This document shows positions 1 to 64,000 of a stretch of 64,000 nt of DNA, in pieces. The position numbers and the translations under genes were made by a program. The notes beneath the pieces are model-generated. The model saw only the letters and a program-made list of their open reading frames with translations. It made no database searches and was not told the DNA's origin. Source of the DNA: an uncultured Candidatus Saccharibacteria bacterium (GTDB lineage: Bacteria; Patescibacteriota; Minisyncoccia; Phycocordibacterales; Phycocordibacteraceae). The stretch spans positions 104,856 through 168,855 of the forward strand of contig CAYSUL010000001.1 in assembly GCA_964434255.1 (NCBI GenBank), written 5' to 3'. Every line of letters begins with the position of its first letter. Position 1 is the first letter of the stretch.

Positions 1-123
1 TTCCAAGTGCTTATCCTCCTTGGTGAACGCAGGGAACGAGAAGCCGAGAAGCGAATAGAAGTTCACTGTGCTCCCGAAGTCCGAACTCGTTACCCCAATG
101 GCGTCCAGTCGCATAGGCGAGGA

Positions 124-1338
124 TTAAAGCTCGTCAACCGCGTCGTCGGCGAGATTGCGCGCATCCTTCGCGAGGTCCATGGCTTCGTCATAGTCCTCGT
201 CATCGTATGCTTCTTCCGCTTGCTCGAAGGTATCCTCCGCTTCCTCGAGGAGCTCCTGAGCATCGTCGACATCATCGCCGTCGTCCTCCGCTTCCTCTAT
301 CGCCTCCTGTGCGTCATTGATAGCGTTCTCCGCCTTGTCGAGCTCCTTCTTCGCGGACTGCTTCTCGCTTGAGCCTATAGCGTCTATGGCATCATCGACC
401 AAGTCGTCCGCTTCCTCCGCGAGATCCTTCGCATCGTCGAATTCTTCATCGTCGAATGCAGTTTGCGCTTGTTCGAGCATGTCCTCCGCTTCCTTGAGCG
501 TATCTTCCGCCTCATCCGTCTCCTTGTCGTCATCCTTCGCGTCGTCCAGGGTTTCCCATGCCTGCTCTATGCGCTCTTCCAGATCGTCGAGGAAGTCCTC
601 GGCTTCGTCCTCCGACGAGACACCGCCCGCTTCCTCGAAGGCATCTTCGGCGTTGTCCTTCGCGTCATCGGCGTGCTCAAGCGCCTTTGCGTAGTCTTTC
701 CTGAAATACGCGACGACTGCCTCGAACAGGTCATCCTTCGCGTCCTCAACTTCCGCTTCTGCGGTTCCGATAGCTCTGCCCTCATCGGCTGCATCCTCTA
801 TCTCCTCCTCGGCTTCCTCGATAGCTTCGAGTGCCTGTTCTATCAGTGCACGTGCATCCTTATCGGACGCTGAAGCCGGCGCCGTGGTCTGGCTTCCTTT
901 GAGCGACTCCACCTGCGCAAGCAGCTGCGCGAGCTGGGCCTTGAGGGCCGCTTCGCTATCGGTCGCGGGCGTGGTCGGTGCAGGTGTCGTCGTCACTCCG
1001 CTCATGAGCGCTCCATACTTCTGGCGCGAGAGCGGCCCGAAGTATCCCGTTGCAGGCGAGAGACCGCTCGCGGTCTGCCACTTGATGAGGGCGAGCTTCG
1101 TCTTATCGCGGAACTGGGTGGTCTCCTTGCCGGGAGAGCCAACACCCTCGGTGCTTATGACGAAGCCTGCACCGTTCAGGTACTTCTGGAGGCAGCGTAT
1201 GTCCTCACCGTCCTGGCCTAGCTCGAGATCGCGCTTGAAATCACACGTGGGCACAGCCGCAGAAACGGGCATCGAGAGGACGAACGAGAGGGCTATGGCG
1301 AATAGAGTGGCGAGAGGAAGGACTCTTGAGACGGTCAT
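124..1338 (-). CDS. Secreted peptidoglycan-binding (PG_binding_1-like) protein with long acidic D/E/A-rich repeat tail
   Basis: N-terminal signal/TM segment (LPLATLFAIALSFVLSMPVSA). PG-binding-like region with conserved W/G pattern (LQKYLNGAGF...LIKWQTASGL...GYFGP). About 270 aa of low-complexity EEAEEEIEDAADE-type repeats follow. Confidence 0.6.
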   Translation of the reverse strand: MTVSRVLPLATLFAIALSFVLSMPVSAAVPTCDFKRDLELGQDGEDIRCLQKYLNGAGFVISTEGVGSPGKETTQFRDKTKLALIKWQTASGLSPATGYFGPLSRQKYGALMSGVTTTPAPTTPATDSEAALKAQLAQLLAQVESLKGSQTTAPASASDKDARALIEQALEAIEEAEEEIEDAADEGRAIGTAEAEVEDAKDDLFEAVVAYFRKDYAKALEHADDAKDNAEDAFEEAGGVSSEDEAEDFLDDLEERIEQAWETLDDAKDDDKETDEAEDTLKEAEDMLEQAQTAFDDEEFDDAKDLAEEADDLVDDAIDAIGSSEKQSAKKELDKAENAINDAQEAIEEAEDDGDDVDDAQELLEEAEDTFEQAEEAYDDEDYDEAMDLAKDARNLADDAVDEL

Positions 1339-1443
1339 AGGGAGGGACGGATTAGTAAGACGAACGTTGTATGCCGTCTATGATAGAACGCGGCCGCGCT
1401 CTTAACAACACGGTCGCGCTTCATTAAGCGTGGCTATCGGCTG

Positions 1444-2355
1444 CTAGGGAGCGGTTCCTTCGTACGCAGCCTCGAGCGCGGCGAGATCAAACTTCTTCAT
1501 CGCAAGGAAGGCTTTCGTGACGCGCTCTATCTGCTCGGGGGTTCCTGCCCGCATCATCTCATTCATCCTGGTCGGGACTATCTGCCATGCGACACCGTGA
1601 ACGTCCTTGAGCCATCCGCACTGCTCCGCTTCTGGCACAAAAGAAAGCCGTTCCCAGTAATAATCGATCTCTTCTTGGGAGTCACACTCGACCATGAGCG
1701 AGACGGCCTCGTTGAAGGCGAAGTCGTGCTGGTGGGCGCTCTCCATCGCCGCGAACCATTGCCCCTCAAGCTGGAAATCCGTGAACATGACCGCCCCCTC
1801 CTTATCCGGCTCCATGCCTGCGGGGTACCGCGCGAGCGTGCCGCGTTTCGAATCCTTGAAGATAGAGAGATAGAAATCAGTCGCCTCCTCGGCCTTGCCG
1901 TATGCGTCCTTAACGAACATGAAGAAAGGAATGATGAACGGGCGCTCCTCCCCTTCAGGGTTCGTGAGCATGAGCTGCCAGGACACCCCATACTTATCCT
2001 GTATCCATCCGTACCGCTTGCTGAACGGATACTCGTCGAGCGGCATGAGCGCTTTCCCGCCGCTCGAGAGCTTCTCCCAGAGCTCGTCGAGATGCTCGAG
2101 CGCCTCTGCGTCCCTCGAAGGATCGAAATTCAACAGGAAGGATATCGAGGGATTGAGCTTGAAATAGGGCCCGGCGCTGATGGCCATGAACGAATAGCCG
2201 GACAGGTCGAACGAGACGGTATCGGCATCGCCGGACGGCGTGTCGTGAAGCGTCGTTACATTCGTGATCTTGGAGTCCTTGAAGGCCGAGACGTAGAATT
2301 CTGCAGCCTCCTTCGCTTCCGTATCGAACCAGAGGTGCGGGATTATCTTTTGCAT
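1444..2355 (-). CDS. VOC/PhnB-like (3-demethylubiquinone-9 3-methyltransferase domain) family protein, tandem domains
   Basis: Two repeated glyoxalase/PhnB-like halves (IIPHLWFD...YGVSWQL and IIPFFMF...HGVAWQI). The ORF extends to 2493, but the start was chosen at MQKIIPHLWF (2355). Confidence 0.55.
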   Translation of the reverse strand: MQKIIPHLWFDTEAKEAAEFYVSAFKDSKITNVTTLHDTPSGDADTVSFDLSGYSFMAISAGPYFKLNPSISFLLNFDPSRDAEALEHLDELWEKLSSGGKALMPLDEYPFSKRYGWIQDKYGVSWQLMLTNPEGEERPFIIPFFMFVKDAYGKAEEATDFYLSIFKDSKRGTLARYPAGMEPDKEGAVMFTDFQLEGQWFAAMESAHQHDFAFNEAVSLMVECDSQEEIDYYWERLSFVPEAEQCGWLKDVHGVAWQIVPTRMNEMMRAGTPEQIERVTKAFLAMKKFDLAALEAAYEGTAP

Positions 2356-2556
2356 ATGCTCGAATCGTATCACGCAGCGCTGTACGAATCGTGAAGCCGC
2401 AGCGATACTAGACGATTCCATGAGCCCTGCTGCTACCGCCTGCGCGCCGTCCGGAGCTCGAATACCTGGTTCCTGACGTGCTCTTTCATGCACATGAACG
2501 GTACCGATAAGGAGCGGGGGCGTTAACTAGTACTGCGAGCGCTTCGCGTGCCGTAT

Positions 2557-2946
2557 CTATGCTTCGAACGTGACCTGGAAGCTGTACATCCCCATGGCGC
2601 AGACCCCTTGCAGCGTGCTGCCTATCTTCTGCGGAGGCACCGTGACTTCGGTAACGCCGCTCGGCTCCATGGTCGTGCTATAGCCGAGACTCGGGATGCG
2701 GATGGCGGCCGAACAATCGTAGGTGCCGCTCGTCTTCACCCGAAGCACGGTGGGAACATCCGCTCGGGCGGTGCTCAGCTTGGGCGCATAGCCCCCCTTC
2801 GCATCGATCTCGATGACCTGCGTCTCCCCTTCCATGCGGACGTTAGCTGCTTGAGCTACGGGCTCGCCTTTGCTGGCGAACATCACGGCCCCACCGATAA
2901 CGAAGGCTGCGATGAGTATGGACGCCATAAGCGGAAGCTGCTTCAT
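2557..2946 (-). CDS. Membrane-anchored cupredoxin-like domain protein
   Basis: N-terminal TM helix followed by a beta-rich 100-aa domain typical of cupredoxin-like proteins encoded next to Cu-ATPases. It is the last gene of the csoR-copA operon. Confidence 0.5.
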   Translation of the reverse strand: MKQLPLMASILIAAFVIGGAVMFASKGEPVAQAANVRMEGETQVIEIDAKGGYAPKLSTARADVPTVLRVKTSGTYDCSAAIRIPSLGYSTTMEPSGVTEVTVPPQKIGSTLQGVCAMGMYSFQVTFEA

Positions 2947-2958
2947 ATGCCGATTGTA

Positions 2959-3975
2959 CTAGAAACTGATAAGCGGTGGAATGAGCCCTGCAGCCACCAG
3001 GCTATTCATGAGATTGAAGAGCCCGAAGAATATCACCACGAGCCCCGCCGTCTTATAGAACACGCCGGTCTGCATCTTCTTGAGGCTAAGCGCGCCGAAC
3101 GAGAGGAACGCGAGCACCGGAAGCGTGCCGAGCGCGAAGATGGTCATGGTGAGCGCTCCGGTAAGGAAGCTTCCCGTGGTGAGCGTATAGAGCTGCATCG
3201 ACTGCGTGAACCCGCAGGGCAGGAAGAAGGTCGCTGCACCGATGAGGAACGGCATGAAGGCATTGTTCACGCTCTTCAGGGCTCCTATCCGCTTGGCGAA
3301 CGCGCTCGGGAGCGCAAGCTGGAACTTCTTGGTGGCCGGCAGCACATCGAGCAGGTTGATGCCGAGGATGAGAAGGACGACCGCAACGATGAGGCCGAGC
3401 ACGAATGTGCCCGTCCCGCCGAGCACGAAGAACGAGCCGAGCGCTCCGATGGCCCCGCCGAGCACGAAGAACGAGACGAGGCGGCCGATATGGAATAGCA
3501 CCTGCGGCCCTGTGCCCTTCCCCTCCTTGGCATACGTCGCTGACATCGAGAGCACGAGGCCGCCCACGACCGCCATGCAGGTGGAGACCGAGGCGATGAG
3601 GCCGATCACGAACGCGGTCGTATACGTCATGTCTCCCGTCCCGGCGAGGTTCACGATGCCGAGCTTCTGCAGCACGATGAACAGGGCGATGAAGACGGCC
3701 GCAGCAGGAACGGCATAGGTGAAGTCCGCCCAGCGCACCTGATGCTTCTTCCGTTCCAGACTCACCGTGTATCCGTGCCTTGCGAGCGGTTCGGTCAGGT
3801 ATGCCGCAATCTCTAGAGGCGTGCGGTCGCCGAACTCCCCAGCGACGTCGACCGTATGGGTAGCGAGCGACGACTCCGCATGCGTGACCTCCGGCAGGTC
3901 CATGAGCTCTCCCTCGGTGAGGGCGATGCATGCCTTGCAGTGCATGCCGTGGACGTGAAAGGTATAGGTTTCCAT
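2959..3975 (-). CDS. HMA (heavy-metal-associated) domain fused to DsbD_2/CcdA-like polytopic membrane domain
   Basis: N-terminal GMHCKAC metal-binding motif. The C-terminal part has 6-8 TM helices with conserved membrane cysteines (STCMAVVGG and FFLPCGF). Its start is 3 nt from the copA stop. Confidence 0.6.
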   Translation of the reverse strand: METYTFHVHGMHCKACIALTEGELMDLPEVTHAESSLATHTVDVAGEFGDRTPLEIAAYLTEPLARHGYTVSLERKKHQVRWADFTYAVPAAAVFIALFIVLQKLGIVNLAGTGDMTYTTAFVIGLIASVSTCMAVVGGLVLSMSATYAKEGKGTGPQVLFHIGRLVSFFVLGGAIGALGSFFVLGGTGTFVLGLIVAVVLLILGINLLDVLPATKKFQLALPSAFAKRIGALKSVNNAFMPFLIGAATFFLPCGFTQSMQLYTLTTGSFLTGALTMTIFALGTLPVLAFLSFGALSLKKMQTGVFYKTAGLVVIFFGLFNLMNSLVAAGLIPPLISF

Positions 3976-3977
3976 AG

Positions 3978-6272
3978 CTAGAGCGTAACGGCCTTTAATC
4001 GAAGCGAATTGAGCACCACCGACACGCTCGAGAGCGCCATCGCGAGCCCCGCGATGACCGGGGACAAGAGTATCCCGAAGAACGGAAACAGGATGCCGGC
4101 AGCGATAGGAATACCGACGAGGTTGTAGAAGAATGCCCAGAACAGGTTCTGCTTGATGCCGCGCATCGTGAGGCGCGAGAGCTTTATGGCCTTCACAAGC
4201 TTCCCGATATCGCCTCCAAGGAGCGTGATCCCGGCCGTTTCTATCGCAACGTCCGTGCCCGTGCCCCTGGCCCTGCCTACAGCCGCTTGCGCGAGCGCCG
4301 GGGCATCGTTGCCGCCATCGCCCGCCATGGCCACGACATCCCCCTTCGCCTGGGTCCCCCGTAACGCTTCGAGCTTCACGTCGGTCCGGACTTCGGCCCC
4401 CGCCCCCTCCAGTCCCAACTCTCGGGCGAAAGCCGCTGCCGTTTGTTTATTATCGCCGGTAAGCATGACTATCGTGATGCCCATATGGTGCAGCGCCGCC
4501 ACTGCCGCTACGGACTCGGGCTTTATCGCGTCTGCGACGAGCACCAGAGCGATTATCTCTTTTTTGGTCGCGAGAACGATCGGCGTCCGTCCTTTAGCCG
4601 TATGCATCGCGAGCGAGTCCGTATCGAGCGGAAGCTTGAGATCACCGATGAGCTTCGTATTGCCCGCGAAGTATTCCGTTCCCTCCACGAGAGCTCGGAC
4701 CCCCTTCCCTTGGATGACTTCGAACCGCTCCGTCCGCACGGGCTCGACCGAGCGCTCGTGCGCATACGCGAGGACAGCCGTTGCGACCGGGTGCTCGGAC
4801 TTCTGCTCAAGCGAGGCGAGTATCCGTAGCACGTCCGTCTCGGTATGGTTCCCGTACGCCTCCACCACGACCACTTCGGGCTTTCCCTTCGTGATCGTGC
4901 CGGTCTTATCGACAACGATAGTATCCACCTCCTGGAGCTTCTGGAGCGTCGCGGCGTCCTTGATGAGGATGCCCTCCTGCGCTCCCTTGCCCACGCCCAC
5001 GATAACGGCGATAGGCGTCGCGAGCCCGAGCGCGCACGGGCACGCAATGACGAGGATGCCGACGAAGGACGTAAGGCCGAGCGAGAGCGCTGCAGCGAAC
5101 CCGAGCGCGGGTATGCCAAGGACAAGCCATGCCGCAAGTACGAGCACCGCGAATACGAGCACGATCGGGACGAAGACGCTCGAGAGCTTGTCGGCGAGCC
5201 CCTGTATAGGCGCCTTGCTGCCCTGCGCTTCGCCTACCATCCGTATGATGCTTGCAAGCAGGGTTTCAGAACCGACCTTCGTCGCCTTGAATATGAAATG
5301 GCCGTTCGTGTTTAGCGTGCCTGCCACGACGGTATCTCCCGGGTTTTTCTCCGCCGGCATCGGCTCGCCCGTGACCATGGACTCGTCTACGTACGAACTT
5401 CCTTCGGTGAGCACGCCGTCGACCGGAATCTTCCCGCCGGGCCGCACGACGACGAGGTCGCCATGCGTCACCTGGTCTACTGGAACGGACACCTCCTTCC
5501 CGTCCCGCATCAGGAATGCGGTCTTCGCCTGGAGGTTGAGCAGTTTCTCGATGGCGTCGCCGGTCTTGAGCTTCGAACGGGCTTCGAGGTATTTGCCGAG
5601 CGCGATGAATGCGATCACGACGATCGTGACGTCGTAGTAGGTTTGGTCGACGTTCAGCAGGCCTCGGAGCGGCTCCTCGAAGGCTGTAAGGATGAAGCTG
5701 TAGAGGAACGCGACCGAGGTGCCGATGCCGATGAGCGTATCCATGTTCGCCTTGCCGTAGCGGACGAAGCGGTAGAAGCCGAGCAGATAGGGCTTCCCTA
5801 CCACCACCATGGTGTAGGTCGCGAAGATAGGCAGGAGATGGTGGAAGAACTCGTACCAGATCAGAGGCATGGCAGCGAGCACACCGAACTCTCCCAGCAT
5901 CTCCCAACCCATGACGAAGACGCTGAACGCAGCGAGCGGCAGCACCGAGAGCACCTTCCATTGCATATCCTTAATCTCTTCGAGCTTCTCCGCCTTCGAT
6001 TGAGTGATGCCGGTGTGCGCGGCATGCTCGTCAGGGGACATATTCATGCTTTCGGCGGTAGGCACGACGAGCGAGTAGCCGAGGGGTTGTATCTGTTTGG
6101 AAAGCTCGTGGGGGTCCGTCTTCGACTCGTCGAACGCAATCTTCGCCGTTTCGGTGCCGTAACTGACTTCGACGTGCTCCACGCCCGCCACCTTCTTGAC
6201 CGCTCGCTCGATGATGCTCGCGCAGGAGGCGCAGTGCATTCCCTTGATCCGGTAGGTCTTATGGTCGCTCAT
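3978..6272 (-). CDS. copA: Copper-translocating P1B-type ATPase
   Basis: N-terminal HMA (GMHCASCA), the membrane CPC motif ([12 protein letters not shown]), DKTGTIT phosphorylation site and the [10 protein letters not shown] hinge. Total length 764 aa. Confidence 0.92.
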
Positions 6273-6278
6273 AGTATT

Positions 6279-6545
6279 TTATTTACGCTTCAGGCGATAC
6301 ACGGCAAGAATCTCCTTCTTCGCCTTCGCGATATTCCCAGCCTTGATCTGCTTCGACGCGCAGGTGTCGAGATGGTTCTCGAGGAGCAGGTCCTCGACGC
6401 CGGACAGCGCGCTCTTTATCGCGGAGGTCTGGGTAATGACATCGATGCAGTAGGTTTCCTTCTCTACGAGCTCCTGCAGGCCCCGCACCTGGCCCTCGAT
6501 ACGACGCAGGCGATTCTGCAAAAGCTTTTTTGTTTCCGTCTTCAT
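6279..6545 (-). CDS. csoR: CsoR-family copper-sensing transcriptional repressor
   Basis: An 88-aa protein with the Cys-His-Cys signature (YCIDV ... ENHLDTC) of Cu(I)-sensing CsoR/RcnR. It lies immediately upstream of copA. Confidence 0.8.
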   Translation of the reverse strand: MKTETKKLLQNRLRRIEGQVRGLQELVEKETYCIDVITQTSAIKSALSGVEDLLLENHLDTCASKQIKAGNIAKAKKEILAVYRLKRK

Positions 6546-6553
6546 ATGCCCAA

Positions 6554-6574
6554 TATACCCCCAGGGGGTATATT
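6554..6574. promoter_or_regulatory. Putative CsoR operator: 21-bp palindrome ATATACCCCCAGGGGGTATAT in the csoR / DUF305 divergent promoter region
   Basis: A perfect 10-1-10 inverted repeat. Its GC-core/AT-flank architecture resembles known CsoR operators (TACCC..GGGTA). It lies between the csoR start (6545) and the DUF305 start (6609). Confidence 0.5.
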
Positions 6575-6608
6575 GTCAACGGACAAGGATGCGCTACGCT
6601 ACGAGCAT

Positions 6609-7058
6609 ATGAACCACAGCAAGAACTACCACCGACTCGCACTCATGTTCGGACTCCACCTCATCGCGATGTACATCCTCATGTACGCGATGGTGAATAC
6701 CTTCGCAAACGCGGTCCCGAACCATAATCAGCTCTATATGGCCGTGCTCATGGCCTCCCCGATGCTCGTGCTCGAGCTCTGGCTCATGGGTTCTATGTAT
6801 CAGAATAAGAAGCTGAACGGCGGGATCATCATTGCAGGGCTTCTCTTGCTTGTTGGCTCGTTCTTTTTCATCCGGCAGCAGACCGCCATTGCCGACGAGC
6901 AGTTCTTAAAATCGATGATCCCCCACCATGCCGGGGCCATCCTCATGTGCGAAAAGGCCGATCTCACGGATCCTCAAATAAAAGAGCTGTGCGGGAATAT
7001 CGTATCCGGCCAGCAGGCGGAGATAGATTGGATGAGGGCGAAGCTGGAAACGCTATAG
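6609..7058 (+). CDS. DUF305 family protein (copper-resistance associated, ferritin-like)
   Basis: Contains the HHxxAI motif (IPHHAGAILMC) with N-terminal TM helices. ATG at 6609-6611. Only the C-terminal 149 aa of the long 5463..7058 ORF is credible; the rest is antisense to copA. Confidence 0.65.
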   Translation: MNHSKNYHRLALMFGLHLIAMYILMYAMVNTFANAVPNHNQLYMAVLMASPMLVLELWLMGSMYQNKKLNGGIIIAGLLLLVGSFFFIRQQTAIADEQFLKSMIPHHAGAILMCEKADLTDPQIKELCGNIVSGQQAEIDWMRAKLETL

Positions 7059-7460
7059 AGCTAGCTCGTCGGTAGTCCCGCCTTCGTAGTGCTCATCATC
7101 CTTCTCGGCGTCCTTCTTGGTCTTGTGGACTATCGCATCCTCGTGGTGGGGCGGCGCGTAGAGAGTATAGAGCTTGAGGGCATCGCTTGAGGACAGGTTC
7201 TTGATATTGTGGCGCACGCCCGCGGGGATCACCACTGCCGATCCGTCGGTGAGATCGCGCTCGACGCCATCGAGGACGCTCTGCCCTTCCCCTTCCTCGA
7301 TGCGGATGAACTGATCGACGTCATGCACCTCCTCCCCGATGTCTTCGCCCGCTGGGATCGACATAAGGACGAGCTGGCAGTGCTCTGCGGTATACAGCAC
7401 GCGCCTGAAGTCCTCGTTCTCAAGGGTCTCGGCTTCTATATTGGTTACGAATCCTTTCAT
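7053..7460 (-). CDS. Cupin domain protein
   Basis: Two cupin motifs (G(x)5HxH-like: EEVHDVDQF; PAGVRHNIKN). Confidence 0.55.
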   Translation of the reverse strand: MKGFVTNIEAETLENEDFRRVLYTAEHCQLVLMSIPAGEDIGEEVHDVDQFIRIEEGEGQSVLDGVERDLTDGSAVVIPAGVRHNIKNLSSSDALKLYTLYAPPHHEDAIVHKTKKDAEKDDEHYEGGTTDELAL

Positions 7461-7470
7461 ATGTATTTAG

Positions 7471-8139
7471 TTATTGCGCCGTATCCTGCAGGCGCATGCT
7501 GGTAACTATCTGATCGATATGTGTATCGGGTATCTCCGACTTTCCAGACCGGTCATACCACACGACGACGACCGGATAATCCGGGTTCTTCGTTTCGATG
7601 AAGTTGATGAAGAATACCTGGTCGTCGCATACCTCGAACCCATTGCAGGCAGGAGAGTAGCCGACCTTCACGTACTCAAGACCGTGCTCATTCGTCATCT
7701 TCGCGCAGGAAAGCGGGAGCGGGCCACGCGCGCAGAAATCCTCGATGTCCTTCTCGCTGAACGTGTCCTCATAGCGCCGCTCGCGTGGCAGCGGATGGAG
7801 CGAAAATAGGCGGCTCTCCGCCGAAAAGAACCAGCGCGGTTCGTTCGCGCGCGTCGTCCCGAGGTAGCGGTGCTCGCACCCGTCGCTTGCCGTCAGCAAG
7901 GAGTCGTCGCACTCACCAAGCTCCTGCGCTTCTTCCCTGATTTCGCCCAGCTCCGAGGAATACTCGAAGGCGATCCCCATGGCTGGGCTTGCATAGGTCT
8001 CGGTAGTCGGCACTGCGAGCGGGAACGTACCCCCTTCGCGGCGCACGCCAGCATAGAAGCTCATGCCAGCGATGAGGGTAAAGATGACGATGAAGAGCGC
8101 GATTCGTGCAGGGAGCGATTGTTTGATGTACGCGATCAT
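7471..8139 (-). CDS. Hypothetical membrane-anchored cysteine-rich protein
   Basis: N-terminal TM helix followed by an extracytoplasmic domain with about 8 Cys. No family recognised. Confidence 0.4.
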   Translation of the reverse strand: MIAYIKQSLPARIALFIVIFTLIAGMSFYAGVRREGGTFPLAVPTTETYASPAMGIAFEYSSELGEIREEAQELGECDDSLLTASDGCEHRYLGTTRANEPRWFFSAESRLFSLHPLPRERRYEDTFSEKDIEDFCARGPLPLSCAKMTNEHGLEYVKVGYSPACNGFEVCDDQVFFINFIETKNPDYPVVVVWYDRSGKSEIPDTHIDQIVTSMRLQDTAQ

Positions 8140-8150
8140 AGGCCAAGTGA

Positions 8151-8915
8151 TTATGCGGCAAGCCAGCCGCCGTCCACATAGAATGTCGCGCCGGTCACGT
8201 AGCTCGCTTCATCCGAAGCGAGGAACACTACCATCGGGGCGACCTCGTCGGACGTACCGATCCGGCGCAGCGGCACATGCTGGGCAAGGAACGCATCCAT
8301 GTCTTCCTTGGAGAGACGACGGGCCCGGCTCATGTCCGTATCGATAGCTCCTGGTGCGACTGCATTAACGTTGATACCGAGCGGTGCCCACTCGGCTGCG
8401 AGGCTTTCGGTCATTGCGATGATGCCGCCCTTGGTCGCGGCGTAGTGCGCGCCGCCCACGAGCCCGACGCCCACCTGCCCGGATGCGACGGAGGCGATAT
8501 TGATGATCCTTCCTGACCCCTGCTTCGCCATTTCCTTCGCCGCACGTTGGGCGCACAGGAACTCGCCCCTGAGATTAACGCGCATGGTTTGCTCCCATTC
8601 CTCTTCCGTTATATCGAGTGCGGGCGTGGGGCGATATACACCTGCGTTATTCACGAGAATATCGAGCTTTCCCCAGGTTTCGACGGTCTTCGTGATGACT
8701 TCGTCGATCTGAGCCTTGTTAGCCACATCCATCGCAAAGCACAGCGCTTCTCCGCCTGCCGCAGTTATCTCGCCCGCGACCAGCGCGCAGCCATCGACTC
8801 CTACGTCGGTGACCACCACCCTGGCCCCCTGAGAAGCGAGCGCGAGCGCATGGGCACGCCCCATGCCTCGCTGAGCGCCCGTTACGAGTGCGACCTTACC
8901 GGTGAGATCAAACAT
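8151..8915 (-). CDS. SDR family oxidoreductase (FabG-like 3-oxoacyl-ACP reductase fold)
   Basis: TGAQRGMGRA Rossmann motif, NNAG and the S...YxxxK catalytic triad (YAATKGG). Start chosen at MFDLTGK. Confidence 0.8.
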   Translation of the reverse strand: MFDLTGKVALVTGAQRGMGRAHALALASQGARVVVTDVGVDGCALVAGEITAAGGEALCFAMDVANKAQIDEVITKTVETWGKLDILVNNAGVYRPTPALDITEEEWEQTMRVNLRGEFLCAQRAAKEMAKQGSGRIINIASVASGQVGVGLVGGAHYAATKGGIIAMTESLAAEWAPLGINVNAVAPGAIDTDMSRARRLSKEDMDAFLAQHVPLRRIGTSDEVAPMVVFLASDEASYVTGATFYVDGGWLAA

Positions 8916-8994
8916 ATGTAGAGTGTAGCACCGCCTCCTATGGACCAATACGGGATATGGCTCGAAAGGGCCGCGGCCCGGGTAGTGTAGACTC

Positions 8995-9459
8995 TTGTAT
9001 ATGACCCAGGATCAAACAGGACGCGCCCGTTCGTTCCTATTGAAGAATACGACCGGGGTGCTCGCCACCGCCACACAAGGAGGAGGTGTGCGTGCTCGCA
9101 CCGTTCACTACGCCGCCAACGATGCCTTCGAGCTCTATTTCCTTACGCTCGCCGGTACGCGCAAGGTCGAGGATATCGCTGCGAATCCCCGGGCGGCCTT
9201 CGTGGTCTCGGATCCACAGGCTCCGTGGACGCTTCAGATTGAAGGCACCCTATCCGAGCAGCCTGACACGACCATTATCGACCCCATGGTCCAGAAGCTC
9301 ATGGACACCCTTATGGAGAAGGGCGACGCCTTTGCCCCGCTCACGCATCTTGATCCGAATAAGATCCTCTTCTACAAACTCACTCCTACCTGGATACGCC
9401 TCGGTGAGTTCGCTAGGGGCGAAGGTACGAAAGAGGTATTCTCGATGATCACTCCGTAG
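8995..9459 (+). CDS. Pyridoxamine 5'-phosphate oxidase-like (general stress protein 26 type) FMN-binding protein
   Basis: PNPOx split-barrel pattern (GVLATA...RTVHYA...LYFLT). Confidence 0.55.
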   Translation: MYMTQDQTGRARSFLLKNTTGVLATATQGGGVRARTVHYAANDAFELYFLTLAGTRKVEDIAANPRAAFVVSDPQAPWTLQIEGTLSEQPDTTIIDPMVQKLMDTLMEKGDAFAPLTHLDPNKILFYKLTPTWIRLGEFARGEGTKEVFSMITP

Positions 9460-9901
9460 GCGTCTTCTCGAACTCCCAAGGGCGCTCCTCCTCCCCTACC
9501 TTATGGAGGAACATGGACCGTGCGGTCTTCACGGCGAAATAGAACGCGAGCACGAGGAGCACGACCTCGACCTCGCGTACGAGAAGAAGCTGGAACGAGT
9601 CCCGCGCGTGATAGGTAATTGCCGTTGCCTCGACGAGAAGGGCCCCCACGCCTGCCGCCACTGCGTTGAGCACCATGACGACCTTGCTGTGGGGGTTGGT
9701 GAGGCCGGCTAAGAGCACGAGGATAAGGCCGCCGGCTATCTGAGTGAAAAGGCCGAACGGGAGCAAATCGCCCCATATCGGGAGCGCGACAAACGAGACC
9801 ACGGCGGCAGCAAGGAAGCAGAAGCGGACGTAGTCGCCGTAGTAATGCCGTATGCCGGGTTTTGGTTCGGTCATTTTATAGTCGGAGTAACCATCAGTCA
9901 T
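9449..9901 (-). CDS. Hypothetical integral membrane protein
   Basis: 4 predicted TM helices. No recognisable family. Confidence 0.4.
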   Translation of the reverse strand: MTDGYSDYKMTEPKPGIRHYYGDYVRFCFLAAAVVSFVALPIWGDLLPFGLFTQIAGGLILVLLAGLTNPHSKVVMVLNAVAAGVGALLVEATAITYHARDSFQLLLVREVEVVLLVLAFYFAVKTARSMFLHKVGEEERPWEFEKTPTE

Positions 9902-9911
9902 ACGTAGAATA

Positions 9912-10424
9912 TTATTTCTTCTTGCGCGCTGCCTGCGCTTTTTTAATGTTCGCCTTTTGCGCCCTCTTCATCGCGGGTGTCGGCTTCGCCTTTTCGGGGA
10001 CGTTCTTCACCGGATGCGCGTGGAATATGTCGCCTTTCACCTGCGTAATCTTCCCACTTATCGCCTTAGAAAGAGCGGCTCGCTCTTTCGCATTATCTAT
10101 AACCAGCTGACCACCGGGGGTAACGTGGGCATGCTTCTTGTCTATGAGCCAGGTGGCGGTATCCCAGCTTCCGCTCGAACGTCTTCCGGCGATGCGCTCC
10201 AATCCGCCCTTCTTTCCAACGTCTTGCGTCCGGAAGGAGGTGAACTGCCCCTTAGGCCGCACTTCTACGCGATAGAATTTTCCCTCTCCGCCGGTGCCCG
10301 GCTTCTTGCGTCCCCTCCCCTGCGGCTGGGCGAGCGTGCGCTGCCGCGGGCTCATGCTCTTCCACTTCGCTGACGCTTTCTTGACGTTCTTCTTTGCTGC
10401 CGAAACCTGTTTTTTTGTAGCCAT
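9912..10424 (-). CDS. Lysine-rich basic hypothetical protein (possible nucleic-acid-binding)
   Basis: K/A/R-rich N- and C-termini (AAKKNVKKASAK..., ...KKAQAARKKK) flank a globular core. Confidence 0.4.
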   Translation of the reverse strand: MATKKQVSAAKKNVKKASAKWKSMSPRQRTLAQPQGRGRKKPGTGGEGKFYRVEVRPKGQFTSFRTQDVGKKGGLERIAGRRSSGSWDTATWLIDKKHAHVTPGGQLVIDNAKERAALSKAISGKITQVKGDIFHAHPVKNVPEKAKPTPAMKRAQKANIKKAQAARKKK

Positions 10425-10559
10425 ACGACTAAAGATTAGGAGCTGACAGTTGCGTTGTTAGTACTGGACAAGCGAGCCTTCCAAAAAACTATAGTGGAGT
10501 TGATAGGATAGAGCCACTCGGTGGGGCTTTATTTTCAGCTTCTCCATCTTATAAATATA

Positions 10560-10581
10560 CCCCCTTATTAGGGGGCTTTTA
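10560..10581 (-). terminator. Hairpin CCCCC-TTATTA-GGGGG with U-rich flank; probable terminator for the peptidase gene
   Basis: 5-bp G/C stem with a 6-nt loop, 20 nt downstream of the 10601 stop, followed by T/A-rich sequence on both strands. Confidence 0.35.
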
Positions 10582-10600
10582 TCGCGGAGTCGGATATTGA

Positions 10601-11215
10601 CTATGAAGCCGGATATATTTCTATATAGCGCTTTTTCCAGGCCTTGGTGAAGGTGTCCACTGAGATGGTCCCGCCACCCTCTCGCTCTGCAGGGTCGTTG
10701 TAATACACTGTTTCTCCCTCGATCCTATTGATAACGACCAGGTGCGGGATAGGATTGCTTGGCTCAAACGTGTAATGCACGGAGGCAATGACCGGTCCCC
10801 GTCCTACCGCTTCCTTAAATTGCGCAAAAGCCTCGGCATTCCCGGCAAGGTCATGACTCTCTCCGGTAAACCCATACGCGCTTGAGACACCTATCAGTCC
10901 CTTATACGTCCAGCCCGCCTCTGAATAGGCTCCCTGCTCAATACCGTCTGCAAGCAATGCATCAACCGAAACGGTACCGGGCTTGTAATACTCCATGATC
11001 ATGCCGAGGCTTGCGATACCGCAACCCACCTTTTGCCACTTAGGAGAGCTGATGTCCGTGAATTGTGAAAAGAATGGGACACTGGTTGGCTGGTACGTCT
11101 CAAGAATCGCCTTTGGGGGAAGCGTGTTTGTCTGCGCAACCGCGGGAGTTGCAGACGTGAATCCAGGCGCACTAAGCAAGAGCAACCCGGTTAGGAGCAA
11201 AGAGAGAAAGGCCAT
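10601..11215 (-). CDS. Secreted papain-like cysteine peptidase, C39-like domain
   Basis: Signal peptide and a catalytic Cys context (KVGCGIASLGMIMEYY) typical of the Peptidase_C39_2 family. Confidence 0.55.
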   Translation of the reverse strand: MAFLSLLLTGLLLLSAPGFTSATPAVAQTNTLPPKAILETYQPTSVPFFSQFTDISSPKWQKVGCGIASLGMIMEYYKPGTVSVDALLADGIEQGAYSEAGWTYKGLIGVSSAYGFTGESHDLAGNAEAFAQFKEAVGRGPVIASVHYTFEPSNPIPHLVVINRIEGETVYYNDPAEREGGGTISVDTFTKAWKKRYIEIYPAS

Positions 11216-11256
11216 AACTCGAACATCCTACTGCCCCTCACCACATCCCGCAATGC

Positions 11257-12183
11257 CTAATCTTCTACGATGATGACGGTTCCTAACTCAGCCCAATCAT
11301 AGAGCTCCTTCGCCTTGTCCGGCGGCAGGTTTACGCATCCGTGGGAATACCTGCCTCCAAAGCTGGAGTGCCAATATGCACCGTGAATGACCGCGCCTTC
11401 ATGAGTGAAGTAGAGATTCCACGGCACACCAGGAAGGTCGTAGTAATCGCTTGGAACGCCAGGGATCGGTCCCTGCATATAACGGCTCGGTGTTTTCTTG
11501 AAAACAGCGAACGTGCCGCGCGGCGTCGGCGTAAGCTCAAGGCCGGTAGAAATCGCCGTTTCCATGAATACGGTATCGCCATCGTATGCAATCAATGTCT
11601 GCTCGCTACGATCCACGACGATACGCTTCGTCGTCGTTGCCGTCTCGTGCTCCCATATCGTCTTATCCCCTTCGTCCAGAACAACGCGCACATAGTCAGC
11701 AGCGACGTACCAGTCGCCCGTAACTCGTTCGGGATACCTGAGCGATTCATCGAATACGACCTTGAACCAGCTTTTTCCATCTCGCTCAACCTTCCCGCTG
11801 ATTTTCAGTACAACATGATTTCGTAGACGCGTAACAACCGGAAAGTCAGTGCCCGGACCCGAGCGCACATGGACGCATTCTCCTTGGAAATGCTCCGCGC
11901 AACTATCAATGACTTCGATATATTCAAAGAGCACGTTCGTTAGCGGCAGTAAGCGTGCGCCCGCTTCTGTCGATGAGTCGATGAGCACTGCTTCTTCGGG
12001 TCGAACGAAAGAAGTCTGCGGCGCTTCCCAATACGCAGCTTCTGGTTCATCTATATACTGCTGCGCTTCTCCAAGTCCGTGCGGAGCTGAGGCATACTTA
12101 TCAAGAAGCAGGTACGTGCCTGCGCCAACCGCGGCGAGTATGAGCGCCCACAGTATCAACGGCCGATGAGCTGATGCCTTCAT
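11257..12183 (-). CDS. L,D-transpeptidase (YkuD domain) with N-terminal SH3-like domain
   Basis: Catalytic motif HGAYWHSSFGGRYSHGCVNL. N-terminal TM/signal segment. Confidence 0.8.
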   Translation of the reverse strand: MKASAHRPLILWALILAAVGAGTYLLLDKYASAPHGLGEAQQYIDEPEAAYWEAPQTSFVRPEEAVLIDSSTEAGARLLPLTNVLFEYIEVIDSCAEHFQGECVHVRSGPGTDFPVVTRLRNHVVLKISGKVERDGKSWFKVVFDESLRYPERVTGDWYVAADYVRVVLDEGDKTIWEHETATTTKRIVVDRSEQTLIAYDGDTVFMETAISTGLELTPTPRGTFAVFKKTPSRYMQGPIPGVPSDYYDLPGVPWNLYFTHEGAVIHGAYWHSSFGGRYSHGCVNLPPDKAKELYDWAELGTVIIVED

Positions 12184-12321
12184 AGGCGCACTATATATGA
12201 TTTAGTTTTCTTAAGGAAACAGTGCGGCAAGGGTGGTGCTGTAATCTGGCACGAATTTGCTGGTCATCTGAGGTGGTATCCGAACTGGTTCCGCTCTCCG
12301 TATACCCGAATATCTACTACG

Positions 12322-13005
12322 CTATTCAGGCTGGAATGGCCTCGGGATCTCCTTGTCCAAGATCTCACGCTGCAGGTACTTCTTCTTGGTGCGTATCGTT
12401 GCGCCCTTCTCCGGCGATCTATCCTTAGCAGCTTCCATACGCTTCAGTTCAAGCCACTCCTCGAGTCTCCGCTTTTCCTTCTGCTGCTTCTCGTACGCTT
12501 CGGTGGTGCGCGCCTGATTCTTTTCCCTCTCGATGAGATAGCTGGCGTAATCGCCCGTATAGGAACTGATCGAGCGAGTCGAAGGATGTATCTCGAGGAT
12601 ACGCGTCACACGCGCAGCATGCATGAGCTTTGAATTCTCCGAAGCTAGAAGTAGCCCTCCACGGAATCCTGCGATGAAGCGTATGATAGCCCCGACATCC
12701 ACGGAATCGCTCAAACCCTGCGCGTCGATGACGAGGAAGGTGGGTCGCGCGTGGAGTATCTGCACGAGCGAGTCCGCGCCTCCCTGGATACCTTCAGGAG
12801 AGATATATGCGAGACGCTCTCCGTCATGGGTGACGGAGCCTCCATCCATCTCGTCTTCATCCGCGATAATACGAAGGAATGTTCCCGTATCGCCTTCCCT
12901 GACACCCAATACGCCCACGCGCTCTCCCGGACGCATAACAAGATTGACCTTCTCGAAGAGAGGTTCGCCGAGCGCATCCACGCGCAAATCCTTAACGACG
13001 ATCAT
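12322..13005 (-). CDS. Degenerate ABC-F-like ATPase half (pseudo-ATPase)
   Basis: ABC fold order with Walker A degenerated (GVLGVREGDTG), no LSGGQ signature and Walker B without the catalytic Glu (FLVIDAQ). An ABC-F-type charged linker follows (EKQQKEKRRLEEWLE). Confidence 0.4.
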   Translation of the reverse strand: MIVVKDLRVDALGEPLFEKVNLVMRPGERVGVLGVREGDTGTFLRIIADEDEMDGGSVTHDGERLAYISPEGIQGGADSLVQILHARPTFLVIDAQGLSDSVDVGAIIRFIAGFRGGLLLASENSKLMHAARVTRILEIHPSTRSISSYTGDYASYLIEREKNQARTTEAYEKQQKEKRRLEEWLELKRMEAAKDRSPEKGATIRTKKKYLQREILDKEIPRPFQPE

Positions 13006-13109
13006 GGAGCCTTACTATAACGTGCTGGGGGTTTGGTACGACGTGGGAACTTTTATTAAATAGAAGAGCCGCCGTTCCCTTTCGGAAACAGGCGGCCCCA
13101 GAGTTCTGT

Positions 13110-13688
13110 TTAGTTGAACATGTTCCAGTAAGCGGAAGGGTTCTTCCAGTCGGGATAGTGTTCTTCCAACCAGTCGTTGATTTTCTTTTGCAGCTCCTTC
13201 AGAGAAGCTTCTCTTGTCTCTTTAGGAATGCGAACTTCGTATTCCCCATACAGACGTTCTCCATAAGGATTTTCGATCCATTGAGAGCGCGTCGTGTAGG
13301 ATTCATCTTCACCCGCACTGAACCCTGTCCACTGGGTGAGAGCGTACTGTAAGCGGAGTACGGGAGGTTTGAATCTCCACCGTTTCAGCCGCCCATCAGC
13401 GTGAGTACCAGGCATGTAATGATTGGGGCGCAGTGCGTCCAGAATCCTACCGCGAAGCTGCTCACGTTCGTCCAGCAGAAGCGGCCGGCCGTTTTCCAGT
13501 AGTATGTGCCAGCCCTTAGGCAAACTCACGGTCTGCCAGCCCTGATGATCACCTGATTGTCCGAACTCGCGCCCGAATGGAGTGATGCCCAAAGTGCGAA
13601 GTATTGTTTCGACATCTTCGTCATCAACCTCGTTCATTACGATTTTGAGTGGAATCTCATTCCAACGATCTTGCGTTCTGGGCATTGC
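13110..13688 (-). CDS. Hypothetical protein
   Basis: ORF with good coding periodicity. Start chosen at MPRTQDRW. No family recognised. Confidence 0.35.
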   Translation of the reverse strand, partial: AMPRTQDRWNEIPLKIVMNEVDDEDVETILRTLGITPFGREFGQSGDHQGWQTVSLPKGWHILLENGRPLLLDEREQLRGRILDALRPNHYMPGTHADGRLKRWRFKPPVLRLQYALTQWTGFSAGEDESYTTRSQWIENPYGERLYGEYEVRIPKETREASLKELQKKINDWLEEHYPDWKNPSAYWNMFN

Positions 13689-13755
13689 CCGCCTCCAGTG
13701 TGAGTGGTTCCTGTTCTGAGTATTAAAATAGCACACTATACATAAAAGTCAATTG

Positions 13756-13826
13756 CTGCGAGACTAGGACTCGAACCTAGATAACATCCTCCAGAGGGAT
13801 GCGTCCTACCATTAGACGATCTCGCA
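13756..13826 (-). tRNA. tRNA-Gln (anticodon CUG)
   Basis: Cloverleaf folded by hand: U1-A72 acceptor (typical bacterial tRNA-Gln), anticodon loop CUCUGGA, T-loop TTCGAGT, discriminator G. Its translation appears as an artefact in the ORF track. Confidence 0.8.
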
Positions 13827-13893
13827 ATGACGAAGCGGCTCACGCCGCCGTCGAGGACACAATACTGGAAAATAGCCCGTTCTTCAACCGTAT

Positions 13894-13929
13894 AAAAAGT
13901 ACTAAGTCCTGGCGGAGCCAGGACTTAGT
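13894..13929 (-). terminator. Rho-independent terminator (12-bp perfect stem ACTAAGTCCTGG/CCAGGACTTAGT + U-tract on minus strand)
   Basis: Hairpin at 13901-13929 with the AAAAAGT tract on the plus strand (a U-run on the minus strand), downstream of the DUF1761 gene. Confidence 0.5.
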
Positions 13930-13994
13930 CCAAGTACTTTATACCGAACACCTCGTACGCGCCAGGGCCGCGAAGACGATATGGGGATAACAAT

Positions 13995-14438
13995 CTATGC
14001 CGGGAACGAGGCCAGGATGGCGCCCATAACGAGCAGGTTCACGAGATAGTAGCCGGAGGTGATGAACCAGTACTTCCAGCTCTTGTTCTCCCAGAGCACG
14101 GGACCGAGCGATACCGGCATGACGAAGCCGAGCCAGCTCCAGAAACCGGCCATGAGCCCTGCGGCGATACCGACTGTCTGCGTATATGCCGAGGAGAATG
14201 CGAGTGCATATGCGAGAACATACGCCATGACGACGCTTCCAAGCGTCATGAGCGCATAGCTCCTGAGCATCGCGCTCTTAGCGGACGGATCGGTCTTTGC
14301 CTTCATCATGTCGTCCGTGGTGAGGCCCACCTCCTTCATCCAGGCTTTCCCGAACAGCGGACCGTACCAGAGCGAGCCGAGTACGACTGCGGTTACGACC
14401 GCTCCCAAGATGGCTAGATAGTTTATTGCTACTTCCAT
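13995..14438 (-). CDS. DUF1761-like integral membrane protein
   Basis: 4 TM helices with a W/Y-rich pattern (LWYGPLFGKAW ... KYWFITSGYYLVN). Confidence 0.5.
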   Translation of the reverse strand: MEVAINYLAILGAVVTAVVLGSLWYGPLFGKAWMKEVGLTTDDMMKAKTDPSAKSAMLRSYALMTLGSVVMAYVLAYALAFSSAYTQTVGIAAGLMAGFWSWLGFVMPVSLGPVLWENKSWKYWFITSGYYLVNLLVMGAILASFPA

Positions 14439-14562
14439 ACGGAAATAATTAATGGATACACAAAAAGTATAGCGCCGCCTAAACCCATTGACTTCATCCT
14501 ATATACAGGTTAGAATGCTACTATCTCGTTCGGGCAATCACGCCACCAAAGGGAGAGAGTGC

Positions 14563-14994
14563 ATGAGTTTTAAATTGGTTCTTAAGGGCGCGTATAGCCA
14601 GGTGACTTATGAATTTCTCCTGGCCGCAGGTATCCGTATGGAGCCGTTCGAAGCGGCCCAGAGGGTATCGCTCGGAGATGAGCGCCTATGGGAACTGTCC
14701 AGGTGCGTTCCTCGCTTCCTGGTTGAGGGCAATCTTCAGGACCCCGACGAGTTGTGCGTCGTGCTTGATGTCGAGGAGGATTCGTTGGAGTCGCTCGATC
14801 ATCTCTATGAGAAGCCGGTTCCGCATCTGCGGCTCCACGTCGAACGCAACAAATGCGTCATTCGACGTGAGGACGCCGCTCCTCCCGGCGGGAAAATCGT
14901 TCGCGTGAGGGACTTGGCTTTCTGGCCGCGTGCTCCAAAAGAGAACGATGAGCTCCGGGCATTCTTTTCGCCAGCACAACAGCAAGCGGCATAA
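14563..14994 (+). CDS. Hypothetical protein
   Basis: ATG at 14563 is preceded by GGGAGAGAG (an RBS). No family recognised. Confidence 0.35.
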   Translation: MSFKLVLKGAYSQVTYEFLLAAGIRMEPFEAAQRVSLGDERLWELSRCVPRFLVEGNLQDPDELCVVLDVEEDSLESLDHLYEKPVPHLRLHVERNKCVIRREDAAPPGGKIVRVRDLAFWPRAPKENDELRAFFSPAQQQAA

Positions 14995-15025
14995 ACAGAT
15001 CTTTCGGCGCAAGTACGCCAACTAG

Positions 15026-15055
15026 GCTTCCCTTCGGGGAGGCCATTCTTTTTAT
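15026..15055 (+). terminator. Rho-independent terminator (GGCTTCCC-TTCG-GGGAGGCC + T-run)
   Basis: 8-bp stem with a TTCG tetraloop followed by ATTCTTTTTATATTT, after the 14994 stop. Confidence 0.45.
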
Positions 15056-15067
15056 ATTTACGATGTC

Positions 15068-16720
15068 TTATCCCCTAAAGTCCGCACGCTTCTGCGCCGC
15101 CTCGAGGAACTTCGTGAAAAGTGGGTGCGGCGTGAGTGGACGCGCCTGAAGCTCCGGATGGAACTGGCAGCCCAGATAGAACGGATGTTCGGTCTTAGGA
15201 AGTTCCGCTATCTCCATGAGCACGCCGTCAGGTGACTTCCCCGAGAATACGAGACCCTTCTGGGTAAGCCGCTCGATGTATTCCGGATTTATCTCGTACC
15301 GATGGCGATGGCGCTCTTCTACGACGTCAGCTCCGTATGCTTCCTGCGCAATAGTGCCCTTCGTGAGGTGCGCGGGATACGAACCGAGGCGCATAGTGCC
15401 GCCATACTTCCCCTCGGCGATAAGCGCCTTCTGGTCCGGCATCACGTCGACGACCGGGTGCGCAGCATTCGGGTCTATCTCCACCGTGTGCGCTCCCTCG
15501 AGCCCGAGCACATTGCGTGCGTACTCGATAACGAGCATATGCATGCCATAGCAGAGGCCGAAATACGGGATACGGTGCGTCCTCGTATATTCCGCCGCCT
15601 TTATCTTCCCTTCTATCCCGGTCTCGCCGAACCCGCCCGGTACGATGACGCCGTCATACTGCTCAAGCTTCTCAGCATCTTCCTTCGTTTCTATATCCTT
15701 GGCGTTCACCCATTCGATGATGGCCTTAACGCCGACTGCAGCAGCCGAGAACTTGAGCGCCTCGATGACGGAAAGATAGGCGTCTGAGAGCACGAAATCG
15801 CCCGTATCAAAGTACTTCCCGACGATACCTATCTTCACCGTCGGTTTCTCCACCTTCGTCCTGTCCACAAACTCCTTCCAGTCCGAGAAATCGGCAGCCT
15901 TGTCCTTCGGGAGCGAAAGCGCATCGAGGAGCAAGTCGCCGAGATTATCCTTCTCGAAGTTGAGCGGCACGTCATAGATGCTCGCGACGTCAGGTGCCGA
16001 GATGATGTGGTCAGGGCGCACGTTGCACCAGATGGCGAGCTTCTCCTTCCGCTTCTCGTCCATCGTGTTGTTGCTGCGCGCAAGGATGAAATCCGGCTGC
16101 ACTCCATACGAGTTAAGTTCGCGGACGGCCGATTGAGTGGGCTTGGTCTTCATCTCCCCTATCGTATTAGGCACCGGCAAGTATGAAACGAGCACGAAAC
16201 GCACGTCGTCGGGCTTCTTGAGACGCATCACGCGTGCCGCTTCGATGAAGAGCGCATTCTGGAAGTCGCCCACCGTCCCGCCTATCTCTATAACGGAGAT
16301 GCGGCTGCCGTTGTGTGCAGCCGCCGTTTCCAGGCGCTCGATGATTTCATCACGGACGTGCGGGATAGCCTCGACGAACTTGCCCTTGTAGCCGAGCGCG
16401 CGCTCGCGGTTGATGACCGACTGGTACACCATACCGCTCGTCATGTAGTCCTCAGGACCCAGATCGCGTCCGAGGAAGCGCTCGTAGTTGCCCATGTCCT
16501 GGTCGGTCTCGAGCCCGCTCTTGAGCACGAACACCTCGCCGTGCTCGGTCGGGTTCATGGTGCCCGCGTCCACATTGAGGTACGGGTCTATCTTCACGAG
16601 ATTCACGTCGTACCCGCGCTCCTTGAGAATGAGCCCCATTGAGGAGGTGGCGATGCCCTTGCCCACGCCGCTCATCACGCCGCCCAGAACGAATATGTAC
16701 TTATGACCTTCCTTCGCCAT
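15068..16720 (-). CDS. pyrG: CTP synthase
   Basis: N-terminal synthetase domain (YIFVLGGVMSGVGKG) and C-terminal glutamine amidotransferase (GLCYGMH...HPE). Length 550 aa. Confidence 0.92.
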   Translation of the reverse strand: MAKEGHKYIFVLGGVMSGVGKGIATSSMGLILKERGYDVNLVKIDPYLNVDAGTMNPTEHGEVFVLKSGLETDQDMGNYERFLGRDLGPEDYMTSGMVYQSVINRERALGYKGKFVEAIPHVRDEIIERLETAAAHNGSRISVIEIGGTVGDFQNALFIEAARVMRLKKPDDVRFVLVSYLPVPNTIGEMKTKPTQSAVRELNSYGVQPDFILARSNNTMDEKRKEKLAIWCNVRPDHIISAPDVASIYDVPLNFEKDNLGDLLLDALSLPKDKAADFSDWKEFVDRTKVEKPTVKIGIVGKYFDTGDFVLSDAYLSVIEALKFSAAAVGVKAIIEWVNAKDIETKEDAEKLEQYDGVIVPGGFGETGIEGKIKAAEYTRTHRIPYFGLCYGMHMLVIEYARNVLGLEGAHTVEIDPNAAHPVVDVMPDQKALIAEGKYGGTMRLGSYPAHLTKGTIAQEAYGADVVEERHRHRYEINPEYIERLTQKGLVFSGKSPDGVLMEIAELPKTEHPFYLGCQFHPELQARPLTPHPLFTKFLEAAQKRADFRG

Positions 16721-16722
16721 AC

Positions 16723-17637
16723 CTAGACCTTCAGATACCTACGCACCGCGAGCCACGAAGCGAGCGCCCCTATCAAGATGCCGGAGCCCACGAGTATGCC
16801 GAACACCATCGCGAAGTTCGAGACGTAGTAGTCGAAGAGGTTGAATCCGCCGAGCCAGCTTGAGAGCGCGCTCCCGGCGTACCACGTCGCAGGATAGAAC
16901 AGGAGGAGCGCTATGACAGCAGCCATGATTCCCGAGAGGATACCGGCCACGATAAATGGACCCCGGATGTACATATTCGATGCTCCCACGAGCCGCATGA
17001 CCGCAATCTCGTCGCGTGCGCTGTATATCGCGAGGCGGATGGTCGCAAGTGCGATGATGACTGAAGCGCCGGCGAACAAGATGACAACGAAGAGACCTGC
17101 CTTCTCCATAGTCTCTATGGCGCCCGTAAGGCGGTCGATGACCGACTTGTTCTGGTAGTAGTTGATACGATCGACGATGTCGGTACCGCTCGGGTCGTCA
17201 GCGAGATGGTTCACGATGGACTCGTACTGGCTCGGATCCTTCGCCTTTATAGCAAGCGATGCCCCGAGCGGGTTCTCACCGAGCTCCTCAAGCGCCTGAA
17301 GCGTGAGCTGGTCGTTCGCATGGCGGGTCTTGAATTCCTCGAGCGCCGCGTCGCGTGACGTATAGGTGACGGTCGCTACTTCTGGCAACTCCTCCAGCGA
17401 GTCCTGGATGGCAAGGATGTCTCCTTCGGCTGCGTCGACGGTGAAGTACACGTTCACGTCCACCTTGTCCTGCACGAGCGCGAGCGTGTGGGTGAGGAGC
17501 GCGGAAAGGAAGATGAGGAAGCCGACGATGACAAGCGTCACCGTCATGATGAGCACGGTCGCGAACGATACGGCCCCGCTCCGGGCGAAGTTCTTCGCGC
17601 CGCTCGATGCTATCCGTTTAAGTGAGGTCCAAAGCAT
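16723..17637 (-). CDS. ftsX: Cell division ABC transporter permease FtsX
   Basis: 4-TM FtsX topology with a large extracytoplasmic loop. Immediately downstream of ftsE. Confidence 0.85.
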   Translation of the reverse strand: MLWTSLKRIASSGAKNFARSGAVSFATVLIMTVTLVIVGFLIFLSALLTHTLALVQDKVDVNVYFTVDAAEGDILAIQDSLEELPEVATVTYTSRDAALEEFKTRHANDQLTLQALEELGENPLGASLAIKAKDPSQYESIVNHLADDPSGTDIVDRINYYQNKSVIDRLTGAIETMEKAGLFVVILFAGASVIIALATIRLAIYSARDEIAVMRLVGASNMYIRGPFIVAGILSGIMAAVIALLLFYPATWYAGSALSSWLGGFNLFDYYVSNFAMVFGILVGSGILIGALASWLAVRRYLKV

Positions 17638-17642
17638 AAAAT

Positions 17643-18326
17643 CTATAGTACGTACTGACCCTGCAGGTCATCGCGGATAATCCGTCCCTTGTCCATCGTC
17701 ACCACACGCTTGCCGAGGGAGTCCACGACGCCCTTATTATGCGTCGTGATGAGCACCGTGGTGCCCACGAGTTCGTTGATCTTCTTGAGGATATCCATGA
17801 TCTCGAACGTGTTCATCGGGTCGAGGTTGCCCGTCGGCTCGTCGGCCACGATGACGTCCGGCTGATTGATGATGGCGCGACCGATAGCGACGCGCTGCTG
17901 CTCCCCGCCTGAGAGCTGGTGCGGGAAGTGCCATGCCTTGTCCGTCAGGTCGACGAGGCCGAGGATGTGCGGAACGTCGGAGTCTATCTCCTCCTGAGGC
18001 CGGCCTGCCGCTTCCATTGCGAACGCGATGTTCTCATACGCGGTCTTATGCGGGATGAGTCGGAAGTCCTGGAACACCATGCCTATCTTCCGGCGATAGT
18101 GGTGAAGCGCGCTGCGCGGTACGGCATGCACATCGATGTCTTCGAAGAAGACCGAGCCCTCGGTAGGCCGATCCTCAGCAAGCAGCATACGGAGGAGCGT
18201 GGTCTTCCCTGCTCCTGAGTGACCGACGATGGAGACGAATTCCTTAGGCGCTATCTTGAGGGTCACCGCATCGAGCCCGGAAGTCCCGTCGCGATGTATT
18301 TTGGTGACCCGGTCGAAATAGATCAT
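17643..18326 (-). CDS. ftsE: Cell division ATP-binding protein FtsE
   Basis: Walker A GHSGAGKTT, LSGGEQQRVAIGRA signature and Walker B VIVADEPTGNLD. Confidence 0.9.
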   Translation of the reverse strand: MIYFDRVTKIHRDGTSGLDAVTLKIAPKEFVSIVGHSGAGKTTLLRMLLAEDRPTEGSVFFEDIDVHAVPRSALHHYRRKIGMVFQDFRLIPHKTAYENIAFAMEAAGRPQEEIDSDVPHILGLVDLTDKAWHFPHQLSGGEQQRVAIGRAIINQPDVIVADEPTGNLDPMNTFEIMDILKKINELVGTTVLITTHNKGVVDSLGKRVVTMDKGRIIRDDLQGQYVL

Positions 18327-18346
18327 AGGTTAAACAACGGAAAGCA

Positions 18347-19216
18347 TTATACCCCACCCTCGCGGGAAGCGTCTATAAAATCATCCAGGTCACCCGCAAG
18401 GACGGCGTCCGGATTACCGGATTCGTGCCCCGTCTCGTGGTCCTTCACCATCTTATACGGATGCAGGACGTAGGAACGCATCTGGGAGCCCCATTCGTTG
18501 GCAGTGGACGGCGCTATGGAGCGGCCTTTCGCCTCGGCTTCGCGGCGTTCCTCCTCCATACGGAACAGCTTCGCTTGGATGAACTCGAGCGCCTTCTCCC
18601 GGTTGGCGAGCTGGCTCCGCTCGCTCGACACATGGACCGATACGCCGCTCGGGGTGTGGGTAATACGCACCGCGGTCTCCCGCTTATTCACGTTCTGGCC
18701 GCCAGCTCCCCCTGACTTCGCGAACTGGATATCGAGGTCGTCCGACCGGAGCTCCACCTTGTGCTGTGCATCGAGCTTCGGGAGCACCTCGACCAGCGCG
18801 AATGAGGTCTGGCGCTTGTCGTTGGCGTTAAACGGCGAGATACGCACGAGACGATGTACGCCCGCTTCGTTCTTCAGCCTCCCGTATACCCCCTTCCCCG
18901 TTATTTCAAGGAGAAGGTTGCGGAACCCGCCATGATTGTTCTCGTTCGCATGGAGTTCGAGCACGCTCCATCCTTTCGACTTCGCGTATCCCTCGTACAT
19001 ACGGCGGAGCATGGCAGCGAAGTCCTCCGCATCATCGCCACCCGCGCCTGCGAGTATCGCGAGGGTCGCGCTCCCGCCGTCGAGCGAGTCTCCATCCCCT
19101 CCCTCCTTGAGTGATTGGTATTCAGCGACACGGCGCTGCGCTTCGTCTTTATCCGCCCAGAAGTCAGGACTCGCCATGAGCGCCTCTATCTCCTTCATCC
19201 GCTCCTCGGGATTCAT
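18347..19216 (-). CDS. prfB: Peptide chain release factor 2 (short domain-1 form, no programmed frameshift)
   Basis: SPF tripeptide (RISPFNAN) and GGQ (SGGAGGQNVN). 289 aa with domain 1 about 55 aa shorter than E. coli RF2. No upstream CUU-UGA frameshift cassette is present. Confidence 0.85.
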   Translation of the reverse strand: MNPEERMKEIEALMASPDFWADKDEAQRRVAEYQSLKEGGDGDSLDGGSATLAILAGAGGDDAEDFAAMLRRMYEGYAKSKGWSVLELHANENNHGGFRNLLLEITGKGVYGRLKNEAGVHRLVRISPFNANDKRQTSFALVEVLPKLDAQHKVELRSDDLDIQFAKSGGAGGQNVNKRETAVRITHTPSGVSVHVSSERSQLANREKALEFIQAKLFRMEEERREAEAKGRSIAPSTANEWGSQMRSYVLHPYKMVKDHETGHESGNPDAVLAGDLDDFIDASREGGV

Positions 19217-19548
19217 TGAGGGAGTATAGCAAAGCGGCGCCCGAGGGCGCCGCAGTCGCTAATTGAGACCGGCGGAGCGCTGGAGACGGATGAGCCCGCC
19301 AACTACGCACTCCTCTGGATCGAATGGTTCTGCCAACACGAGGTAATACGGATGGGAATCGCCACTGATCCAATATCGCGTGTCTGCCGGAGACGGAGTA
19401 GTGAGAAGTTTTGTAAAAGCCGGTTCGGTCGTGCAGTCGCGGAAGACCATTGCCCCGCTCGCATCCACGAATTCGAGGGAGACTCGCATGGGGAAACCTC
19501 TCTGCATGCTGTTGCGGGTTACACCTGCAATAAGGATAGCACCTGCTT

Positions 19549-19624
19549 TGGAGCCGAAGGGGAGATTCGAACTCCCGACATTTCGCTTACGATGCGAACG
19601 CTCTACCAACTGAGCTACTTCGGC
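19549..19624 (-). tRNA. tRNA-Thr (anticodon CGU)
   Basis: 76-nt cloverleaf with anticodon loop AUCGUAA and an encoded CCA end. The ORF-track artefact EVAQLVERS is its translation. Confidence 0.85.
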
Positions 19625-19641
19625 GAAGTGTAGGGAATATA

Positions 19642-20112
19642 TCATAATCCCGAATTCTTGCGAGAGCGTTTTCTATAAAGAAGGCCTGCCTCCTTCGCAC
19701 GATTACTGATAGCTCGGTTGGGCCTACCCTTACCTTTGTTTAAGGCAGCAAACGTGGTGGTAAGTGCATCACAATTCGGACAGAGAAGCCGTAGGTTCCC
19801 TTCAGAATTATTCCTCCAATTACCATCAATATGATCCGCCACGAGCGGCGCCTCTCCTGTTTTTGGGTTCTTTTCCGACCATCCGCACACACAGCATTTA
19901 TTTTCGAACTTCTCACGTAAATACCTTTTGACTGTCTTGTTGACCAAGCCAATACTAGTCAGTCCAGCTACTTCCCCAGATTTCCATCGCTTTATAAATA
20001 TCCTGTTTTGATATACGAACTGACACTTATTGCTGCAATATTTATAAGTGGAACGCGGAGTTTCTCCGCCACAAGCGAGACAGGGCGTCCTCGGCTTCTT
20101 CGGGTTCGGCAT
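19642..20112 (-). CDS. HNH endonuclease (low-GC, probably horizontally acquired)
   Basis: HNH motif (ADHIDGNWRNNSEGNLRLLCPNC) with N-terminal CxxC...C zinc-ribbon-like cysteines. Local GC about 45% versus about 60% background. Directly adjacent to tRNA-Thr. Confidence 0.7.
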   Translation of the reverse strand: MPNPKKPRTPCLACGGETPRSTYKYCSNKCQFVYQNRIFIKRWKSGEVAGLTSIGLVNKTVKRYLREKFENKCCVCGWSEKNPKTGEAPLVADHIDGNWRNNSEGNLRLLCPNCDALTTTFAALNKGKGRPNRAISNRAKEAGLLYRKRSRKNSGL

Positions 20113-20153
20113 ACCCCACCTCTATACCAGATAGAGATAATGAAAATATGAAA

Positions 20154-20750
20154 TTACGCGTGCTTCTTCCAGTAGAACAGGCCGATAAGCGTACCGATGA
20201 TGCTTCCGATGAGATTCACGACGAGATCGATCGCGGTGTTGTAGTAGCCGCCAACATCGGTGTCCGGGATGGTGAGCTTCGCTATGAACTCGATTATCTC
20301 GTTCGCGGCGCCGATGCCCATCGCACCGAATATGGTCAGGAGCGCGAGACCGATGGGGTGGAACTTCCCGTCGCGGGCGAGGAAGAAATAGACGGCGAGT
20401 GCCGCGATGATGGAGCCATACGTATGAACTATCTGATCGAACTTGATGAACGTGAGCCCGGTCGGATTATCGAGCGGCATGACCACATAGTTATAGAGGA
20501 CGTCATTCGCCACCTGTATGCCGCCACCGAGTATATGGAGGAGCATCTGGAGCGAGAGCATCCAGAGGAGCCAATCGGGCAGGCACGTCCATTTGAGCGT
20601 GCAGGCGACGAGCGCCAATATGAGGGCAACCGCAGCGATATATCCCAAGAACTCCGTGTTCCCTACCGATATGAAATAGAACACCGCAATGACGATGTAT
20701 GCGAGCGTGAATAGGCCGAGCGCTATCCGGGAGGGGGTGATGATATTCAT
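20154..20750 (-). CDS. Hypothetical integral membrane protein
   Basis: 5-6 TM helices. No confident family. Confidence 0.4.
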   Translation of the reverse strand: MNIITPSRIALGLFTLAYIVIAVFYFISVGNTEFLGYIAAVALILALVACTLKWTCLPDWLLWMLSLQMLLHILGGGIQVANDVLYNYVVMPLDNPTGLTFIKFDQIVHTYGSIIAALAVYFFLARDGKFHPIGLALLTIFGAMGIGAANEIIEFIAKLTIPDTDVGGYYNTAIDLVVNLIGSIIGTLIGLFYWKKHA

Positions 20751-20814
20751 GCTCTTGCTGTTGAGTCTCCGTAGCTAATACTACTGACCATGAAGAATAG
20801 TTGAATTCGAGTTG

Positions 20815-20886
20815 AGCCGATGGGCAGAATTGAACTGCCGACCTACTCCTTACCATGGAGTTGCTCTACCCCTGAGCTACATCGGC
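20815..20886 (-). tRNA. tRNA-Thr (anticodon GGU)
   Basis: Cloverleaf with anticodon loop AUGGUAA and T-loop TTCAATT. Confidence 0.85.
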
Positions 20887-20982
20887 GATGTCGCCCGAAG
20901 GCGACCTTCGCAGACTACGGCATTTCCGGTACTTTTTCAAACTTCACCATTCCCCCACCACCTCTCCATATACTGGATCAGA

Positions 20983-21711
20983 ATGCGCATAGCCGTGATA
21001 AATCTCCAGTCCGGCATCGGCACCACGAAAGGCTACGGCCAATATGCCACCTCGGGATGGAAATACGTCCTTCCGCACGGAGCGAAGTATGTACGCGAAG
21101 CAGGGGCGCTTGTCGCTGCTGAGGATATCGATATCGCCCTCATTACGGAAGTGGACGACCGAGGCCTTCGTTCAGGCTTCCTTCCTCAGAGCGAAACCCT
21201 CAGTGAATACTCGGGTATTCCGCATACCAGGTTCTTCCCGACCCGTACCATTGCCCCGCTCGTGGTCGAGGGGAACACCATTCTCTCTCGGTATCCGATA
21301 ACCCATACGGAGACGCACCCACTTTCCATCGGGACTATCCCCCGCGTTATGGGAGAGATCATCGTCCATGTCGAGGAGCAACGGGTGCATGTATTCGTTG
21401 CGCACCTGGGCATACGCAACATCGCACGCGCGAAGCAGATACAAGATATCCATCGCATCATTACGGAACGCGACGAGCCCGTCATACTCGGCGGGGACTT
21501 CAATGAACGCGATCACGAAGCGTTCGAGATACTGCGGACTGCGGGCTTCGCGCATATAGTCGCGCTCCCCACCTTCCCGTCATGGAAGCCGGTCCATTCA
21601 CTCTCGGTACTTTTCCTATCGGATCACTTCCACGCTCCGACATCATCCATACCTGACGCCGCTTCTTTCTCGGACCATTTGCCGCTGCTGGCTGAAACTA
21701 GCTTTCGATAG
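20983..21711 (+). CDS. Endonuclease/exonuclease/phosphatase (EEP) family protein
   Basis: EEP pattern (INLQSG..., GGDFNE, SDHLPL). The track ORF starts at 20812, but the 5' 57 codons are antisense to the tRNA; ATG at 20983 was chosen. Confidence 0.6.
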   Translation: MRIAVINLQSGIGTTKGYGQYATSGWKYVLPHGAKYVREAGALVAAEDIDIALITEVDDRGLRSGFLPQSETLSEYSGIPHTRFFPTRTIAPLVVEGNTILSRYPITHTETHPLSIGTIPRVMGEIIVHVEEQRVHVFVAHLGIRNIARAKQIQDIHRIITERDEPVILGGDFNERDHEAFEILRTAGFAHIVALPTFPSWKPVHSLSVLFLSDHFHAPTSSIPDAASFSDHLPLLAETSFR

Positions 21712-21760
21712 TAGTTTCTTGCAAACACAAAACCGCCCACATGGACGGTTTTGTGAAGTG

Positions 21761-22042
21761 CGCGGTCGACCGGACTTGAACCGGCAACCTTCCGCGTGCA
21801 TGCTACCCCCCTACTTTCGTAGGGGCATGGACTATATCTTCACCATAGGTTTCCCCGTAGGTGCTCCGGTATCTAGTCTCTACGGCGCCCCCCTCCGAGT
21901 GAGGGGGTTCCCTCGGTATTCGCATATCCTGGTAGACCAGGACTTAGCATTCACCGATATCCCAGAGAGTTTCAACTTGACTTTCGAACAAGAAGCTGCC
22001 TAATCGACAGGCGGATGCTCTAACCAGTTGAGCTACGACCGC
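21761..22042 (-). tRNA. tRNA-Asp (anticodon GUC) interrupted by a 208-nt group I intron in the anticodon loop
   Basis: Exon 1 (22042-22007) is GCGGTCGTAGCTCAACTGGTTAGAGCATCCGCCUGU. Exon 2 (21798-21761) is CACGCGGAAGGTTGCCGGTTCAAGTCCGGTCGACCGCG. The spliced product folds as tRNA-Asp with loop CUGUCAC and discriminator G73. Confidence 0.6.
21799..22006 (-). ncRNA. Group I self-splicing intron (ORF-less, compact) within tRNA-Asp
   Basis: Contains group I core elements in the correct order: R-like GTAGAGACTAGA, a P4-like CGGGGAAACC and the S element AAGATATAGTCC. P1 can form between exon CUGU|C and intron GGCAG with a U-G pair at the splice site. The intron ends in G before the 3' exon. Confidence 0.55.
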
Positions 22043-22120
22043 ACTATGCTGAATATCAATCCCTTAACCGACTAACGCGCACGAGTCGAATATAGCCTGG
22101 AATCAGACTATAGACAACTC

Positions 22121-22197
22121 TGGTGCCGACGGCAGGGAACGATCCTGCGACCTTAGCTTTATGAGTGCTACGCTCTAACCAACTGAGCTACGTCGGC
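22121..22197 (-). tRNA. tRNA with CAU anticodon (elongator Met or Ile2/lysidine type), atypical A54/U58 T-loop
   Basis: Cloverleaf with acceptor GCCGACG/CGTCGGC, anticodon loop CUCAUAA and T-arm GCAGG-ATCGTTC-CCTGC. CCA is encoded. No initiator features (G1-C72). Confidence 0.7.
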
Positions 22198-22876
22198 AAT
22201 TCTCGATTTGAGCAATGCGCTCTATATAGGCCAATATCTTGTCTCTAATATCTGTACCCTTTGAGACACGCAATGCCAGAACACCATAATACACATCGCG
22301 GTTCTCGTAAATCTTTTTCCCTCTATCTAGGAAGGTGGTGCGTCGGAATTGACTAATCGGAATATCGAGAGCCTTGCTCCAAAACCGTAGAATGTCTGTC
22401 TCGCGGTCGCGATGCGTGTCGCTTATGAATATCCGTGGCATGAAACGAGACTTCTCCACCTCGAGACATTCCATGAACCAACGACTCATGAGTTGAATGA
22501 CCCGTGGGTCTGAATTTATCAGAGCGAGCGACCCAGAGTTCGATTTAACGCCCTCTCCCCAGTACAAGCCTATCCCGATTAGGAACAGCTCCCTATCCGT
22601 AAGATCAGGCAGAATGTTGATAGCTTCTTCCTGCGCGACTTTCAGACGATTCGATCGCTTCATTCTATTCATCTCAGCCCCAATCATCCGTCCGCGATGG
22701 CCTGCCACTATCTGTTTCGCATGAAGTACCTCCTTTTGCTCCGGTGTTAACTCGATATCTCGAAGCCACAAACTGACCGTGCTGGGAGCGATTTTTATCG
22801 CCCGGCCTATTTCCTTAACGCTCATCCCTTTCCGCCTCAGTTCGATAGCCCTTCGTTTCTCCTCTGGTTTAGCCAT
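22175..22876 (-). CDS. HTH domain protein with LAGLIDADG-like (GLYWGEG) motif; putative free-standing homing endonuclease (paralog of 59121..59795)
   Basis: N-terminal HTH (MSVKEIGRAIKIAPSTVSLWL) followed by FLIGIGLYWGEGVKS, resembling the LAGLIDADG block (cf. GLWIGDG). Low local GC. Its 3' end overlaps the first 23 nt of the downstream tRNA. Confidence 0.45.
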   Translation of the reverse strand: MAKPEEKRRAIELRRKGMSVKEIGRAIKIAPSTVSLWLRDIELTPEQKEVLHAKQIVAGHRGRMIGAEMNRMKRSNRLKVAQEEAINILPDLTDRELFLIGIGLYWGEGVKSNSGSLALINSDPRVIQLMSRWFMECLEVEKSRFMPRIFISDTHRDRETDILRFWSKALDIPISQFRRTTFLDRGKKIYENRDVYYGVLALRVSKGTDIRDKILAYIERIAQIENCRRSSVG

Positions 22877-23031
22877 ATGTATCGCTATCATTTTCCTGCA
22901 GGCCTCATCATCATTTCCTGGAATTTATATAAAGGAAATCTGGAATAGTAATCGTCTCGCTATGCCCACCACACCTCTTTCCTTCGTCCCATTCGCGAAG
23001 CTCCCTGTTACAATCCACTCAACATAGCCGC

Positions 23032-23700
23032 ATGAGAGTTCTTGTCGTCGAAGATGAGCAGCAGATCGCAGACTTCCTCAAGGAATCCTTCGAGGCGGAG
23101 TATTTCGTAGTCGATGTCGCGAGCGATGGCGAGCGTGGTTCCTATTACGCCCGCACGAACGACTACGACCTCATCGTGCTCGATAACATGCTGCCGAAGA
23201 AGGAGGGTGCGCAGGTGTGCCGAGAGGTCCGCGCAGCCGGCCGCCTCATGCCCATACTCATCGTATCGGTCCGGAGCCATACGCTGGATAAGGTGGAGCT
23301 GCTCGATGCCGGCGCGGACGACTATCTCGCCAAGCCCTTCGCACTTGAGGAGCTTATGGCCCGCTCGCGCGCATTGCTCCGCCGGCCGCAACCGCTCGAG
23401 GGAGATATCCTCCAGATAGAGGACATCGTACTCGATACGAGGTCAGGCATCGTCCGCAAGGGAGAAAGCGACATCCGCCTTACGCGCAAAGAATACATGC
23501 TCCTGCGCTATCTCATGAAGAATCCCGGTATCGTACTTTCGCGCGGCATGATACTCGAGCATGTATGGGACATGGAAGTCGATATCTTCTCCAACACCAT
23601 CGAGTCCCATATCCTCTCGCTTCGGAAGAAGATGGGAAACCGGGGGCGGGATAGCCTTATCCAGACCATTTCCGGAAGAGGCTATCGCATGGGCACCTAA
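23032..23700 (+). CDS. OmpR-family two-component response regulator
   Basis: Receiver domain (VLVVEDE...D...LDNMLP) and a winged-helix output domain. Confidence 0.85.
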   Translation: MRVLVVEDEQQIADFLKESFEAEYFVVDVASDGERGSYYARTNDYDLIVLDNMLPKKEGAQVCREVRAAGRLMPILIVSVRSHTLDKVELLDAGADDYLAKPFALEELMARSRALLRRPQPLEGDILQIEDIVLDTRSGIVRKGESDIRLTRKEYMLLRYLMKNPGIVLSRGMILEHVWDMEVDIFSNTIESHILSLRKKMGNRGRDSLIQTISGRGYRMGT

Positions 23701-23794
23701 AGATTTCTTTATCTTTTCTCCAGGAAAATTTTAACAATGGCTTCGTATCATTCTGGGTAATGACGTATTGCACGACTAGGTAACGATTCAGCGG

Positions 23795-24970
23795 ATGGAG
23801 TCACCTGAAAGGCCGACCGCACTCGGTATCCTTGCTTTCGCTCGTTCTTGGTGGACGGGTTTCTGTTCCATCGTCCAGAACGATGATTACGACCATGCCG
23901 AAATCCTGCATTCACTCAGCGAGATACTCTATACGAACCTCGAGTTCAGCGACCTCATACGCGAGTCTGAGAAAAGCCTTGCGAAGATACTCAGGGCCGA
24001 ATCGGTCACCATCCGATTCTCCGAAGAGCACGGTATCGATACCCCTGATTTCGATGCACTCGCTACCGAACATATCGTGGCGATACCCATCGTCATCGGC
24101 ACGCACACCATCGGTACCATATCGTTCGAGAAGCGGCTTTCCGGAAAGCCGTACAGCGAGAATGACCTCAAACTCCTCAAGACGTTCTCGTACCAGGCAG
24201 CAACCGCCTTCCATCGTGCGCATCTCCATACGAAGACGAAAGAGCACGCGAACGAGCTCGAACGCATTGTCGCTAAGCGTACGCGTGCGCTTCGCAGGGC
24301 GCAGGCGTACGAACGGAGGATGATAGTCGATCTTTCGCACAATCTCCAGACGCCCCTTACCGTCTTCCGAGCGAAGCTCGAACAGCTCAAGTCGCAGGAC
24401 AAGGAAACGGAAGCGCTTGAGCTCGCGCTGAACGAGCTCTCCGGCTTCATTCATGACCTCCTGGCCCTCGCGCGCCTCGATGGTGAGCCCGCACAGGAAC
24501 ATGTTCCCTTCGACGTCTCCCTGCTGCTTCGGGATATCGTGGACGAGGTCGGCATCATTGCTGCGGCCAATGTGCGGATAGAGAGCGATATACCGAGCGG
24601 AATCATGATCTGCGGCGACGACAAGCGATTGCGGGAGGCGGTGCTGAATATCGCGAGTAATTCCCTCAACTATATGCGGGAAGACGGGGATAGGCGGCTT
24701 TCCTTCTCCCTCGGACAGGATGCGGGGACGATCAGAATCGCTATCCGCGATACCGGCATCGGCATACCGCAATCCGAGCTAGCGCGTGTCTTCGATCGCT
24801 TCTATCGAGGCACGAACGTGCCGCTTCCCGTACTTGGGAGCGGACTCGGGCTATCGATAGCCAAGCGCATTAGCGAGCAGCATGGCGGCCGTATCTTCAT
24901 AGAAAGCACGCAGGGCGTCGGCACGAACGTTTCGCTCCACCTTCCTGCTGGGACGGCGCTCCACGTATAG
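23795..24970 (+). CDS. Sensor histidine kinase (cytoplasmic, GAF-like N-terminal region)
   Basis: H-box (LSHNLQTPLT), an N box and G1/G2 boxes (DTGIGIP, GSGLGLSIAKR). No TM segment. Confidence 0.8.
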   Translation: MESPERPTALGILAFARSWWTGFCSIVQNDDYDHAEILHSLSEILYTNLEFSDLIRESEKSLAKILRAESVTIRFSEEHGIDTPDFDALATEHIVAIPIVIGTHTIGTISFEKRLSGKPYSENDLKLLKTFSYQAATAFHRAHLHTKTKEHANELERIVAKRTRALRRAQAYERRMIVDLSHNLQTPLTVFRAKLEQLKSQDKETEALELALNELSGFIHDLLALARLDGEPAQEHVPFDVSLLLRDIVDEVGIIAAANVRIESDIPSGIMICGDDKRLREAVLNIASNSLNYMREDGDRRLSFSLGQDAGTIRIAIRDTGIGIPQSELARVFDRFYRGTNVPLPVLGSGLGLSIAKRISEQHGGRIFIESTQGVGTNVSLHLPAGTALHV

Positions 24971-24980
24971 TCGACAAGCG

Positions 24981-25949
24981 CTAACTCACCGCGAACCGGG
25001 CAAGGTTCACGAACTGGATAGCGAGAAATACCCCATAGAAGAGAAGCAGGGCTACACCTTCTCTACGCGAAAGGATTGAACGAGAACGGGCGAAGAAATA
25101 GAACGCGGTGAATCCTACGAACATAAGGAGTGCGGATGCTACGAACTCGCTGCTCTCGACGACGAATCCCCCTGACAAGAGCGCGAGCATTCCGAAGATG
25201 GGAACGTTCGCAGCAGCGGAGCCCAGATAATCACCGAACGCGATGTCCTTGCGCTTCTCGAGCACAGCACGGACCGCGATGACGATCTCGGGGATATTGG
25301 TCCCCACCGAGAGCAGGATGAGCCCGATAAGCGAAGATGGTACGTCAATAAGGCGCGCGACCTCGACGGTCTGCTCGACGAGGAAATGCGATGCGACGAA
25401 TATCGCTCCGGCGCTCAAGAGTATCTTCCCAGTATCGATGAGGAGACCGCGCTTGCCGCCTGCGGCTTCTGGTATGCATACGTTCGTCTCGGTAGCCTCG
25501 GGGCGGTTCCGTATCGAGTACGCGAGCGCCGCGTACGCCAGGACGGCGAACGCGCCCTCGAGCATGGTCACGCGCCCGTCCGCGAGCAGGAGCACCGGGA
25601 GCAGGACGACTAGGAGAGTGAACGCGAGCATCTCCTTCGAGACCAGTCCCTTGAGCGATATGCCGTTACCGGCGACCGCGAGGAATGGAACGATGAGCAG
25701 GAGGATGACGAACGATGCGCCGACGAGATTGCCGGCGGAGACCCCAGGCACTCCGGCGAGCCCCGCGTTCATGGCGACCGATATCTCGCTAATGGAAGTG
25801 AGGAATCCGAGCAGGAAGAACGCAGTTCCAAACCCCGAGCGGCAGAGCCGCATGGAGATGCGCCCCACGGTATCGAGAAGGACGCCCGCGAAGAACCAGA
25901 CGACCCCTATCGAAAGCAGGAATACAAGGAGATGGGAGACCAGAGACAT
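24981..25949 (-). CDS. Na+/Ca2+ (CaCA family, YrbG-like) antiporter
   Basis: Two internal alpha-repeat halves, each with a G(S/T)N(I/V)PE-like motif (GTNIPEIVI), and about 10 TM helices. Confidence 0.65.
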   Translation of the reverse strand: MSLVSHLLVFLLSIGVVWFFAGVLLDTVGRISMRLCRSGFGTAFFLLGFLTSISEISVAMNAGLAGVPGVSAGNLVGASFVILLLIVPFLAVAGNGISLKGLVSKEMLAFTLLVVLLPVLLLADGRVTMLEGAFAVLAYAALAYSIRNRPEATETNVCIPEAAGGKRGLLIDTGKILLSAGAIFVASHFLVEQTVEVARLIDVPSSLIGLILLSVGTNIPEIVIAVRAVLEKRKDIAFGDYLGSAAANVPIFGMLALLSGGFVVESSEFVASALLMFVGFTAFYFFARSRSILSRREGVALLLFYGVFLAIQFVNLARFAVS

Positions 25950-26013
25950 ATGACCGGAATATTGTACCCCAGGGCAATCGATGCGGTTCCCGAGGGGTTA
26001 GAAACGCGTTCGC

Positions 26014-27237
26014 TTAGTGCCCATGCCCCGGAACGATGACGCCATCGTATATTTCCTTATTCTCTTCCCCCGATACCGTAAGGACTCCCCACGCTCCCTT
26101 CTCCATGCGTGCGAGCGCATGATCGACTAACACATAGTTCCCTGGAACCTGCGTATCGAACTCCACGACCGAGGCGCCGCCCGCAGGAACGATGGTCGTT
26201 TGAACATCGGTATGCGGAATGGAAGTCAATGATGCTTCTGGGAACACCCGATCGAATACTTCTCCGATGACGTGGAAGGACGATACGAGGTTCACGCCGC
26301 CGTTGCCGAAGTAAATGCGCGTGGTTTCGCCAGTGTTCGCCTGCATACGATCCGAGAGCCCGCCGATTTTGCCGTTGAAGACGACGTACGTAGGGTTGCC
26401 ATCAAGCATCGCCTTGGCGTCGAAGAGCTGGAGGCCCTTTCGACCCATGCCCCCGGTCGCATAGTATTCTCCCTGCATTACGTAATATTCGTTATCTACG
26501 GGCGCCAATCCTTCTTCCGGCTCTACGAGGATCAAGCCGTACATGCCATGCGTCATGTGGTTCGCGACGTTCGGCGTCGCGCAATGGTAGACGAACAGTC
26601 CGGGATGAAGCGCCTTGAAGGTGACGGTGGCTGATTCCCCCGGCGCGACCATAGTGGACACTGCTCCACCACCAGGACCCGTGACCGCATGCAAGTCGAT
26701 ATTGTGGTGGTGCAAGCTGGTCGGATCGTTATGGAGCGTAAGCTCGACCGTGTCGCCCTCGCGAACGCGGAGCATCGGTCCCGGGATCTTCCCATCAAAG
26801 GTCCAGTAGTTAACGAATACCCCTGGCGCCATCTCAGCGATGACTTCTTTTGCGGTTAGTTCTACTTTCACGCGTTCGGATACCGTCCGCTCGATTGGTG
26901 GCGGGACTTCGTTCGGGTCGCGAGCGATATCATCCACACGTTCGATCTCATCGAAATGAGTGAGCAATCCCCACACATTCGACAGCGGGAGTACCGGCCC
27001 TTCTGCCGGCCCGTACGTAATGAGAGAAAGTGGGTACTCGAGATTCCGCGGCAACCCATTGGGTACATAGAACACGATCGAAACGGCGAGGAACACGACG
27101 ACGAGCGCAATGCGCATCGAATACCACCGTAGGTGCCGCAACGAGAGATAGATGAAGATGCCAGCGAAGATGAAGGCGATGAACAATCCAGCAGCTTGGA
27201 CGAAGTACGACCAGGTGTACGAGAGCAATTGCAGCAT
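26014..27237 (-). CDS. nirK: Copper-containing nitrite reductase (NirK-type multicopper oxidase) with N-terminal membrane anchor
   Basis: Type-1/type-2 Cu ligand motifs (HNIDLHAVTG, YHCATPNVANHMTHGMYG, SFHVIGE). Two N-terminal TM helices. Confidence 0.7.
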   Translation of the reverse strand: MLQLLSYTWSYFVQAAGLFIAFIFAGIFIYLSLRHLRWYSMRIALVVVFLAVSIVFYVPNGLPRNLEYPLSLITYGPAEGPVLPLSNVWGLLTHFDEIERVDDIARDPNEVPPPIERTVSERVKVELTAKEVIAEMAPGVFVNYWTFDGKIPGPMLRVREGDTVELTLHNDPTSLHHHNIDLHAVTGPGGGAVSTMVAPGESATVTFKALHPGLFVYHCATPNVANHMTHGMYGLILVEPEEGLAPVDNEYYVMQGEYYATGGMGRKGLQLFDAKAMLDGNPTYVVFNGKIGGLSDRMQANTGETTRIYFGNGGVNLVSSFHVIGEVFDRVFPEASLTSIPHTDVQTTIVPAGGASVVEFDTQVPGNYVLVDHALARMEKGAWGVLTVSGEENKEIYDGVIVPGHGH

Positions 27238-27246
27238 AAATAGGAT

Positions 27247-27600
27247 TTAGAAAGGGATTTTACATTCGTCGAAGCAATGCGCGCTCCGGTTAAGGCGATA
27301 GACCCGCTCGCGCCCCTGGTCGGTGCTCTCGACGGCATCGACGGAACGCAACGCATTGAGGTGATGGGTCACGGTCGGCTGGGCAAGCTTAAGTTTTTTG
27401 GTAAGCGCCGAGACGGTCATTCCATTCGCTTCCTTCCCCAGGAGGCACACGAGCGTATACCGGCTCTTCGAACCGACCACCTTAAAGCAGTCCGGGCAAA
27501 GCTCCTCTTCCGAGGTAACCGATTTCTTAACCCATGCAGGCCTCTTATACGTGCGCTCGCTTGCCGGCTTCTTCGTTGTCCCCACCTTTTTTTGATTCAT
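27247..27600 (-). CDS. ArsR/SmtB-family metal-sensing transcriptional regulator
   Basis: wHTH (VSALTKKLKLAQPTVTHHLNAL) plus N- and C-terminal Cys clusters (CPDC, CFDEC). Confidence 0.6.
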   Translation of the reverse strand: MNQKKVGTTKKPASERTYKRPAWVKKSVTSEEELCPDCFKVVGSKSRYTLVCLLGKEANGMTVSALTKKLKLAQPTVTHHLNALRSVDAVESTDQGRERVYRLNRSAHCFDECKIPF

Positions 27601-27664
27601 AGATGACCATCTATTGATACACTGATAAACCCATAGACGCTTATCAATATATCACCTTACTTTT

Positions 27665-29947
27665 ATGCCACGAACGAAATCCACATACCCCGCCTCGATC
27701 ATCAAGCGAGATGGGTCGAGCGCCCCATTCGAGCTTGAAAAGATTGCCCGTGCTATCGCGAAAGCGCTTGCGGCAGCGAGCGAAGGATCGAGCGAGGAAT
27801 CGATAACCGTCGCACGATCGGTCGCGGCTTCACTCCAAGGCGCGCTCGAACAAGGCGCGCGAACGGTGCCTTCGGTGGAGCAGGTGCAGGATATAGTCGA
27901 GGCGGAACTCATGAAGGCCGGGTACGTCGCGACCGCCAAGGCGTACATCCTGTATCGCGAGCATCACGCGAAGCTGCGCAAGGAAGCGTCCGACGTATCG
28001 CCCGCCATCCGCGCCGTCGTTTCCAAGAGTAAGGAATACTTCCCCAACCAGCTCTCCGAATTCGTCTACTACAGCACGTATTCCAGATGGCTCGACGACC
28101 AGGGCCGGCGCGAAGCCTGGGTCGAGACGGTCGACCGCTATATATCATTCATGCGGGAGAACCTGGGCGACAGGCTTACGCAGGACGAGTATCAGGAAGT
28201 ACGCGAGTACATGCTCGCTATGAAGGCGATGGGATCGATGCGGCTCCTGTGGAGCGCCGGCGCGCCGGCCCGGACATCGAATGTCTGCGTCTACAACTGC
28301 TCGTTCATAGCGCCCGCATGCTGGCAGGATTTCGCCGAAATAATGTACATCTCCATGTGCGGAACAGGCGTCGGCTTCTCGGTGGAGCGCCAGACCGTCG
28401 AGGCGCTTCCGGTAATCGAACAGCAGACCGGCGCTACCCTTCCCCAATACGTGATCGAAGATAGCAAGGAGGGCTGGGCGGATGCGCTTGCGTACGGCAT
28501 GGACGCCTGGGCGTCTGGCTCGGACGTTTCCTTCGATTACGGCCATATCCGCCCGCGAGGAGCGCGCCTCAAGACCATGGGTGGACGGGCCTCGGGACCG
28601 GAACCCTTGAAGAATCTCCTTGAGTTCGCGCGCGAGCGCATGCTGGAGCACCAAGGACGCCATCTCTCCACGCTCGATGTGCACGACCTGGTCTGCAAGA
28701 TCGGCGAGATCGTAGTGGCTGGAGGCGTGCGCCGAAGCGCTCTCATCTCCCTCTCCGACCTCGATGATATAGAGATGCGCGAGGCGAAGAACGGCCAGTT
28801 CTACCTGACGAATCCGCAGCGCGCTATGGCGAATAACTCCGCGGTCTATAACGAGAAGCCGACGGCAATCGAATTCATGGAGGAGTGGCTCAACCTGGCG
28901 AAGAGCGGGTCCGGCGAGCGCGGCATCTTCAATCGCGGAAGCCTTGAGAAGCAGCTGCCCGCACGCAGGTGGCCGCTCTTCGCGAAGGACCTCGCCCGAA
29001 GCGGCACGAACCCGTGCGGCGAGATCATCCTCAAGTCCAAACAATTCTGCAACCTGAGCGAAGTCGTGGTGCGCCCTGAGGATACGCTCGAGACCCTGGC
29101 TGCGAAGGTGCGTATCGCGACCATCCTTGGCACCTATCAAGCATCGCTCACTGATTTCCCGTACCTTTCGCCCGAATGGAAGAAGAATTGCGAAGAGGAG
29201 GCATTGCTCGGGGTGTCCATGACCGGGCAATGGGACAATGCGGCCGTACGCGATCCTGGCGTCCAACGCGCTCTCAAGGAAGTGGCCCTCGAGACGAACC
29301 AAATCTATGCGAAGCGCTTCGGCATCAATCCTTCCACGGCGATCACGGCAGTGAAGCCGTCCGGCAACGGCTCGCAGCTCTTCGATTGCGCATCCGGCAT
29401 GCACCCGCGGCATTCTAAATACTACCTGCGGCGCGTGCGCATCGAGGGACACAATCCGCTCAAGCGGCTCCTTGAGGACGCGGGCGTCCCTTGCGTGCCT
29501 GAAGTCGGGCAAACGAAGGATACCGCCACGACGTGGGTGCTCGAGTTCCCGGTGAAAGCGCCGGAAGACGCTGCCGTTAAGGGCGATCACACCGCGCTCG
29601 ATCAGCTTGAGTATTGGAAGATGGTGAAGGAGGAGTATTGCGAGCACAACCCTTCAGTGACCGTCACCATAGCCGCCGATGAATGGTTCGCGGTCGGCGA
29701 GTGGGTCTATGCGCATTGGGACATCGTCGGCGGGCTGTCGTTCCTGCCCAAAAGCGAGCATGTCTACCAACTCGCGCCGTACGAGGAGATAAGCAAGGAG
29801 CGGTACCTTGAGCTCGCCTCCGTCTTCCCCGCTATCGACTTCGCCCAACTGGTCCGCTACGAAACGGAGGACGCCACTACCGGAGCGAAGGAGCTTGCCT
29901 GCGTATCGGGCACCTGCGAGATCGACGTGCCTGCCCCGACTAACTGA
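27665..29947 (+). CDS. nrdJ: Ribonucleotide reductase with N-terminal ATP-cone; class II (adenosylcobalamin-dependent) NrdJ-like
   Basis: ATP-cone (VIKRDGSSAPFELEKI). The active-site loop TNPCGEII is typical of class II (class I has NLCSEI-type). No nrdB gene is nearby. Confidence 0.7.
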   Translation: MPRTKSTYPASIIKRDGSSAPFELEKIARAIAKALAAASEGSSEESITVARSVAASLQGALEQGARTVPSVEQVQDIVEAELMKAGYVATAKAYILYREHHAKLRKEASDVSPAIRAVVSKSKEYFPNQLSEFVYYSTYSRWLDDQGRREAWVETVDRYISFMRENLGDRLTQDEYQEVREYMLAMKAMGSMRLLWSAGAPARTSNVCVYNCSFIAPACWQDFAEIMYISMCGTGVGFSVERQTVEALPVIEQQTGATLPQYVIEDSKEGWADALAYGMDAWASGSDVSFDYGHIRPRGARLKTMGGRASGPEPLKNLLEFARERMLEHQGRHLSTLDVHDLVCKIGEIVVAGGVRRSALISLSDLDDIEMREAKNGQFYLTNPQRAMANNSAVYNEKPTAIEFMEEWLNLAKSGSGERGIFNRGSLEKQLPARRWPLFAKDLARSGTNPCGEIILKSKQFCNLSEVVVRPEDTLETLAAKVRIATILGTYQASLTDFPYLSPEWKKNCEEEALLGVSMTGQWDNAAVRDPGVQRALKEVALETNQIYAKRFGINPSTAITAVKPSGNGSQLFDCASGMHPRHSKYYLRRVRIEGHNPLKRLLEDAGVPCVPEVGQTKDTATTWVLEFPVKAPEDAAVKGDHTALDQLEYWKMVKEEYCEHNPSVTVTIAADEWFAVGEWVYAHWDIVGGLSFLPKSEHVYQLAPYEEISKERYLELASVFPAIDFAQLVRYETEDATTGAKELACVSGTCEIDVPAPTN

Positions 29948-29955
29948 AAACGCCT

Positions 29956-30498
29956 ATGAATATCTCCCTCTCGATGACCGCACGTATCGCTCTATTCTGC
30001 GCGCTCCTGGCGCTCGGCATAGGTTCGCGCTTCATTCCGCATCCGCCGGACATGACGGCATTGACCGCGGTCATATTCGCGGGCGCGCTGTATCTCGGGC
30101 CGCGGATGTCGCTCGTGCTCGCACTGTCCCTTCTCCTGGTGTCCGACGCGCTCATTGGTAGTTACGAACTGCCGGTGATGCTCTCCGTCTACGGCACCTT
30201 CCTCCTGATCGCGGGAGCTGGAATCCTTTTCGCGCGTTCAGGAAGCGTCGGCAACAAGGCTCTCGCGCTTGCGGGTGCCTCGCTACTGTTCTTCCTCGTC
30301 ACGAATGCCGCTGTGTGGTATTTCACGCCCTGGTACCCGAAGGATATCGGAGGGCTCATGGCCTCGTACACGCTTGGCCTTCCCTTCCTTAAGAACATGC
30401 TTATCGGCGACTTCATCTATACGCCGGCGCTGCTCGCTGCGCTCGCGCTCGTACTGAAGCCGTACCCGGCGCCGGCGCACTCTACGTATGCGGCATAG
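29956..30498 (+). CDS. Small polytopic membrane protein (possible ECF-type S-component / vitamin capture protein)
   Basis: 180 aa with 5-6 TM helices. Sits between nrdJ and the DUF4430/transcobalamin-like genes. Confidence 0.35.
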   Translation: MNISLSMTARIALFCALLALGIGSRFIPHPPDMTALTAVIFAGALYLGPRMSLVLALSLLLVSDALIGSYELPVMLSVYGTFLLIAGAGILFARSGSVGNKALALAGASLLFFLVTNAAVWYFTPWYPKDIGGLMASYTLGLPFLKNMLIGDFIYTPALLAALALVLKPYPAPAHSTYAA

Positions 30499-30925
30499 AA
30501 CGCTCATGGTCGGCAGCGTCGCGCTTGCAGCAGGGATAGCCGGCACTCTGCTAGCCCTTGAGGCTAGCGGGCCTTATCCTCCTACGCAGCCGCACGGAGC
30601 GGACGGGCATATGCATGCGGCGCCCCCGCATACGGACTCGCCTGCAGGAAAGATTCGCGATGCGGTCCCTGACCGTTCCTACGTTTTTGTCGCGGAGGCT
30701 ACAGGAACCGTAGAGACCCTCATGCAGGAAAAGCGGGCGGACGGTTCTCTCGCCTTCACAAGCAAGGAGTACCCAACGCTTGGTTCGTTCCTTGAATCAG
30801 TGAACGGAGTACGGAACGAGAACGGCGAATATTGGATGCTGCATATTAATGGAACGCGCTCTTCCGTCGGGATGTCGAGTGCTCCGGTAGTCCCTGGCGA
30901 CCGTATCGAATGGCGCTATGAATAG
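30488..30925 (+). CDS. DUF4430 domain protein (transcobalamin beta-domain-like; B12-uptake associated)
   Basis: N-terminal TM/signal segment. C-terminal pattern YWMLHINGTRSSVGMSSAPVVPGDRIEWRY matches the DUF4430 signature. Confidence 0.55.
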   Translation: MRHRTLMVGSVALAAGIAGTLLALEASGPYPPTQPHGADGHMHAAPPHTDSPAGKIRDAVPDRSYVFVAEATGTVETLMQEKRADGSLAFTSKEYPTLGSFLESVNGVRNENGEYWMLHINGTRSSVGMSSAPVVPGDRIEWRYE

Positions 30926-32870
30926 ATTCCTCTTCATCGCTCTCGCGGCCGTTCTTTCCGTAAGCGCTCCGCTCGGAGTGCGTGCCGACGAGATTGCCAC
31001 GACCTCGCCTGGAACGATCACGGATCCCATTGAAATTCCGGTCGAGCCGATCGTCGAGAGCACCACCTCGGCCGAGCCTATGATGGAGAGCGGTACCTCG
31101 ACCGAACCAATTGATGCGCCTGCGCCAGCGATCTCGATTCGGCTCAGCATCGAGAGCCACAGCGAAACGCTCTTCGATGGACCGCTGACCGTGACCGCGT
31201 GCCCGCGTTCCCCGGGCGACGCGACGGAGTCCATCAGCGGATACTGCGCCCTCGAGCAATCGGGCGTTGCCACGCGATGGTCCTGGTACGGGAATGACGC
31301 GTTCATCGACTCGATCGGAGGGGTGGCGAACGACCATGCCGCAAGCGCGTACTGGAACTGGTTCTCGGATCTTTCCTTCGGAGCGACTGCGCTTAACGCG
31401 CACGAGCTTCACGAGGGTGAATCACTACTCCTTACGATTGAACGATTCCCGCTGCGCGTGTCCCTCTCGCCGGACACGCTCGTCGCGAATAGCACGACAA
31501 CTGTGTCCGTGCTGCAGTTCGGATTCGATACGAGCTTCAACCCTGTATGGGAGCCTGCACCAGGAAGCATCGTCCTCATAAACGAAGAGTCGCATCAGGC
31601 CGATGTCGCAGGAACATTCGCCTACGTCCCTCCTGTAGCTGGAGAACTCACGATCGCCGCGACCAAGGAAGGGTACCTGTCAGCAGGCCCCGTCACGACG
31701 CACGTCGAGAATGCAGCCCTTCCCGCGCCAGACACGGACAATGGTAGCGGAAGCACCGCACCTCCTCAGCCTGAGGAGGATCCGGTCGCTAGCGCCCTTG
31801 AGTTCCTCCTTCATTATCAGCGGACGGACGGCTCCTTCCCGAATCCCCTGCTCACGGATTGGGCTGCGATAGCGCTCAAGAGCACGGGCGCCCCCACGAA
31901 GTCGCTGAAGAAGTACCTGACTGCGGCGTCCGACCCCTTGGAGACCGCGACAGATTTCGAACGAAGGGCGATGGCGCTTATGTCGCTTGGTATCGATCCG
32001 CAGGAGATGATCGAGGAAATAACCGATCGCTTCGATGGCACGCAGATCGGCGACCCCTCGCTCGTGAATGACGATATCTTCGGGCTCATAGCGCTCTCTC
32101 ACGCCGGGTACACCGACGCTGATGAGATCACGAAGGAAGTCACGTCCTTCGTCCTTGGCAGGCAGAAATCGAACGGCTCATGGGAAAGCGCTGACCTTAC
32201 CGCAGCAGCGATACAGGCGCTCGCTCCCCTCGATGCTCTCCCGGGCGTATCTAGCGCGGTATCGAAAGCGCGGGACTATCTCGCCTCAAACCAGCGACAG
32301 GACGGCTGCTTCGGCAACAGCTTCACGACCAGCTGGGGTATCATGGCTATCGTTGCGCTCGGCGACTCTCCTGACGGATGGCGTTCGGCTAGCGGGATAT
32401 CGCCGCTTGCGTGCCTGCGATCGCTCCAGGCTGCTGATGGTGGATTCGAGGAGGGAGCGGACGGAAATACACGAGCATGGGCGACCGCATACGCGATACC
32501 CGCCCTTGAAGAAGATACCTGGAACAAGCTGCTCGGCCAGTATCAAAGATCCATACCCCCAAAGGTCGAAGACGATGAGGCTCACCTCGTCGCGGCACTC
32601 CCCTTGGAATCAGAGCGCGCGACGACCACGGTCGAGGTATTTCCAGAAGCTCCTCTCCCCATGCTACCGATAGCCGTAACGGAACCGGCTATCTCTCGGA
32701 CGAGCGAGCAGGTTGTGCCTGGACCTCCTGCGCGGACATTAGCCGCAGCGGCCGTACTCGCGCTTCCAGAAGCGGTACCTGAACGGAGCGCGAGCATATG
32801 GTCGTTCTTCGCTGACATCGCTGCATTCTTCCTGAGCGGGATATACAATCTTCTATCGAAGACAGACTAG
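30918..32870 (+). CDS. Large secreted/anchored protein: DUF4430-like domain + prenyltransferase/terpene-cyclase-like alpha6/alpha6 repeats (transcobalamin-like architecture)
   Basis: Signal peptide and a DUF4430-like segment (YWNWFSDLSFGATALNAHELHEGESLLL). Four Q-x-x-DG-(F/W) repeats follow (QRTDGSF, QKSNGSW, QRQDGCF, AADGGF). A hydrophobic segment lies near the C-terminus (IWSFFADIAAFFLSGIYNLL, 20 aa before the end). Confidence 0.5.
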   Translation: MNRFLFIALAAVLSVSAPLGVRADEIATTSPGTITDPIEIPVEPIVESTTSAEPMMESGTSTEPIDAPAPAISIRLSIESHSETLFDGPLTVTACPRSPGDATESISGYCALEQSGVATRWSWYGNDAFIDSIGGVANDHAASAYWNWFSDLSFGATALNAHELHEGESLLLTIERFPLRVSLSPDTLVANSTTTVSVLQFGFDTSFNPVWEPAPGSIVLINEESHQADVAGTFAYVPPVAGELTIAATKEGYLSAGPVTTHVENAALPAPDTDNGSGSTAPPQPEEDPVASALEFLLHYQRTDGSFPNPLLTDWAAIALKSTGAPTKSLKKYLTAASDPLETATDFERRAMALMSLGIDPQEMIEEITDRFDGTQIGDPSLVNDDIFGLIALSHAGYTDADEITKEVTSFVLGRQKSNGSWESADLTAAAIQALAPLDALPGVSSAVSKARDYLASNQRQDGCFGNSFTTSWGIMAIVALGDSPDGWRSASGISPLACLRSLQAADGGFEEGADGNTRAWATAYAIPALEEDTWNKLLGQYQRSIPPKVEDDEAHLVAALPLESERATTTVEVFPEAPLPMLPIAVTEPAISRTSEQVVPGPPARTLAAAAVLALPEAVPERSASIWSFFADIAAFFLSGIYNLLSKTD

Positions 32871-32995
32871 CCGACCGGGCGTGATGCAGATGCGCCGCCG
32901 CTAGACTGTTGGATCTCTGGGTGGAAAAGCGAAAGCCCGACTTTCGTCGGGCTTTCGCTTGCTTATTGCACTGGTAGGACAGGATTGGCACCAGA

Positions 32996-33952
32996 TCAAC
33001 CTTTGGGTACAGGCATGCTTCTAACTGAACGTCGAGGATCCTTCTTCGAGAACACGCTATTGATGGGCGTTTTCAGGAACGGAACACCCGTCTCCCTATC
33101 GAGAGTAATCTCCCCCGCACGCATATTCACCTGAAGCGAGGGAATTATGAGGCGCGGTACGCCAAGCGTCGTATCCCGCTGTATGCGAAGCGTAGTAAAT
33201 TCCTCAATGCTCGTGCGTGCGTTCAAATGCACATTGGTGCGCTTCTGTTCTCCGACCGTCGTCTCGTACCGGTATTCGGAACGACCTTCAGGAAGGTAAT
33301 CATGGCACATGAACATTCGCATTTCTTCAGGGAGCATGAAGAGCTTCTGGGCTGATGCATGCATATCCTTTGCACTCCCACCCGGAAAATCAACACGTGC
33401 AGTTCCATAGTCCGGCATGAAGAGGGTGTCCCCCGGAAATACCGCATCCCCTATCACATAGGTGACGTCTGCGGGTGTGTGGCCCGGGGTATAGAGTACC
33501 CGTACCGGGATATTCCCTATCGAAAACGTATCGTCTTCCTTGAACAATCGATCGAACTGGCTTCCGTCGCGTTGGAATTCCGTGCCTTCATTGAACACCT
33601 TGCCGAACACCTCCTGAACTTCGAGAATTCGTTCACCGATAGCCATCTTCCCGCCCAGCCGCTCCTTTAGGTACGGTGCCGCCGAGAGGTGATCCGCGTG
33701 TACATGTGTCTCAAGAATCCAGTCGACCGCATATCCGTGTTCTTCAACATAGCGGATGATACTGTCTGCACTCTCATACGAAATGGTTGCGCTATGCGGC
33801 TCGTAATCAAGCACACTATCGATAATGGCGCATCGCTTGGTCTCTCTGTCCGCGACCACGTAGCTCACGGTATTGGTCGCGTGGTCGAAGAATCCCTTGA
33901 CGGAGGGAGGATGGTTGAGGAACGATTCATAGCGATGCATAGGCAGATTCAA
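32996..33952 (-). CDS. MBL-fold metallo-hydrolase (persulfide dioxygenase-like)
   Basis: HxHxDH motif (ETHVHADHL) with downstream His/Asp ligands. Confidence 0.65.
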   Translation of the reverse strand: MNLPMHRYESFLNHPPSVKGFFDHATNTVSYVVADRETKRCAIIDSVLDYEPHSATISYESADSIIRYVEEHGYAVDWILETHVHADHLSAAPYLKERLGGKMAIGERILEVQEVFGKVFNEGTEFQRDGSQFDRLFKEDDTFSIGNIPVRVLYTPGHTPADVTYVIGDAVFPGDTLFMPDYGTARVDFPGGSAKDMHASAQKLFMLPEEMRMFMCHDYLPEGRSEYRYETTVGEQKRTNVHLNARTSIEEFTTLRIQRDTTLGVPRLIIPSLQVNMRAGEITLDRETGVPFLKTPINSVFSKKDPRRSVRSMPVPKG

Positions 33953-34477
33953 TTAGTCCTTATTCCAGGGCATACGCATAAGCAGCATGCTCATCCCGCA
34001 CCAGCCAGTGAGCCCGGCAAAAAGGAGCCCTGCCCCCACTACGGCAGAGAGAGCAAGCCACAGCGGCGAAGCGAGCAGGGCGAACACGTGCGCGAGGATA
34101 ACAAGCGCGCCAGCGACCAAGAGTGTCTGCCGCATGAGCGAAAGTCGTGAAGAAATCCGTTCCGTTCCGTACCCCGCCTGTTCCCAGGCGAGCAGGCCGC
34201 CCTCCACATTCACCAGCTCGGCCTGTATCCCGAGCGCAGAGAGCTTCTCTATCGCAGTACTGCCCCTACGCCCCGAACGGCAGTGCACGTAGATGGTCTT
34301 CTTATCCTTGAACTCGGCTATATGACGCTCCAACTCATCAAGCGGTACTGAACGTACCCCGCTTATATGCTTCTCCTTATACTCCTCAGGCGTACAGACA
34401 TTGATAAAATCGACCGACGGATTGTTCTTCTCTACATCTACGACCTCTTTGAATGACGATACGGAAATATGCTTCAT
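33953..34477 (-). CDS. Rhodanese-domain sulfurtransferase with C-terminal membrane anchor (YgaP-like)
   Basis: Active-site loop YVHCRSGRRG and two C-terminal TM helices. Confidence 0.7.
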   Translation of the reverse strand: MKHISVSSFKEVVDVEKNNPSVDFINVCTPEEYKEKHISGVRSVPLDELERHIAEFKDKKTIYVHCRSGRRGSTAIEKLSALGIQAELVNVEGGLLAWEQAGYGTERISSRLSLMRQTLLVAGALVILAHVFALLASPLWLALSAVVGAGLLFAGLTGWCGMSMLLMRMPWNKD

Positions 34478-34481
34478 ACGA

Positions 34482-34742
34482 TTAGGTAGTTAGAGTAATG
34501 ACGGCTCGTGCAAGGTTCGTATAGTCGCGAGAGGCGGTCTTGTAATAGACGTGGCGGCCGCTCGTGCGCGTGCGCACAACTCCTGTCTTACGCAGCACCG
34601 CGAGGTGCTGCGAGAGAGCGCTCTGGCTCAGATCGCATTTCTCGAGGAGGCCGGTCACCGTGCTCTCGCGTGCAAGGCACGCTACGAGCCGTACCCGCTC
34701 CGGGTTCCCGAACGCGCTACATAGTTCCCTTAACTTCATCAA
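34482..34742 (-). CDS. ArsR-family transcriptional regulator (sulfur/persulfide-responsive candidate)
   Basis: wHTH (SQSALSQHLAVLRKTGVV) and a Cys pair. Heads the rhodanese-MBL operon. Confidence 0.65.
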   Translation of the reverse strand: MMKLRELCSAFGNPERVRLVACLARESTVTGLLEKCDLSQSALSQHLAVLRKTGVVRTRTSGRHVYYKTASRDYTNLARAVITLTT

Positions 34743-34801
34743 TACATATTAGCGAATACTAATGTATTTGCAAGCACGTCACCGCTCTCGACTGGAAATG
34801 C

Positions 34802-34827
34802 AAAAGTCCGGCACGGGCCGGACTTTT
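34802..34827 (-). terminator. Rho-independent terminator (AAAAGTCCGGC-ACGG-GCCGGACTTTT), bidirectional
   Basis: Perfect hairpin flanked by A-run and T-run, just 3' of the tRNA-fMet. Confidence 0.55.
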
Positions 34828-34835
34828 GCTTCTTG

Positions 34836-34906
34836 TTGCGGGGGCCGGAATCGAACCGGCGTCTGGAGGTTATGAGCCTCCCGAGGTACCTCTCCTCTAC
34901 CCCGCT
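34836..34906 (-). tRNA. Initiator tRNA-fMet (anticodon CAU)
   Basis: 1:72 mismatch (A1 with A72), A11:U24 in the D-stem and anticodon loop CUCAUAA. The T-arm and acceptor 3' strand are nearly identical to E. coli tRNA-fMet (GGTTCGATTCCGGCCCCCGCAA). Only two G-C pairs at the base of the anticodon stem. Confidence 0.7.
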
Positions 34907-34952
34907 ATATCTATGTTATACGCCACAAAAACCCTCTTCGCAACCCATACAT

Positions 34953-35549
34953 CTATATCTCGCCGTGCTCCCGCATCACCGCCTCATATTTGTGTATCGT
35001 CCTATACGCCAGGTGGTCGTTCAGCTGGTACGCCGATCCTTCATGCGCGATGGAGTTACGCACCATATGCGCGTCCCATGCGTCCCGGATGGTCTTGAAG
35101 TGCGCCGGGTCCACCGCCTTGAGCTTCTCCCCTACCGAAGTTCCTAGGTACCCGAGCTGCGTAAGCAGGTCATCGAGCATGATATCGGCTTCGAGTATGG
35201 CTTGTCGCCAATCGTTCTCGTGCGGGCTCTCGATAAGCTCCATGACATGCGCCCAGCGGTTATGGTCGCGCTTGGTCTCGACGACCGCAGGATGCTGCGT
35301 CGCGTACTTCGGTGCCTCCTGCCGCTTAGTCTCAAGCATGCGGATAGTGGAGTGAATGAGCACCGCAAGCGCGGCAAGCGATATAAAGAAGCAGAGGATG
35401 GTCACGACCACCCAAAGAGCGCCTGTGAACGCGACGAAGTCGCCCCATGCGTCACCAGTCCCGCCGACCCTACCCCCCGTGAAGAGCTCGTAGAGAAGAC
35501 GGAAGAAGTAGGAAACGTTGAGGAAATGGATATCGGAATCGCTTCCCAT
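34953..35549 (-). CDS. Hypothetical membrane protein
   Basis: One or two TM helices then a soluble domain. No family recognised. Confidence 0.35.
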   Translation of the reverse strand: MGSDSDIHFLNVSYFFRLLYELFTGGRVGGTGDAWGDFVAFTGALWVVVTILCFFISLAALAVLIHSTIRMLETKRQEAPKYATQHPAVVETKRDHNRWAHVMELIESPHENDWRQAILEADIMLDDLLTQLGYLGTSVGEKLKAVDPAHFKTIRDAWDAHMVRNSIAHEGSAYQLNDHLAYRTIHKYEAVMREHGEI

Positions 35550-35555
35550 TAGTCT

Positions 35556-36992
35556 CTAGTATAGCGTCTCGCCGGTGACTGCAGCACCTATCTTGAACAG
35601 AAGATCATCAGCTCCGTGAGGCGCGGTGAAATGGATGCCAGTCGGAAGCGTGCTTCCCTCGCGCACTACCGTTCCCATCGGTACCGAAATGGCCGGCATG
35701 CCAGTCAGGTTCGCAGTCACCGTAAAGATATCCTCGATGTACATGGAGACCGGATCGCTCTTCTCGCCGAACTTGAACGCGGGCGACGGCGTGGTCGGGA
35801 ACGCGATTACATCCACATCCGCGAAGGCCGCATTGTATTCGTTCGTGAGTACGAGACGTGCGGCATCCGCCTTGCGGTAATACGCATCGATATAGCCTGA
35901 GGAGAGCACGAACGTGCCGAGCAGTATGCGGCGCTTGGTCTCCGCACCGAATCCTTCGGTGCGCGCCTGTATGTAATCCTGGAGCAGGTCCTTACCGCGC
36001 GCAGCATGCCCGTACCGTATACCATCGAAGCGTGCGAGGTTGGTGGAGGCTTCGGCCGGCATGATGACGTAGTACACGGGGAGTGCGGACGCGCTGGTCG
36101 GAAGCGAGACTTCGGTCACTTCGTGGCCTGCGGCCGTAAGAGCATCGAGCGTCGCATCGAAATGGGCACGCACATCCGCATCTACCCCTTCGGAAAGAAG
36201 GTGCATCGGTACCCCGATACGGAGTTTCTCTCTCACCTCTTTCTTTGGATAGGTATCGTCCCCGATGCTCGTCGAATCAAGGGGATCTTTCCCGCGAATG
36301 GTTTCGTACAACGCCTTCGCATCAGCTACCGTGCGTGCGAGCGGTCCTGCCTGGTCGAGCGAACTTCCGAGCGCGATGAGACCGCTTCGCGAGACCGCAC
36401 CATACGTCGGCTTCATACCGACGAGTCCGCAGTGGGCCGCGGGCTGACGAATGGAGCCGCCCGTATCGGTACCAAGCGCAGCGAGCGCCATGTTGGCCGC
36501 AGCGGCAGCGGACGAGCCGCCGGACGAGCCGCCTGGAACTCGTGCAGTATCGAGCGGGTTCAGGACCTTCCCGAATGCAGAGTGCTCGGTGGAGCTTCCC
36601 ATCGCGAACTCGTCCATGTTCGTGCGCCCTACGAAAAGCGCGCCTGCTTCTTTGAGCTTATGGGTCACGGTCGCGTCATACGTGGCCGTATAGTTCGCAA
36701 GCATCTTCGAGGCCGCGCTCGCGATATGGCCTTCGATGAGGATGTTGTCCTTCATCGCAAGCGGGATGCCGCACAAGAGCGGGGCGGCGTCCCCTTCCTC
36801 ATCGATACGCTTCTGCGCGTACGCTATCGCTTGCTCGTCCGCTTCGAAGATCTCGAGGTATGCATTCAATTCCGGATTGCGCTTAACCGCTTCAGCTGCC
36901 ACCGCGTCCCACAGCTCGTGTACCGTTATCTCCTTGGCGCGGAGCTTCTTCCCCGCCTCGATTATGGAAAGCTCGTTCAGTAGCTTACTCAT
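35556..36992 (-). CDS. gatA: Glutamyl-tRNA(Gln)/Asp-tRNA(Asn) amidotransferase subunit A
   Basis: Amidase signature (GGSSGGSSAAAAA...) with the Ser-cisSer-Lys triad context. 478 aa. Confidence 0.9.
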   Translation of the reverse strand: MSKLLNELSIIEAGKKLRAKEITVHELWDAVAAEAVKRNPELNAYLEIFEADEQAIAYAQKRIDEEGDAAPLLCGIPLAMKDNILIEGHIASAASKMLANYTATYDATVTHKLKEAGALFVGRTNMDEFAMGSSTEHSAFGKVLNPLDTARVPGGSSGGSSAAAAANMALAALGTDTGGSIRQPAAHCGLVGMKPTYGAVSRSGLIALGSSLDQAGPLARTVADAKALYETIRGKDPLDSTSIGDDTYPKKEVREKLRIGVPMHLLSEGVDADVRAHFDATLDALTAAGHEVTEVSLPTSASALPVYYVIMPAEASTNLARFDGIRYGHAARGKDLLQDYIQARTEGFGAETKRRILLGTFVLSSGYIDAYYRKADAARLVLTNEYNAAFADVDVIAFPTTPSPAFKFGEKSDPVSMYIEDIFTVTANLTGMPAISVPMGTVVREGSTLPTGIHFTAPHGADDLLFKIGAAVTGETLY

Positions 36993-37284
36993 GGGTAAGT
37001 ATCTTCTTCACGAGAAGATGGTTGCCATCCTTGTCCGGGAACTGCTCGACAAGTGCCTGGGTGTATTTCCCCCCCTCATGCGGCTCGCCGTCCTCGCGGA
37101 ACACATTGCGGACAACACCAGCAGTCGGCGTCTCGTGCGCAAGCGTGAGCTCATCGAGCTTTCCCACGTACGCGAGGACCGCGTCGAATTCCTTAGTAAA
37201 CGAGGCGAGCTCGGCCTCGGGCACTTCTATACGCGCGAGCGCCGCGAGCTTCTGTACGTCTTCGGGAGTAGCCATTGCCGCCAC
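36985..37284 (-). CDS. gatC: Glutamyl-tRNA(Gln) amidotransferase subunit C
   Basis: 99-aa GatC pattern (LARIEV...). Overlaps the gatA start. Confidence 0.8.
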   Translation of the reverse strand: MAAMATPEDVQKLAALARIEVPEAELASFTKEFDAVLAYVGKLDELTLAHETPTAGVVRNVFREDGEPHEGGKYTQALVEQFPDKDGNHLLVKKILTHE

Positions 37285-37288
37285 TTTA

Positions 37289-39331
<2,043 letters not shown>

Positions 39332-39787
39332 TTAGTACGTGACCTTAAGGCCACGCTCCACGCGCCGTTGATCAGTCGTCAAACAGCTACTATATCCGGT
39401 CGCGTATATACCAGTAGCACCCGACGTATTCTTGGTTATCGTCACGCGCGCGTTCGAACCCGTTGGCGAGCAAGGAATAGTCATCGTGGAAGTGCGTACC
39501 GCTCCAGCAGTGCTTGCCGTAACAGCCACCGTCTGGTTATTGCATCTGATGCTCGTCGTCGCGACCGCGGTACTGAACGCATTGAACTGCTGATCGACAT
39601 ATAGCCCGCATTCGAGGGCGGAGTCGGCGTTATAGAATGCGACCTGAGAGTTACGCGCGGTCGAGGAAAGGATGACCTGCTTGTATGCGATGTCGACGAG
39701 CGCAAGACCGACCGCAACAAGCACGGAACTCAAGATGACCGCGATAAGGAGGGTGAAGCCGCGAGGAGAGATGGTCATCATAGCCAA
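39332..39787 (-). CDS. Type IV minor pilin / pseudopilin
   Basis: Prepilin-type N-terminus (RGFTLLIAVILSSVLVAVGLAL). Confidence 0.5.
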   Translation of the reverse strand: MAMMTISPRGFTLLIAVILSSVLVAVGLALVDIAYKQVILSSTARNSQVAFYNADSALECGLYVDQQFNAFSTAVATTSIRCNNQTVAVTASTAGAVRTSTMTIPCSPTGSNARVTITKNTSGATGIYATGYSSCLTTDQRRVERGLKVTY

Positions 39788-40308
39788 TTATAGAGATTAT
39801 CGGTGACCGTGACCGTAAATGGAGTATGCGCAGTATTGAAGGTAACCGTGACCGTGAGCTGCGTCTCGTTCGAGCTTATGGACGTGAGTTTCACTTTCCG
39901 GGTGAAGCGGGTGGCGGTAAAACTGCTACCCGTCTGCTGGGTATAGAGAGAGCCCGAGCTCACCGTCATGACGGGACAGGTAGCTCCGCACACAAGCACG
40001 TTCGTCGTGCCCGTTGGATCGACGACGCATCCATTAGTCGTGGTGCAGTTAGCGCTCCCGCCCGTACCATCGACACCGAAGAGCCATGAGCGCGGCGTAG
40101 TAGGATTCGCGAGGTTGTACAGATAGTTCCCGTCCCGTATGGCCCGTACGTACTCGATACCCTCTTCTGCCAGTGCCGTCGCTATTAATTGGTCGCGCGC
40201 CGCATACGAAGTCAGCAATCCCTGCTGGACCATCTGGAACGGCCCGAGCACCGCTATCACTATGATGGTGATAGCAACGAGGGTCTCGACGAGAGTAAAG
40301 CCTTTCAT
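39778..40308 (-). CDS. Type IV minor pilin (prepilin-type N-terminal methylation domain)
   Basis: MKGFTLVETLVAITIIVIAVLG leader/TM. Confidence 0.55.
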   Translation of the reverse strand: MKGFTLVETLVAITIIVIAVLGPFQMVQQGLLTSYAARDQLIATALAEEGIEYVRAIRDGNYLYNLANPTTPRSWLFGVDGTGGSANCTTTNGCVVDPTGTTNVLVCGATCPVMTVSSGSLYTQQTGSSFTATRFTRKVKLTSISSNETQLTVTVTFNTAHTPFTVTVTDNLYNWL

Positions 40309-40309
40309 A

Positions 40310-40891
40310 TTACGGGATATCGAGCAGTCGCTGCGTACCGCTCGTCTGGATGACGAACGAGGCGGTCTTGCCCGCATCGGTCTCCATAGTACCGCGCACC
40401 GAAACAGTCACCTGAGGCTGTACGAGCGCGTTTGCGCCGGTAACTCCAACACCGCGCACATTGAAAGAAAGGCTCGTGATAGTTATGCGAGGATCCGTAA
40501 GCGGGATGGCGGTCGCGTCCGAGCAGGTAGTGACCGCGGACCCGCTGCACTGGCCGATGGTTCCGGTGCTGTTCAACCGATAGTGCATCGGCTGATCCTG
40601 GCTATCGCAGAATGTAAGTCGATTGAACGTACCGTTCGTGCCGCTACCCGCCGCGGCGCAGTTAACGGTCGTCGTGCCGCCCGTATAGTGCGTACCCGTG
40701 CGCACGTTACGCACCATACTCTCGATGCCGAACGAAAGGTTCGCAACGAGCTGATTGGTCGCCCGCGCCTCGCGGTCATGACTGATAAGCGCGAGATAGA
40801 GTCCCATCACGACGAGCATGACCATGCTGAAGAGCCCGATAGAGACGATGAGCTCGAGCAGCGTGTATCCGCGGGCAGGGGTACGCATCAT
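40310..40891 (-). CDS. Type IV minor pilin (PilW-like)
   Basis: ARGYTLLELIVSIGLFSMVMLVV N-terminus. Start chosen at MMRTPARGYTLLEL. Confidence 0.5.
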   Translation of the reverse strand: MMRTPARGYTLLELIVSIGLFSMVMLVVMGLYLALISHDREARATNQLVANLSFGIESMVRNVRTGTHYTGGTTTVNCAAAGSGTNGTFNRLTFCDSQDQPMHYRLNSTGTIGQCSGSAVTTCSDATAIPLTDPRITITSLSFNVRGVGVTGANALVQPQVTVSVRGTMETDAGKTASFVIQTSGTQRLLDIP

Positions 40892-41601
40892 AGGCAATCG
40901 GTGACAGCGACCTGACCTACTTTCGAGACGACGACGCAACGCTCAGCGGCACCGTCCGGCGAGCGCAGGTATATCTTCGCATCAGTGAGCGAATGCAGCG
41001 TTGTTCCGCCTGTCGTCCTCCCGAAGATGATGGTATCGGTCGACGGTCGCATGAACGTTATATGCATCGTCTCAAAATCACCGGTAGTGGAGCAGAGTAG
41101 CGCCCCGCCGATCGCGTGGCCACAGAACTTATATATGTTGAATCCCCTGTTGAGCGAATAGGTGCGGACGAGCTCGGCAGGAGTGGCCGACGGGTCATAG
41201 ATGCAATCGCCCGGATGGGCTTCAGGTGAGGTTGCTGACAATTGAGTATGGCCAGGACACAGTCCAGATTGCGTGCTGCCAGGCGAAGCGGGCGAAGTAT
41301 CGGCGAATAAAATATACGACGTAGGAGTGAGACTCGAGAACCGCACGCCATACCCCGCCCCGTATACGCTACCCGAGATACGGCTCGAAAGACCGAGTGT
41401 CTGCGCTTCGCGCACGGAAAACGCGATGGTATACGTCGTATCGGTGAGAAGAAGCGAGCGATTGAAGGTGCTCTGCCCCATCACGGCGATAAGCGTGACG
41501 ACCACGATTATGGAAAGGACGACGAGCATCTCGACCAAGGAGAAGCCGCGACTCGCAGATGGATGTACTTTCGTATCTCTTAGAAAAGGAATGGGTTCCA
41601 T
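40888..41601 (-). CDS. Type IV minor pilin (GspH/FimT-like)
   Basis: SRGFSLVEMLVVLSIIVVVTLIAV N-terminus. Confidence 0.5.
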   Translation of the reverse strand: MEPIPFLRDTKVHPSASRGFSLVEMLVVLSIIVVVTLIAVMGQSTFNRSLLLTDTTYTIAFSVREAQTLGLSSRISGSVYGAGYGVRFSSLTPTSYILFADTSPASPGSTQSGLCPGHTQLSATSPEAHPGDCIYDPSATPAELVRTYSLNRGFNIYKFCGHAIGGALLCSTTGDFETMHITFMRPSTDTIIFGRTTGGTTLHSLTDAKIYLRSPDGAAERCVVVSKVGQVAVTDCL

Positions 41602-42329
41602 TGAGTGAAGAATGCGAGCAGGAAGCCGGCGGCCAGGAACGGCACGAACGGCACCTCAATACCTATTCTATGCCCCCTCGGCGTAGCTACCAATATAGCA
41701 ATGCCGCACAACGCCCCTATCCAGAACGAGAAGATGAGGCCAGGGAACGCCGCCGCGAACCCCACAAGGAGCGCGAGACCGAGCGCGACCGGGCTATCCC
41801 CGAGCCCCATCAACCGCCCGCGCGAGAGCGCATAGAAGACGAAGAAGGCAGCACCGATGATGCCGGCAAAGAGAAGGGTGAGCCCGAAGTCCCTTAGATC
41901 GAACGAGTTCAGATAGCTCGTGATAACGGCCAGGGCGACGAAGAGCGATGACGCTACGGGCGGCACCACCGTATGCCGCATATCGTAGAGGACGATGAAC
42001 GCGAGGACGCAGAGCGCTCCGAGGAACGGGATAAGTACGAGGGTGAGCCCGAATGTAAGGTAGGAGAGAGCGAAGAGTATCCCGAGCGCGGCTTCCGTAA
42101 CCACATAGCTTATAGGAAGCCTGACCCCGCAGTATCCGCACCGCCCATAGGTCGCGAGCCAGGAAGCGACAGGAACGAGGTCGAGGAATCCGAGCTGAGT
42201 GCTGCATGAATTGCAGCGGGAGCGATCGCTCGCCCATCGCTCGCCCGTATAGAGGCGCTCGGCGAGCACGCCGATGAAGCTCGCGAGTATGGCGCCGAGA
42301 ACTCCGAACGCGAAGGCGAGAAGCGTCAT
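41580..42329 (-). CDS. pilD: Prepilin peptidase (A24 family)
   Basis: N-terminal CxxC...CxxC zinc motif (CNSCSTQ...CGYCGV) and polytopic A24 peptidase membrane topology with the catalytic Asp pair. Confidence 0.8.
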   Translation of the reverse strand: MTLLAFAFGVLGAILASFIGVLAERLYTGERWASDRSRCNSCSTQLGFLDLVPVASWLATYGRCGYCGVRLPISYVVTEAALGILFALSYLTFGLTLVLIPFLGALCVLAFIVLYDMRHTVVPPVASSLFVALAVITSYLNSFDLRDFGLTLLFAGIIGAAFFVFYALSRGRLMGLGDSPVALGLALLVGFAAAFPGLIFSFWIGALCGIAILVATPRGHRIGIEVPFVPFLAAGFLLAFFTQWNPFLF

Positions 42330-42352
42330 GCGTTCAGTATAACCTCACGAGA

Positions 42353-42823
42353 CTACTGGCAATCAAGGTCCGCACTCGACTGCAGGAGTGCGACCGACGA
42401 AGTCGCAACACCTCCAACACTATCGACGCAGTAGAATCCGCCCGTCTTGAGCGCGGCTTCCGCTGCCCACAATGCGTCGTCCGAATTGCATGAGGACTGC
42501 AACTCGGTCGTCGGGCCCGTCCCTATCGCGTTCCCTCCCCCCGCAAGCGTCGCGCCCCACACGAGCGTATAGATGCTCTTCACTTCAGCGCCCGCATTAT
42601 CGATGCACACATTCGCGAAGCTCTTGTTGTTCGCATCATGGTACAGCTCCGCCTGCGCACGGATACCGCTCAAGTTCGACCTGACCGCGGCATCCTGACC
42701 CTTATCGCGCGCGACACGTATGGAAGTGAGCACCACCGACGAGAGGATGCCGATGATAGCGATCACGACGAGGAGCTCGATGAGGGTGAAACCCTTCCGA
42801 GCGGAAGATGTTACAGGATGCAT
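42353..42823 (-). CDS. Type IV major pilin (PilA-like), copy 1
   Basis: Leader MHPVTSSARK then G|FTLIELLVVIAIIGILSSVVL. C-terminal Cys pair (disulfide loop). Confidence 0.8.
   Translation of the reverse strand: MHPVTSSARKGFTLIELLVVIAIIGILSSVVLTSIRVARDKGQDAAVRSNLSGIRAQAELYHDANNKSFANVCIDNAGAEVKSIYTLVWGATLAGGGNAIGTGPTTELQSSCNSDDALWAAEAALKTGGFYCVDSVGGVATSSVALLQSSADLDCQ
42728..42793. repeat. 66-nt exact direct repeat (copy A) encoding the conserved pilin N-terminal helix
   Basis: Identical to 43330..43395 (gagcaccaccgacgagaggatgccgatgatagcgatcacgacgaggagctcgatgagggtgaaacc). Confidence 0.7.
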
Positions 42824-42878
42824 GCGACGAAGGTGATTGGTATGAGCGTAAGTATAACGTGCGCATGAGAGGTAAAAA

Positions 42879-42906
42879 CAAAGAGCCCCGTTCGGGGCTC
42901 TTTGTT
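42879..42906 (-). terminator. Rho-independent terminator (AAAGAGCCCCG-TTCG-GGGCTCTTTG + U-run)
   Basis: Perfect hairpin 19 nt downstream of pilin copy 2 stop. On the minus strand it is followed by GTTTTT. Confidence 0.5.
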
Positions 42907-42924
42907 CATCCTATATACGTAGGA

Positions 42925-43437
42925 CTAGTAGGTGGCGTCAGTGTCGCAGTTCGCGTCTGAGACAATGGAAGGACCAGGGTTGGTGCTGCTTGCGAAGCCT
43001 GTGGAGTCAACGCAGTAGATTTCAGTCGTGGTCGTCTTGAGGGCGACCATAGCTGCCCAACGCTCTGAGTTCGCGTAGCAAGAGGTTGCAAGCGTTGCAG
43101 AGCTACCAGAAGCACTGAGAGCCGCATTCACGCTATCGCCGATGACGTTCGAGCCAGTTGCGGCGCAGACGCCCGTACCGCCAGTACCAGTCATGGTAGG
43201 GGCCGTAACGGTCGTTGAATAACGGTTATTGTTGCTGTCGTAGAAGATTTCCGCCTCAGCGCGAGCTGAAGAGAGGTTCGATTTGACCGCCGCGTCCGCA
43301 CCCTTATTGCGCGCGGTGTTGAGCGATGCGAGCACCACCGACGAGAGGATGCCGATGATAGCGATCACGACGAGGAGCTCGATGAGGGTGAAACCTCGAA
43401 GATGTCCTTGTCGGATGCCTGAAGGTGCAAGATTCAT
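42925..43437 (-). CDS. Type IV major pilin (PilA-like), copy 2
   Basis: Leader then G|FTLIELLVVIAIIGILSSVVL. The N-terminal 25 residues after cleavage are identical to copy 1. Confidence 0.8.
   Translation of the reverse strand: MNLAPSGIRQGHLRGFTLIELLVVIAIIGILSSVVLASLNTARNKGADAAVKSNLSSARAEAEIFYDSNNNRYSTTVTAPTMTGTGGTGVCAATGSNVIGDSVNAALSASGSSATLATSCYANSERWAAMVALKTTTTEIYCVDSTGFASSTNPGPSIVSDANCDTDATY
43330..43395. repeat. 66-nt exact direct repeat (copy B)
   Basis: See 42728..42793. Confidence 0.7.
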
Positions 43438-43560
43438 AATTATGAAGTGATGGTTACGCGGTTACGAGTAAAAATATCCGCTTGCTTCTATTGTACGAGA
43501 TGATATCTCGCTTGTTTTGATGCGTGTGGATAAGGGTCATCCGCAGCGGAACGAAACTGG

Positions 43561-44766
43561 CTAGATCGAACCGGCGAGATTGTAGATAGGAACGAGCACC
43601 GACGCGAGCAGGACGCCCACACCAAGGCCAAGAAGCACGATCATCATCGGCTCGATGAGGTCGACGAGCGTGTCGACGGCGTTGCTCACCTCACGACGAT
43701 AGAACTTTGCGAGCGTCGTGAGAATGTTGCCGAGCTCTCCTGTCTCCTCGCCCACCTTCACCATGGCACTCATGATTCCTGGTATCTCCGGGTGGCGCGA
43801 GAGCGCGTCCGATATGGGTGCGCCGCCCTTCACCTGGTCACCCACGTCTTTGAGTACCGCTTCGTAGCGCGCGTTACCCACCACCGATGCGGTTATCTCC
43901 ACCGACTCCACCACCGGCACACCCGACATGAGCATCGTTGCGAAGTTGTCCGCGATGCGGGAGAGGTAGAGCTTCTCGTAGAGGTCACCGATGTATGGGA
44001 CTTCGAGCTTCAGATCATCGAAGAAGAGACGGCCGGGCGGGGTCTGGCCCCAACGGTACGCGAAGACGCCGCCGACGACGAGCGCCACGAGGAAGAAGAA
44101 CCCGTAATTCACGAGGAACATGGAAAGCCCGATGACTATCTGCGTGTAGAGCGGTACTTCCTGACCCGAGTCTATGAGTATCTGGCTCACCTTCGGAATG
44201 ACCATGGTGAGCATGAGCGCCATCACCACGAAGAACACCGTTATCACGAACGCCGGATAGATGAGCGCGTTCTGCGCCTTGCTCGCGACTTCATAGGTGC
44301 GATCGAGATAGTCGGCGAGGTACCCGAACGTCTCGGAAAGCTTTCCGGACTCTTCGCCCGAGCGCACCATGTTCACATAGAAGGTGGTGAACACCTTTGG
44401 GTGGCGCGCCATCGCCTTGCTGATGGGGCTTCCTCCCTGCAGGTCGTCAGCCACCTGCGTGAGTATCTCAGAGAGGTGGCGGTTATCGACCTCGGCCGCG
44501 AGCAGGCGGAACACGCGGAGCGCGGAGACCTGCGCTTCGAACAAAGTCGCTATCTGCCGCGACAGTATGACGATGTCTTTGTTCGAAACGCTCTTAAGGA
44601 AGCTGAGCTCCACCTTGAGCGGTCCCTTCTTCCCCATCGGTTCTATCGAAGAGACGATGAGATTGCGGCGCTGGAGCGTCGACACCGCGACGTCCATGGA
44701 CAAGGCCTCGATAGTCCCCTGACGCTCATGCCCATCGGTATCGAGTGCTCGGTATGAAAAAAGCAT
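43561..44766 (-). CDS. pilC: Type IV pilus assembly platform protein PilC (GspF family)
   Basis: Two GspF repeats and 3 TM segments. 401 aa. Confidence 0.85.
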   Translation of the reverse strand: MLFSYRALDTDGHERQGTIEALSMDVAVSTLQRRNLIVSSIEPMGKKGPLKVELSFLKSVSNKDIVILSRQIATLFEAQVSALRVFRLLAAEVDNRHLSEILTQVADDLQGGSPISKAMARHPKVFTTFYVNMVRSGEESGKLSETFGYLADYLDRTYEVASKAQNALIYPAFVITVFFVVMALMLTMVIPKVSQILIDSGQEVPLYTQIVIGLSMFLVNYGFFFLVALVVGGVFAYRWGQTPPGRLFFDDLKLEVPYIGDLYEKLYLSRIADNFATMLMSGVPVVESVEITASVVGNARYEAVLKDVGDQVKGGAPISDALSRHPEIPGIMSAMVKVGEETGELGNILTTLAKFYRREVSNAVDTLVDLIEPMMIVLLGLGVGVLLASVLVPIYNLAGSI

Positions 44767-44769
44767 AGG

Positions 44770-45831
44770 TTAGAGGTATCGCTCGAAGGTCTTGGGGTCC
44801 ATCGCGCGTTCGTACGCATGCTCGATGGTGACTTCTCCCTTGCGTACGAGCTCGGCGAGCGAGCGGTCCATGTCTATCATCCCCTCCTGGCTCGACGTCT
44901 GCACAACCGTCGATATCTCGTGGGTGCGGCCTTCGCGGATGAGGTTCGCAACCGCGCTGTTGTTGATGAGAAGTTCGTACGCCGGGACCTGACCACCCGA
45001 TATGCGCGGCACGAGACGCTGCGAGAATATACCGGCGAGGGAACCCGCGAGCTGCACGCGCACCTGCGCCTGCTGGTTCGGCGGGAACATGTCGATAATG
45101 CGGTCAATGGTCTGCGCCGCGTTATTAGTATGAAGCGTCGACAGCACGAGGTGACCCGTCTCAGCCGCGGTGACGGCTGCGGAAATGGTCTCGTAGTTAC
45201 GCATCTCTCCCACCATGATGACGTTCACGTCCTCGCGGAATGCCGAGTTGAGCGCGGCCGCGAAGTCAGGCGTATCGATATGCACCTCGCGCTGATGGAT
45301 GAGCGACTTCTTCTGCTCGAAGAGGTACTCGACCGGATCCTCGATGGTGACGATGTGCTCGGCACGCGTCTCGTTGATGCGGTCGATGATAGCGGCGAGC
45401 GTCGTCGACTTACCCTGCCCTACCGGCCCTACCACGAGGAAGAAGCCCTGCTGCTTCTGGCTGAATACTTCGAGCACCGAAGGGAGATTGAGATCCGTGA
45501 ACGTACGTATCTCCTTCGGGATGAGACGCATCGCGATAACGACCGCGCCCTGCACCACATATCCATTCACGCGGAAGCGATTGCCATCCGTATGCGCGAG
45601 CGAGAAGTCGACGGCCTGCTCGGCCTCGAACTTCGGCCACATGTTCTGCGGGGCCACCGATTTCAGCATTTCCTTCGTCTCATCAGGCGTAAGCACCGCT
45701 TCCTGCACGAGCGGCACGAGCGCGCCCGATACACGGATGATAGGAGGAGAGCCGACCGATATATGGAGGTCGGAGCCACCTTCGCGTACGACCGTATCAA
45801 GGAGCGTTTGTATACGATTCATCGAGGTCAT
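44770..45831 (-). CDS. pilT: Twitching-motility retraction ATPase PilT
   Basis: Walker A GPVGQGKST and the Asp/His boxes of the secretion ATPase family. 353 aa with no N-terminal GSPII_E_N domain, consistent with PilT. Confidence 0.85.
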   Translation of the reverse strand: MTSMNRIQTLLDTVVREGGSDLHISVGSPPIIRVSGALVPLVQEAVLTPDETKEMLKSVAPQNMWPKFEAEQAVDFSLAHTDGNRFRVNGYVVQGAVVIAMRLIPKEIRTFTDLNLPSVLEVFSQKQQGFFLVVGPVGQGKSTTLAAIIDRINETRAEHIVTIEDPVEYLFEQKKSLIHQREVHIDTPDFAAALNSAFREDVNVIMVGEMRNYETISAAVTAAETGHLVLSTLHTNNAAQTIDRIIDMFPPNQQAQVRVQLAGSLAGIFSQRLVPRISGGQVPAYELLINNSAVANLIREGRTHEISTVVQTSSQEGMIDMDRSLAELVRKGEVTIEHAYERAMDPKTFERYL

Positions 45832-46214
45832 GCAGGCTGAGTTTCTATTATCTTTATGGTTTCGGTGAATACTTCGGACGGAATGGCGGAAGCCTTGATG
45901 ATGTATCCATCTGCCTTAAGCTCCTTCGCACGATTGAGATCGGCGTCCTGTCCCTGGTTCGAGAGGATGATGACCTTCATGCCAGGCGCAAGATTCTCCT
46001 TACGGATGACATCGAGTATGTCGAATCCGCTCATTCCCGGCATCACGACGTCGAGAAGGAGCGCGTTCGGTGCCGGCTGCTCACGGAGCGCAGCGAGGAG
46101 CTCCTCGCCCTTTGAGAATGCCGTCACTTCATGGCCCGCAGCCTTGAATTTGACGGCGTACATATCGAGCAGGAAACGATCATCATCTACGAGATAGAGG
46201 CGATAGGTGTTCAT
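45828..46214 (-). CDS. CheY-like single-domain response regulator (PilH-like)
   Basis: Receiver domain (LVDDD...D...K) with no output domain. Embedded between pilT and pilB. Confidence 0.7.
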   Translation of the reverse strand: MNTYRLYLVDDDRFLLDMYAVKFKAAGHEVTAFSKGEELLAALREQPAPNALLLDVVMPGMSGFDILDVIRKENLAPGMKVIILSNQGQDADLNRAKELKADGYIIKASAIPSEVFTETIKIIETQPA

Positions 46215-47977
46215 ACGACTGGTTCAGGGAGGGTATCTTCAGGTTCGTCGACTGCGAAATACGTGCCGCCCAAGGTATTGACTTCCTCGAACGGTATCTC
46301 GCCAGCGAGTGCCTTCATGATAGCATCCTCGCGCATCGTATACATGCCTTTTGCACGCGCTGCCGCGAACACTTTCTCCTCCTGCGGCTGGGCGAGCACC
46401 ACCTGCTCGAGCTCCTTATCCATCTCGAGGAATTCAAAGACAGCGAGGCGTCCGCGGGTGCCGTTCGGGCAGTCAGGCGTCGCCTGGGCATGGTAGATAT
46501 TCTCGAATTTAGGGAGATTCACCTTCGCGTGCTCCGGCAGGTCCTCGAACTCCTTCTCGAGCAGCACGCGGATGGAGTCGGAGACCGGCACCGCCTGTCC
46601 GGCACCCGGACACAGCTTACGCACGAGGCGTTGGCCAACGGCGGCGATGAGGGTCGGTGCGATGAGGTACGGGTCGACGCCCATGTCGATGAGGCGCGGA
46701 ATGACACCGGCGGCGGTGTTCGTGTGGATGGTCGAGAAGACGAGGTGACCGGTGAGCGCGGCCTGTATGGCGAGCTGCGCCGTTTCCTTGTCGCGGATCT
46801 CTCCCACCATGATGACGTCAGGGTCCTGACGCAGGATGGAACGGAGTCCCGACGCGAACGTGTAGCCTATTTCAGGACGGACCTGCGACTGCGCGACGCC
46901 CGGTATCTCATACTCGACCGGATCCTCCACCGACACCACGTTCGAGGCCTCCCTATCGAGAGCCGAAAGCATAGCGAACAGAGTCGTCGACTTACCCGAA
47001 CCGGTCGGTCCCGCGACGAGGATGATGCCGTACGGCTTGCGGATGATGTCCTTCACGCGCGCGAGATCCGACGGGGAAAGACCGAGATCCTCAAGCGATG
47101 CGATGGATTTCGCGCGATCGAGGATACGCATCACCACCTTCTCTCCGTCAGGCGTCGGGAATGTCGAGACACGGAAGTCTATCCTTCGCCCTTCCACGGT
47201 CGCCGAGAAGCGTCCATCCTGCGGCTTACGCTTCTCATCGAGACGCATCTGCGAAAGTATCTTGATACGCGCGACGACCGCAGGGTGCACCTTCGTCGGG
47301 AGCTCGAGCGAGGTGTGGAGCTCGCCGTCCATACGGAAGCGTACACGGGTCTTCTCGTCGGTCGGCTCGATGTGGATATCGGATGCGCCGCCCTCCACCG
47401 CGTACCGGAGGATGGTCGCCACGATCTTGGTGACCGGCGCGTCCGCTTTTATCGCCTGTTCCTCGACGATGCCCGTGTCGTCCTCCTTATCCTGCTGCAT
47501 ATCTATCTCGAGCGTGCCCTCGTATTCAGTCAACGCCTCGCCCACTTCGCCCGTGAGATTCTCGTATTCCTTTATGACGCGGGCGAAATCAGTCTCGCTG
47601 ATGAGCGAGAGCTTGTATGGCATGCCAACGCGCGACGATATGAACTGCAGCGCATCGAGCGCTTCGAGATTATCCGGATCGACGATACCGACCTCGAGCG
47701 CAGCGTCGGCAATTGCGAGCGGGACGAATCGGTAGTGGCGCGCGGATTCTTCCGGGATGAACTCGAGCGCCTCGTGCGCTATCTCCTGCGACGGAAGTAT
47801 CTTGTACGGCATGTCGTACCGTTCGCTCTTCGCTTTCAGCATCTGCTCGACCGTGATGCCGCGCTTCTCGAGCAGCGTCTCGATGGAGGTCGCAGAACCC
47901 TTGGCTTCCGCAGTAATAGCAGCCGCGTCCTCCTGTTTAAGGAGTCCGGTGTCTACGAGAAGCGAGAGCGTATTCAT
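46211..47977 (-). CDS. pilB: Type IV pilus assembly ATPase PilB (GspE family)
   Basis: N-terminal GSPII_E_N domain and Walker A GPTGSGKST. 588 aa. Confidence 0.88.
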   Translation of the reverse strand: MNTLSLLVDTGLLKQEDAAAITAEAKGSATSIETLLEKRGITVEQMLKAKSERYDMPYKILPSQEIAHEALEFIPEESARHYRFVPLAIADAALEVGIVDPDNLEALDALQFISSRVGMPYKLSLISETDFARVIKEYENLTGEVGEALTEYEGTLEIDMQQDKEDDTGIVEEQAIKADAPVTKIVATILRYAVEGGASDIHIEPTDEKTRVRFRMDGELHTSLELPTKVHPAVVARIKILSQMRLDEKRKPQDGRFSATVEGRRIDFRVSTFPTPDGEKVVMRILDRAKSIASLEDLGLSPSDLARVKDIIRKPYGIILVAGPTGSGKSTTLFAMLSALDREASNVVSVEDPVEYEIPGVAQSQVRPEIGYTFASGLRSILRQDPDVIMVGEIRDKETAQLAIQAALTGHLVFSTIHTNTAAGVIPRLIDMGVDPYLIAPTLIAAVGQRLVRKLCPGAGQAVPVSDSIRVLLEKEFEDLPEHAKVNLPKFENIYHAQATPDCPNGTRGRLAVFEFLEMDKELEQVVLAQPQEEKVFAAARAKGMYTMREDAIMKALAGEIPFEEVNTLGGTYFAVDEPEDTLPEPVV

Positions 47978-48059
47978 ATATTAAGCCTGCGAACGATGCA
48001 TGCGTCCATGATAGCGCACGAACGCGTTGCATTCGTGCATAAGATTGTAGCGGCTGTGG

Positions 48060-48368
48060 TTAGCGACCGAGCGGCGCGAACGGATCGTTGCGTCCTGGCA
48101 CCTCAGGCGTGATGGCGGTATGGATATCGATGAGCGCGAGGAAACGCGGGTCGCTGAAGATGCTCGTATCGAAGACGATGGAGTCGAGCTCGCCTGCGAG
48201 CGTCACAAAGTTCGCTTCGCTTGCGGTAGCAGCACCTCCGGTTACCGACACGGTGCTGTCGGACTCATCGTTCTTCATGAGCGTGTACCCAACCGCAAGC
48301 GCGATGATAACAGCGAGCGCGACCAGGACTGCTACGGTTCGCGAGATATGGAAAGAGTTCGGGTTCAT
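48060..48368 (-). CDS. Hypothetical small membrane-anchored protein within pilus locus
   Basis: TM helix plus a 70-aa domain. Position suggests a PilP-like role, but there is no sequence support. Confidence 0.35.
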   Translation of the reverse strand: MNPNSFHISRTVAVLVALAVIIALAVGYTLMKNDESDSTVSVTGGAATASEANFVTLAGELDSIVFDTSIFSDPRFLALIDIHTAITPEVPGRNDPFAPLGR

Positions 48369-48375
48369 ATGATAG

Positions 48376-48930
48376 TTAGCGGAGCCAGTAGAGGCGGAAC
48401 GTCATGTTGTAGGTATAGACCCCCGTCTCGGTGGTCTGCACATCGAGCGCGATGAGATCGAGCGGACGCAGGCTCACCTCGACATTATCGAGGAAGGTAC
48501 GGAAGGCGGCGTAGGTGCCCTTGCCGCTCATCGTGAGCTCGATGGAATCGACCGGATGATCGCTCGGCGTTATGACCCCGTCCGCCGCATCGTTAGCAGC
48601 ATCAACGGCAACCTCGGTCGTGTCGAAATTGCCAAGCTGGATGCCCGAGCGCGTCGCGAGCGCGTCGAGGTCGAGGATGAGCTGCACGTTATCGACGCCG
48701 TCTGGAAGGAACGCTTCGAGGCGCGCGAGCGACTCCGGAGGTATGTTGCTACGCTCCTGGGAGAGCTGTGCTTCCTTCTGCCTGAAACGATCGGCGGCTG
48801 CGAGCGCACTGTCGTAGTCCTGTATCTGCTGCTTCGCTACCGCTATGGGGCCCGTAAGCGTCGGATTGATATACCCGAAGAAGAGGCCGATTGCGAGGAG
48901 GATGCCGATGACGGGGATGAGACGTGACAT
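48376..48930 (-). CDS. pilO: Type IV pilus inner-membrane component PilO
   Basis: N-terminal TM, coiled coil and ferredoxin-like C-terminal domain. Gene order is pilM-N-O. Confidence 0.6.
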   Translation of the reverse strand: MSRLIPVIGILLAIGLFFGYINPTLTGPIAVAKQQIQDYDSALAAADRFRQKEAQLSQERSNIPPESLARLEAFLPDGVDNVQLILDLDALATRSGIQLGNFDTTEVAVDAANDAADGVITPSDHPVDSIELTMSGKGTYAAFRTFLDNVEVSLRPLDLIALDVQTTETGVYTYNMTFRLYWLR

Positions 48931-48934
48931 AGAG

Positions 48935-49558
48935 TTATGGTTGCGTAGGCAGGGCTTCGGCCGGAGGCGCGACTGGCGCTACCGGGCCTCTCCATATAAG
49001 TACTGATGGGTCGATCTCAGCGGATAGCGTGAAATCGATCAACCCCTTCTCCTGGGTCGTGATTCCCGAGAAGATAGCCCGCTTTATGCGCTTCTCGGCC
49101 GCGAATGCGGACGATTGCGCAGCGAGCGCATTGAAATTACGGGCGCTTCCGGTCATCTCCAAGGTTGCGGTCCTATCCTCCTTCACCGCAACCTTGAGCG
49201 AATCGAACATTACGCTCTGGAGCGTAAGCGTTTCGAGCACATCGAAGTACTGCGAGAGCGCGACATGCTGGTCGAGGAGCATGCCGGTTGAAGAGAATCG
49301 GTTACGGAGCCGGAGGAATTCCTCGACCGTCGCACGACTGATGCTCGCTTCCGCATCACGCAGCTCTTCCGCCTTAGCATCACGTGAGGACTCGAGGAAT
49401 TTCAGGTAGCCAAATATGCCGGCTGAAGCCAGGAGCGCGAGCCCCGCGACTATCATCGCGACGACCATGAACACGTTCACGCCGGAACGAGCACGGCGCG
49501 TGGTCGCGACGGGCTGCTTCGGCACGAACGAGGTAGGTACGGTAGGAGGTAGTGCCAC
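48935..49558 (-). CDS. pilN: Type IV pilus inner-membrane component PilN
   Basis: Single TM after a short cytoplasmic N-terminus. Immediately downstream of pilM. Confidence 0.6.
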   Translation of the reverse strand: MALPPTVPTSFVPKQPVATTRRARSGVNVFMVVAMIVAGLALLASAGIFGYLKFLESSRDAKAEELRDAEASISRATVEEFLRLRNRFSSTGMLLDQHVALSQYFDVLETLTLQSVMFDSLKVAVKEDRTATLEMTGSARNFNALAAQSSAFAAEKRIKRAIFSGITTQEKGLIDFTLSAEIDPSVLIWRGPVAPVAPPAEALPTQP

Positions 49559-49610
49559 GATGTTCAGTATACGCGGTCAAATAATGGAATGTATGCCTTT
49601 ATACACACCG

Positions 49611-50717
49611 TTACTCGAGCTCCTCGAGCTTGCGCAGCGCAAGCCCGACGGCAACGGCGAACTCCGGCCCTATTTCTTTCAGGACCGGCTGCATGAATGC
49701 GGGCGTCTGCGTCTTGCTGAACGGATCCGCCACCTGCACATCGAGAGAGAAGAATGATTTCGCGTACGCGCCAAGCTCTTTCGTCACCCCGCCTCCGCCC
49801 GTGAGAATGAGCGTGGAGATGGATTTGCTCTCCCCCGCCTCGTACTGCATCATGGCGCGCTTCGCTTCCTCGAAGATGCGGGAGAACACGAGCTCGATGG
49901 TACTGCGGTCGTACGACGAGGCGCCCGCAGCACGGAAGCCATGTTCCTTCTTGAGGATCTCTGCCTTCTGTATGGTCATGCTGTGCGCAGCCGCGATGGT
50001 ACGCGTCACGTCCTGGCCGCCCTTAGGTATGTTGTGCGAGAGCGCGACCACGCCGTGCTCGACGACGTAGACCTTTGTCGCGGATGCACCGATATCGAGC
50101 ACGAGCACCGGCTTCACCGGCTCGTCAACGACAGAGCGTATGGTGCTGAATATCTCTATCTCATAGAACGTCGCCTGGAGCTCGGCGCCCGTTACGACCT
50201 GTTCGAGCAGCTTGAGCTCATCGTTGTGCACCGCGACCAATAGCACGTCGACTTTCTGGGGCGCTTCCTTCAGCGCATCCTTGCCGCCCTCGGGTATAGG
50301 CTGCGGGAGGATGAACCAGTCGAGTTGCACCTCGGAGACGGGTACCGGAATGTACTTCCTCGCCTCGAGCTCGATGATGGTCTTCTGCTCGTCCGGATTC
50401 TCCCTATACGGGAGGGTCACGAGCGTAAGCAGTGAGCGGGAGAATGGGATAGAGACGCCCGCCTCGTTCGTCGTGACATTCGCCTCACGAAGGAGGTCCT
50501 TGAGGGATTCCGTTATCTTCGCGGCAGGAAGATTCGTCGCGGTGCCCACTTCGCCGCCCGAATACGGGCCGAGCGCGAGCTCGCCATACGTTTCAAGCAC
50601 AGCAGTCCCTCCTTCGCGGCGAAGCTGGACCACTTTTAGCGATGAAGAGCCGACGTCGATGCCGATAACGCTCTTGCTCTTCTTCGTGCTTGCGAACAGC
50701 TTCGAAAGAAAGCTCAT
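49611..50717 (-). CDS. pilM: Type IV pilus assembly ATPase-like protein PilM (actin/FtsA fold)
   Basis: GIDVGSSSLKVV N-terminal actin-like motif. 368 aa. Confidence 0.8.
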   Translation of the reverse strand: MSFLSKLFASTKKSKSVIGIDVGSSSLKVVQLRREGGTAVLETYGELALGPYSGGEVGTATNLPAAKITESLKDLLREANVTTNEAGVSIPFSRSLLTLVTLPYRENPDEQKTIIELEARKYIPVPVSEVQLDWFILPQPIPEGGKDALKEAPQKVDVLLVAVHNDELKLLEQVVTGAELQATFYEIEIFSTIRSVVDEPVKPVLVLDIGASATKVYVVEHGVVALSHNIPKGGQDVTRTIAAAHSMTIQKAEILKKEHGFRAAGASSYDRSTIELVFSRIFEEAKRAMMQYEAGESKSISTLILTGGGGVTKELGAYAKSFFSLDVQVADPFSKTQTPAFMQPVLKEIGPEFAVAVGLALRKLEELE

Positions 50718-51369
50718 GGGGCGATTGTATCATGCAGGTATGCGCATACTGTCGCGATTGCTCGACCTTCTCTTCCCTCCGCGCCCGACAGCGAGGCTTG
50801 CGCGCGATGCCGCTTCTGCTTCCGTCGCCCCGCTCATATCGCCCGAAGCACGCTCCATAGCCGGGCACGAAGGCGCCGCGCTGCTGCCTTACCGCCATCC
50901 GCTCGTGCAGGCTCTCGTCATCGAGGCGAAGTACCATGGAAACCGACACGCGCAGTCGCTACTCGGCACTGCTCTTGCGGACTATCTCGCTGACTTCATA
51001 CGTGACATGCACGCGTTTTCCGAGCGACGTATCGTGCTTGTGCCGATACCGCTTGGAGCAGCGAGGTTACGCGAGCGCGGATATAACCAGACAGAACGCA
51101 TATGCAGGGCCGCGATTGGCAACGGAATTGAAATGAATCCTGAAATCCTTATGCGCACTAGAAATACCGTACCTCAAACAACGCTGTCCAAATCAGAGAG
51201 ATTGAAGAATATGATTGGCGCATTCGTCGTCCGAGGCTCTATCGACCCATCCGCTACCTATGTAGTGTTCGATGATGTCGTTACCACGGGTACGACCCTC
51301 ACGAGCGCTATTTCCGCGCTCAGAAAAGCCGGAGCACGTCATGTTTCTGCGCTTGCACTCGCCCATTAG
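50716..51369 (+). CDS. comFC: ComF family protein (phosphoribosyltransferase domain), ComFC-like
   Basis: PRTase motif (VVFDDVVTTGTTL) in a ComFC-like C-terminal domain. An alternative start at 50740 is possible because ATG 50716 overlaps the pilM start by 2 nt. Confidence 0.6.
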   Translation: MGRLYHAGMRILSRLLDLLFPPRPTARLARDAASASVAPLISPEARSIAGHEGAALLPYRHPLVQALVIEAKYHGNRHAQSLLGTALADYLADFIRDMHAFSERRIVLVPIPLGAARLRERGYNQTERICRAAIGNGIEMNPEILMRTRNTVPQTTLSKSERLKNMIGAFVVRGSIDPSATYVVFDDVVTTGTTLTSAISALRKAGARHVSALALAH

Positions 51370-51434
51370 ATTACCCTCATCTTTTCATGAACCTGATTGT
51401 TTAGGACGCTGAAGTGAAGTAGGATAGCCGGAAA

Positions 51435-51523
51435 GGATGGGTGTCTGAGTGGCCGAAAGAGATGGATTGCTAATCCATTATACGGGTTAAACCGTATCGA
51501 GGGTTCGAATCCCTCCCCATCCG
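51435..51523 (+). tRNA. tRNA-Ser (anticodon GCU)
   Basis: Class II tRNA with a long variable arm (TATACGGGTTAAACCGTATC), anticodon loop UUGCUAA and T-loop TTCGAAT. Confidence 0.8.
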
Positions 51524-51561
51524 CAGCGTTTTTACTTCCGTAGAGCGTTATCACAAACACC

Positions 51562-52422
51562 ATGAAAAGCTGGGTGAGGAGAACCATATTCATACTCATA
51601 GGGCTCTTCGCCCTCATCGGACTCGCTTTCACCGCGGTGTTCATCGCCATGCAGTTCGATCTATTGAATGTGCGCGGATCGATACTCGAACGGAACCACT
51701 TCTTCGCGAACGTAGCGAGCGCACCGATCATTCCCGCAGCCCTAGCCCAGCCCTGCGTCGATGCCGCCAAGAAGAAGTGCGACTGGAACGAGACGCCGGA
51801 GTGGGCGGTCGTCGCTGGAGGCCTGGAAAAGGATGCTTTCATCATCGAACGCGTCGCGAAGGAGACCGATGTAGATGCGCGCCTCATCGCAGCCGCGGTC
51901 ATTCCTGAACAGCTCCGGTTCTTCACCTCCGAACGCGAGGTGTTCAAGCGGTACTTCGAACCGCTCAAGATACTCGGTTCCCTCTCCCAGTTCTCGCTCG
52001 GCGTTTCCGGCATCAAGCAGGAGACGGCGAAGGAGATAGAGCGCCATGCGCTTGACGCTGCTTCCCCGTTCTACCCAGGACCCGAATACGCCAAGCTCAT
52101 CGAATACCCAGAAGGCGCTAACGCCGACGCTGAACTCTACAGGCGGCTGACCGACGCGAAGGACCACTACTACTCCTATCTCTACACCGCGCTCTATATA
52201 AAGGAAGTCGAAGCGCAGTGGGAACGTGCCGGGTTCGGAAGTGAACTCACCCCCGATATCGCTATCACCCTCTTCAACATCGGGTTCGAACGCTCCAACC
52301 CCAATCCGATGCCAGTCGCCGCGGGCGCGTCCATACAGGTAGGTGGACGAGCGTACCCATTCGGCGTACTTGGCGGCGAGTTCTATCGCTCCGAAGTGCT
52401 GCTCGATATCTTCCCGCGATAG
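51562..52422 (+). CDS. Hypothetical membrane-anchored protein
   Basis: N-terminal TM then a 250-aa domain. No family recognised. Confidence 0.4.
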   Translation: MKSWVRRTIFILIGLFALIGLAFTAVFIAMQFDLLNVRGSILERNHFFANVASAPIIPAALAQPCVDAAKKKCDWNETPEWAVVAGGLEKDAFIIERVAKETDVDARLIAAAVIPEQLRFFTSEREVFKRYFEPLKILGSLSQFSLGVSGIKQETAKEIERHALDAASPFYPGPEYAKLIEYPEGANADAELYRRLTDAKDHYYSYLYTALYIKEVEAQWERAGFGSELTPDIAITLFNIGFERSNPNPMPVAAGASIQVGGRAYPFGVLGGEFYRSEVLLDIFPR

Positions 52423-52787
52423 CTTCATAGAGCGCTCATGCATGAGCGCATAGGATGCAGGAATGAAGAAAACGAGCCGAATAAGCATCGAAGGACGCCT
52501 ATCCCGCACTCCCTCTCGTACCGATCTAATCGCCCGTTTCGAGCGATTGCTTGGCATACAGCTTCCACGCCTCGGCGCTCCTACCCCTCGCCCTACGTGG
52601 ATACACTTCCCACCCCTCGTTACATAACGACGAGCATGGAGTGGGTGTAGAATCGACTGTACGATTATCCTTCACATAGTCCGTATGCATACGAGAATCC
52701 TGTGGGCGCCTCCTACCATCGTCTTCCGGGATATCTCCGCCGCGCTTGCGGGGCTGCAGTATCTGAAGCCTCGGGCTGCGCTATAGC

Positions 52788-53234
52788 ATGTATATGGAGC
52801 CCATACGAACACGTTCGGCGGGGGGTATCGTCATCGGCGATGGCGGAACCATTGCGCTCGTGCAGAGCCGTAGCAGCGGGTTCTGGACCTTCCCGAAAGG
52901 CCACGTGGACGAAGGTGAGACGGATGAGCAGGCCGCACGACGCGAGATACAAGAGGAGGCCGGATTAACGGATCTAGAATATATCGACGACCTCGGCGAG
53001 TTCGAGCGTCCGCACATCCTCCCTGATGGTTCGGACGATTCGAAGGAGATAAAAATAATCAAGATGTTCCTCTTCGCTGCAGTGCCGCATTCCGTGCTCG
53101 CACCCTCGATGGAGATGAAGGATGCCAAGTGGGTACCGTTCCGTGAACTCGCAGACCACATCGTCTATCTCAAGGATAGAGCGTGGCTCGCAACAGTCGC
53201 GCCACGTATACGCGAAGCAATACAACGCGACTAA
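52788..53234 (+). CDS. NUDIX hydrolase
   Basis: Nudix box GHVDEGETDEQAARREIQEEAGL. Confidence 0.75.
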   Translation: MYMEPIRTRSAGGIVIGDGGTIALVQSRSSGFWTFPKGHVDEGETDEQAARREIQEEAGLTDLEYIDDLGEFERPHILPDGSDDSKEIKIIKMFLFAAVPHSVLAPSMEMKDAKWVPFRELADHIVYLKDRAWLATVAPRIREAIQRD

Positions 53235-53671
53235 GAGAGGCTCAAGAAAAGGAAGAGTGCGATGGGTGCGACCCACACTGCCCAATCAGCGACGCTTTTG
53301 CGCCAGAGCTGACCATAGTATTTAGGATGGAGGTAAAACTCCTGGAACGAGATGAAGAGTACCGCGAGCGCGAGCAGCAAGTAGAGCGCCGTCTCGCTGC
53401 CGAAGATATCCTTGGCCACGAGCGTCGTGAAAATGATAAGGAGAAGTGCCCCCGCAAGATGGCAGGCCTGCCTGTACGCGAGCACCTTATACCCAAAATG
53501 GCCGGGACCGAGTTTGCGGCGCGCCCGAGCGAGCGCTAGGTCGTACGAGCGCTTGCCTCGCACCCACTCTCCCTTTATCTCGTTCCGGAACGGATAGAAC
53601 CTGTCCGGGAGCGTAATGAGGAATGGATAGACCCCACCCCGTTGACTCTTCTTGGCTCGAGCTTTTTTCAC
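53231..53671 (-). CDS. Hypothetical integral membrane protein
   Basis: 3 TM helices. No family recognised. Confidence 0.35.
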   Translation of the reverse strand: MKKARAKKSQRGGVYPFLITLPDRFYPFRNEIKGEWVRGKRSYDLALARARRKLGPGHFGYKVLAYRQACHLAGALLLIIFTTLVAKDIFGSETALYLLLALAVLFISFQEFYLHPKYYGQLWRKSVADWAVWVAPIALFLFLSLS

Positions 53672-53686
53672 GCACTAAGTATAGCG

Positions 53687-54832
53687 CTACTTCCGTACAG
53701 CTCCCGCGACAGCCTTCACTACCCGCTTATCGAGGATATCGGGGATTATTTTTGAGACGGTGGGCTTCGATACGAGCGCCGCAAGTACCTTAGCCGCCCG
53801 AAGCTTCGAAGCGTCCGTAATGCGTGTTACTCCCTTATCAAGCGCTCCCCGGAATATGCCCGGGAACACGAGCGCGTTGTTTATCTGGTTCGGGAAATCC
53901 GAGCGTCCAGTCGCGATAACCATAGCCCCGCCCTTCTTCGCCTCTTCAGGCAGAATCTCTGGCACCGGGTTCGAGAGCGCGAACACGATAGCCTTCTCGT
54001 TCATGAGCTTCACGTCCTCGGCCTTGAGGAGATTGGGGCCTGACACACCGATGAATACGTCGGACTCGACGAGCGCTTTGCGGAGGTCGCCCTCCTCGCC
54101 TGCATTGACGAGCCCTTCGTCGATAAGCGCCTGCTTGGTCGGATTCAAATCCTTCCTTCCTTTCCCTATGATGCCGCGACTATCGACCGCAAGGATATTC
54201 ACCTTGGGCTGATACAGCTTGAGGAGCCGGATGATGGCGACGCCTGCCGCCCCGACCCCGCTTATCGTTATCCGTGTGCCGTTCCACTTCTTCCCGACCA
54301 CCTGCATCGCGTTGATGAGACCGGCGAGCACGACGATAGCGGTACCATGCTGGTCGTCATGCATGACTGGGATATCGAGTGCTTCGATGAGACGCTTCTC
54401 GATGTCGAAGCATTCCGGCGCCTTGAAGTCCTCGAGGTTGATGCCGCCCCACCCGGGCGCTATCGCCGTGATAGTTCGCACTATCTCATCGGGATTCTGC
54501 GTATCTAGCACGATGGGCCACGCGTCGATGCCTGCAAGCTCCCGGAAGATGAGCGCCTTCCCCTCCATGACCGGGAGTGCGCCGTACGGACCGATGTTGC
54601 CGAGACCGAGCACCGCCGACCCATCCGATATGACCGCGACGGAGTTCTTCTTTACCGACATGAGTCGAGCGTCCTTCGGATACCTTGCGAGATGAAGCGA
54701 TGCAGCACCTACGCCCGGGGTGTAGTAGAGGGCGAAGTCCTCTTTCGTCTTCATCTTCACGCGACTCTTCGTCTCGATACGGGCTCCGGTCTTCTTGAAC
54801 GCGTCTACTATCTGTTTCGGTGTCTTAGCCAT
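53687..54832 (-). CDS. NAD(P)-dependent malic enzyme (short bacterial form)
   Basis: Malic enzyme N-terminal domain (YTPGV...) and NAD-binding domain (GVGAAGVAI). 381 aa. Confidence 0.8.
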   Translation of the reverse strand: MAKTPKQIVDAFKKTGARIETKSRVKMKTKEDFALYYTPGVGAASLHLARYPKDARLMSVKKNSVAVISDGSAVLGLGNIGPYGALPVMEGKALIFRELAGIDAWPIVLDTQNPDEIVRTITAIAPGWGGINLEDFKAPECFDIEKRLIEALDIPVMHDDQHGTAIVVLAGLINAMQVVGKKWNGTRITISGVGAAGVAIIRLLKLYQPKVNILAVDSRGIIGKGRKDLNPTKQALIDEGLVNAGEEGDLRKALVESDVFIGVSGPNLLKAEDVKLMNEKAIVFALSNPVPEILPEEAKKGGAMVIATGRSDFPNQINNALVFPGIFRGALDKGVTRITDASKLRAAKVLAALVSKPTVSKIIPDILDKRVVKAVAGAVRK

Positions 54833-54910
54833 GAGTAGGAGTTAGAGGCTCAGTATATAAAGAAAGCGGCCCCGCACCACTGTGGATGCGGGACCGTTGC
54901 TTTCTAAGGT

Positions 54911-56515
54911 TTATTTACACACTGCGAGAAGCGCTTTCGCGGTCATAGGACCCACGATGCCGTACCCTGCGCTACCTGCGGCGGCTATCTTATTCTTCAC
55001 CTGGAAGGCCTTCACCGCCTTGTCCGTTGCTGGCCCGAAGTACCCGGTCACCTTTCCTTCCGGATAAATGGTCTTGTCCTGCGCCAGTATCTTCTGGAGA
55101 CGCGTCACTTGTCCCTTCGTTTTCGCGTCAGTGCTCTCGAGCTCGAGCGAACCCGTGAATGCTGCGCAAGAGCTAGAGACAGTGGTGGGCGCAGGTACGA
55201 GCGTAACCGGGTCCGTTGTAGCAATAACCGGCACCAGGCTATACCGCGCGTTAAGTATATTGCGCGTCGTCGCATCGAGCGTGCCGCTCTCCTTGATGCC
55301 TCTCGCTTTCTGATATGCCCTAAGCGCGTCCGTTACGCACTCTCCCATCCGTCCGTCGAGTGGGCAGTTTATGAGCGTAGAGGGCGCAGCTGGATAGTAT
55401 CCCTCCGCCTTGAGTGCGTGCTGGAGCGCGTAGATAGCGATGCTTGAAACGGGTTCAGGCGTAACGGCAGCACTGGTCGGCGATTGTTCTGGGTTTGCGA
55501 GCGCATAGGGTTGCGGTTCCAGAGCCGCGACTACATCGCTCCTCCACGTATGCGGGAGCGCTTTCGTCTCATATGTGCCCGACGCATTGCCTCCGAAGAA
55601 GTCGTGTACGCCGCGCGCGGTCTGGAGCGCGTAATCGGTAAAGACGGTGGTGCGGATGTTCTCGTCGATGAACTTCGGTTCGTATATATAGCCGTATTCG
55701 ATGAGGATGCTCGCAACGGCCGACGTACTGTTCGCACCCAGCGCGATGAGCTCCTGATCCTCGACAACGCCCTTATCCTCGATAGGAAGCGTGGACTTCG
55801 CCGTGAGCTTCGTTACCTTGTCGAATACATCCTCGGCGATGTCCTTGGATACATCCCCGTTCCCGAACTGGCTATCTGGCACGTATATGGCGAGGCCGGA
55901 GTACTTTCCTACGCCGCTAGCGGTGCGGTCGCCCGCATCATTGAGATGCACATGGATCATGAGGTCGACATCGTTCTCATTCGACCACTTCGTGATTCCG
56001 TACAGACGATATGCAACGTCGCCCGGTGCGACATTGTGCCCTGCCTGCTCTTCGTTCTTCTCCACCTTCCCGCGCTTAAGCAGCTTCTTCATCTCCTTCT
56101 TATGCGTTTCGACGAATTTCTTTATCGTCTTCATGTTCCGCTTGAAGTACGGGGCGAGGTCGTCGTTCCACCCGGTCATGTCGCGCGCAACGAGCACCTC
56201 GAGGTTCGGGTCTGCGCGGAGTTCAGTGGCGAGCTTCTCCGAAAGCATGAGGGCGAGTTCGCGTTCGTAGTATCCAGCGTACTGCGCGCCGCCATAGGTG
56301 GGTTCGTGGCCCGGAACGATAAGGATGCGCACCCTGTCGCCTCCCGCCGCCGCTTCCTGATACGCGGCCTTCAGTTCAGCTGATGTGGGTGCCTCGCTCG
56401 ATGCGAGCCTCGTCTTGGTCGCTGCTTGTATGAATGCGGTCGGGAATGCGAACAGGAACGAAACGATGAGCGCGACCGCGATGACGATGGACCAGTGACG
56501 TGAGTAGCGGAACAT
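54911..56515 (-). CDS. Cell-wall hydrolase: N-acetylmuramoyl-L-alanine amidase (Amidase_3) with two C-terminal peptidoglycan-binding domains
   Basis: Signal/TM (SIVIAVALIVSFLFAF), amidase_3 core (ILIVPGHEP...MIHVHLNDAGD) and two PG_binding_1-like repeats. Start set to ATG 56515 because the ORF's 5' 172 codons overlap the recG promoter/5' region. Confidence 0.65.
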   Translation of the reverse strand: MFRYSRHWSIVIAVALIVSFLFAFPTAFIQAATKTRLASSEAPTSAELKAAYQEAAAGGDRVRILIVPGHEPTYGGAQYAGYYERELALMLSEKLATELRADPNLEVLVARDMTGWNDDLAPYFKRNMKTIKKFVETHKKEMKKLLKRGKVEKNEEQAGHNVAPGDVAYRLYGITKWSNENDVDLMIHVHLNDAGDRTASGVGKYSGLAIYVPDSQFGNGDVSKDIAEDVFDKVTKLTAKSTLPIEDKGVVEDQELIALGANSTSAVASILIEYGYIYEPKFIDENIRTTVFTDYALQTARGVHDFFGGNASGTYETKALPHTWRSDVVAALEPQPYALANPEQSPTSAAVTPEPVSSIAIYALQHALKAEGYYPAAPSTLINCPLDGRMGECVTDALRAYQKARGIKESGTLDATTRNILNARYSLVPVIATTDPVTLVPAPTTVSSSCAAFTGSLELESTDAKTKGQVTRLQKILAQDKTIYPEGKVTGYFGPATDKAVKAFQVKNKIAAAGSAGYGIVGPMTAKALLAVCK

Positions 56516-56542
56516 ATATAAGAGACTATACCTCAGTAGACG

Positions 56543-58768
56543 ATGAGGAATGCGTGTTCTTTCATGAAGGCGCGCGGACATCGAAAATCGTATACTTCTC
56601 GTATGCAACCGGAGGACCCTATCGAGAAGCATTTCACGCGCTTGAAGCCCGACCAGAAGAAAGCGCTCGCGAAGCTCGGTCTTGCGACCGTGCGTGACCT
56701 CCTCTACCACTTCCCCGCGCGCTACGAGGCAGCAGGGCCCACCGGCACCATCATAGGTGCTACTCCGGGCACTGACGTCACCCTCTATGGGACGGTCAGG
56801 AAACCAGAGACCCGCAAAGCATGGAAGAGCCGCCGGCCGATAGCGGAAGCATGGCTTGAGGACGCGTCGGGACGCATCAAGATGATGTGGTTCAACCAGC
56901 CCTATATCGCGAAGACGCTTCAGGATGGCATGGTCATCCGAGCGACCGGGAAGATCGCAGGCGAGGGCGCGAAGCGATACCTCGCGAACCCGGAGATAGA
57001 CAGGACGCCCATTACGAGCGAGGACGTGCATGACACGCTCTTCACCGAAGCGAGCGTCGAAGGCGAGAACACGCTCTACGCCATATACCCCGAATCGAAA
57101 GGTGTCTCATCGCTCTGGTTCCTGCACGCGCAGAAGCGGTTGTTCGAGGGAAGGCTCCACGAGACGATACCGGACCCTATCCCCGCTGACATACTCGAGC
57201 GATACAACCTTCCCTCCCTTTCCACCGCGCTCGTATGGATGCACGCACCCCGCAAGCTACCGGACGCGCAAGCTGCAAGGAAGCGCTTCGCGTTCGAGGA
57301 AGTGTTCGCGATACAGCTCGGCATGCAGCGCGAGCGCAGTTCAGCCGTACAGGAGAAGGCGCTTTCGGTCGAGACCGACCGCACGACACTCAACGAGTTC
57401 ATCGCATCGTTCCCCTTCCCGCCGACCGCAGCGCAGACGCGCTCGATAGAGAGCGTCGCGCTCGACTTCGAGCAATCGCATCCGATGCGTCGCTTGCTCG
57501 AGGGTGACGTGGGTAGCGGGAAGACCGCGGTCGCAGCGGCGACCGCATATATGGTGGCGACGTCGAGGCCACCCGGACGCAAGAGCGGCACGCTCCAGGT
57601 CGCCTATATGTGCCCGACCGAGATACTCGCGAAGCAGCACTTCTCCACCTTCGTCTCGTACTTCAAGGACCATCCTATCCCTATCGGCCTCATCACCGGA
57701 AGCGAGTGCCGCAAGTTCCCGAGCAAGGTACACAAAGAAGAGTCGACGAAGATATCCCGCGCGCAGTTCAGCAAATGGGTCAAGAACGGTGAGATTCCCA
57801 TCGTTATCGGTACGCACGCGCTCGTCTACAAGTCCCTTGAGTTCCAGAATCTCGCATACGCCATCATCGACGAGCAGCATCGCTTCGGTAAGGCGCACCG
57901 GCAGAAGCTCGTGAAGAAGGATGGTATCTCGCCGCACCTTCTCTCTATGACCGCGACCCCTATCCCTCGCACGCTCGCACTCACCATATATGGCGATCTG
58001 GATATATCGCTCCTCGACGAGATGCCTGCGGGGAGGAAGCCGGTCATAACGGAGATACTCGATATAAAAACACGCGAGAAGGCGTATGAGCGCGTACGAA
58101 GCGAGCTAGCGGAGGGTCGCCAAGCATATGTCATCTGTCCCCGCATCGATGAGCCTGATCCAACGAAGGAGCTCGCTATGCAAGCCAAGTCCGTTAAGGC
58201 GGAAGCCGAGCGATTGAAAAACGAAGTCTTCCCTGGCGTTTCCATAGATATCCTCCACAGCAAGATGACGCCTATAGAGAAAGAGAAAGCGATGGAGCGC
58301 TTCGAGAAGAACGAGGTGCAGATATTGGTCGCGACGTCCGTCGTCGAAGTCGGCGTGAATGTGCCGAACGCGACCGTCATCCTCATCGAGGGCGCGGAAC
58401 GTTTCGGTCTCGCCCAGCTCCATCAGCTCCGCGGTCGCGTCATACGCTCGACGCACCAGGCGTACTGCTTCGCGCTGCCGGAGAAGTTCAGCGGCCAGAC
58501 GAAGGAGCGATTGAAGGCACTCGTTACCGCGAAGAACGGCTTCGAGCTCGCCGAGTACGACCTCGCGCTCCGTGGTTCCGGCGAGCTCTATGGCGCTCGC
58601 CAGTGGGGCGTGTCGGACATCGCGATGGAAGCGCTCAAGAATATAAAGATGGTGGAGGCTGCCCGGACCGAGGCTGGACGGCTCATTCGGGAAGACCCAG
58701 AACTCACGGACTATCCCGCACTCAAGGAGCTCGCGCTTGAGGCTATGGCGCACGTGCATCCGGAGTAG
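56543..58768 (+). CDS. recG: ATP-dependent DNA helicase RecG
   Basis: Wedge/OB domain, helicase motifs (GDVGSGKT, DEQHRFG) and a TRG motif. 741 aa; true start may be at 56603 (MQPEDP). Confidence 0.85.
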   Translation: MRNACSFMKARGHRKSYTSRMQPEDPIEKHFTRLKPDQKKALAKLGLATVRDLLYHFPARYEAAGPTGTIIGATPGTDVTLYGTVRKPETRKAWKSRRPIAEAWLEDASGRIKMMWFNQPYIAKTLQDGMVIRATGKIAGEGAKRYLANPEIDRTPITSEDVHDTLFTEASVEGENTLYAIYPESKGVSSLWFLHAQKRLFEGRLHETIPDPIPADILERYNLPSLSTALVWMHAPRKLPDAQAARKRFAFEEVFAIQLGMQRERSSAVQEKALSVETDRTTLNEFIASFPFPPTAAQTRSIESVALDFEQSHPMRRLLEGDVGSGKTAVAAATAYMVATSRPPGRKSGTLQVAYMCPTEILAKQHFSTFVSYFKDHPIPIGLITGSECRKFPSKVHKEESTKISRAQFSKWVKNGEIPIVIGTHALVYKSLEFQNLAYAIIDEQHRFGKAHRQKLVKKDGISPHLLSMTATPIPRTLALTIYGDLDISLLDEMPAGRKPVITEILDIKTREKAYERVRSELAEGRQAYVICPRIDEPDPTKELAMQAKSVKAEAERLKNEVFPGVSIDILHSKMTPIEKEKAMERFEKNEVQILVATSVVEVGVNVPNATVILIEGAERFGLAQLHQLRGRVIRSTHQAYCFALPEKFSGQTKERLKALVTAKNGFELAEYDLALRGSGELYGARQWGVSDIAMEALKNIKMVEAARTEAGRLIREDPELTDYPALKELALEAMAHVHPE

Positions 58769-58810
58769 GAAGTGCTAGAGTCCCAGGTAGAAGTCACGGA
58801 GGAGCTCGCC

Positions 58811-58978
58811 ATGAGCGACCAAAGGAAGAAACAGGAGTTCGACGCGGACTTTAGCCCGTCCAATCCGGTGAACCGTCAGGCTGCCGAATACCACGGACTT
58901 CGTTTCGATTCCCGCAAGAAGGCGTACGTTGATGAGGGCGGCTGTCTCGTTCGCGATCGCTTCGGTCAAAAACTATGA
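58811..58978 (+). CDS. Possible small protein (55 aa)
   Basis: ATG at 58811 with a GGAGG 9 nt upstream. Followed by the terminator at 59002. Confidence 0.25.
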   Translation: MSDQRKKQEFDADFSPSNPVNRQAAEYHGLRFDSRKKAYVDEGGCLVRDRFGQKL

Positions 58979-59001
58979 AGATTCCCCAAGGGAATGAGGG
59001 A

Positions 59002-59034
59002 CTCAGGCGCTCGCGCCTGAGTCGTTTCCTTTTG
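59002..59034 (+). terminator. Rho-independent terminator (CTCAGGCG-CTCG-CGCCTGAG + TCGTTTCCTTTT)
   Basis: 8-bp G/C stem with a tetraloop and T-rich tail. Confidence 0.5.
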
Positions 59035-59108
59035 TGCGCCCGGCAGGGCACGATCCTGCGACCCCCCGGATATAAGCCGGGTGCTCTGACCAACTGAGCT
59101 ACGGGCGC
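59035..59108 (-). tRNA. tRNA-Ile (anticodon UAU), atypical A54/U58 T-loop
   Basis: Acceptor GCGCCCG/CGGGCGC, anticodon stem CCCGG/CCGGG with loop CUUAUAU. The D-arm and T-arm (GCAGG-ATCGTGC-CCTGC) are nearly identical to the CAU tRNA at 22121..22197. Confidence 0.65.
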
Positions 59109-59120
59109 TCCATCATGGAA

Positions 59121-59795
59121 TCACGGAGGTAAGTTCCGTGCAAATGTATCGCGAATACTTTCGAGGCATGCGTGCACATATTCGGATACATCGCGATTCC
59201 CATAGAGGATATTGCAGGTTCCATGAGTGAACCGTTGCGTGTAGGTAAGTCCGCTTCGGCTCGATGACTTGATGTATGGTTTTCGGAAAGCCGTTCTCGG
59301 CAGATCTAGTACCTCTGACCAATAATTCAATTCGGCTTCCGCATCCATGTCCTGATAAAGATGTATGCACACCTTCAATTTCTCTCTCGGCACGCCGAAC
59401 ATTTCCAGCCATTTGATAAAGAAGATCAATACCGCGGGATCCGTGTTCGATATAGCAGTAAGAGTATTCTGAGTCTTACTCCCTTCACCCCAATATAGAA
59501 ACAGGCCCGCTATGAACATTTCACGTTCGGACAGTGTAGAGACATCTTTCGCTGCGCGTTCATAGACTCCCTCAAGTCGTGTGCGTTTCTTCAGCGCCTT
59601 CGTCTCTCGACACTTCTCAATCCTGCGCTCACTCCATCCACGCAGCTCGTTGATTCGCTCTCGAGAAAGCGGATAGTCCTGCAACCAGATACTTAGTGTC
59701 CCCTTACTTACACCAAGCGCCGCTTTTATCTGGCTGTAGCTCATCTGCTGCATCCGCATTTCAAGCGCTCGCGCCTTTAATTCTCGTTTAGCCAT
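59121..59795 (-). CDS. HTH domain protein with LAGLIDADG-like (GLFLYWGEG) motif; putative homing endonuclease (paralog of 22175..22876)
   Basis: Collinear similarity to the 22175..22876 product (MAKxE..., LSIWLQD, FIAGLFLYWGEGSK, ISNTDP, WSEVLDLP). Low GC. Located 13 nt upstream of tRNA-Ile(UAU). Confidence 0.45.
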   Translation of the reverse strand: MAKRELKARALEMRMQQMSYSQIKAALGVSKGTLSIWLQDYPLSRERINELRGWSERRIEKCRETKALKKRTRLEGVYERAAKDVSTLSEREMFIAGLFLYWGEGSKTQNTLTAISNTDPAVLIFFIKWLEMFGVPREKLKVCIHLYQDMDAEAELNYWSEVLDLPRTAFRKPYIKSSSRSGLTYTQRFTHGTCNILYGNRDVSEYVHACLESIRDTFARNLPP

Positions 59796-59914
59796 AGTAC
59801 TTAGGAGTAGTGCACACAAAGTACTAACTCCTAGTTCAAATATTCCTGGAGAAATAATAGGGGAAAGCTGAAAACCGCCGAGACATATGTCTCGGCGGTT
59901 TTCATGTGAGTTAC

Positions 59915-61888
59915 CTAAATGTCTATCTTCGGCGACTCCTCGTCCTCTTTCGTCTTGGGTGTTATGCCGTTCGCAATGAGGAGCTTCTCGAATTCCTCGC
60001 GTTCGAGCGTCTCCACTTCGACGAGCTTCTCCGCGATGGCGTCGAGTGCCTTGCGATGCTCGGTGAGGACACGCCGCGCGCTTTCTTTCGCCTCTTCGAT
60101 GATACGGGTGACCTCAGCATCTATCGTCGCGGACACGTTCTGCGAGTAGATAGCGTCGCTATGGGCGCGGTCTGCGGCGAACGCGACCGGCCCTATCTTA
60201 TCCGACATGCCGTAGCGGGCGACCATGTCGCGCGCGAGTCCCACGACCACCGCAAGGTCGTTGGATGGTCCTGTCGTGAGGTCATCGAATACCATCTCTT
60301 CCGCGACATAACCGCCGAGCGTTGCGGCAATGTCGTCGAGGAATTCTTTCTTCGACTGCATTCTCCTGTCCTCGAACGGAAGCTTGAGCGTGTAGCCGCC
60401 TGCGCGTCCGCGACTGATGATGGAAATCTTGTGCACTGGGTCAGCGTACGGAAGCACCGACGAGACAAGCGCGTGACCTCCTTCGTGGTATGCGGTGACG
60501 AGCTTCTCCTTCTTCGAGAGAAGGTGGCTCTTTCGTTCGGGCCCGAGCATCACCTTCTCGATGGAGCGGATGAGGTCGTACTGCGTTATCTCCTTGCGGT
60601 TCTCGCGTGCAGCCAGGATTGCGCCCTCGTTCATGAGCGAGTAGAGCTCAGCGCCCGAGAAGCCTGGCGTGCGTTCCGCGATGACTTCAAGGTTCACGTC
60701 AGGACCGAACGGCTTCTTGCGGGAATGCACGGAAAGTATCGCGAGACGGTCCTTGCGATCCGGAAGATCGAGCATGACGCGCCTATCGAAGCGACCAGGA
60801 CGAAGGAGCGCTGGGTCGAGCACATCAGGACGGTTGGTTGCCGCGAGGATGATGACTTTCTCGTTCGGATCGAATCCATCCATCTCGACGAGTATCTGGT
60901 TCAACGTCTGCTCGCGCTCGTCGTTGCCGCCGCCAACACCCGTGCCACGCACGCGACCTACCGCGTCTATCTCATCCACGAAGATGATTGCCGGAGCGAC
61001 CTTCTTCGCCATGTTGAAGAGGTCGCGCACACGTGACGCCCCGACTCCCACGAACATCTCCACGAACTCGGAGCCCGAGATGGAGAAGAACGGTACGCCT
61101 GCCTCGCCCGCAACAGCGCGCGCAAGCATCGTCTTTCCCGTTCCTGGGGCGCCCATGAGAAGAATGCCCTTCGGGATGCGTGCACCTATATCGAGGAACT
61201 TCTTCGGGTTCTTGAGGAAGTCCACGACTTCCATGAGCTCTTCCTTCGCCTCCTTCGCGCCTGCGACGTCTGCGAACAATATGCGCTGCGTCGTATCAGC
61301 CGGGTCTATCATCTTCGCCTTGGACTGACCGAAACTGAACGCTTGCATGCCCGCTCCGCGCACCTGGCGCGTGAGGAACCAGAAGAGGATAGCGAGGAAG
61401 AGGATGGGAAGAAGTATCGGCGCGAGGTTGAAGAACCAATACTTGAAGCCCGACTCCGTCGCGATGGTTATCTGCGTACGAGTGAGCTCCTCTGGAGTGA
61501 CGCCGTATACTGCGAGCGTCTCGGGAAGTCCCTGATCCGGGTCCTTCATCGACTTCTTCTCCGTGCCGTCCGCGTACGTGAGCAGAAGCTCGTTCCCTTC
61601 TATCTTCACGACGGTGAGCGAGCCCGCCTTCACGTCCTGTGCTACCTGCGAGAGCGCTATCTCCTCCTTCGCCTTATCTCCTCCGAACAAAAGGGAGAAG
61701 ATGCTCATTAAGAGAAGGAACACGAGCACCGTCGAAAGGAGGTTGCCCATGAAGCCTGGGGTGCCAGGCGTGAGGAAATTGCGCGGGCCCTTGCCCTTGC
61801 CTGGTTTCTTGCCGCTCCCCTTCTTTGCCGATCCACCAGTCGGTGGAGTATTCGGCGAGGCTTTCTTGTTTGGGGTGATGGATGCCAT
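59915..61888 (-). CDS. ftsH: ATP-dependent zinc metalloprotease FtsH
   Basis: Two N-terminal TM helices, AAA module ([11 protein letters not shown]) and the HEGGH zinc site. 657 aa. Confidence 0.92.
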
Positions 61889-61932
61889 TTTTTGAGCTTA
61901 CTTCCCGACACTATACAATAAGGCGAATTGCT

Positions 61933-62802
61933 ATGGAAACGATGAAGAGAGAGCCTATCGCCATCATCACATCAGGTGGCGGCATGAAATGCGCGTATTC
62001 AGCGGGCGCTCTCGTCGCGCTCGCGAAAGAACTGAAGCTCACCTCGCCCGACATCTTCGTCTCGGCATCGGGCTCGGTGGGCGCCATGTTCTACTACCTC
62101 GCCGGCCAGTACGACGACATAGAGAAAGCGTGGACGCGGTATCTTCCCTCTCCGCAGTTCATCCGGTACGCACCATTCCCTGCGCTCCGAATCAATTACA
62201 TGGTCGATACCGTCCTCAAGCAATATCTCCCGCTCGATGTCGAGAAGGCGGAAGCGAGCAAGACGAAGTTCCTCGTGCCAGTCACCGATATACGCTCCGG
62301 CGATACACGCTTCATCGGCAATGACCTCTGGCTCAACCCGTACGAAGTGATGCGTGCCGCCACCGCGATACCGCTTCTGTATAACGGGCATGTGAATCTG
62401 GGCAGTCACAGCTATCTCGATGGCGATTTCACGACCGGTATCGCCGACCTCATCACGGCCGCCATCAACGCCGGAGCGAAGCGCATCGTCTGCATCACGA
62501 ACACCGACGCGCCCACGAAGGTGGGCAAGGCCATCCTTCGGGTATATGGAGCGCTTCTCTCTCCGGGGCTGCGCCGTGCGCTCCTGCGCGATATGGCGAT
62601 GACGCAGGATATCGAATGGCCCGGCGGCATCAAGTTCTCGCTCATCTCCCCCACCTCTCCGCTCCCGACCGTGCTGTATAGCAGGGAGCGCAGGAAGGTG
62701 GTCGAGGCGTTCACGATGGGATACGAGGACTTGCTCGCGAAGCGCGAGGAGATAGAGGAGCTATTCGGTGCCGAGCCCACTCGCGATACAGTATCGGTAT
62801 GA
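61933..62802 (+). CDS. Patatin-like phospholipase family protein
   Basis: Oxyanion GGGMKCAYSAG and nucleophile elbow (SASGSVGA), with a downstream Asp in a DGG/DGD context. Confidence 0.5.
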   Translation: METMKREPIAIITSGGGMKCAYSAGALVALAKELKLTSPDIFVSASGSVGAMFYYLAGQYDDIEKAWTRYLPSPQFIRYAPFPALRINYMVDTVLKQYLPLDVEKAEASKTKFLVPVTDIRSGDTRFIGNDLWLNPYEVMRAATAIPLLYNGHVNLGSHSYLDGDFTTGIADLITAAINAGAKRIVCITNTDAPTKVGKAILRVYGALLSPGLRRALLRDMAMTQDIEWPGGIKFSLISPTSPLPTVLYSRERRKVVEAFTMGYEDLLAKREEIEELFGAEPTRDTVSV

Positions 62803-63245
62803 GCCTCATACAGAACAAGAAAGCGCACCTGCGGTTCGAGGTACTCGAGTCGTATGTCGCGGGCATGGAGCTTACCGGCGGCGAAGTGAAGAGTTTGCGT
62901 GCTAAGCATGGCTCTCTTGAAGGGGCTCGGGTGATAGTCCGAGGCGGCGAGGCGTACGTGGCCGGCATGACTATTCCCCCATACCAGGTGAAGAACACAC
63001 CCGAGGCGTATGACCCGGAGCACGTGCGCCGCCTGCTCCTTTCCAAGAAGGAAATAAGCGAGCTTTCTGACGCAGAGTCCAAGAAGGGCTTGACAGTAGT
63101 GCCTTTGGAAGTGTATAATAGTGGGAGGTACCTGAAGCTCAAGGTCGCTATCGTGCGCGGCAAAGGAAAAGCCGATAAACGAGAGGACTTGAAGCGAGCG
63201 GACGCCAAGCTCGACATCGAGCGGGCGCTTCGCGGGAAGAAATAA
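62799..63245 (+). CDS. smpB: SsrA-binding protein SmpB
   Basis: 148 aa with conserved SmpB motifs (GxEVKS, basic C-terminal tail). Directly precedes the tmRNA. Confidence 0.85.
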   Translation: MSLIQNKKAHLRFEVLESYVAGMELTGGEVKSLRAKHGSLEGARVIVRGGEAYVAGMTIPPYQVKNTPEAYDPEHVRRLLLSKKEISELSDAESKKGLTVVPLEVYNSGRYLKLKVAIVRGKGKADKREDLKRADAKLDIERALRGKK

Positions 63246-63292
63246 GCGGGCCAGTCGCGTTCCGGACACCATCTCCTGATAGTGTCCGGAAC

Positions 63293-63699
63293 GGGGGTGA
63301 CCGGCTTTGACGGTCTGTACTTTGAGAGACGTGCGACGCGATGGAAGATTGCTGACCATCTAAATCCCGCAATCAACCAATACTTGCAAACAAAACTGTT
63401 GCAAGCGTAAAGTCTCCGTACTTCGGTAAGGAAAGCTTTGCGTTCGCTTACGCGTAAAAGCTTCGCGCTTTCGCCTAAGCGACGTCTTTTTCTCTCGGTT
63501 CTCGTAGCGAGGGGAAGGGGCGGAATCTTCTACGGGATCGGCTCGTGCTCTCCTAGGCACCGAGCTTAAACAACAGGATCAGGAAGGAGCGTTTTCGCTA
63601 GCGTTCTTATTCTCCTTCTGAAGCATCAACACTAGCTATGCGTCGTAGATTCGTCCTCAAAGCCAGATTCGGACCGGAGTTCAACTCTCCGCACCTCCA
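63293..63699 (+). ncRNA. ssrA: tmRNA (SsrA)
   Basis: 5' GGGGGUGACCGGCUUUGACGG resembles the tmRNA 5' end. The 3' tRNA-like T-arm GGAGTTCAACTCTCC is followed by acceptor CACCUCC-A-CC, giving the alanine determinant G3-U70. An internal tag ORF appears to end ...FAFAYA-stop. Located after smpB. Confidence 0.7.
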
Positions 63700-63796
63700 C
63701 CTAGTTTCACTAAAGGCCTCGAAAGAGGCCTTTAGTGTTGGCGTGTCTTGATGGATTGGAGGTTCTAATCTTTCGCAGCAACCTCTAAAAATTCCC

Positions 63797-64000
63797 CTAC
63801 CTCTCAGCCACAAAGATTGCATCCATGCCGTTCCTGAAAATTCGTTCTATCTTCTTAAACTCATACTTTTCTAAGAAAGCTTTTTGTTCACTTTCGGTGA
63901 ATTTAATCTTCTCGTCTTGAAGGTAATGCTTAGTCCATTCTTCTTTGACGTCCGGCCTTCCTATTTCGTCGTACACCTCGAACGCCTCAATCTGCTCCTG
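63797..64000 (-). CDS. Partial CDS (C-terminal 68 codons; runs off window), low-GC, hypothetical
   Basis: Open frame from the window edge to TAG at 63797-63799 (…KIERIFRNGMDAIFVAER*). GC about 40% versus about 60% background. Lies directly 3' of ssrA. Confidence 0.3.
   Translation of the reverse strand, partial: QEQIEAFEVYDEIGRPDVKEEWTKHYLQDEKIKFTESEQKAFLEKYEFKKIERIFRNGMDAIFVAER

Follow-up and report, generated by a model that had tools for sequence, protein, structure and literature searches.

[quoted passage not shown]

The window analysed here, a stretch of 64,000 nt, ends just beyond the tmRNA gene ssrA. Directly 5' of ssrA lies smpB (62799..63245, plus strand), which encodes the 148-aa protein partner of tmRNA; an identical product carries the Pfam domain PF01668 (SmpB). 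The full-length tmRNA gene was located on the plus strand at 63293-63701 by ARAGORN and at 63293-63702 by Rfam, in which model RF00023 was matched over its entire length (model positions 1-374) with 102.7 bits against a gathering score of 47 (E 5e-39). ARAGORN places the tag ORF at 63386-63457, also on the plus strand, and reads the tag as ANKTVASVKSPYFGKESFAFAYA followed by a stop codon. The acceptor stem, read from the sequence, pairs GGGGGUG with CACCUCC, which sets a U opposite G3 and gives the G3-U70 pair. At the 3' end (...CACCTCC-A-CC, then T) the discriminator A and the CC are encoded and the final A of the CCA is not. All class features of a tmRNA are present: a tRNA-Ala-like acceptor with G3-U70, a T-arm, and an internal tag ORF with a stop codon. 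An earlier note on this DNA had described a tmRNA with G3-U70 and an internal tag ORF behind smpB, and had proposed RF00023 as the check on its ends and tag. ARAGORN, the full-model Rfam match and the acceptor pairing agree with that description, and the start at 63293 is exact in both programs; the gene is real, and only its length changes, from 400 nt to 409-410 nt.

Several further features of this gene pair were observed. The tag peptide is long, at 23 aa (63386-63457), and its motif VKSPYFG...DFAFAYA is common to relatives, appearing as AKNTAQGVKSPYFGMSDFAFAYARA in locus L030 and as ANTSNASVKSPYFGAKDFAFAYA in L036. Within the smpB coding region, at 63090-63119, there is a perfect sigma-70 consensus (TTGACA, 18 nt, TATAAT; 12/12 matches) that lies ~175 nt 5' of the tmRNA start and could be the ssrA promoter. 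A 30-nt inverted repeat with 80% complementarity and arms 4 nt apart occupies 63244-63307, starting in the smpB stop codon (63243-63245) and ending just inside the 5' end of ssrA. Pairing is best in GTTCCGGACAC...GTGTCCGGAAC, and the repeat may be a terminator or a processing hairpin.

The GC content is ~0.58 upstream of ssrA, 0.51-0.53 within it and 0.42 at 63700-63999, against a mean of 0.574 for the 64-kb window. A 17-nt sequence, ACCTCCACCTAGTTTCA, made up of the last 10 nt of ssrA and the following 7 nt (63693..63709, plus strand), forms the attL core. A second, exact copy lies 983 bp downstream on the same strand, at an extrapolated position of 64676-64692, outside the window. In L001, a contig that continues past the window end, these are the two exact copies found (2787 and 3770), with 0.02 copies expected by chance, and they are embedded in a 102-nt direct repeat (D1) of 74% identity with the same spacing. 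The ~92 nt that follow ssrA (63703..63794, plus strand; copy 1 of D1) constitute a left arm belonging to the insert. This arm contains a terminator-like hairpin at 63708-63737, with a 13-bp stem and a GAAA loop, and a T-arm-like motif, GGAGGTTCTAATCT, at 63758-63771, which puts the sequence GAGGTTCTAA 58 nt past the CCAC of ssrA. The arm 3' of the second core likewise has the +58 motif; it may be the flank that ssrA had at first or, just as well, the left arm of an element that is older and has decayed.

The remainder of the window is taken up by the 3' part of a gene for a class I SAM-dependent methyltransferase (63797..64000, minus strand), its frame being open from 64000 to the stop codon at 63797. 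The full gene encodes 235 aa and extends over an extrapolated 63797-64504 on the minus strand (L001 2891-3598), with matches to Pfam Methyltransf_25/11/12/31. It is convergent with ssrA and is the sole gene between the two core copies, where a single ORF was found and Pfam detected methyltransferase domains only. At ~0.43, the GC content of the gene lies 15 GC points under that of the host; the insert as a whole has 0.43 against 0.56 in the gene that follows.

Sequence beyond the window was obtained from contigs of three groundwater runs (L001, L002 and L003), which were reached through the exact SmpB protein and are 100% identical to the window over 3,094, 2,948 and 2,031 nt, respectively. 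L001 matches window positions 60907-64000 at 100% (window position = L001 position + 60906) and reaches 8.6 kb past the window end. The three independent assemblies concur, and the downstream order in L001 runs from ssrA through the methyltransferase gene, a gene for an Ada-like AraC/MGMT protein (GC 0.56) and three small ORFs to infC, rpmI and rplT, followed by an RNase-J-like gene, ndk, map and adk. The conserved infC-rpmI-rplT backbone starts 3.2 kb 3' of ssrA. Neither gene content nor tblastn revealed an integrase or any other kind of recombinase in the 64-kb window or in the 8.9 kb that follow it. In tblastn searches, two large serine recombinases matched only in the ssrA antisense region, and an E. 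coli XerD probe (a weak test) gave no match.

[quoted passage not shown] The fall from 0.58 to 0.42 is borne out by measurement, the partial gene is the C-terminus of the 235-aa methyltransferase with its stop codon at 63797, and the repeat exists as the exact 17-nt copy 983 bp away. The island itself stands in part: foreign DNA does begin at the ssrA 3' end, an att-like repeat is present and relatives have other genes at this place, but the 8.9 kb downstream yielded no integrase, the next gene already has a GC content of 0.56, and no island or prophage of the usual size lies here.

The boundary of the insert is sharply drawn by a sister strain from Hainich well H51 (L004/L029). L001 and L004 are 99.3% identical upstream and 100% identical across ssrA (408 nt), after which identity falls to 75% over the next 116 nt and then to 49%, which is chance level; the left arm of the window is 75% identical to the L004 arm, against 100% for ssrA. 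At the position of the insert, L004/L029 carries a HAD hydrolase gene and a DUF3800 gene, followed by a junction, an SRPBCC gene, an RHH/RelE-like pair and the same Ada-like gene. Locus L025 is 92.8% identical to L001 upstream, and its similarity ends exactly at ...CCAC, to be regained at the Ada-like gene (85%) and infC (95%); five unrelated genes lie between CCAC and the Ada-like gene. Clade-wide, the frame formed by smpB-ssrA on one side and infC-rpmI-rplT on the other encloses a variable stretch of 1.4-6 kb. The junction predicted for an empty site is ...CGCACCTCCAC + CTAGTTTCAGGAAAAGCCCCAGACGGGGC and that for a circle ...GGATAACAACCTCCAC + CTAGTTTCACTAAAGGCCTCGAAAGAGGCC; neither an empty site nor a circular junction was seen in the window strain. 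A NUDIX gene located between the Ada-like gene and a small membrane ORF is present in the sister strain (L029 3797-4210) and absent from the window strain (L001 4811-4853), and gene-sized differences therefore extend past the att-bounded cassette.

Immediately left of the second core is a sequence of ~150 nt, designated J (L001 3625-3778), which is 80-89% identical among L001, L004/L029, L014, L015 (two copies), L023 and L028. The genomes that bear it differ by up to 10 GC points and by ~25% in SmpB sequence, and each copy ends in CCAC. When metagenome contigs were scanned for a J pattern, only two loci came up, L028 and L029. The last ~35 nt of J contain T-arm-like GAGGTTCT... and then AACCTCCACC, a likeness to ssrA that was judged by eye in the alignment. 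Each CCAC is followed by an arm that opens with a strong hairpin. Of the arms behind J, 5/15 are at least 80% identical to the post-ssrA arm of another genome, against a median of 49% for all pairs of ssrA flanks. Because post-J arms match the post-ssrA arms of other genomes, the pairing of left partner (ssrA or J) with right arm has been reshuffled at CCAC.

Other identities for J were tried and rejected. In an iterated nhmmer profile J resembled the final 145 nt of ssrA moved to another place, but when pairwise local alignments were set against shuffles, nothing upstream of the final ~35 nt was significantly similar. A structured RNA is contradicted by the absence of an Rfam match, by folding no better than that of shuffled sequence on either strand (z-scores -0.7 and -0.3), and by a covariation term of -0.77 with 3/27 pairs compensated. 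As for a small ORF, a substitution between aligned copies removes the sole plausible start codon, as read from the alignment.

The same cassette was encountered in other genomes. The best match to the window left arm, 95% over 60 nt, lies behind a J junction in L033 and not behind another ssrA. There the arm precedes a methyltransferase gene (90% amino-acid identity) and a Fic gene, and these are followed by J at 89%; the methyltransferase gene is only 79% identical at the DNA level, and the cassette ends thus outdo the gene in conservation (95% and 89% versus 79%). In L046 and L047 the order arm-methyltransferase-J occurs again, behind yet another cassette, at a different array position. Other Patescibacteria have homologues of the methyltransferase with 72-90% identity, either between ssrA and infC or in cassettes delimited by J; among them are L030 and L031, whose homologues (72-77%) lie within the ssrA-infC interval in genomes of ~0.45-0.50 GC. 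An origin of the methyltransferase cassette in a lower-GC relative would fit the composition and these homologies.

Cargo of other kinds was also noted in these arrays. The DUF3800 protein of the sister strain (L004 2223-2981) matches PADLOC PDC-M04A (1e-43), the Fic protein (L033 973-2073) matches SoFic (4e-105), and a SocA/Panacea protein (L015 4751-5698) is encoded beside a RelE-like match that is weak (E 0.004, under the Pfam cut-off). These are candidate defence and toxin-antitoxin genes. Between the RelE-like/Panacea pair and a HAD gene, L015 has a fragment of left arm (5796-5848) that includes the GAGGTTCTAA part and is without core or J; it looks like the remnant of two cassettes fused by loss of the junction.

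In related groundwater Patescibacteria, a gene for a large serine recombinase of 574-588 aa abuts ssrA, in convergent orientation, in L027, L039, L042, L043 and L044/L045, three of these five loci having been reached via recombinase homology alone. The proteins have the Pfam domains Resolvase, Recombinase and Zn_ribbon_recom; their NCBIfam scores are 75.6 bits for CcrB and 74 bits for CcrC, versus a cut-off of 900, and 114 for XisF, versus 375. The recombinase family numbers 283 members at E<=1e-60, and among the organism-identifying names listed almost all are Patescibacteria lineages. The elements are ~9 kb in size and also encode Phage_rep_O, helix-turn-helix, and helicase or primase proteins. 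Scans of viral contigs for a free or phage form of the element gave only recombinases of 20-22% identity and no J, and a limited literature search found no published account of ssrA-specific serine-recombinase elements in Patescibacteria.

Both ends of the window insert recur in these elements. The sequence GAGGTTCTAA stands at +57/58 from CCAC in 5/5 serine-recombinase elements, as in the window left arm, and is absent from ~20 other ssrA flanks examined. In L042, a single contig contains ssrA, the recombinase gene, replication genes and then a full-length J (112.7 bits), while in L039 a recombinase element of ~8.9 kb is followed by a J-tail core, a 0.57-kb GNAT cassette and another J-tail core. 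Since the +57/58 motif and J are both found in recombinase elements, both arm types of the window belong to serine-recombinase elements. The possibility that GAGGTTCTAA is a relic of sequence coding for the recombinase C-terminus was rejected, as our own translation places the motif in different reading frames in L027 and L039; it is therefore conserved as DNA and not as protein.

The recombinase ORFs of L027 (3872-5635) and L039 (10808-12544) cross attL into the antisense strand of ssrA, from which the C-terminal ~30 residues (...WRCGELNSGPNLALR...) are read; the protein would therefore have one C-terminus when the element is integrated and another when it is excised. At L039 10780-10902 ssrA-like sequence is present and no tmRNA is called by ARAGORN. 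It has the T-arm CCGGGGTCCAATTCCCCG, with a changed T-loop and a compensated stem.

The low-GC DNA behind ssrA is probably a miniature integrative element of ~983 bp, core to core, which has no integrase, carries a single gene for a SAM-dependent methyltransferase, and derives from serine-recombinase ssrA islands in the manner of a cis-mobilizable element. Its layout would run from the ssrA 3' end, which provides the core, through the ~92-nt left arm, the methyltransferase gene convergent with ssrA and the ~150-nt J to the second core. The proposed element family, of the Parcubacteria/Paceibacterota type within the Patescibacteria, would target ssrA, its complete members carrying the recombinase gene beside the left arm, and members would stack in tandem behind the gene. 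Here a serine-recombinase element, or a cassette riding along with one, would have recombined with the last 3' bases of ssrA, at CCAC and within the un-encoded CCA positions; as divergence begins within the CCA positions, the mature tmRNA is left unchanged, and the left arm supplies a new hairpin 3' of ssrA. Catalysis by a serine recombinase and a crossover at exactly this position are both presumed, and the cassette may still be able to move. The copy in the window would be one without a recombinase, like the cis-mobilizable elements beside Dehalococcoides ssrA islands. In keeping with such an element, its ends are of the attL/attR type, the left arm having the +57/58 GAGGTTCTAA layout and J being also the end of the complete element in L042, and neither an integrase nor transfer genes of its own occur between the cores. 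Against this explanation, no recombinase was detected in the window or in 8.9 kb downstream, and no empty site or circle was seen that would speak for present mobility. Large serine recombinases normally need short att sites only; arms as long (92-150 nt) and as conserved as these are more usual for tyrosine integrases, so that J has no obvious role under a serine-recombinase model.

Long arms of this sort could also act as homology arms, and the locus might instead be a hot spot of homologous recombination at which cassettes brought in by DNA uptake replace one another through crossovers in ssrA on one side and J or the backbone genes on the other, with no site-specific recombination in the lineage. 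Homologous recombination anchored in the conserved ssrA would produce a visible break at the ssrA 3' end too, given that the gene is 100% identical between the strains and any internal crossover appears as a break at its end. The absence of a local integrase is as expected from such exchange, as is the mosaic of gene-sized differences in the ssrA-infC interval, where L029 has SRPBCC, toxin-antitoxin and NUDIX genes that L001 lacks. It is nevertheless an unlikely account of the locus, because an exact 17-nt direct repeat flanks the insert, the same right-hand arms occur behind ssrA or J in different genomes and are always joined at CCAC, and complete serine-recombinase elements have both arm types. 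Homologous recombination may be the route by which individual cassettes spread, including the acquisition here; the origin of the architecture is not explained by it. The version given in the earlier note, a conventional island or prophage at ssrA with its own integrase and reaching well past the window, would account for a GC drop that starts at the ssrA 3' end and has a parallel in the ~9 kb elements with serine recombinase, Phage_rep_O and helix-turn-helix genes at ssrA in relatives. With the second core 983 bp downstream, one gene inside, GC recovering at the next gene, infC-rpmI-rplT at 3.2 kb and no recombinase in 8.9 kb, and with the independent assemblies L001, L002 and L003 in agreement, it is highly improbable; the flanking contigs contradict it unless they are misassembled.

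The most improbable of the readings considered is that nothing was inserted, the methyltransferase gene being an ordinary low-GC resident and the hairpin the ssrA terminator. Homologues of the gene do lie in the ssrA-infC interval of L030 and L031, and in L030 the GC content of the gene equals that of the genome, ~0.45; here, however, the gene is missing at this position in L025 and in the sister strain, which is 99% identical; it has direct repeats on both sides, stands 15 GC points under its host and is less well conserved than its own ends. Cassettes of one or two genes, mostly in one orientation and with a conserved junction between them, recall an integron-like platform, in which a tyrosine integrase of the IntI type would capture cassettes and J would be a folded, attC-like site. 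There is very little to be said for this, given that J shows no folding signal, that the recombinase co-occurring with the arms is of the serine type, and that tblastn with the XerD probe, a weak test, detected no tyrosine recombinase in L001-L039. Our preferred reading of a miniature element derived from serine-recombinase islands could be widened, tentatively, to an ssrA-anchored gene-capture platform in Patescibacteria of this clade, in which cassettes of 0.6-2 kb, each with its own hairpin and delimited by a junction of ~250 bp (J, core, arm), would be shuffled in trans by large serine recombinases; such a platform is possible rather than probable.

The closest described system is that of the Dehalococcoides ssrA islands (ssrA-GIs), which occur in tandem, are bounded by 20-bp ssrA repeats, and encode, beside attL on the reverse strand, a 540-590-aa serine recombinase; units without the integration module have been interpreted as cis-mobilizable elements (McMurdie et al. 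2011; PMC3146451). The Patescibacteria loci resemble them in having tandem arrays 3' of ssrA, some units without an integration module, low GC, broken synteny between strains and, in the relatives, a serine recombinase on the reverse strand directly at attL. The window unit has terminal repeats of the ssrA kind (the exact 17-nt repeat and the 102-nt repeat of 74% identity), and broken synteny and deviant composition coincide in it, L004/L029 and L025 differing from CCAC on and GC being 0.43 versus 0.57-0.58. Beside attL the window encodes no serine recombinase; L027, L039, L042, L043 and L044 have one there. Unlike the Dehalococcoides islands, which have their junction in the T-loop, the units described here belong to the phylum Patescibacteria, have an inferred junction at the extreme 3' end, CCAC, and are far smaller, at 0.6-2 kb with one or two genes. 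They also differ in their long conserved arms (J ~150 nt, left arm ~92 nt), and no DsiA, RecF or ParB-type module was seen. The recombinase falls far under the NCBIfam CcrB cut-off (75.6 versus 900 bits).

Genomic islands and prophages reportedly integrate at tRNA and tmRNA genes in general, in what Williams is said to have termed 'traffic at the tmRNA gene' (reference 24 of PMC3146451). Like such insertions, the one described here has the ssrA 3' end as its target, keeps the gene intact, has a direct repeat at the far end, and uses a site that is reused; unlike the classic tmRNA islands, which measure 10-100 kb and have their own, usually tyrosine, integrase, it consists of one gene and has no integrase. 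The arrays share with integron cassettes the promoter-poor units of one or two genes and conserved junctions resembling recombination sites. They differ from integrons in that no IntI, attI or Pc was found (no XerD-like match was obtained with the weak probe), in that J is not attC-like in folding, and in having an RNA gene as the anchor of the array and a recombinase of the serine type. With SCCmec and CcrAB they share large serine recombinases of the same broad group, a conserved housekeeping gene whose 3' end is the target, and composite tandem arrays that include recombinase-less units; there, however, the target is orfX/rlmH rather than ssrA, SCCmec is much larger, and the CcrB and CcrC cut-offs are not reached here.

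Integration at ssrA is textbook knowledge, and the finding itself is therefore unsurprising. Its value lies in a concrete, testable view of how accessory genes are gained and lost in the very small genomes of Patescibacteria: one fixed slot, from ssrA to infC, is filled by units of one or two genes with conserved ends, a specific family of serine recombinases is associated with it, and the att sites can be predicted to the base. If active, the recombinases and their ssrA-type sites could become integration tools for a phylum that has almost none. Were the gene-capture platform real, it would be a serine-recombinase counterpart of the integron in minimal-genome bacteria.

Elsewhere in the window, other low-GC ORFs adjoin tRNA genes. 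Two paralogous ORFs on the minus strand, 59121-59819 and 22175-22891, are 33% identical (E 2e-27; regions 59034-59819 and 22121-22891), and both have a G(L/I)xLYWGEG motif. The former, which has an HTH_23 domain, lies directly 5' of tRNA-Ile(UAU), a pairing kept in L036 and L039, and the latter lies directly 5' of tRNA-Met. Both may be homing-endonuclease-like; Pfam gave the HTH domain only. A 156-aa low-GC ORF (19642-20112, minus strand), with the apparent HNH-like motifs HIDGNWRNN and CPNCD, adjoins tRNA-Thr (19549-19624).
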